Shown: positions 1-11,726 of the stretch, in pieces | Position numbering within the stretch: the first letter of the stretch is position 1 | How the letters are laid out: the number at the start of each line of letters is the position of its first letter | UHGV virus genome: UHGV-1586087 | DNA: 11,726 nucleotides | Direction: 5' to 3' (one strand) | Source: a virus | The notes under the pieces: model-generated | What the model was told of the DNA's origin: nothing | What the model saw: the letters and a program-made list of their open reading frames with translations, nothing else | Database searches by the model: none | Program-made: the position numbers and the translations under genes

Positions 1-44
1 CACCGTCTAATTCGTCGGCAGCGTCAGATGTGTATAAGAGACAG
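1..44. other. Synthetic Illumina Nextera adapter: P5 tail CAC (1-3), 8-nt index-like CGTCTAAT (4-11), TCGTCGGCAGCGTC (12-25), Tn5 mosaic end AGATGTGTATAAGAGACAG (26-44). Not biological.
   Basis: Exact match, read directly, to the Nextera read-1 adapter and 19-bp Tn5 mosaic end as I know them. The inverted partner is at the other window end. Confidence 0.95.
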
Positions 45-407
45 ACCGGTGGTGCTGTAACGCTTTTCCAGAAACGCATTACCGAACACCAGAAAATCCA
101 GCACAAAGCGGCTGAAATCCTGCTGAGAAAGCCACGGATGCGGAATAAACGTTGAAGCCAGAATATTGCGTTTAACGTAAATCGGCGAGCTGTGATGCAC
201 GGCAGCACGCAGGCTTTTTGCCAGACCGGTAAAGCTGACCGGTGGCTCATACCATCTGCCGTTACTGATGCACTCGACGTAATCCAGAATGTCACGGCGG
301 TCGAGAACCGGCACCGGCTCGCCAAAGGTGAATGCCTCCATTTTCGGTGCACTGGCGGTCATTGTTTTTGCCGCAGGTTGCGGTGTTTTCCCTTTTTTCT
401 TGCTCAT
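45..407 (-). CDS. Q: Portal (capsid portal vertex) protein, N-terminal part only; 5'-partial window artefact, gene continues beyond the insert end
   Basis: Minus-strand ORF with ATG at 407..405. Translation MSKKKGKTPQPAAKT...DYVECISNGRWYEPP is recognised as the N-terminus of P2 gpQ. It lies downstream of and coupled to P, as in P2. The last residues of the supplied ORF (...GLSLIHI) are translated from adapter, not phage DNA. Confidence 0.85.
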
Positions 408-2179
408 CAGTAAAACTCCAGAATGGTGGATGTCAGCGGGGTGCTGATACTGGCGGTGAGTGGCTCATTTAACAGGGCGTGCATGGTCGCCCAGGCGAGG
501 TCGGCGTGGCTGGCTTCCTCGCTGCGGCTGGCCTCATAGGTGGCACTGCGTCCGCTGCTGGTCATGGTCTTGCGGATAGCCATAAACGAGCTGGTGATGT
601 CGGTGGCGCTGACGTCATATTCCAGACAGCCACGGCGGATGACGTCTTTTGCCTTGAGCACCATTGCGGTTTTCATTTCCGGCGTGTAGCGGATGTCGCG
701 CGCGGCGGGATAGAACGAGCGCACGAGCTGGAACACGCCGACACCGAGGCCGGTGGCATCAATACCGATGTATTCGACGTTGTATTTTTCGGTGAGTTCG
801 CGGATGGATTCAGCCTGGGTGGCAAAGTCCATGCCTTTCCACTGGTGACGCTCAAGTATTCTGAATTTGCCACCGGCCACCACCGGCGGTGCCAGTACCA
901 CGCATCCGGCACTGTCGCCACGGTGTGACGGGTCGTAACCAATCCATACCGGGCGGGAGCCGAACGGATTGGCGGCAAAGGGTGCATAGTCTTCCCATTC
1001 TTCCAGCGTGTCGACCATGCAGCGTTGCAGCTCCTCGAACGGGAACACCGACGCCTTGTCGTCAACAAATTCACACATGAACAGGTTTTTAAAATCGTCG
1101 GCGCTGTTTTCACGTTTGAGCTGCTCAATGTCGAACAACGTGCAGCCGCCTTTCAGCGCGTCCTCAATGGTGACAATCTGCCGCCACTGGCCGTCCGCAC
1201 AGAGAAGACCTCCGGCAAGTGCGTTATGACTGACGTCGATTTCCACGCGTTCGGCGGCGCTGGCGCGTCCCCGGTTAAACAGTTCACCGGACCAGAACGG
1301 ATAGGCGTCGTGCGCCAGCGTGGACGGGGTGGAGAAATAGGTCGAGCGCAGGTGACTCTGTGAGGCCATACCTGATGCCACCTTTCGCAGTACCTGAAAA
1401 TTCGGGATCCAGAAAATCTCGTCGACGTACAGGTCGCCGTTATGGCTCTGTGCGGTGTTGGAGTTGGTGCCGAGAAAAATCAGTTTTGCGCCGTTATTGC
1501 CCAGGACAATCGGGTCACCGGTCAGGTCAACGTCAACCAGACGGGCAAAGGCGATGATGTATTCGCGGAACACATACGCCTGCGTTTTACTGGCCGACAG
1601 AAAAATCTGGTTATGACCGGTTTTCAGGGCGCGCAGCAGCGCCTCGCGGGAAAAATAAAACGTTGCGCCAATCTGGCGGGATTTCAGGATATCGCGGATG
1701 CGGTGCTCAAGCCCGGCGCGATACCAGTGCAACTGATATTCGAAAGACTGCTCAAAGAAAATCTGCTCCAGCTTTTCGATGGCCTCGTCACTGAAAAAAT
1801 TCTTTTTCGGTTTGCGACGCCCGCCTTTGTTGCGGTTAGCGACGTTCGGATTAAGGTCTGCCTCGTTGCCGGTCTGGCTGTAGCGGTTGACCCGTGCCAG
1901 TCGTTCAATCTGGCGTCCGAGCAGGTCAATTTCCTTGAAGTCACCGCCGGTTTTCTGCGGTTTGATGATGAGCTGGGTCAGCCGCGCTTCCAGACTCATT
2001 TCGACACGGCTGATGGGGGCAACGCTGTCCCAGCCGTCGCGCTGTTTCCAGCTCTGCACCGTCGGGCGTTTCATCTGCAACATGGCGGCAATCTGCGGCA
2101 CGGAAAACCCCTGCCAGTACAGCAGCGCCGCCTGACGACGCGGGTCGTGTAAAAGAGTGGTGTCTGTGGTGATGGTCAT
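407..2179 (-). CDS. P: Terminase large (ATPase) subunit
   Basis: 600-aa minus-strand ORF in the track begins at a TTG (2209..2207). An in-frame ATG at 2179..2177 (MTITTDTTLLHDP...) has a GAGG Shine-Dalgarno about 6 nt upstream and gives 590 aa. Walker-B-like motif GDLYVDE is present. The TGA stop (409..407) overlaps the Q ATG (407..405). Recognised as P2 gpP. Confidence 0.9.
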   Translation of the reverse strand: MTITTDTTLLHDPRRQAALLYWQGFSVPQIAAMLQMKRPTVQSWKQRDGWDSVAPISRVEMSLEARLTQLIIKPQKTGGDFKEIDLLGRQIERLARVNRYSQTGNEADLNPNVANRNKGGRRKPKKNFFSDEAIEKLEQIFFEQSFEYQLHWYRAGLEHRIRDILKSRQIGATFYFSREALLRALKTGHNQIFLSASKTQAYVFREYIIAFARLVDVDLTGDPIVLGNNGAKLIFLGTNSNTAQSHNGDLYVDEIFWIPNFQVLRKVASGMASQSHLRSTYFSTPSTLAHDAYPFWSGELFNRGRASAAERVEIDVSHNALAGGLLCADGQWRQIVTIEDALKGGCTLFDIEQLKRENSADDFKNLFMCEFVDDKASVFPFEELQRCMVDTLEEWEDYAPFAANPFGSRPVWIGYDPSHRGDSAGCVVLAPPVVAGGKFRILERHQWKGMDFATQAESIRELTEKYNVEYIGIDATGLGVGVFQLVRSFYPAARDIRYTPEMKTAMVLKAKDVIRRGCLEYDVSATDITSSFMAIRKTMTSSGRSATYEASRSEEASHADLAWATMHALLNEPLTASISTPLTSTILEFY

Positions 2180-2352
2180 GAATACCTCGCCGTGATGAAT
2201 ACACGGCAAGGCTACTGAGTCGCGCCCCGCGATTCGCTAAGGTGCTGTTGTGTCAGTGATAAGCCATCCGGGACTGATGGCGGAGGATGCGCATCGTCGG
2301 GAAACTGATGCCGACATGTGACTCCTCTAATCACTATTCAGGACTCCTGACA
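2180..2352. promoter_or_regulatory. Divergent late-promoter region between P (leftward) and O (rightward); expected site of activator (Ogr-type)-dependent late promoters
   Basis: 173-bp non-coding gap between divergently transcribed operons. Contains a perfect 10-bp palindrome GATGCGCATC (2286-2295) flanked by direct repeats ACTGATG (2273-2279 and 2304-2310), and TGT-rich sequence at 2246-2253. I could not find a perfect TGT-N12-ACA element. Promoter placement follows from P2 biology, not a verified motif. Confidence 0.45.
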
Positions 2353-3207
2353 ATGGCAAAAAAAGTCTCAAAATTCTTTCGTATCGGCGTTGAGGGTGAC
2401 ACCTGTGACGGGCGTGTCATCAGTGCGCAGGATATTCAGGAAATGGCCGAAACCTTTGACCCGCGAGTCTATGGTTGCCGCATTAACCTGGAACATCTGC
2501 GCGGCGTCCTGCCTGACGGTATTTTTAAGCGTTATGGCGATGTGGTCGAACTGAAGGCCGAAAAGATTGACGATGATTCGGCGCTGAAAGGCAAATGGGC
2601 GCTGTTTGCGAAAATCACCCCGACCGATGACCTTATCGCGATGAACAAGGCCGCGCAGAAGGTCTATACCTCAATGGAAATTCAGCCGAACTTTGCCAAT
2701 ACCGGCAAATGTTATCTGGTGGGTCTGGCCGTCACCGATGACCCGGCAAGCCTCGGCACGGAATACCTGGAATTCTGCCGCACGGCAAAACACAACCCCC
2801 TGAACCGCTTCAAATTAAGCCCTGAAAACCTGATTTCAGTGGCAACGCCCGTTGAGCTGGAATTTGAAGACCTGCCTGAAACCGTGTTCACCGCCCTGAC
2901 CGAAAAGGTGAAGTCCATTTTTGGCCGCAAACAGGCCAGCGATGACGCCCGTCTGAATGACGTGCATGAAGCGGTGACCGCTGTTGCTGAACATGTGCAG
3001 GAAAAACTGAGCGCCACTGAGCAGCGCCTCGCTGAGATGGAAACCGCTTTTTCCGCACTTAAGCAGGATGTGACTGACAGGGCGGATGAAACCAGCCAGG
3101 CATTCACCCGCCTGAAAAACAGTCTCGACCACACCGAAAGTCTGACCCAGCAGCGCCGCAGCAAGGCCACCGGTGGTGGCGGTGACGCCCTGATGACGAA
3201 CTGCTGA
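2353..3207 (+). CDS. O: Capsid scaffolding protein
   Basis: ATG at 2353 (MAKKVSKFFRIGVEGDTCDGRV...) with AGGA 9-10 nt upstream gives 284 aa. The track ORF starts upstream at 2287, probably a spurious extension. Recognised as P2 gpO. Confidence 0.9.
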   Translation: MAKKVSKFFRIGVEGDTCDGRVISAQDIQEMAETFDPRVYGCRINLEHLRGVLPDGIFKRYGDVVELKAEKIDDDSALKGKWALFAKITPTDDLIAMNKAAQKVYTSMEIQPNFANTGKCYLVGLAVTDDPASLGTEYLEFCRTAKHNPLNRFKLSPENLISVATPVELEFEDLPETVFTALTEKVKSIFGRKQASDDARLNDVHEAVTAVAEHVQEKLSATEQRLAEMETAFSALKQDVTDRADETSQAFTRLKNSLDHTESLTQQRRSKATGGGGDALMTNC

Positions 3208-3265
3208 CCGGCGTCAGTCAGTCCGGGAAAACCTTCACGATTAACCCTTAATTTCAGGAAAAACT

Positions 3266-4339
3266 ATGCGCCAGGAAACCCGCTTTAAATTTAATGCCTA
3301 CCTGTCCCGTGTTGCCGAACTGAACGGCATCGACGCCGGTGATGTGTCGAAAAAATTCACCGTTGAACCGTCGGTCACCCAGACCCTGATGAACACCATG
3401 CAGGAGTCCTCTGACTTTCTGACCCGCATCAACATTGTGCCGGTCAGCGAAATGAAAGGGGAAAAAATTGGCATCGGTGTCACCGGCTCCATCGCCAGCA
3501 CCACCGACACCGCCGGTGGCACCGAGCGTCAGCCGAAGGACTTCTCGAAGCTGGCGTCAAACAAGTACGAATGCGACCAGATTAACTTCGATTTTTATAT
3601 CCGCTACAAAACGCTGGACCTGTGGGCGCGTTATCAGGATTTCCAGCTCCGTGTCCGTAACGCCATTATCAAACGCCAGTCCCTTGATTTAATCATGGCC
3701 GGTTTTAACGGCGTGAAGCGTGCCGAAACCTCTGACCGCAGCAGCAATCCGATGCTGCAGGATGTGGCGGTCGGCTGGCTGCAGAAATACCGCAATGAAG
3801 CCCCGGCGCGCGTGATGAGTAAGGTCACTGACGAGGAAGGCCGCACCACCTCTGAGGTTATCCGCGTGGGTAAGGGCGGTGATTATGCCAGCCTCGATGC
3901 ACTGGTGATGGATGCGACCAACAACCTGATTGAACCGTGGTATCAGGAAGACCCGGACCTTGTGGTGATTGTGGGACGTCAGCTACTGGCGGACAAGTAT
4001 TTCCCCATCGTTAACAAGGAGCAGGATAACAGCGAAATGCTGGCCGCTGACGTCATCATCAGCCAGAAACGCATCGGTAACCTGCCGGCGGTACGCGTCC
4101 CGTACTTCCCGGCGGATGCGATGCTCATCACGAAGCTGGAAAACCTGTCCATCTACTACATGGATGACAGCCATCGCCGCGTGATTGAGGAAAACCCGAA
4201 ACTCGACCGCGTGGAGAACTACGAGTCAATGAACATTGATTACGTGGTGGAAGACTACGCCGCCGGTTGTCTGGTGGAAAAAATCAAGGTCGGTGATTTC
4301 TCCACACCGGCTAAGGCGACCGCAGAGCCGGGAGCGTAA
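3266..4339 (+). CDS. N: Major capsid protein
   Basis: 357-aa ORF with AGGA about 7 nt upstream of the ATG. Translation MRQETRFKFNAYLSRVAELNGIDAGDV... is recognised as P2 gpN, in the expected position after O. Confidence 0.92.
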   Translation: MRQETRFKFNAYLSRVAELNGIDAGDVSKKFTVEPSVTQTLMNTMQESSDFLTRINIVPVSEMKGEKIGIGVTGSIASTTDTAGGTERQPKDFSKLASNKYECDQINFDFYIRYKTLDLWARYQDFQLRVRNAIIKRQSLDLIMAGFNGVKRAETSDRSSNPMLQDVAVGWLQKYRNEAPARVMSKVTDEEGRTTSEVIRVGKGGDYASLDALVMDATNNLIEPWYQEDPDLVVIVGRQLLADKYFPIVNKEQDNSEMLAADVIISQKRIGNLPAVRVPYFPADAMLITKLENLSIYYMDDSHRRVIEENPKLDRVENYESMNIDYVVEDYAAGCLVEKIKVGDFSTPAKATAEPGA

Positions 4340-4342
4340 CCG

Positions 4343-5086
4343 ATGACGAGTCCCGCACAGCGCCACATGATGCGGGTCTCGGCAGCGATGACCGCGCAGC
4401 GGGAAGCCGCCCCGCTGCGACATGCAACTGTCTATGAGCAGATGCTGGTTAAGCTCGCCGCAGACCAGCGCACACTGAAAGCGATTTATTCAAAAGAGCT
4501 TAAGGCCGCGAAAAAACGCGAACTGCTGCCGTTCTGGTTGCCGTGGGTGAACGGCGTGCTGGAGCAGGGCAAAGGTGCACAGGATGACATTCTGATGACG
4601 GTCATGCTGTGGCGTCTGGATACCGGCGATATTGCCGGTGCGCTGGAGATTGCCCGTTATGCCCTGAAGTACGGTCTGACCATGCCGGGTAAACACCGCC
4701 GCACCCCGCCGTACATGTTCACCGAGGAGGTGGCGCTTGCGGCCATGCGTGCTCACGCTGCCGGTGAGTCTGTGGATACCCGCCTGCTGACGGAGACCCT
4801 TGAACTGACCGCCACGGCTGACATGCCTGATGAAGTGCGCGCAAAGCTGCACAAAATCACCGGTCTGTTTCTGCGTGACGGTGGTGATGCCGCCGGTGCG
4901 CTGGCTCACCTGCAACGTGCGACACAGCTCGACTGTCAGGCAGGCGTCAAAAAAGAGATTGAACGACTGGAGCGGGAGCTGAAACCGAAGCCGGAGCCGC
5001 AGCCCAAAGCGGCCACCCGTACCCCGCGTAAGACCCGGAGCGTGACACCGGCAAAACGTGGACGCCCGAAAAAGAAAGCCAGTTAA
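4343..5086 (+). CDS. M: Terminase small (endonuclease/DNA-recognition) subunit
   Basis: 247-aa ORF starting 3 nt after the N stop, with GGAG 8 nt upstream inside the N 3' end. Lys/Arg/Pro-rich C-terminal tail. Recognised as P2 gpM. Confidence 0.88.
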   Translation: MTSPAQRHMMRVSAAMTAQREAAPLRHATVYEQMLVKLAADQRTLKAIYSKELKAAKKRELLPFWLPWVNGVLEQGKGAQDDILMTVMLWRLDTGDIAGALEIARYALKYGLTMPGKHRRTPPYMFTEEVALAAMRAHAAGESVDTRLLTETLELTATADMPDEVRAKLHKITGLFLRDGGDAAGALAHLQRATQLDCQAGVKKEIERLERELKPKPEPQPKAATRTPRKTRSVTPAKRGRPKKKAS

Positions 5087-5116
5087 CAACCGAATGCGCC
5101 CCGCGCCAGGGCGGCA

Positions 5117-5157
5117 CGCCGGTCAGTGAGGGTGAATCACCTGACGCTGTACCGGCG
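5117..5157. repeat. Nested inverted repeats in the M-L spacer: outer arms CGCCGGT / ACCGGCG (5117-5123 and 5151-5157) enclosing the palindrome GGTGA-a-TCACC (5131-5141)
   Basis: Read directly from the sequence. GC-rich, no trailing T-run. Function unknown. Confidence 0.5.
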
Positions 5158-5185
5158 TCCACCGCCCGACTTTTCAGAGGTAGTC

Positions 5186-5695
5186 ATGATGACGCTGATT
5201 ATTCCGCGAAAGGAGGCTCCCGTGTCCGGTGAGGGTACGGTGGTCATCCCGCAACCGGCAGGCGACGAGCCGGTGATTAAAAACACGTTCTTTTTTCCCG
5301 ATATCGACCCGAAGCGCGTCCGGGAACGTATGCGCCTTGAGCAGACCGTCGCCCCCGCCCGTCTGCGTGAGGCCATCAAGTCAGGCATGGCGGAGACGAA
5401 TGCGGAGCTGTACGAGTACCGCGAACAGAAAATTGCCGCCGGTTTTACGCGTCTGGCGGACGTTCCGGCGGACGACATCGACGGTGAAAGCATCAAAGTT
5501 TTTTACTACGAGCGCGCCGTGTGTGCGATGGCGACCGCGTCGCTTTATGAGCGTTATCGCGGCGTGGATGCCAGTGCGAAAGGCGACAAGAAGGCTGACA
5601 GCATTGACAGCACCATTGATGAACTGTGGCGGGATATGCGCTGGGCGGTGGCGCGTATCCAGGACAAGCCGCGCTGCATCGTGAGTCAAATCTGA
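5186..5695 (+). CDS. L: Head completion / capsid stabilisation protein
   Basis: ATG at 5186 (MMTLIIPRKEAPVSGEG...) with GAGG 5 nt upstream gives 169 aa. The track ORF starts at an upstream in-frame GTG (5126), which I treat as an extension. Stop overlaps the X start (TGATGA at 5693-5698). Confidence 0.88.
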   Translation: MMTLIIPRKEAPVSGEGTVVIPQPAGDEPVIKNTFFFPDIDPKRVRERMRLEQTVAPARLREAIKSGMAETNAELYEYREQKIAAGFTRLADVPADDIDGESIKVFYYERAVCAMATASLYERYRGVDASAKGDKKADSIDSTIDELWRDMRWAVARIQDKPRCIVSQI

Positions 5696-5898
5696 TGAAG
5701 ACCTTTGCGCTACAGGGCGACACGCTCGACGCCATTTGTGTCCGGTATTACGGGCGCACTGAGGGCGTGGTCGAGGCCGTGCTCGCCGCAAATCCGGGAC
5801 TGGCTGAACTGGGCGCGGTGCTGCCGCACGGCACCGCCGTCGAACTGCCCGACGTTCAGACCGCGCCCGTGGCTGAAACTGTCAATCTGTGGGAGTAA
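5695..5898 (+). CDS. X: Tail protein X, small LysM-like protein
   Basis: ATG at 5695 overlapping the L stop gives 67 aa (MKTFALQGDTLDAICVRYYGRTEGVV...LPHGTAVELPD). The pattern GDTL...I...YG...NP...L..G..L.LP resembles a LysM fold. Recognised as P2 gpX. Confidence 0.85.
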   Translation: MKTFALQGDTLDAICVRYYGRTEGVVEAVLAANPGLAELGAVLPHGTAVELPDVQTAPVAETVNLWE

Positions 5899-5901
5899 CG
5901 C

Positions 5902-6183
5902 ATGACAGCAGAAGAAAAAAGCGTCCTGTCGCTTTTCATGATTGGGGTGCTGATTGTTGTCGGCAAGGTGCTTGCCGGTGGTGAACCCATCACCCCGCGT
6001 CTGTTTATCGGGCGCATGTTGCTCGGTGGTTTTGTCTCGATGGTTGCCGGTGTTGTTCTGGTGCAGTTTCCTGACCTGTCACTGCCTGCGGTGTGCGGCA
6101 TCGGCTCCATGCTGGGTATCGCCGGTTATCAGGTGATTGAGATTGCCATTCAGCGCCGCTTTAAGGGCAGGGGGAAACCGTAA
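5902..6183 (+). CDS. Y: Holin
   Basis: 93 aa with about three hydrophobic helices and a basic C-terminus (QRRFKGRGKP). GGAG 6 nt upstream. Sits directly upstream of the endolysin. Recognised as P2 gpY. Confidence 0.88.
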   Translation: MTAEEKSVLSLFMIGVLIVVGKVLAGGEPITPRLFIGRMLLGGFVSMVAGVVLVQFPDLSLPAVCGIGSMLGIAGYQVIEIAIQRRFKGRGKP

Positions 6184-6680
6184 TGCCGGTAATCAACACG
6201 CATCAGAATATCGCTGCCTTTCTCGACATGCTGGCCGTGTCCGAAGGGACGGCGAATCATCCGCTGACGAAAAACCGGGGCTATGACGTGATAGTCACCG
6301 GACTGGACGGGAAGCCGGAAATCTTCACCGACTACAGTGACCACCCGTTCGCACATGGCCGACCGGCGAAGGTGTTTAACCGTCGCGGTGAAAAATCCAC
6401 GGCCTCCGGTCGCTATCAGCAGCTTTACCTGTTCTGGCCGCATTACCGCAAACAGCTTGCCCTGCCGGATTTCAGTCCGTTGTCACAGGACAGACTCGCC
6501 ATTCAGTTGATCCGCGAACGCGGTGCGCTGGATGACATCCGGGCGGGGCGCATTGAACGCGCCATTTCACGCTGTCGCAATATCTGGGCGTCCCTGCCGG
6601 GTGCCGGTTACGGTCAGCGTGAGCATTCACTGGAAAAACTGGTCACCGTCTGGCGTACCGCTGGCGGCGTACCGGCTTAA
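6183..6680 (+). CDS. K: Endolysin (phage lysozyme/muramidase family)
   Basis: 165 aa; ATG overlaps the Y stop (TAATG at 6181-6185). Recognised as P2 gpK. The catalytic class is taken from knowledge of P2, not from motifs I verified here. Confidence 0.88.
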   Translation: MPVINTHQNIAAFLDMLAVSEGTANHPLTKNRGYDVIVTGLDGKPEIFTDYSDHPFAHGRPAKVFNRRGEKSTASGRYQQLYLFWPHYRKQLALPDFSPLSQDRLAIQLIRERGALDDIRAGRIERAISRCRNIWASLPGAGYGQREHSLEKLVTVWRTAGGVPA

Positions 6681-6694
6681 ACGGAGTAAACACC

Positions 6695-7120
6695 ATGAAG
6701 AAATTATCCCTTTCACTGATGCTGAACGTGTCGCTGGCGCTGATGCTGGCACTGTCCCTGATTTACCCGCAGAGCGTGGCCGTCAGTTTTGTCGCCACCT
6801 GGGCGATTCTGGCGACGGTTATCTGTGTGGTTGCCGGTGGTGTCGGCGTGTATGCCACGGAGTATGTACTGGAGCGCTACGGGCGGGAGCTGCCGCCGGA
6901 ATCGCTGGCCGTGAAGATTGTCACGTCGCTGTTTTTGCAGCCGGTGCCGTGGCGCAGACGGGCGGCGGCTCTGGTGGTGATGGTGGTGACGTTTATCTCG
7001 CTGGTCGCTGCCGGGTGGATTTTTACCGCGCTGATTTATCTCGTGGCGTCGGTGTTCTTCCGGCTGATACGTACGGCCTGCCGTCAGCGTTTTGAGGGGC
7101 GGGAACCATGTCAAAGCTGA
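6695..7120 (+). CDS. lysA: Lysis-timing membrane protein LysA (antiholin-like, multi-pass)
   Basis: 141 aa with three to four long hydrophobic segments (LSLMLNVSLALMLALSLIY, WAILATVICVVAGGVGVYA, AALVVMVVTFISLVAAGWIFTALIYLVASVFF). GGAG 8 nt upstream. Position and sequence match P2 lysA. Confidence 0.82.
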   Translation: MKKLSLSLMLNVSLALMLALSLIYPQSVAVSFVATWAILATVICVVAGGVGVYATEYVLERYGRELPPESLAVKIVTSLFLQPVPWRRRAAALVVMVVTFISLVAAGWIFTALIYLVASVFFRLIRTACRQRFEGREPCQS

Positions 7121-7533
7121 TGATTGTGCTGGTTGTGTTGTTATCGCTGGCTGTGGCGGGACTGTTTCTGGTGAAGCATGAAAACGCCAGCCTGCGCGTC
7201 TCGCTGGACAGGGCAAACAATGTCGCCAGCGGGCAGCAGACGACCATCACCATGCTGAAAAACCAGCTTCATGTTGCCCTTACCAGGGCAGACAAAAACG
7301 AGCTGGCGCAGGTGGCACTGCGTCAGGAGCTGGAGAACGCCGCGAAGCGTGAAGCACAGCGCGAGAAAACCATCACGAGGTTACTCAATGAAAACGAAGA
7401 TTTTCGCCGCTGGTACGGCGCTGACCTGCCTGATGCTGTGCGCCGGTTGCACCAGCGTCCGGCCTGCACCGACGCCAGTGATTGTCCACAACGCCTGCCC
7501 GAAAGTGAGCCTTTGCCCGATGCCGGGCAGTGA
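7108..7533 (+). CDS. lysB: Rz-like inner-membrane spanin (i-spanin) LysB
   Basis: 141 aa with an N-terminal transmembrane segment (LMIVLVVLLSLAVAGLFLV), then a charged coiled-coil-like region and a Pro-rich C-terminus. Overlaps the lysA 3' end by 13 nt. Matches P2 lysB. Confidence 0.85.
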   Translation: MSKLMIVLVVLLSLAVAGLFLVKHENASLRVSLDRANNVASGQQTTITMLKNQLHVALTRADKNELAQVALRQELENAAKREAQREKTITRLLNENEDFRRWYGADLPDAVRRLHQRPACTDASDCPQRLPESEPLPDAGQ

Positions 7534-7678
7534 CCCGCAGACGAACGGCGATTTAAGTGCCGATATCCGGCAGCTTGAAAACGCGCTGGCACGCTGTGCC
7601 AGCCAGGTAAAAATGATTAAACACTGTCAGGACGAAAACGATGCTCAAACCCGACAGCCTGCGCAGGGCGCTGACTGA
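7388..7678 (+). CDS. lysC: Rz1-like outer-membrane lipoprotein spanin (o-spanin) LysC, in the +1 frame overlapping the lysB 3' end and the R 5' end
   Basis: ATG at 7388 with GAGG 7 nt upstream gives 96 aa (MKTKIFAAGTALTCLMLCAGCTS...), with a lipoprotein-type signal, Cys-containing lipobox-like LCAGC and a Pro-rich mature part. The track ORF (7271-7678) is the same frame with a spurious upstream extension. Confidence 0.8.
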   Translation: MKTKIFAAGTALTCLMLCAGCTSVRPAPTPVIVHNACPKVSLCPMPGSDPQTNGDLSADIRQLENALARCASQVKMIKHCQDENDAQTRQPAQGAD

Positions 7679-8108
7679 TGCCGTCACGGTGCTGAAAACC
7701 AGTCCAGAGATGCTTCGGATATTCGTGGATAACGGGAGTATTGCCTCCACGCTGGCGACGTCGCTGTCGTTCGAAAAGCGTTACACGCTCAATGTGATTG
7801 TGACCGACTTTACCGGTGATTTTGACCTGCTCATCGTGCCGGTGCTGGCGTGGCTGCGGGAAAATCAGCCCGACATCATGACCACCGACGAAGGCCAGAA
7901 AAAGGGCTTCACGTTTTATGCAGACATCAACAATGACAGCAGCTTTGATATCAGCATCAGTCTGATGCTGACCGAGCGCACGCTGGTCAGCGAGGTTGAT
8001 GGTGCGCTGCATGTGAAGAATATCCCGGAACCCCCGCCGCCGGAGCCGGTCACCCGCCCGGTGGAGCTTTATATCAATGGCGAACTGGTGAGCAAGTGGG
8101 ATGAATGA
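7641..8108 (+). CDS. R: Tail completion protein R
   Basis: 155 aa; ATG at 7641 lies inside the lysC 3' end. Recognised as P2 gpR. Confidence 0.88.
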   Translation: MLKPDSLRRALTDAVTVLKTSPEMLRIFVDNGSIASTLATSLSFEKRYTLNVIVTDFTGDFDLLIVPVLAWLRENQPDIMTTDEGQKKGFTFYADINNDSSFDISISLMLTERTLVSEVDGALHVKNIPEPPPPEPVTRPVELYINGELVSKWDE

Positions 8109-8553
8109 GTTTAAGCGTTTTGAAGACCGGCTGACCGGACTGATTGAATCGCTGTCACCGTCAGGGCGTCGGCGACTGAGTGCCGAACTGGCGAAACGTC
8201 TGCGTCAGAGTCAGCAGCGTCGGGTGATGGCACAGAAAGCCCCGGACGGCACACCCTACGCGCCACGTCAGCAGCAGAGCGCCAGAAAAAAGACCGGTCG
8301 CGTTAAGCGAAAAATGTTTGCGAAACTTATCACCAGTCGTTTTTTGCATATCCGCGCCAGCCCTGAACAGGCATCAATGGAGTTTTACGGCGGAAAGTCA
8401 CCGAAAATCGCCAGTGTGCATCAGTTTGGTCTGTCGGAAGAAAACCGGAAGGACGGTAAGAAAATTGATTATCCGGCGCGTCCTCTGCTCGGCTTTACCG
8501 GTGAGGATGTGCAGATGATTGAAGAGATTATCCTGGCTCACCTCGACCGTTAG
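8101..8553 (+). CDS. S: Tail completion protein S
   Basis: 150 aa; start overlaps the R stop (ATGAATGA at 8101-8108). Recognised as P2 gpS. Confidence 0.88.
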   Translation: MNEFKRFEDRLTGLIESLSPSGRRRLSAELAKRLRQSQQRRVMAQKAPDGTPYAPRQQQSARKKTGRVKRKMFAKLITSRFLHIRASPEQASMEFYGGKSPKIASVHQFGLSEENRKDGKKIDYPARPLLGFTGEDVQMIEEIILAHLDR

Positions 8554-8584
8554 TTGTGCCATTCCCGACACCTCATCGTCACAT

Positions 8585-8608
8585 TGCCGCCGGTATGACC
8601 CGGCGGCA
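8585..8608 (+). terminator. GC-rich hairpin in the S-V spacer (stem GCCGCCGG / CCGGCGGC, 6-nt loop); candidate terminator or attenuator for the O-to-S operon, possibly overlapping the V late promoter
   Basis: Perfect 8-bp inverted repeat (8586-8593 and 8600-8607), extended by a T-A pair at 8585/8608. The downstream sequence is only weakly T-rich (catccttcccgtt), so intrinsic-terminator status is uncertain. Confidence 0.35.
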
Positions 8609-8619
8609 TCCTTCCCGTT

Positions 8620-9255
8620 ATGAACACTCTCGCAAATATTCAGGAACTCGCGCGCGCACTGCGCAACATGATCCGCACCGGCATTATCGTCGAAACCGAC
8701 CTTAACGCCGGTCGCTGCCGTGTGCAGACCGGCGGCATGTGCACCGACTGGCTTCAGTGGCTGACCCATCGCGCCGGACGTTCGCGCACATGGTGGGCAC
8801 CTTCCGTGGGGGAACAGGTGCTGATTCTGGCCGTGGGCGGTGAACTCGACACGGCGTTCGTTCTGCCGGGGATTTATTCCGGCGATAACCCCGCGCCGTC
8901 TGCGTCGGCGGATGCCCTGCATATCCGTTTCCCTGACGGGGCGGTGATTGAATATGAACCCGAAACCAGTGCACTCACGGTAAGCGGAATTAAAACAGCC
9001 AGCGTGACGGCTTCTGATTCTGTTACTGCCACGGTGCCGGTGGTCATGGTGAAAGCATCAACCCGCGTCACCCTGGACACACCGGAGGTGGTCTGCACCA
9101 ACAGGCTGATTACCGGCACGCTGGAAGTGCAGAAGGGCGGGACGATGCGCGGCAACATTGAACACACCGGCGGTGAACTCTCATCAAACGGTAAGGTACT
9201 GCATACCCATAAACACCCCGGCGACAGCGGCGGCACAACCGGGAGTCCTTTATGA
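8620..9255 (+). CDS. V: Baseplate central spike protein V
   Basis: 211 aa, recognised as P2 gpV. The C-terminal His-rich tip HTHKHPGDSGG is consistent with the metal-binding spike apex described for P2 gpV. Confidence 0.9.
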   Translation: MNTLANIQELARALRNMIRTGIIVETDLNAGRCRVQTGGMCTDWLQWLTHRAGRSRTWWAPSVGEQVLILAVGGELDTAFVLPGIYSGDNPAPSASADALHIRFPDGAVIEYEPETSALTVSGIKTASVTASDSVTATVPVVMVKASTRVTLDTPEVVCTNRLITGTLEVQKGGTMRGNIEHTGGELSSNGKVLHTHKHPGDSGGTTGSPL

Positions 9256-9599
9256 CAGCGCGTTATCTCGGAATGAATCGCAGTGATGGCCTGACTGTCA
9301 CTGACCTTGAGCATATCAGCCAGAGTATCGGCGATATCCTGCGCACACCGGTCGGCTCACGGGTGATGCGTCGTGATTACGGCTCGTTGCTGGCGTCAAT
9401 GATTGACCAGCCGCAGACCCCGGCGCTTGAGTTGCAGATTAAGGTCGCCTGTTACATGGCCGTGCTGAAATGGGAACCCCGCGTCACCCTGTCATCCGTC
9501 ACCACGGCGCGCAGTTTTGACGGGCGAATGACGGTCACGTTAACCGGCCAGCACAACGACACCGGCCAGCCACTTTCGTTAACCATCCCTGTGAGTTGA
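9252..9599 (+). CDS. W: Baseplate wedge protein W (T4 gp25-like)
   Basis: 115 aa; ATGA overlap with the V stop (9252-9255); GGGAG 6 nt upstream. Recognised as P2 gpW. Confidence 0.9.
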   Translation: MTARYLGMNRSDGLTVTDLEHISQSIGDILRTPVGSRVMRRDYGSLLASMIDQPQTPALELQIKVACYMAVLKWEPRVTLSSVTTARSFDGRMTVTLTGQHNDTGQPLSLTIPVS

Positions 9600-9603
9600 A
9601 ACC

Positions 9604-10512
9604 ATGCCGATTATCGACCTGAACCAGCTACCCGCACCGGATGTGGTCGAGGAGCTGGACTTTGAAACCATTCTTGCCGAACGCAAGGCGACACTGATTT
9701 CCCTTTACCCGGAAGACCAGCAGGAGGCGGTCGCCCGTACCCTGACGCTGGAATCTGAGCCTCTCGTCAAACTGCTGGAGGAAAATGCTTATCGTGAGCT
9801 TATCTGGCGTCAGCGTGTGAATGAGGCTGCACGGGCGGTGATGCTGGCCTGTGCCGCCGGTAATGACCTTGATGTGATTGGTGCCAATTACAACACCACA
9901 CGCCTGATTATCACCCCGGCAGATGATTCGACCCTCCCGCCGACACCGGCCGTGATGGAATCTGACACCGATTATCGTCTGCGTATTCAGCAGGCGTTTG
10001 AAGGTTTAAGCGTCGCCGGGTCGGTGGGGGCCTATCAGTATCATGGTCGAAGTGCCGACGGGCGTGTCGCAGATATCTCTGTCACCAGTCCTTCTCCGGC
10101 CTGCGTCACCATCTCTGTGCTGTCACGTGAAAATAACGGTGTGGCATCCGAAGACCTGCTGGCGGTGGTGCGCAACGCCCTTAATGGTGAGGACGTGAGA
10201 CCGGTGGCCGACCGTGTGACCGTGCAGTCTGCCGTCATCGTTGAATACCAGATAAATGCCACGCTTTACCTTTACCCTGGCCCCGAAAGCGAACCCATTC
10301 GCGCTGCCGCCGTGAAAAAACTGGAAGCGTATATCACGGCACAGCACCGGCTGGGGCGCGACATCCGACTGTCTGCCATTTATGCCGCTTTGCATGTGGA
10401 AGGCGTGCAGCGTGTCGAACTGGCTGCACCGCTGGCCGACATCGTGCTCAACAATACGCAGGCGTCTTTCTGTACCGAATACAGCGTCGTGACCGGAGGC
10501 TCGGATGAGTGA
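9604..10512 (+). CDS. J: Baseplate assembly protein J (T4 gp6-like wedge)
   Basis: 302 aa, recognised as P2 gpJ; starts 4 nt after the W stop. Confidence 0.9.
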   Translation: MPIIDLNQLPAPDVVEELDFETILAERKATLISLYPEDQQEAVARTLTLESEPLVKLLEENAYRELIWRQRVNEAARAVMLACAAGNDLDVIGANYNTTRLIITPADDSTLPPTPAVMESDTDYRLRIQQAFEGLSVAGSVGAYQYHGRSADGRVADISVTSPSPACVTISVLSRENNGVASEDLLAVVRNALNGEDVRPVADRVTVQSAVIVEYQINATLYLYPGPESEPIRAAAVKKLEAYITAQHRLGRDIRLSAIYAALHVEGVQRVELAAPLADIVLNNTQASFCTEYSVVTGGSDE

Positions 10513-11116
10513 TTCGCGACTGCTGCCGACCGGCTCATCACCGCTTGAAGTCGCTGCCGCAAAAGCCTGTGCGGAAATTGAAAAAACGCCGGTCAGTATT
10601 CGTGAGCTGTGGAACCCGGACACCTGCCCGGCAAATCTGCTGCCGTGGCTGGCGTGGTCATTTTCGGTTGACCGCTGGGATGATAAGTGGCCGGAAGCGA
10701 CAAAACGCGCTGTTATCCGCGATGCGTATTTCATTCACTGCCATAAGGGCACTATAGGCGCAATCCGGCGTGTGGTGGAGCCGCTCGGCTATCTGATTGA
10801 GGTGAGGGAGTGGTGGCAGCTCAACGAGGAGCCGGGGACGTTCCGCATCGTTGTTGGCGTGCTTGAGCAGGGTATTACCGAGGAAATGTATCAGGAGCTG
10901 GAGCGCCTCGTTGCTGATGCAAAACCGGCAAGCCGCCATCTGACGGGACTGGCTATCAGTTTAAGTACAACCGGCAACATTTTTGCCGGTGCGGGATGCT
11001 ATCACGGTGACGCCCTGACGGTTTATCCCTACACCCCGGAGGCCATTATTGTCGGAGGGGATTATTTCCCGGCCTCGGCCATTCATTTAATTGATAACCT
11101 GAGAGTAAACGCATGA
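10505..11116 (+). CDS. I: Baseplate / tail-fibre attachment protein I
   Basis: 203 aa; ATG at 10505 overlaps the J 3' end by 8 nt. The N-terminal two thirds are recognised as P2 gpI-like. I recall P2 gpI as somewhat shorter, so the C-terminus may differ; this is unverified. Confidence 0.82.
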   Translation: MSDSRLLPTGSSPLEVAAAKACAEIEKTPVSIRELWNPDTCPANLLPWLAWSFSVDRWDDKWPEATKRAVIRDAYFIHCHKGTIGAIRRVVEPLGYLIEVREWWQLNEEPGTFRIVVGVLEQGITEEMYQELERLVADAKPASRHLTGLAISLSTTGNIFAGAGCYHGDALTVYPYTPEAIIVGGDYFPASAIHLIDNLRVNA

Positions 11117-11678
11117 CAGTGAAATACTACGCCATTCTGACTAATCAGGGCGCAGCACGGCTGGCTAACGCGACGATGCTCGGCAGTAAGCTGAATCTGA
11201 CGCAAATGGCCGTTGGTGATGCGAATGGTGTCTTGCCGACACCAGACCCGGCACAGACAAAACTGATTAACCAGAAACGCATCGCGCCGCTGAATCTTCT
11301 GAGTGTTGACCCGAACAACCAGAGCCAGATTATTGCGGAGCAAATCATCCCTGAGAACGAGGGCGGATTCTGGATCCGTGAGATTGGGCTTTATGATGAT
11401 GAAGGCGTACTCATTGCGGTGGCGAACTGCCCGGAAACGTACAAACCGCAGTTGCAGGAAGGCAGTGGTCGTACCCAGACTATCCGCATGATTCTGGTTG
11501 TCACGAATACCGAAGCTATTACGCTGAAAATCGACCCGTCGGTGGTACTGGCGACCCGTAAATACGTGGATGATGAAGTCCTGGAATTAAGGCTGTATGT
11601 GGATGATCAGATGAGAAACCACATTGCCGCACAGGATCCTCATACCCAGTATGCACAGAAACATAATCCGACATTTAC
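11113..11678 (+). CDS. H: Tail fibre protein, N-terminal 188 codons only; 3'-partial, open to the insert end
   Basis: ATG at 11113 overlaps the I stop (ATGA). My own translation gives MTVKYYAILTNQGAARLANATMLGSKLNLTQMAVGDANGVLP...EGGFWIREIGLYDDEGVLIAVAN...GSGRTQTIRMILVV... with no stop before the adapter. Conserved phage tail-fibre N-terminal motifs are present (MAVGD, GGFW.RE.GLYDD.G.LIAVAN, EGSGR.QT.RM). It is absent from the ORF track because no stop is reached. Confidence 0.85.
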
Positions 11679-11726
11679 CTGTCTCTTATACACATCTCCG
11701 AGCCCACGAGACTCGACGTCATCTCG
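11679..11726. other. Synthetic Illumina Nextera adapter: Tn5 mosaic end CTGTCTCTTATACACATCT (11679-11697), CCGAGCCCACGAGAC (11698-11712), 8-nt index-like TCGACGTC (11713-11720), start of P7 ATCTCG (11721-11726). Not biological.
   Basis: Exact match, read directly, to the reverse-complement Nextera read-2 adapter layout as I know it. Confidence 0.95.

Follow-up and report, generated by a model that had tools for sequence, protein, structure and literature searches.

Nextera adapter sequence at both ends of a contig carrying a P2-like late-gene block

The stretch of DNA analysed here (UHGV virus genome UHGV-1586087, 11,726 nt, hereafter the window) carries at positions 45..11678 the late genes of a P2-like (Peduovirus) E. 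coli phage or prophage, as a block that is collinear with P2 from gene Q to gene H. A partial Q and P lie on the minus strand and are followed on the plus strand by O-N-M-L-X-holin-lysozyme-LysA/B/C-R-S-V-W-J-I and a partial H. With terminase P, scaffold O, capsid N and small terminase M among its genes, as given by gene calls with Pfam and by the RefSeq annotation of a relative, this is an ordinary P2 late-gene block. The genuine insert is bounded on both sides by short terminal segments (1-44 and 11679-11726) that have no counterpart at these places in the relatives and that affect the reading of the genes at both edges.

The window represents one entire contig. An exact look-up of the product of the ORF called at 24..407 returned a single contig, NODE_787_length_11726_cov_11.630880 of the ENA assembly ERZ652702. 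The name of this contig gives a coverage of about 11.6x and is formatted as in SPAdes or metaSPAdes assemblies.

The limits of the phage sequence are sharply defined by comparison with relatives. In megablast, the insert at 45-11678 was covered completely (100%) by a single collinear alignment to each of several P2-like phages, at 97-98% identity; among these are MET_P1_103_31, pro483, S164 and the P2 prophage of strain T22. When the first 700 bases were compared by megablast with 50,697 phage records, the 103 near-full matches started at query base 45, and the matches of the last 727 bases to phage records ran up to window position 11678/9; base 11679 (C) is common by chance to the genome and to the mosaic end described below. 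The same limits were found with complete E. coli genomes, of which 1,480 of 5,426 matched the window over 45-11679 with up to 98.5% identity; none of the matches listed extended into either terminal segment. The first-pass annotation had taken the left edge of the window for a library-preparation boundary and not a genomic junction, and the start of the similarity to relatives exactly at base 45 bears this out. The record of Peduovirus P22H1, which covers query positions 12-700, was considered as a case of adapter contiguous with phage DNA and was rejected, as the adapter sits elsewhere in that record (1-31 and 1294-1329).

What the relatives carry beyond these limits is also clear. To the left of base 45, phages S164 and P22H1 and the prophage of E. 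coli 1332KP read ...TCCAGTCTGATGACCTT, a conserved portal-gene sequence that alignments showed to be unrelated to the adapter; the natural left junction consists of ...GATGACCTT followed directly by ACCGGTGG. To the right of position 11678, the relative goes on with CGGAGAACC..., and the expected genomic continuation is GGAGAACC.... A natural 28-mer across the left junction was present in at least 120 IMG/VR contigs. The first-pass annotation had held that its reading would fall if the terminal segment were found contiguous with phage DNA in independent, non-Nextera assemblies; the 32-mer spanning the junction of adapter and phage sequence had no match in IMG/VR, in 185,579 GTDB species genomes or in the JGI metagenomes.

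The left terminal segment can be resolved completely into parts of a sequencing adapter. Read directly, window positions 1-44 are CAC, CGTCTAAT, TCGTCGGCAGCGTC and AGATGTGTATAAGAGACAG, after which ACCGGTGG... begins at base 45, and they are identical at all 44 positions to the Illumina Nextera or Nextera XT dual-index adapter, with the mosaic end adjoining the insert. The bases CAC (1..3, plus strand) are the last three of the Illumina P5 flow-cell sequence AATGATACGGCGACCACCGAGATCTACAC, whose end, ...GATCTACAC, is printed directly before the i5 index in PMC7589761 (Appendix B). The following 8-mer (4..11, plus strand), which had been described as index-like, is a catalogued index, Nextera XT v2 S510, given as CGTCTAAT in the index list of PMC7589761 (Appendix B). 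Next come the Nextera read-1 sequencing-primer site TCGTCGGCAGCGTC, which is the 5' part of the oligo Tn5ME-A (12..25, plus strand; exact match; PMC4248319), and the 19-bp synthetic hyperactive Tn5 mosaic end AGATGTGTATAAGAGACAG (26..44, plus strand), which is identical to the published sequence (PMC4248319) and adjoins the insert with its 3' end. The whole of Tn5ME-A, the 33-mer TCGTCGGCAGCGTCAGATGTGTATAAGAGACAG, thus matches exactly at 12-44. Tn5ME-A, Tn5ME-B and Tn5MErev are oligos for the Illumina system given by Picelli et al. 2014 (PMC4248319), Tn5MErev being the 19-mer complementary to the mosaic end, and both Nextera overhang sequences together recur in 1,733 further papers. Neither the 33-mer nor the 19-bp mosaic end was matched in 200 dinucleotide-preserving shuffles of the window, and none is expected by chance.

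The first-pass annotation had assigned bases 4-44 to a Nextera adapter ending in the mosaic end, had proposed exact string matching as the check and had named a failure to match the published adapter as grounds for giving up the assignment. Exact matching placed the 33-mer at 12-44 and the mosaic end at 26-44, in agreement with those coordinates. Four features of a Nextera i5 adapter, namely the mosaic end, the read-1 site, a kit index with the P5 end ...CAC and a similarity boundary, were found for 1-44. The segment retains the inner 44 of the 70 bases of the i5 adapter, as the contig ends before reaching the first 26 bases of P5.

The right end of the window has the corresponding structure. 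Positions 11679-11726, read directly, are CTGTCTCTTATACACATCT, CCGAGCCCACGAGAC, TCGACGTC and ATCTCG. The first part (11679..11697, minus strand) is a second 19-bp mosaic end, which faces inward, reads CTGTCTCTTATACACATCT on the plus strand and is an exact match. The second, CCGAGCCCACGAGAC (11698..11712, minus strand), is the reverse complement of the Nextera read-2 primer site, the 5' part of Tn5ME-B (PMC4248319), and the complement of Tn5ME-B is matched exactly over 34 bases at 11679-11712. It is followed by the i7 index TCGACGTC (11713..11720, plus strand), which is Nextera XT v2 N729, listed with this sequence in PMC7589761 (Appendix B), and by ATCTCG (11721..11726, plus strand), the first six bases of the P7 flow-cell complement ATCTCGTATGCCGTCTTCTGCTTG and the reverse complement of ...CGAGAT, with which the P7 primer is printed as ending (PMC7589761). 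Both ends therefore show the canonical order, with P5 tail, i5, read-1 site and mosaic end on the left, and complementary mosaic end, complementary read-2 site, i7 and the start of the P7 complement on the right. The window contains two copies of the mosaic end, both terminal and both facing inward. An internal adapter or a chimeric join elsewhere in the window was ruled out, because there is no third mosaic end and relatives align to the insert in a single collinear stretch. These results add to the first-pass annotation that bases 1-3 and the other end of the contig are likewise adapter, and that a complete SPAdes-style contig makes up the window.

The presence of a Tn5-derived sequence next to a portal gene might also be read as a natural Tn5 or IS50 inserted in that gene, with the window starting inside the transposon end, as the 19-mer at 26-44 does derive from the Tn5 ends and is within 3 mismatches of the outside end. 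The outside and inside 19-bp ends were combined by engineering into the hybrid mosaic end, which the same transposase recognizes (PMC4248319; PMC2566895), and the 19-mer in the window is exactly this synthetic form, which departs at 3 positions from the outside end CTGACTCTTATACACAAGT printed in PMC2566895; the inside end had no match within 3 mismatches in the window. Beyond the 19-mer lie a read-1 primer site, a catalogued index and a P5 tail, and not IS50 sequence. At the opposite contig end, 11.6 kb from the first, a second mosaic end with its read-2 adapter also faces inward, which is the layout of library adapters, whereas an inserted transposon would show outward-facing ends flanked by phage sequence. 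In addition, the genes in the window are all P2 late genes, with no transposase gene among them, and in the related E. coli prophages (1,480 genomes; among the matches listed) nothing is inserted at this place. The window differs from a natural Tn5 or IS50 insertion in the sequence of its ends, in their direction and in its gene content, and we give this explanation a vanishingly small probability.

Commercial mutagenesis transposons carry the same 19-bp mosaic end. An engineered mini-transposon in a P2 prophage, from EZ-Tn5-type mutagenesis or a Tn-seq library, could for this reason place a mosaic end at base 45, and the junction would then be the real insertion site of a mutant. What lies outward of the mosaic end, however, is TCGTCGGCAGCGTC, then a sample index of 8 nt and finally P5; these belong to a sequencing library and not to a marker cassette, and the opposite end of the contig carries the ME-B, i7 and P7 parts. 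The source is moreover a contig of a metagenome-type assembly in ENA with about 11.6x coverage. Such an insertion is in our view extremely improbable.

The adapters at the two ends alter two genes. The ORF called at 24..407 (minus strand, 127 amino acids) is chimeric: it comprises 121 genuine portal residues, followed by LSLIHI and a TGA stop from the adapter, the stop being the complement of 24-26. The first-pass annotation had stated that the portal gene Q is truncated by the window edge and that the last residues of this ORF are translated from adapter; the cut can now be placed after codon 121 of 344, and the adapter-derived part amounts to these six residues and the stop. The genuine 5' part of the P2-type gene Q lies at 45..407 (minus strand), where codons 1-121 of 344 are ended by the contig edge. 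Over its first 121 residues, the ORF product is 100% identical to the corresponding part (residues 1-121) of the 344-amino-acid portal protein of S164. In a full-length portal relative, the Pfam family PF04860 (Phage_portal) was found at residues 89-327, and the 127-residue ORF, which holds only about 33 residues of this domain, scored with no Pfam family by itself. The portal assignment rests on the 100% identity to an annotated full-length portal protein, because Pfam gave no family for the 127-residue ORF; judged by its sequence, the fragment is a genuine piece of gene Q. Like P2 gpQ, it occupies the P2 position and overlaps the stop of terminase gene P; it differs in being a fragment of 121 of the 344 codons and in its C-terminal LSLIHI, which is not portal sequence.

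At the other end, the truncated tail-fibre gene H (11113..11726, plus strand) contains 189 genuine codons and then 15 adapter codons, CLLYTSPSPRDSTSS, without a stop before the contig ends. The start of this gene was taken from an alignment with the CDS annotated as 'phage tail protein' in the best relative (RefSeq annotation; L005, 12569-13861). The first-pass annotation had warned that any reading of the left edge as a chimeric protein or an insertion would be wrong, and this warning proved justified, since both caps are adapter and the natural junction sequence in relatives is a different one.

Taken together, window positions 1-44 are almost certainly the inner 44 bases of a Nextera i5 adapter, left on a short-read contig through absent or incomplete trimming. 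The exact sequence, order and orientation of the parts show that the sample DNA was cut by Tn5 transposase carrying the ME-A and ME-B oligos, which attached the mosaic ends to it; base 45 is the tagmentation cut site in the P2-like portal gene, with ME-A joined there and ME-B joined at base 11678. They show likewise that S510 with P5 and N729 with P7 were then added by index PCR. Inserts shorter than the read length were probably read through into the adapter, the reads were presumably not fully trimmed, and the assembler presumably extended both ends of NODE_787 into this read-through where the genomic path stopped; the two caps would come from different fragments. Translation across the junction by a gene caller then gave the 127-residue chimera of portal and adapter and the H fragment with its adapter-coded tail. 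Nothing observed speaks against this account. As the retained adapter lengths of 44 and 48 nt fit no single k-1 value, we assume that they were limited by the read length and not by a hub in the de Bruijn graph.

The A-type and B-type adapters are oriented exactly as in one valid library molecule, so that the window might instead be one real 11.7-kb molecule (P5-i5-insert-i7-P7), such as long reads from a tagmented library could yield. The contig name, which is in SPAdes format and states 11.6 as the k-mer coverage, argues against this, and an insert of 11.6 kb is too long for clustering on an Illumina flow cell. The pairing of an A with a B adapter, on either side, is moreover expected in half of the contigs that are randomly capped at both ends, and GTDB contigs with the A adapter at both ends do exist (L172, L196, L197 and L202). 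A single molecule of this kind is very unlikely, and it would leave the verdict unchanged, because the 44 bases are adapter either way.

It is also conceivable, if unlikely, that the assembly stops at base 45 in Q and at base 11678 in H mark real discontinuities in the sample, with the adapter capping ends that already existed. Such ends could, for instance, be those of a cryptic prophage that is truncated, or mosaic boundaries that vary between strains where several P2-like prophages occur together. Even if this were true, the 44 bases would still be adapter.

The adapter is not confined to this contig. The 33-mer was found in 30 phage records, with Paenibacillus, Listeria, Vibrio, Bacillus, Acinetobacter, Salmonella and Escherichia among the unrelated hosts, and most copies lie within about 200 nt of the record end. 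Many of these 30 GenBank and RefSeq records belong to the LR595xxx and LR597xxx series or are their RefSeq copies, with the adapter at the record ends. A few of the records have internal copies that overlap an annotated CDS, among them copies in MK373775.1 (vB_EcoM_WFK, 149749-149781, long tail fibre proximal subunit) and in MZ092003.1 (Paenibacillus phage Pd_22F, 27885-27928, recombinase-like). The record of Peduovirus P22H1 (LR595870.1; RefSeq NC_049386.1) starts with Nextera read-1 adapter at positions 1-31, and at 1294-1329 it has a 36-nt in-frame insertion (GGG followed by TCGTCGGCAGCGTCAGATGTGTATAAGAGACAG) in the annotated terminase ATPase CDS VUD37963.1. This insertion, which is missing from the window and from phage S164, gives the deposited terminase protein 12 adapter-encoded residues. 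The main text of Olsen et al. 2020 (PMC7552041) reports the use of Nextera XT, yet contains neither P2_2H1 nor LR595 or LR597 accessions, and we draw no link to it.

Among complete E. coli genomes, the search with the 33-mer matched 1 of 5,426, NZ_CP071328.1 of strain 4114. A full-length i5 adapter, slightly degenerate, lies inside this RefSeq 'complete genome' at about 3147799-3147868 (L004, 1475-1544), in an intergenic position upstream of yibL; it consists of P5 with 3 mismatches, the S510 index CGTCTAAT, the read-1 site and a mosaic end with 2 mismatches.

In GTDB, at least 120 species-representative contigs (L126-L245), spread over bacteria and archaea that are not related to one another, contained the 33-mer. 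Their sources include many MAGs, UMGS gut genomes and Streptomyces NRRL isolates, and some of the contigs are capped at both ends. Among the matches listed, 119 of 128 copies face inward and lie within 80 nt of a contig end. The 8 bases before the copies include recurring 8-mers such as CTCTCTAT, GTAAGGAG and ACTGCATA, which are S502, S505 and S506 according to PMC7589761, and CGTCTAAT (S510) precedes the adapter six times among the copies listed, in 6 other contigs. The spread over unrelated hosts, at contig ends, identifies the sequence as a laboratory reagent and not a mobile element. Adapter remnants at contig ends of public assemblies are a known class of contamination, for which VecScreen and FCS-adaptor screen, and the layout of the window matches this class. 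Nothing of substance sets the window apart from the other remnants; here both ends are capped, and both caps fall in called or callable proteins.

Such an artefact can spread through databases. In a public protein and contig collection, the 127-residue chimera of portal and adapter on NODE_787 of ERZ652702 is recorded as a called gene, and residues encoded by the adapter are thus already in a public protein database. Annotated genes in reference phage records contain the same adapter as well, and many species-representative contigs end in it.

In summary, the adapter remnant is a laboratory artefact without biological meaning, which belongs to a well-known class and holds no biological novelty, and its relevance is one of quality control only. 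As the edges of the window are library-preparation boundaries, any reading of a fusion, an insertion, a truncation or a novel C terminus there is wrong, and this concerns positions 1-44 and 11679-11726, the ORF at 24..407 and the end of gene H. The contig is to be clipped to 45-11678 and both chimeric protein ends are to be disregarded.

Follow-up and report, generated by a model that had tools for sequence, protein, structure and literature searches.

Does the reading frame that bridges the end of lysB and the start of R in the viral genome UHGV-1586087 encode a protein, and how much of the DNA at this locus is read in more than one frame? The window, which here means the whole stretch of 11,726 nucleotides that was analysed, carries three genes on the plus strand at this site. 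lysB occupies positions 7108 to 7533 and encodes 141 amino acids of an Rz-like inner-membrane spanin (i-spanin), as given in the ORF list. lysC occupies positions 7388 to 7678, starts with ATG, stops with TGA and would encode the 96-residue precursor of an Rz1-like lipoprotein, that is, an outer-membrane spanin (o-spanin). R occupies positions 7641 to 8108 and encodes a tail completion protein (tail terminator) of 155 residues. A sequence-only reading had earlier placed the three genes at exactly these positions, and both the ORF list and the sequence confirm them. Relative to lysB, lysC is shifted to the +1 frame and R to the +2 frame (+1 relative to lysC), and all three forward frames are in use. 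The start of lysC is 280 nt past the start of lysB, and its end is 37 nt past the start of R.

The locus had also been described as a three-gene overlap. It is accurate that lysC begins inside lysB and finishes inside R, but not a single base is read in three frames, because lysB stops 107 nt before R begins. A triple-coded stretch is thus rejected, and the arrangement consists of two successive pairwise overlaps with, between them, a stretch that belongs to lysC only. On the plus strand, lysB and lysC share 146 nt (7388 to 7533), lysC is the only gene over the following 107 nt (7534 to 7640), which encode its conserved core TNGDLSADI...C..V...K.CQDE, and lysC and R share the last 38 nt (7641 to 7678), which encode LysC residues 85 to 96 and R residues 1 to 12. 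Putative Shine-Dalgarno sites can be read on the same strand for both downstream genes. That of lysC is GAGG at 7377 to 7380, 7 nt 5' of the ATG, and is GAGG in 73 of 85 relatives and GAGA or AAGG in the rest; that of R is AGGA at 7629 to 7632, within lysC and 8 nt 5' of the R ATG.

Over nearly its full length the window is 97-98% identical to P2-like phages (Peduovirus), such as pro483, Salmonella phage MET_P1_103_31 and P2. The gene order at the locus is Y, K, lysA, lysB, lysC, R, S (PF05069) and V. Y encodes a holin (5902-6183; PF04550, E = 2.6e-42), and K (6183-6680) occupies the same position as the endolysin gene of P2 and Wphi, although the K product has no match of its own in the Pfam scan. 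lysA (6695-7120) lies directly upstream of lysB and between it and K. The spanin pair therefore sits in a lysis cassette, with Y, K and lysA immediately 5' of lysB. The source of the window is almost certainly a P2-like (Peduovirus) phage or prophage, whose late region it represents, and the feature is the two-component spanin locus of that phage, with the published 'overlapped' architecture.

Profile searches agree with this assignment. The lysC product matches the NCBIfam equivalog NF038368 (P2_Rz1, Rz1-like lysis system protein LysC) with 127 bits against a cut-off of 27, and LysC residues 4-88 align to model positions 1-85 of 85. It also matches Pfam PF23793 LysC (62.8 bits, cut-off 27, E = 2.9e-17) and PHROG 456 "Rz-like spanin" (E = 3e-31). 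LysB matches TIGR03495 phage_LysB with 172.5 bits (cut-off 92.75) and PHROG 89 (E = 1.7e-60), and its N-terminal transmembrane anchor is placed at approximately residues 4-22 (LMIVLVVLLSLAVAGLFLV), with a mean Kyte-Doolittle hydropathy of 3.1. By the TIGR03495 score and hydropathy, LysB has the profile of an i-spanin, a type II protein with one N-terminal TMD. R matches PF06891 P2_Phage_GpR (E = 6.1e-45). The identities proposed from the sequence, an inner-membrane spanin, an Rz1-type o-spanin and a tail completion protein, are hence supported by TIGR03495, NF038368 and PF06891. On its family matches the middle ORF is P2 lysC, a predicted Rz1-type o-spanin gene. PF23793 is the sole family returned for LysC in the Pfam scan, and no lambda Rz1 family model matched at E <= 0.01. 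Among solved structures, LysB has no match and LysC gave a chance-level match alone (E = 0.24).

The reality of the lysC frame can be judged from its maintenance among relatives. Loci were gathered through gpR and not through LysC, so the sample is not biased towards loci with an intact lysC; 14 came from species-representative genomes (gpR identity 57-99%) and 80 from IMG/VR. Together with the window, P2, Wphi and P22H4, these gave 86 distinct sequences over 7120 to 8108. One rearranged locus (L091) was dropped because its sequence upstream of approximately 7565 is unrelated, and the remaining 85 sequences aligned without gaps. A frame of this kind could in principle be an unexpressed one, kept open by chance or by the composition of lysB and R, since long alternative ORFs are generally possible in GC-rich coding DNA; the 38 nt inside R, which carry no lysC-specific constraint, agree with such a view. 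Against it, lysC is 96 aa long and starts with ATG in 85/85 distinct relatives, down to approximately 65% nucleotide identity, and the frame is also found in other genera. The stretch from 7534 to 7640 is the most telling, as nothing else is coded there. The lysC frame is free of stops in all sequences, whereas the lysB and R frames hold 2-6 stops in every one, and variable sites fall at lysC position 3 in 31/36 cases compared with 29/71 for positions 1 and 2 (Fisher p = 9e-6). The third-position bias repeats in a subset of 8 lineages. Such a pattern marks a translated gene in DNA that holds no other. LysC from the most divergent loci (L012-L017) keeps 67-72% identity to LysC of the window and is better conserved than LysB (approximately 48%) or R (57-63%), and the synonymous sites of lysB are suppressed within the overlap, as described below. 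The conservation data already refute the view that the frame is unexpressed, which is left with practically no chance of being right. Codon-position conservation had been proposed as a check on the gene, with free disruption of the +1 frame among related phages as the outcome that would speak against it; what is found is a +1 frame that is kept, with coding periodicity, across the 85 relatives.

With lysC accepted as a gene, its start codon has to be placed. The mechanical ORF list gives this frame solely as a 135-aa ORF from 7271 to 7678, just as the sequence-only reading had pointed out. It is conceivable that this longer ORF, and not the 96-aa protein, is the true product, as the frame of the window is open from an ATG at 7271 and an ATG is found there in 75/85 relatives. 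The remaining 10/85 relatives lack it, however, and in 31/85 the frame is interrupted once or twice by a stop between 7271 and 7387, frequently by a TGA right before the ATG at 7388. The region from 7120 to 7387 evolves with the periodicity of the lysB frame only, with lysB position 3 variable at 96% of sites. Further, the LysC profiles of NCBIfam and PHROG have their start at the Met of 7388 (the longer query is aligned from residue 39), a signal peptide 39 residues inside a protein would not function, and the GAGG lies 7 nt 5' of 7388. A start at 7271 is thus highly improbable, and lysC is taken to start at 7388.

The 96-aa product begins with a putative lipoprotein signal on the plus strand at 7388 to 7450, which comprises an n-region MKTK (+2), an h-region of 13 hydrophobic residues (IFAAGTALTCLML) and the lipobox L-C-A-G-C. 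The residue predicted to be acylated is Cys21 (codon 7448-7450), followed by Thr-Ser. Residues 15-23 read LMLC[A/V]GCTS in 85/85 relatives, and Cys21 is invariant both in these and across genera. CAGC fits neither the strict lipobox consensus [LVI][ASTVI][GAS]C (DOLOP) nor a PROSITE-style pattern, because position -3 is Cys; as the strict patterns fail, the lipoprotein call rests on homology and invariance. The lipobox-like LCAGC to which the sequence-only reading drew attention is upheld as an invariant and very likely signal of lipoprotein type, albeit one that is off-consensus at -3. This deviation, and a second invariant Cys (C18) inside the h-region, would fit a protein that is exported but is not an outer-membrane lipoprotein, perhaps because signal peptidase I cuts it or because it stays in the inner membrane. 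The invariance of Cys21 argues against this. Lipoboxes at the same site in other genera are LSGC in ENT90, 813R9, Kapieceevirus and Firavirus, LAGC in phiCTX, LCAC in Burkholderia phages and CVGC in 186; the LSGC and LAGC forms of ENT90, Kapieceevirus, Firavirus and phiCTX relatives are canonical and likewise argue against it. The mature N-terminus would be Cys-Thr-Ser, which is invariant in the 85 relatives and has no Asp at +2. Asp at +2 is the established Lol avoidance rule. Lipoboxes of o-spanins are known to deviate from the consensus, and one such deviant, AWAC (in u-spanins), has been verified experimentally (PMC6139136). For Burkholderia LysC homologues, the site that LipoP predicted for signal peptidase II lies between residues 20 and 21 (PMC3091744). 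Taken together, LysC very likely carries a lipoprotein signal, and export without lipidation or without transfer to the outer membrane is very unlikely.

Mature LysC would have 76 residues, of which 8 are Pro (10.5%) and 7 of these fall in the first 31 residues. The Pro-rich body that had been cited in support of an Rz1-type product is thus borne out in part, as the enrichment is confined to the N-terminal third and amounts to 8/76 overall. Four further Cys (C37, C43, C70 and C80) follow Cys21, and every genus examined retains C37, C43 and C70.

The two overlaps differ in how selection acts on them. In lysB, third positions are variable at 85/89 sites outside the overlap with lysC and at 27/48 inside it (p = 3.5e-8), and nucleotide diversity falls from 0.133 outside to 0.071 inside. 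Position 3 of lysB is position 2 of lysC in the +1 arrangement, and a change that is silent in lysB therefore nearly always alters LysC. The codon-position check that had been proposed predicts that such changes are suppressed, as they are here. In the divergent loci, identity is 58-79% for LysB residues 94-141 and 65-83% for LysC residues 1-48, the overlapping parts, compared with 40-66% for the non-overlapping LysB residues 5-93. The lysB/lysC overlap is under real dual-frame selection.

In the overlap of lysC with R, no constraint from lysC is detectable in third-position variability among the 85 relatives. Third positions of R are variable at 9/11 sites in the overlap and at 129/143 elsewhere in R (p = 0.32), and those of lysC in the overlap are the least variable (4/12). 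Identity in the divergent loci is 33-67% for LysC residues 85-96, compared with 58-92% for R residues 1-12. The dual-frame constraint expected for both overlaps is accordingly present in the lysB overlap and not detectable in the R overlap. The length by which lysC runs into R also varies between phages. It is 8 nt in Burkholderia FLC10, KS14 and KL3 (the latter two taken from PMC3091744), 14 nt in Yersinia phage YenM_42.18, 35-38 nt in 813R9, Kapieceevirus and 186, and 68 nt in ENT90. R dictates the sequence here, because R is normally variable, the LysC tail is poorly kept and the run length varies. The conserved core of LysC ends near K-x-C-Q-D-E (approximately residue 83), and its last 12 residues look like a weakly constrained run-on. 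As the lysC/R overlap is governed by R alone, these results suggest that the last 12 or so residues of LysC are dispensable. The 38-nt run into R would best be read as genome compaction in which R sets the sequence.

A run of lysC into R is seen in every close relative and in 7/7 phages of other genera in which R can be placed (8-68 nt). The overlap could couple or tune the translation of R to that of lysC and so link the dosage of tail assembly and lysis, although this is unlikely. Ribosomes translating lysC would cross the R Shine-Dalgarno site and terminate downstream of the R start, and a hairpin at 7585 to 7603 might act together with the overlap. Any such effect would probably be weak or none, because the overlap length varies between genera and the hairpin is not conserved in divergent relatives.

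This GC-rich hairpin, GCTGGCAC-GCT-GTGCCAGC, lies on the plus strand inside lysC and has an 8-bp stem (-14.3 kcal/mol). P2 shares it, and the P2 feature at 8399-8417 annotated as 'putative transcription attenuator; O operon' maps onto it. In close relatives the hairpin is kept with loop changes and one G-U change in the stem, and divergent relatives have different, weaker hairpins at the site. Folded in a context of 91 nt, the region is no more stable than shuffled sequence (z = -0.83), no T-run follows the hairpin, the terminator scan makes no call there, and Rfam has no match anywhere in the window. On these grounds, namely different hairpins in divergent loci, the z score, and the lack of a T-run and of an Rfam match, the hairpin is rejected as a conserved RNA element or terminator.

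The role of the pair in lysis can be outlined from its family and from the literature. The N-terminal transmembrane helix of LysB would anchor the protein in the inner membrane, from where it would extend into the periplasm. Translation of LysC would begin at 7388, at a GAGG-ATG of its own that lies in the +1 frame relative to lysB. LysC would then be exported, acylated at Cys21, cut by signal peptidase II and carried by Lol to the outer membrane, the destination expected with Thr, and not Asp, at +2. In its mature form it would comprise a proline-rich N-terminal linker, then a segment for which the literature predicts a helix in P2 LysC, and four further conserved Cys. On the model of lambda Rz/Rz1, LysB and LysC may bind each other across the periplasm through their C-terminal parts. 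After the holin Y and the endolysin K have removed the peptidoglycan, the LysB-LysC complex would complete lysis by disrupting or fusing the outer membrane. We infer lipidation, outer-membrane location, complex formation and outer-membrane disruption from family membership and published work on P2. The mechanism rests on functional analogy and not on homology to the lambda spanin, because LysC has no Pfam Rz1 match. The lysB/lysC arrangement of P2 was reportedly defined genetically in 2004, when Markov and colleagues are said to have found that P2 LysB and LysC complement a lambda Rz/Rz1 defect and are needed for outer-membrane disruption. An Rz/Rz1-like role has been described for P2 LysB/LysC (PMC3091744; PMC3556154). 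The 'overlapped' class of spanins has P2 lysB/lysC as its type, in which the N-terminal part is rich in Pro and the C-terminal part helical (PMC3556154), and P2 LysB/LysC is listed as a paradigm two-component spanin (PMC6139136).

The lysB/lysC/R arrangement is real, under selection, ordinary, and already known and annotated. P2 lysB/lysC is a textbook example of the 'overlapped' spanin class for which curated NCBIfam and Pfam models exist. The stretch is present in 1611 of 5426 complete E. coli genomes (approximately 30%), and among the matches listed, 8/8 E. coli records carry the PGAP annotation "lysC: Rz1-like lysis system protein LysC" under the match. What is added here is quantitative: the lysB/lysC overlap is dual-constrained, and the lysC/R overlap is set by R alone. 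The value of the analysis lies mainly in annotation, as many public phage records omit or truncate lysC. The gene is unannotated in the records of L-413C, fiAA91-ss, YenM_42.18 and BEK. The record of P22H4 has a 52-aa "Rz1" from an internal Met, those of 813R9 and ST11-OXA245phi3.1 have shortened versions of 56 aa and 48 aa, and that of ENT90 has a 141-aa version from an upstream start. The expectation that gene callers would mishandle lysC is borne out by these public phage records and by the documented problems of gene callers with such spanin genes (PMC6139136). Since records omit or truncate lysC, the conserved 96-aa start, GAGG-N7-ATG, should be used.

Comparison with known systems places the locus closest to P2 itself. 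In P2 (NC_001895), lysB lies at 7922-8347, lysC at 8202-8492 and R at 8455-8922, and the lengths, the frames and the 146-nt and 38-nt overlaps are identical to those of the window; in Wphi (NC_005056) the genes lie at 7923-8348, 8203-8493 and 8456-8923 with the same offsets as in the window. Protein identity between the window and P2 is 137/141 (97%) for LysB, 91/96 (95%) for LysC and 150/155 (97%) for R. The comparison with annotated P2 lysC that had been proposed at the outset thus gives the same offsets to lysB and R and 95% identity. This matches the published account of P2, in which lysC has its start inside lysB, in the +1 frame, and its stop inside R, out of frame with that gene (PMC3091744). 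From window to P2, LysC has five substitutions: K2R, A11V, V24A, R25P and H34P. Residue 25, which is Arg in the window, is the first proline of mature LysC in P2, and Arg-Pro is found at residues 25-26 in 45/85 distinct relatives.

The arrangement extends well beyond Peduovirus. The same frame order, with the lipobox Cys at the same place, is found in 8 other phages from at least 7 other Peduoviridae genera. The order lysB 0, lysC +1 and R +2 is shared by ENT90, Kapieceevirus, Firavirus, phiCTX, Burkholderia FLC10, BEK, KS14 and KL3 (own comparison; PMC3091744), and orf27/orf28/N of phage 186 (Eganvirus) have the same frame order as lysB/lysC/R of the window. In other Peduoviridae genera, lysC begins approximately 150 nt before the lysB stop and finishes inside R, as in the window, and the lipobox Cys and the motifs G/x-C-P/A-x-V-x-x-C and C-A-x-x-V are kept, whereas LysC identity falls to 33-72% and the run into R differs in length.

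Compared with lambda Rz/Rz1, the shared features would be a type II protein of the inner membrane whose partner is a small outer-membrane lipoprotein that contains proline and is encoded in the +1 frame of the first gene, and a role in outer-membrane disruption as the final lysis step (PMC3556154; PMC6139136). The two systems differ in layout, as lambda Rz1 lies entirely within Rz ('embedded') while lysC continues beyond the end of lysB ('overlapped') and reaches the following gene. The o-spanins themselves also differ: lambda Rz1 has approximately 40 residues, approximately 25% Pro and one periplasmic Cys, whereas mature LysC would be a longer protein of 76 residues with 10.5% Pro and five Cys.

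The lysB stop codon TGA (7531-7533) is substituted in 11 of the 85 relatives, a set of distinct aligned sequences of 7120-8108 gathered through gpR. The 11 include the loci L002, L007 and L013-L017 among others; ten carry CGA and one carries TGC. Where the extended frame was read, loss of the stop makes LysB 4-6 residues longer, reaching into the stretch that encodes only lysC (7534-7640). The substitution is of one base and alters LysC codon 49 as well. Codon 25 of LysC (7460-7462) encodes Arg in the window, whereas residue 25 of P2 LysC is the first Pro of the mature protein. P2 lysC alleles with altered lysis timing have been described in which the first two prolines are changed (PMC3556154). 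Both states are common among the distinct relatives, with Arg-Pro in 45/85 and Pro-Pro in 37/85, and the switch between them leaves lysB unchanged, being silent in that frame (CCG/CCC).

The lysC-only stretch also contains a hairpin, GCTGGCAC-GCT-GTGCCAGC (7585-7603), with a perfect GC-rich stem of 8 bp and a free energy of -14.3 kcal/mol. In the P2 reference record, the same bases are labelled "putative transcription attenuator; O operon". There is no T-run 3' of the hairpin. Close relatives retain the structure, differing by loop changes and one G-U change, and divergent relatives have other, weaker hairpins.

P2-type lysB/lysC/R was also found in two assemblies labelled as Gram-positive, Vagococcus sp. 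WN89Y (L007, a 180-kb contig) and Kocuria sabuli (L008, a 1.2-kb contig), with gpR at 84-85% identity. An outer-membrane spanin makes no sense in Gram-positive bacteria, and these assemblies are likely contaminated or mislabelled. In another locus, the P2-like contig IMGVR_UViG_2778261086_000006 (L091), other genes (1-2440) stand in place of everything that precedes window position ~7565, and lysC is reduced to its last ~37 codons ahead of an intact R. The replacing genes, a Cox-like, a gpB-like and a TraR/DksA-type zinc-finger ORF, are recognisable as P2 early-region genes. Either the contig comes from a prophage that is rearranged and defective in lysis, or its assembly is chimeric.

Both PHROG 162 and RefSeq phage records call LysA (6695-7120) "endolysin". 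The protein has a strongly hydrophobic sequence that gave no enzyme-domain match, and NCBIfam names it only "DNZ54_00345 family". The P2 record states that lysA "affects timing of lysis", and PMC3091744 gives LysA four predicted transmembrane domains and treats it as an antiholin. The "endolysin" label looks like a propagated annotation error.

The junctions neighbouring the lysB/lysC/R overlaps, lysA/lysB (7108-7120, 13 nt) and R/S (8101-8108, 8 nt), overlap too, so that all gene junctions from lysA through S are overlapping. Between the end of S (8553) and the start of V (8620) there is a gap of only 66 nt. In the P2 reference this gap is occupied by orf30, a non-essential minus-strand gene of 786 nt, whereas Wphi lacks orf30 at this position, as does the window.

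Follow-up and report, generated by a model that had tools for sequence, protein, structure and literature searches.

The window analysed here is a stretch of 11 726 nucleotides (virus genome UHGV-1586087) that includes a sequencing adapter at either end. Positions 1–44 correspond to the Illumina Nextera read-1 adapter (TCGTCGGCAGCGTC-AGATGTGTATAAGAGACAG) and phage homology begins at base 45; at the other end the last unambiguous phage base is 11678, and a Nextera read-2 adapter (CTGTCTCTTATACACATCT-CCGAGCCCACGAGAC...) occupies positions 11679–11726, of which 11679–11697 are identical to the Tn5 mosaic end. Between these ends the genes follow the P2 order, namely Q–P / O–N–M–L–X–Y–K–lysA–lysB–R–S / V–W–J–I–H, with high identity, which assigns the window to the late-gene and baseplate region of a Peduovirus, and its coverage reaches at least 80% in 72 phage records. 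Nucleotide identity to P2 (AF063097) is 97.65% over 45–8555 and 95.1% over 8620–10941, with none after 10941. P2 carries orf30 between S and V, whereas this intergenic site is empty in the window and in its pro483-type relatives (see below); a scan of the region (8400–8750) for promoter and terminator consensus sequences found nothing.

Three genes, all on the plus strand, make up the end of the window. Gene J (9604–10512) encodes a P2-type baseplate wedge protein of 302 residues (Baseplate_J; Pfam PF04865), 98% identical to P2 gpJ, and represents the backbone side of the junction. Gene I (10505–11116) encodes a protein of 203 residues, compared with 176 for P2 gpI. The Pfam family Tail_P2_I (PF09684) matches residues 7–143 of gpI with 189.6 bits (cut-off 20.6), and a sequence search retrieves the R2 pyocin protein Tri2, PA0619 (PDB entry 6u5b, residues 3–176, E = 5.6e-41); both the profile and this homology identify gpI as a Tail_P2_I/gp7-like wedge protein (BW3). 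Its two halves are of different origin. Codons 1–97 (10505–10794), which encode the N-terminal, predicted helical part of this Tri2/BW3-like protein, are P2-type, with 95 of 97 residues the same as in P2 gpI (98%). Codons 98–203 and the stop codon (10795–11116) are of the ‘long’ type that 186-like (Eganvirus) phages and Gemsvirus phages carry: residues 98–175 share 63% identity with P2 gpI and are followed by a 28-residue C-terminal extension (YTPEAIIVGGDYFPASAIHLIDNLRVNA; 11030–11113) that is absent from P2 gpI. This C-terminal half is 78–88% identical to the gpI of Eganvirus and Gemsvirus phages, against the 63% for P2. PA0619 (PDB entries 6u5b and 6u5k), with 177 residues, resembles the short form of P2 and likewise lacks the extension.

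Gene H starts at 11113, its ATGA overlapping the stop of gene I, whereas in P2 a 10 nt spacer separates I from H. Only its first 189 codons (11113–11679) are present, because the gene is truncated by the Nextera adapter, a sequencing artefact and not biology. They encode the fibre N-terminal (baseplate-attachment) domain: PF12571, the tail-collar fibre N-terminal domain, matches residues 1–150 of gpH over profile positions 1–150 (E = 2.3e-63, 213.1 bits for a cut-off of 23). The protein begins MTVKYYAILTNQGAARLANATMLGSKLNLTQMAVGDANGVLP... and over residues 26–170 is 51% identical to P2 gpH. A search of the PDB with the H fragment retrieved no chain, even at E ≤ 1.

The change from one type of sequence to the other is abrupt. 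From 45 to 10794, that is from Q through codon 97 of gene I, identity to P2 is about 97%; it falls to about 71% over 10795–10941 and is then absent. A maximum chi-square analysis places the breakpoint at 10795 (codon 97/98 of gene I), with 72 mismatches in 2175 positions (3.3%) on the left and 42 in 147 (28.6%) on the right (Fisher p = 1e-23). Within gene I, differences from P2 number 4 in 153 nucleotides for codons 1–51 and 13 in 138 for codons 52–97. The breakpoint is preceded by 35 nucleotides that are the same as in P2 and end at it (crossover zone 10760–10795, plus strand), lying in a patch, GTGGAGCCGCTCGGCTATCT (motif RRVVEPLGY), which is common to all gpI types and conserved in six out of six phages in the DNA alignment. 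Moreover, the diverged side is found on unrelated backbones (see below), and the recombination junction in the tail-fibre module relative to P2 is thereby confirmed. The module would have been replaced by homologous recombination, with the left crossover within gene I at 10760–10795; because the crossover lies inside the gene, gpI is a hybrid. A preliminary description of this DNA, made from its letters only, had proposed such a mosaic junction on the grounds that the gpI C-terminus and the gpH N-terminus differ from P2, and it had called for a sliding identity and for alignments to P2 and other phages. Its other observations hold as well: the upstream genes are near-identical to P2, gpI is indeed longer than in P2, the gpH N-terminus reads as quoted and has diverged, the P2 gpH start that it gave (MSIKFRTVITTAGAAKLAAATAPGRRKVGITTMAVGDGGGKLPVP) matches AF063097 exactly, and the locus is truncated.

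We also modelled gpI with AlphaFold2. A single-sequence prediction was unusable (mean pLDDT of 50.6), and a 62-sequence alignment improved the N-terminal half only. In the resulting model helices span residues 13–94 and the first strand spans residues 96–102; block-mean pLDDT values are 82–95 over residues 11–80 and 68 over residues 81–100, with residues 140–203 below 50. The breakpoint may coincide with the helix-to-strand transition of gpI, an agreement that is no more than suggestive since the confidence of the model is moderate (mean pLDDT of 64.7). A Foldseek search of the PDB with this model gave pyocin Tri2 (6u5b_0) as the top match, with a poor global superposition (TM 0.27–0.34), and nothing was gained over the sequence match.

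The same hybrid is present in known phages. Over 10505–11678 the window is 97.5–98.6% identical to five phages (seven records) through J, I and H: pro483 (KR073661 / NC_028943), MET_P1_103_31, S164, KC618326 (deposited as ‘P2’ from O157:H43 T22) and vB_EcoM-640R3. These phages are collinear with the window over 45–11679 (97.3–98.0%) and share with it the hybrid gene I, the I/H overlap and the H N-terminus; sliding identity across J–I–H stays between 0.91 and 1.00 with no step, which makes the module a pro483-type one. They differ from the window by about 2% of scattered nucleotides and by small patches at 9945–10544 and 10756–10768, and the window is without everything past H codon 189. In addition, of 5426 complete Escherichia coli genomes, 857 (about one in six) cover 80% or more of a junction probe (10700–11679), which reaches an identity of 99% or higher in 138 records; public databases already contain the exact gpI protein, in a cluster of 225 members, and 29 IMG/VR contigs carry a gpI that is 96–100% identical to it. 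The hybrid junction is therefore already known, as that of an established, common lineage. The preliminary description had held that uniform identity to one reference phage through J, I and H would mean that its P2 sequence was inaccurate. Such uniformity is what we find, yet that P2 sequence is accurate; the uniformity arises because the hybrid is a lineage of its own.

The diverged side of the junction also occurs on other backbones. In Gemsvirus-like loci the H N-terminus is 97–100% identical and the C-terminal half of gpI 87–89% identical to those of the window, while gpJ reaches merely 54–55%. Gemsvirus 500465-2 (CP025901) and 186-like Eganvirus phages such as vB_YpM_MDG45 and vB_EcoM-613R3 encode a ‘long’ gpI of 202–203 residues with the C-terminal extension and, as in the window, show an ATGA-type I/H overlap and the window-type H N-terminus (99% amino-acid identity for Gemsvirus 500465-2, 73–79% for Eganvirus-like phages), on backbones that are distant from that of the window (gpJ 54% and about 80% identical, respectively). 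Against Gemsvirus 500465-2 there is a second, independent junction at 10992 (plus strand; around codon 163 of gene I), with a divergence of 23.3% on its left and 4.9% on its right (maximum chi-square, Fisher p = 1.4e-18). We rejected Gemsvirus and Eganvirus phages as an immediate source of the entire exchanged segment, because the stretch 10795–10990 is just 80–83% identical, approximately, to both; these values are also the closest among the sampled phages, which include no close donor for this stretch. It could equally be that the short form of P2 is the derived one.

We consider it very probable that the window is the late-gene region (Q'–P–O–N–M–L–X–Y–K–lysA–lysB–R–S–V–W–J–I–H') of a Peduovirus of the pro483 type, either prophage or phage, the tail-fibre module of which has been replaced by recombination relative to P2. 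One may wonder whether the assembler instead joined two co-resident P2-like prophages at the conserved gene I patch. As the Nextera library was left untrimmed and adapters remain at either contig end, the quality of the assembly is questionable; the short conserved patch that holds the junction is of the kind where assemblers can switch templates, and many E. coli genomes contain more than one P2-like prophage, in up to four places per genome. However, the junction recurs base for base in the five phages, which were sequenced independently, and in hundreds of complete E. coli chromosomes, mostly closed with long reads; with the 138 records and the 29 IMG/VR contigs mentioned above, this makes an assembly chimera extremely improbable. 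Divergence in situ, a fast change of the C-terminal half of I and the N-terminus of H inside the P2 lineage that would have been driven by diversifying selection and involved no transfer, is very unlikely too. Diversifying selection is common in tail-fibre genes, and gpI and gpH retain homology to their P2 counterparts throughout (amino-acid identities of 63% and 51%), but the divergence rises in a step within a few nucleotides at 10795, with no gradient, and is accompanied by the 28-residue extension and by a different overlap between I and H. Furthermore, the C-terminal half of I and the N-terminus of H are found at 87–100% amino-acid identity on backbones with a gpJ identity of 54–80%, and in the relatives unrelated genes stand in place of the entire downstream region of P2 (H, G, Z/fun).

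Within the window, the swapped piece comprises the baseplate-docking part, i.e. the C-terminal half of gpI and the fibre N-terminal domain (PF12571), and not the host-range part. The preliminary description regarded this locus as the most informative part of the DNA, since tail-fibre genes set host range; the window holds the constant baseplate-attachment region, and the receptor-binding part, which determines host range, lies beyond the truncation. In homologous systems, receptor-binding proteins attach to BW3 (T4 gp7 / PA0619 / P2 gpI), and BW2 and BW3 form a helical bundle with their N-terminal parts (PMC10811340); structural work also places fibre attachment on gpI homologues (PMC10996793). 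[quoted passage not shown] By analogy with homologous baseplates, the P2-type N-terminal half of gpI would form a bundle with the two gpJ copies of the wedge, and the fibre N-terminus would dock on the C-terminus of gpI, so that the two would be functionally coupled. This docking is the most likely reason why the junction lies within I and not at the I/H boundary, and it would require both pieces to be inherited together for the fibre attachment to work.

The association between the two pieces is complete in our sample. Among 194 distinct I–H sequences, taken from the best 80 matches to each of three queries and spanning three backbone groups, 125 combine a long I with a window-type H, 69 combine a short I with a P2-type H and none is discordant, although a sample built from best matches in this way could miss rare hybrids. 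Such a perfect association could reflect linkage and the lack of homology between the types, and not functional incompatibility: the two types are about 70% identical or less in the stretch from the gpI C-terminus to the gpH N-terminus, and since the pieces lie side by side, their co-transfer is expected without selection. The position of the junction would then be a by-product of local homology, the pieces being freely interchangeable and co-occurring by pure linkage, and indeed the junctions at 10795 and 10992 both adjoin locally conserved sequence, and engineered pyocin fibres tolerate heterologous C-terminal parts (PMC6116203). The absence of discordant pairs across three backbone groups argues against this possible, though somewhat doubtful, explanation, as does the fact that both independent junctions keep the gpI C-terminal tail with the H N-terminus, none of them falling at or after the I/H boundary. 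The published structures that place fibre attachment on gpI homologues (PMC10811340; PMC10996793) point the same way, and in the pyocin engineering the cognate N-terminal 164 residues had to stay (PMC6116203). We suggest, tentatively, that the gpI C-terminal tail, including the 28-residue extension, and the gpH N-terminal domain could act as a two-allele ‘socket and plug’ compatibility system across the Peduoviridae. If so, matched pairs alone would assemble fibres, and no natural transfer of the module among backbones of the P2, 186 and Gemsvirus types could leave the end of gene I behind; the minimal portable unit for re-targeting P2-like phages and tailocins would then be approximately 10992–11600 here. 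That both natural junctions lie inside gene I, the gpI C-terminal end staying with the fibre N-terminus, already hints at where to cut when the fibres of P2-like phages or R-type tailocins are to be exchanged by engineering.

Beyond the end of the window, the relatives carry an invertible cassette. In these phages 27 nt inverted repeats flank an invertible segment, which is inverted in pro483 relative to MET_P1_103_31; the pro483 cassette encodes an invertase (Resolvase and HTH_7), two Caudo_TAP chaperones and the alternative tips Gp53-like_C and Collar. The crossover-site sequence of the relatives is presumably similar to gix/hix/pix. It is present in 35 of 36 Peduovirus-backbone loci with a window-type H and in none of 65 loci with a P2-type H; among 186-like loci, 40 of 49 are without it in H. 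In the relatives the site lies at around nucleotide 815 of H, whereas the window ends at nucleotide 567, about 250 nucleotides short, and a scan of the window at up to three mismatches found no match, so that the window itself was rejected as the carrier of a crossover site. From these comparisons, the H of the window is almost certainly the invariant portion of a fibre gene that is invertible and switches host range, the cassette of which continues past the contig end. The missing downstream part would be a Gin/Pin/Hin-type cassette with alternative tips, two chaperones and a serine invertase, with a predicted crossover site past 11679 resembling TTCTCGCATACCTTGGTTTGGGAGAA, and would switch host range by DNA inversion in place of the P2 H–G–Z/fun genes.

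Tail-fibre mosaicism in the P2 family and DNA invertases at this locus have been documented before: P2-like prophages of EPEC, as well as the prophage e14, have been shown to undergo phase variation by inversion (PMC4272514), and another study describes how fibres are swapped, with an invertase, at the Z/fun hotspot (bioRxiv 10.1101/2024.10.15.618418). The present analysis advances no open question in this respect, and its main use is the correct annotation of the contig as a pro483-type Peduovirus and not P2 proper. P2 itself has a non-invertible H–G followed by Z/fun. [quoted passage not shown]

By blastn, the window is 97.65% identical to P2 (AF063097) over 45–8555 and 95.1% over 8620–10941, with no match beyond. 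Base by base, a run of 35 bases identical to P2 (10760–10794) is followed by dense mismatches that start at 10795, and a maximum chi-square scan of 8620–10941 against P2 places the breakpoint at 10795, at gene I codon 97/98 (mismatches at 72 of 2175 positions, 3.3%, to the left and at 42 of 147, 28.6%, to the right; Fisher p = 1e-23). The mosaic junction with respect to P2 that the preliminary description had proposed at the tail-fibre module is therefore real. An alignment of six phages shows that the type switch falls within GTGGAGCCGCTCGGCTATCT, which codes for part of the RRVVEPLGY motif; no other nucleotide stretch of gene I is as well conserved across P2-, pro483-, Gemsvirus- and 186-type sequences. 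Such a patch is a place at which a homologous exchange between diverged phages could be resolved. Directly 5′ of the breakpoint, at 10658–10759, divergence from P2 is raised; gene I has 13 nucleotide differences to P2 in codons 52–97 and four in codons 1–51, with only two amino-acid changes. An earlier exchange could have left this tract, or it may consist of heteroduplex-repair patches beside the main crossover.

Gene I (10505–11116, plus strand) encodes a gpI of 203 residues compared with 176 in P2, so that the greater length suspected earlier holds. Its residues 1–97 are 98% identical to P2 gpI and residues 98–175 63% identical, and it ends in 28 extra residues, YTPEAIIVGGDYFPASAIHLIDNLRVNA, that are absent from P2 gpI. 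On either side, gpJ is 98% identical to its P2 counterpart and residues 26–170 of gpH are 51% identical. The window does encode the H N-terminus quoted in the preliminary description, and the start of P2 gpH given there for comparison agrees exactly with AF063097. In P2, I and H are separated by a 10-nt spacer, whereas in the window the ATG of H overlaps the stop codon of I as ATGA. In Pfam, gpI matches Tail_P2_I, and residues 1–150 of gpH cover the full length of the ‘phage tail-collar fibre protein, N-terminal’ domain. An AlphaFold2 model of gpI, built from an alignment of 62 homologues, is confident for the N-terminal part only (block-mean pLDDT of 82–95 for residues 11–80, below 50 for the last 60 residues); it is helical to residue 94, with a first strand from residue 96. 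The breakpoint would thus lie roughly at the end of the predicted helical part, in a model too poor to call a domain boundary. The H N-terminus of Dobby, a Pseudomonas P2-like phage, is nearer to the window type (61% amino-acid identity) than that of P2 itself (about 52%); on sequence grounds, the P2 fibre N-terminus may be an atypical form within the family.

186-like Eganvirus phages and Gemsvirus share the type of gpI C-terminal half and H N-terminus seen in the window, and likewise have a gpI of 202–203 residues and the I/H overlap. The H N-terminus of Gemsvirus 500465-2 is 99% identical to that of the window at the amino-acid level, but its gpJ only 54%. Comparison with this phage reveals another junction in gene I, near 10992 (codon ~163), with a divergence of 23.3% to its left and 4.9% to its right (p = 1.4e-18). 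No close donor for 10795–10990 was found among the sampled phages (best about 80–83%).

Two ways in which such a step could arise without exchange are excluded: an assembly chimera, because independently sequenced phage genomes and hundreds of closed chromosomes share the identical junction, and divergence in situ of the gpI C-terminal half and H N-terminus, because the change is step-like and the module also sits on distant backbones. There is no identity step through J, I and H in pro483 (KR073661/NC_028943), MET_P1_103_31, S164, KC618326 (the ‘P2’ prophage of O157:H43 T22) and vB_EcoM-640R3, which are 97.3–98.0% identical to the whole window and 97.5–98.6% over 10505–11678. The preliminary description had taken uniform identity to one reference across these genes as a sign that its P2 sequence was inaccurate; the uniformity exists, yet that P2 sequence was right, because the hybrid is an established lineage. 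Of 5426 complete E. coli genomes, 857 cover at least 80% of a junction probe (10700–11679), and its identity reaches 99% or more in 138 records. The best match to the whole window is at 98.5%. The exact 203-residue gpI is already public (‘phage tail protein I [Escherichia coli]’, in a cluster with 225 members), and the ICTV species of the lineage is Peduovirus pro483. The junction is thus a well-populated and already named variant of the P2 family, and not new. Two patches, 9945–10544 (C-terminal half of J) and 6945–7244 (lysA/lysB boundary), are 91–95% identical to P2, pro483 and MET_P1_103_31, compared with 96–100% for the rest of the window; they are the small-scale patchwork typical of the family.

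The gene order is that of P2: Q fragment, P (minus strand), O, N, M, L, X, Y, K, lysA, lysB (with lysC embedded), R, S, V, W, J, I and H′. The S–V intergenic region has 64 nt (8556–8619) with a GC-rich hairpin, GCCGCCGG-TATGA-CCCGGCGGC; a consensus scan of 8400–8750 found no promoter or terminator. P2 has 9370–10307 at the same place, with the O-operon terminator, the non-essential orf30 and an annotated pV activator-binding site. pro483 and MET_P1_103_31 align without gaps across the region, whereas in E. coli ABWA45 a 741-nt ORF separates S from V. Illumina Nextera adapters occupy 1–44 (left, read-1; TCGTCGGCAGCGTCAGATGTGTATAAGAGACAG, Tn5 mosaic end at 26–44, minus) and 11679–11726 (right, read-2; CTGTCTCTTATACACATCTCCGAGCCCACGAGAC, Tn5 mosaic end at 11679–11697, plus), the layout of one library fragment left untrimmed at both ends. 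All phage matches span from base 45 to 11679, the last unambiguous phage base being 11678, where the preliminary description also ended. With phage homology confined between the adapters, the truncation of H (from 11113, first 189 codons only) is a library or assembly artefact: Q and H are cut by adapters, not by biology.

What probably lies beyond is suggested by pro483, MET_P1_103_31, E. coli ABWA45 and vB_EcoM-613R3. In these four relatives, a tail-fibre assembly gene comes after H; another assembly gene and a promoterless fibre tip follow on the opposite strand, then a DNA invertase and FI. The invertible segment lies between 27-nt inverted repeats (TTCTCGCATACCTTGGTTTGGGAGAAG/CTTCTCCCAAACCAACGTTTATGAAAA), which may resemble gix/hix/pix sites; the left repeat is at about nucleotide 815 of H. 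This segment has opposite orientations in pro483 and MET_P1_103_31, with collinear flanks. The cassette encodes a serine recombinase (Resolvase and HTH_7), two Caudo_TAP chaperones and alternative Gp53-like_C/Collar tips. Homology between pro483 and P2 resumes directly upstream of FI, so that P2 12630–17571 (3′ end of I, H, G, Z/fun) is replaced by a single block of ~3.5 kb. The crossover site is present inside H in 35 of 36 loci with a Peduovirus backbone and window-type H, and in none of 65 with P2-type H; none is found in the window because it stops about 250 nt short. Among IMG/VR loci L008–L247 its position in H varies (nucleotides ~596, 710, 815, 1031/1037 and 1121; mostly 1037 or 1121 in Gemsvirus-like loci), and the constant fibre part therefore differs in length between lineages. 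By comparison with these relatives, the 189 H codons of the window are very probably the constant portion, which binds the baseplate, of an invertible fibre gene. The truncation noted earlier is correct, but the host-range determinant attributed to this module would be in the missing part. Experiments have shown that such loci invert in P2-like prophages (PMC4272514), and fibre swapping with invertases has been described at the P2 Z/fun hotspot (bioRxiv 10.1101/2024.10.15.618418).

Tail-fibre mosaicism and invertible fibre cassettes being established in the P2 family, the one somewhat new aspect is that the gpI C-terminal end is consistently transferred together with the fibre N-terminus. We classified J, I(1–97), I(98–end) and H(1–160) in 240 IMG/VR loci (the best 80 for each of three probes: the gpI alignment, P2 gpI and the window H fragment) and seven reference loci. 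After removal of duplicates, 125 of 194 distinct I–H sequences combine the long gpI C-terminal half with the window-type H N-terminus and 69 the short half with the P2-type; none is discordant in this sample, which was selected for resemblance to the probes. Three backbone groups have the long type (gpJ 98–100%, 75–81% and 54–55% identical to that of the window), and the junctions at 10795 and 10992 both lie inside gene I, the C-terminal end of which stays joined to H. In two IMG/VR loci (L091 and L121), gpI is 100% identical to that of P2, gpJ is at 68–69% or 87% and the H N-terminus is 75% identical to that of P2, which implies other junctions on both sides of gene I. Pure linkage is a less likely alternative; physical proximity and missing homology between the types could give the same pattern. 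We nevertheless lean towards a functionally coupled docking pair, formed by the gpI C-terminal half and the H N-terminus, that must travel together. Receptor-binding proteins dock on the wedge protein (T4 gp7, pyocin PA0619, P2 gpI), whose N-terminal part and the gp6-like pair make up a helical bundle (PMC10811340), and PA0619, the single-copy triplex protein of the R2 pyocin baseplate, is a clear gpI homologue (PDB entry 6u5b; E = 5.6e-41). In diffocin, the single-copy counterpart contacts the fibre through its C-terminal region (PMC10996793), and the R2 fibre is anchored on the baseplate by its N-terminal part, of which residues 1–164 suffice to carry the tip of a P2 fibre (PMC6116203).

Follow-up and report, generated by a model that had tools for sequence, protein, structure and literature searches.

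Truncated Nextera adapter sequences cap both ends of a contig from a P2-like prophage

We asked whether the last 48 nt of the UHGV virus genome UHGV-1586087 belong to the phage or to the library from which it was sequenced. The DNA was analysed as one stretch of 11,726 nt, referred to here as the window. An earlier note on this stretch had taken positions 11679-11726 for an inverted Nextera/Tn5 adapter, and the reading was borne out, with correct coordinates: a pattern search of the window, in which the 8-nt index was left free, returned one site, at 11679-11726, with a match at 48 of 48 positions. Read from the letters, the terminus consists of CTGTCTCTTATACACATCT, CCGAGCCCACGAGAC, TCGACGTC, and ATCTCG in direct succession, which are assigned as follows:

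11679-11697, plus strand: CTGTCTCTTATACACATCT, the right copy of the 19-nt Tn5 mosaic end (exact match; inverted relative to 26-44)
11698-11712, plus strand: CCGAGCCCACGAGAC, the Nextera Read-2 (B15) adapter arm (pattern search)
11713-11720, plus strand: TCGACGTC, the i7 index N729 of Nextera XT v2 (index table of PMC7589761)
11721-11726, plus strand: ATCTCG, the 6-nt start of the P7 flow-cell sequence (ATCTCGTATGCCGTCTTCTGCTTG)

With 40 specified bases and approximately 23,000 positions, arithmetic gives a chance expectation of approximately 2e-20 for the right adapter, and the adapter pattern had no match in 200 dinucleotide-preserving shuffles with up to three mismatches allowed. When tested against full-length reference adapters, the right 48-mer proved to be an exact prefix of ME-Read2-N729-P7 (ME, mosaic end); it is incomplete, with 48 of the 66 nt of the full reference adapter. 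Public contigs with the same N729 index run on as ...ATCTCGTATGCCGTCTTCTGCTTGAAA, and the terminal ATCTCG is therefore the start of P7. N729 is listed as TCGACGTC in a published primer table (PMC7589761, Appendix B), and in the N729 primer GACGTCGA follows the P7 primer sequence CAAGCAGAAGACGGCATACGAGAT (PMC7589761). The Read-2 arm at 11698-11712 has the form that arises where read 1 continues past the insert. For NexteraXT inserts below the read length, the 34-mer CTGTCTCTTATACACATCTCCGAGCCCACGAGAC is to be trimmed from the 3' terminus of read 1 (Turner 2014, PMC3906532), and the window carries this read-1 version of the run-through sequence at its right end.

The opposite end of the window, positions 1-44, is built in the same modular way from the P5 side of the adapter pair, as CAC, CGTCTAAT, TCGTCGGCAGCGTC, and AGATGTGTATAAGAGACAG:

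1-3, plus strand: CAC, the 3-nt end of the P5 flow-cell sequence of Illumina (...GATCTACAC)
4-11, plus strand: CGTCTAAT, the i5 index S510 of Nextera XT v2 (index table of PMC7589761)
12-25, plus strand: TCGTCGGCAGCGTC, the Nextera Read-1 (A14) adapter arm (reverse complement in PMC3906532)
26-44, plus strand: AGATGTGTATAAGAGACAG, the left copy of the 19-nt hyperactive Tn5 mosaic end (exact match)

The left 44-mer is an exact suffix of P5-S510-Read1-ME in the same test against full-length reference adapters, and is likewise incomplete (44 of 70 nt, where 70 nt is the full reference adapter). In the published table, S510 is CGTCTAAT, and the P5 primers end in GATCTACAC before the index (PMC7589761). 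The 8-mers that had been described as "index-like" are thus real catalogue indexes, N729 on the right and S510 on the left. For read 2, the sequence trimmed after the mosaic end is GACGCTGCCGACGA, and the run-through sequence in full is CTGTCTCTTATACACATCTGACGCTGCCGACGA, again for NexteraXT inserts shorter than the read; the same source warns that adapter run-through can disturb de novo assembly (Turner 2014, PMC3906532). Adapter screening, proposed in the earlier note as a check, found that both termini match Illumina adapter sequences exactly. Every part of a Nextera XT v2 adapter pair (mosaic end, Read-1 and Read-2 arms, indexes, and P5/P7) is exact, and the parts stand at the contig ends in read-through orientation. 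In comparison with the full adapters there is no sequence difference; the copies in the window are merely truncated.

Between these termini, which add 44 and 48 nt of synthetic DNA, lie 11,634 nt of genuine prophage. The features of this part that matter here are the insert itself and the two reading frames that meet its ends:

45-11678, plus strand: natural insert, P2-like (Peduovirus) late region (one colinear alignment piece)
24-407, minus strand: chimeric portal-adapter ORF, 127 aa (translation)
11113-11678, plus strand: tail-fibre gene H, truncated, with its first 188 codons only (PF12571)

Gene identities were obtained from the gene calls of the source contig, Pfam families, and the annotations of relatives. 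The minus strand carries the partial portal gene (Q') and the terminase gene P, divergent from the late genes of the plus strand, which follow in the order O, N, M, L, X, Y (holin), K (lysin), lysA, lysB, lysC, R, S, V, W, J, I, and H' (partial). The insert is 97.3-98.0% identical to Salmonella phage MET_P1_103_31 and to Escherichia phages pro483, S164, and P2, and up to 98.5% identical to E. coli chromosomal prophages. At least 80% of it is carried by 1,480 of 5,426 complete E. coli genomes, and 72 phage records align to 45-11679 as one piece with at least 80% coverage. Escherichia phage pro483 (NC_028943.1) and the prophage of E. coli 1332KP (NZ_CM173849.1) have a gene order identical to that of the window and align to 45-11678 in one piece, at 97.8-98.5% nucleotide identity; compared with them, the window holds part of the region only, and there are no biological differences of note. 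The insert aligns to its relatives as a single piece, with no chimeric joins inside it, and a search of the window against Rfam at gathering thresholds gave no match. Judged from its sequence, the insert is an ordinary P2-like E. coli prophage segment.

Both ends of the insert fall inside genes. Only the first 121 codons of the portal gene Q are present (45-407), compared with 1035 nt in relatives. The chimeric ORF consists of these 121 natural N-terminal codons followed by six adapter-encoded residues (LSLIHI), with a stop at 24-26 within the adapter. Pfam matched no family in the 121-aa N-terminal fragment, so that the identification as portal rests on orthology to annotated relatives. At the other end, the earlier note had stated that gene H is cut at 11678, which agrees with the comparison to full-length homologues: these have 392-499 aa, against the 188 codons kept in the window. 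The N-terminal 150 residues of H match PF12571 (Phage_tail_fib, tail-collar fibre N-terminal domain) with E=2.3e-63. The H frame enters the adapter as ...NPTFT followed by CLLYTSPSPRDSTSS, and a partial H product would end in this adapter-encoded stretch. As a side observation, the 127-aa portal-adapter chimera was called as a gene and is present in a public protein collection, so that protein catalogues now contain residues encoded by the adapter.

The chimeric portal-adapter ORF is unique to the junction, and we used it as a probe for the record from which the window derives. It is recorded on one contig in one sample, ena:ERZ652702:NODE_787_length_11726_cov_11.630880, and with this probe the junction was met in that record only. 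Names of the pattern NODE_n_length_L_cov_C are those given by SPAdes and metaSPAdes, in which cov is the k-mer coverage. Because the record has a SPAdes-style name with a coverage field, the window is an assembled contig (k-mer coverage approximately 11.6x) rather than one long read. In metaSPAdes, k usually goes no higher than 55, and both adapter remnants (44 and 48 nt) are shorter than this. We infer that remnants below 55 nt fit dead-end extensions from junction-spanning k-mers, limited by the reach of the supporting reads.

We are close to certain that both termini are partial Nextera XT v2 dual-index adapters (N729 on the right and S510 on the left), which were carried from untrimmed reads into a de Bruijn-graph (SPAdes-style) assembly of a metagenome. 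The course of events may be pictured as follows. Tn5 tagmentation would have cut the prophage DNA at many sites, including 44/45 and 11678/11679, and some of the library fragments that end at these two sites would have been shorter than the read length. Read 1 would then have run past the insert into the mosaic end, the Read-2 arm, the i7 index, and P7, giving the right end of the window; read 2 would have run into the mosaic end, the Read-1 arm, the i5 index, and P5, the reverse complement of which gives the left end. If these reads were assembled without adapter trimming, the unique k-mers at the insert/adapter junctions could have led to dead-end contig extension where the assembler was without a usable genomic continuation. 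The lack of trimming and the short-insert read-through are thus presumed steps, as is the loss of the genomic path at both sites, for which a local coverage gap or an unresolved graph may be responsible. Two points count against this explanation: (i) the breakpoints lie away from the points where relatives diverge, which leaves a coverage gap or a graph dead end as the only account of why the assembler stopped at these sites; and (ii) the layout, with P5 at the left end and P7 at the right end, is exactly that of a single library molecule, and by our estimate chance would produce it in only about half of the contigs capped at both ends.

A variant of this explanation would accept the adapters as artefactual and let biology set the contig ends, either through strain-level branching of co-occurring P2-like prophages or because the ends are real ends or deletion boundaries of a prophage remnant. 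There are grounds for considering it. An E. coli genome has up to four places related to the insert, which makes graph branching plausible in a metagenome, and the hypervariable C-terminal part of H starts near the window-equivalent of position 11860, approximately 180 nt past the insert end. We nevertheless regard a biological origin of the breakpoints as unlikely, as the comparison with relatives points the other way. Homology to every relative spans 45 to 11678/11679; the uncertainty of one base arises by coincidence, as the adapter begins at 11679 with a C, which is also the next base of the natural sequence. Compared base by base, pro483 is perfectly identical up to both junctions and then has unrelated natural sequence opposite the adapter. 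Compared with each other, six relatives keep 97-100% identity for approximately 180 nt past 11678 and, on the left side, for 600 nt or more before 45. The proposal that the breakpoints are divergence points of P2-like prophages (that is, graph branches) was rejected, since all six relatives are conserved past both sites. An adapter at a given position, moreover, proves one Tn5 cut only. Because relatives stay conserved beyond both sites, the breakpoints appear to be arbitrary positions within conserved genes, of the kind that individual Tn5 cut sites would give, and not module boundaries. The right 48-mer had no match in the 5,426 complete E. coli genomes (28 Gb). These genomes commonly carry the insert, and the adapter is therefore no part of prophage biology.

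If the ends are adapters added in the laboratory, as we conclude, the window might still represent one physical molecule of 11.6 kb that was tagmented, amplified by index PCR, and sequenced over its full length with long reads or synthetic long reads. The arrangement itself would suit such a molecule, with P5, i5, and Read 1 on the left and Read 2, i7, and P7 on the right, in exactly the orientation of one Nextera molecule. We consider this very improbable, however. The record NODE_787 is an assembler contig with a k-mer coverage of approximately 11.6x, and the adapters are truncated on both sides, whereas a full molecule would carry complete P5 and P7. Other assemblies show P7-type adapters at left and right ends alike, so that a single-molecule origin is not needed to explain the layout. 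In addition, 11.6 kb is far above the size of Nextera XT index PCR products. There is similarly very little chance that the contig is one long, physically continuous product of tagmentation, made for instance with a Tn5 protocol for long fragments or synthetic long reads and later assembled with SPAdes; were it so, the adapters would mark the real ends of an 11.6-kb molecule, which would be a technical curiosity and not biology. The earlier note had offered two origins for the doubly capped stretch. Its contig assembled from untrimmed reads is upheld by the record name and the truncated adapters; its long read of a tagmented molecule is rejected.

The mosaic ends deserve separate treatment, as they can be mistaken for something else. 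The 19-mer is the engineered hyperactive Tn5 mosaic end (PMC2566895). It matches the window exactly in two places only, 26-44 (minus strand) and 11679-11697 (plus strand), where none are expected by chance, and the mosaic-end search found no internal adapters in the window. An inverted-repeat scan gave a terminal inverted repeat of exactly 19 nt, and in the search for a longer terminal repeat no complementarity was found beyond it: the outer arms of the two termini differ, with Read 1 and P5 on the left and Read 2 and P7 on the right. The description of the 3' end as the reverse-complement partner of the 5' adapter consequently holds over the 19-nt mosaic end and fails for the outer arms.

The terminal inverted repeats of natural Tn5/IS50, also 19 nt long, belong to the family of those in the window, and the mosaic end was engineered from Tn5 ends. 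The natural outside end, CTGACTCTTATACACAAGT, differs from the 19-mer of the window at three positions. Unlike natural Tn5/IS50, the window has neither a transposase gene nor resistance genes, and Illumina arms stand outside its repeats. No transposase gene was found between the ends, in agreement with the earlier note: the 17 genes called in window 1-10407 are without exception late genes of P2 type and fall into phage Pfam families, and the remainder past 10407 holds gene I and the truncated H, both tail genes. Just inside the adapters, the flanking 9-mers are ACCGGTGGT and GACATTTAC, which are unrelated, and only Illumina arms lie outside the ends; a Tn5 9-bp relationship was considered for these inner 9-mers and rejected. 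A genuine Tn5/IS50-type composite transposon that captured phage late genes, as the perfect 19-nt inverted repeats near both termini might suggest, can be dismissed as having a negligible probability, against an engineered 19-mer, Illumina-specific arms with catalogue indexes and P5/P7 flanking it, a gene content of P2 late genes only, an adapter missing from every complete E. coli genome searched, and ends that cut the portal gene and gene H in mid-ORF where relatives are continuous. That the ends are synthetic and no real transposon, as the earlier note had it, is likewise confirmed by P5/P7, the catalogue indexes, the engineered mosaic end, and the lack of a transposase.

The window is not alone in carrying such ends. 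In IMG/VR, the exact N729 48-mer occurs in 24 stored stretches, all from dataset 3300045988 (loci L004-L027). All 24 copies face outward and lie at most 21 nt from the terminus of their stretch; some of them extend into the full P7 sequence plus AAA. P7-type adapters are found there at the left as well as the right ends of pieces. Five UViG contigs (028685, 106205, 111754, 015637, and 084147) have two adapter copies each and are longer than the stretches, which suggests pieces joined across adapters. Among GenBank phage records, 44 contain the Read-2-side Nextera adapter, many at record ends and some inside annotated genes. RefSeq entries are among the 44 (NC_054919.1, NC_049392.1, NC_048142.1, and NC_049948.1), and in vB_EcoM_G4507 the adapter match lies under a CDS annotated as "baseplate hub subunit and tail lysozyme".

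A related case is Peduovirus P22H1 (LR595870.1 / NC_049386.1), in which the same Nextera adapter is embedded in the record of a P2-like genome. Its adapter is internal, within a 36-nt in-frame insertion in the terminase gene, whereas those of the window cap the contig ends. The insertion is located at 615-650 of the aligned stretch (L033; approximately 1297-1332 of LR595870.1), equivalent to approximately position 455 of the window, and contains a complete 33-nt Nextera Read-1 adapter, TCGTCGGCAGCGTCAGATGTGTATAAGAGACAG. The CDS of the P22H1 terminase ATPase is 1809 nt long, versus 1773 nt in relatives. Adapter carry-over is a recurrent and well-understood artefact.

The terminal sequences of the window are a laboratory and assembly artefact of an already known kind, and not a biological feature. 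They matter for data hygiene only, and the same contamination is also in GenBank and RefSeq phage records and in IMG/VR. The synthetic ends give a fake 19-nt inverted repeat that can be mistaken for the ends of a transposon or of a virus. Positions 1-44 and 11679-11726 are to be masked before downstream use, and the terminal ORFs (portal Q and tail-fibre H) are to be treated as truncated.

Two minor observations were made on the relatives of the insert. The alignments of many P2-like phages (P22H1, P22H4, 9W, L-413C, and Wphi) end at 10938-10941, inside gene I, and past these positions the alignments of pro483, S164, and P2-T22 go on; going by these alignments, the stop probably marks a mosaic boundary of the I/H tail-fibre module. 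In NC_041848.1 ("Escherichia phage P2", E. coli O157:H43 T22), the annotation splits the large subunit of the terminase into two CDS that overlap, 1363-2748 and 2708-3136, which hints at a frameshift or sequencing error in this entry; the P gene of the window is intact, with 590 aa.
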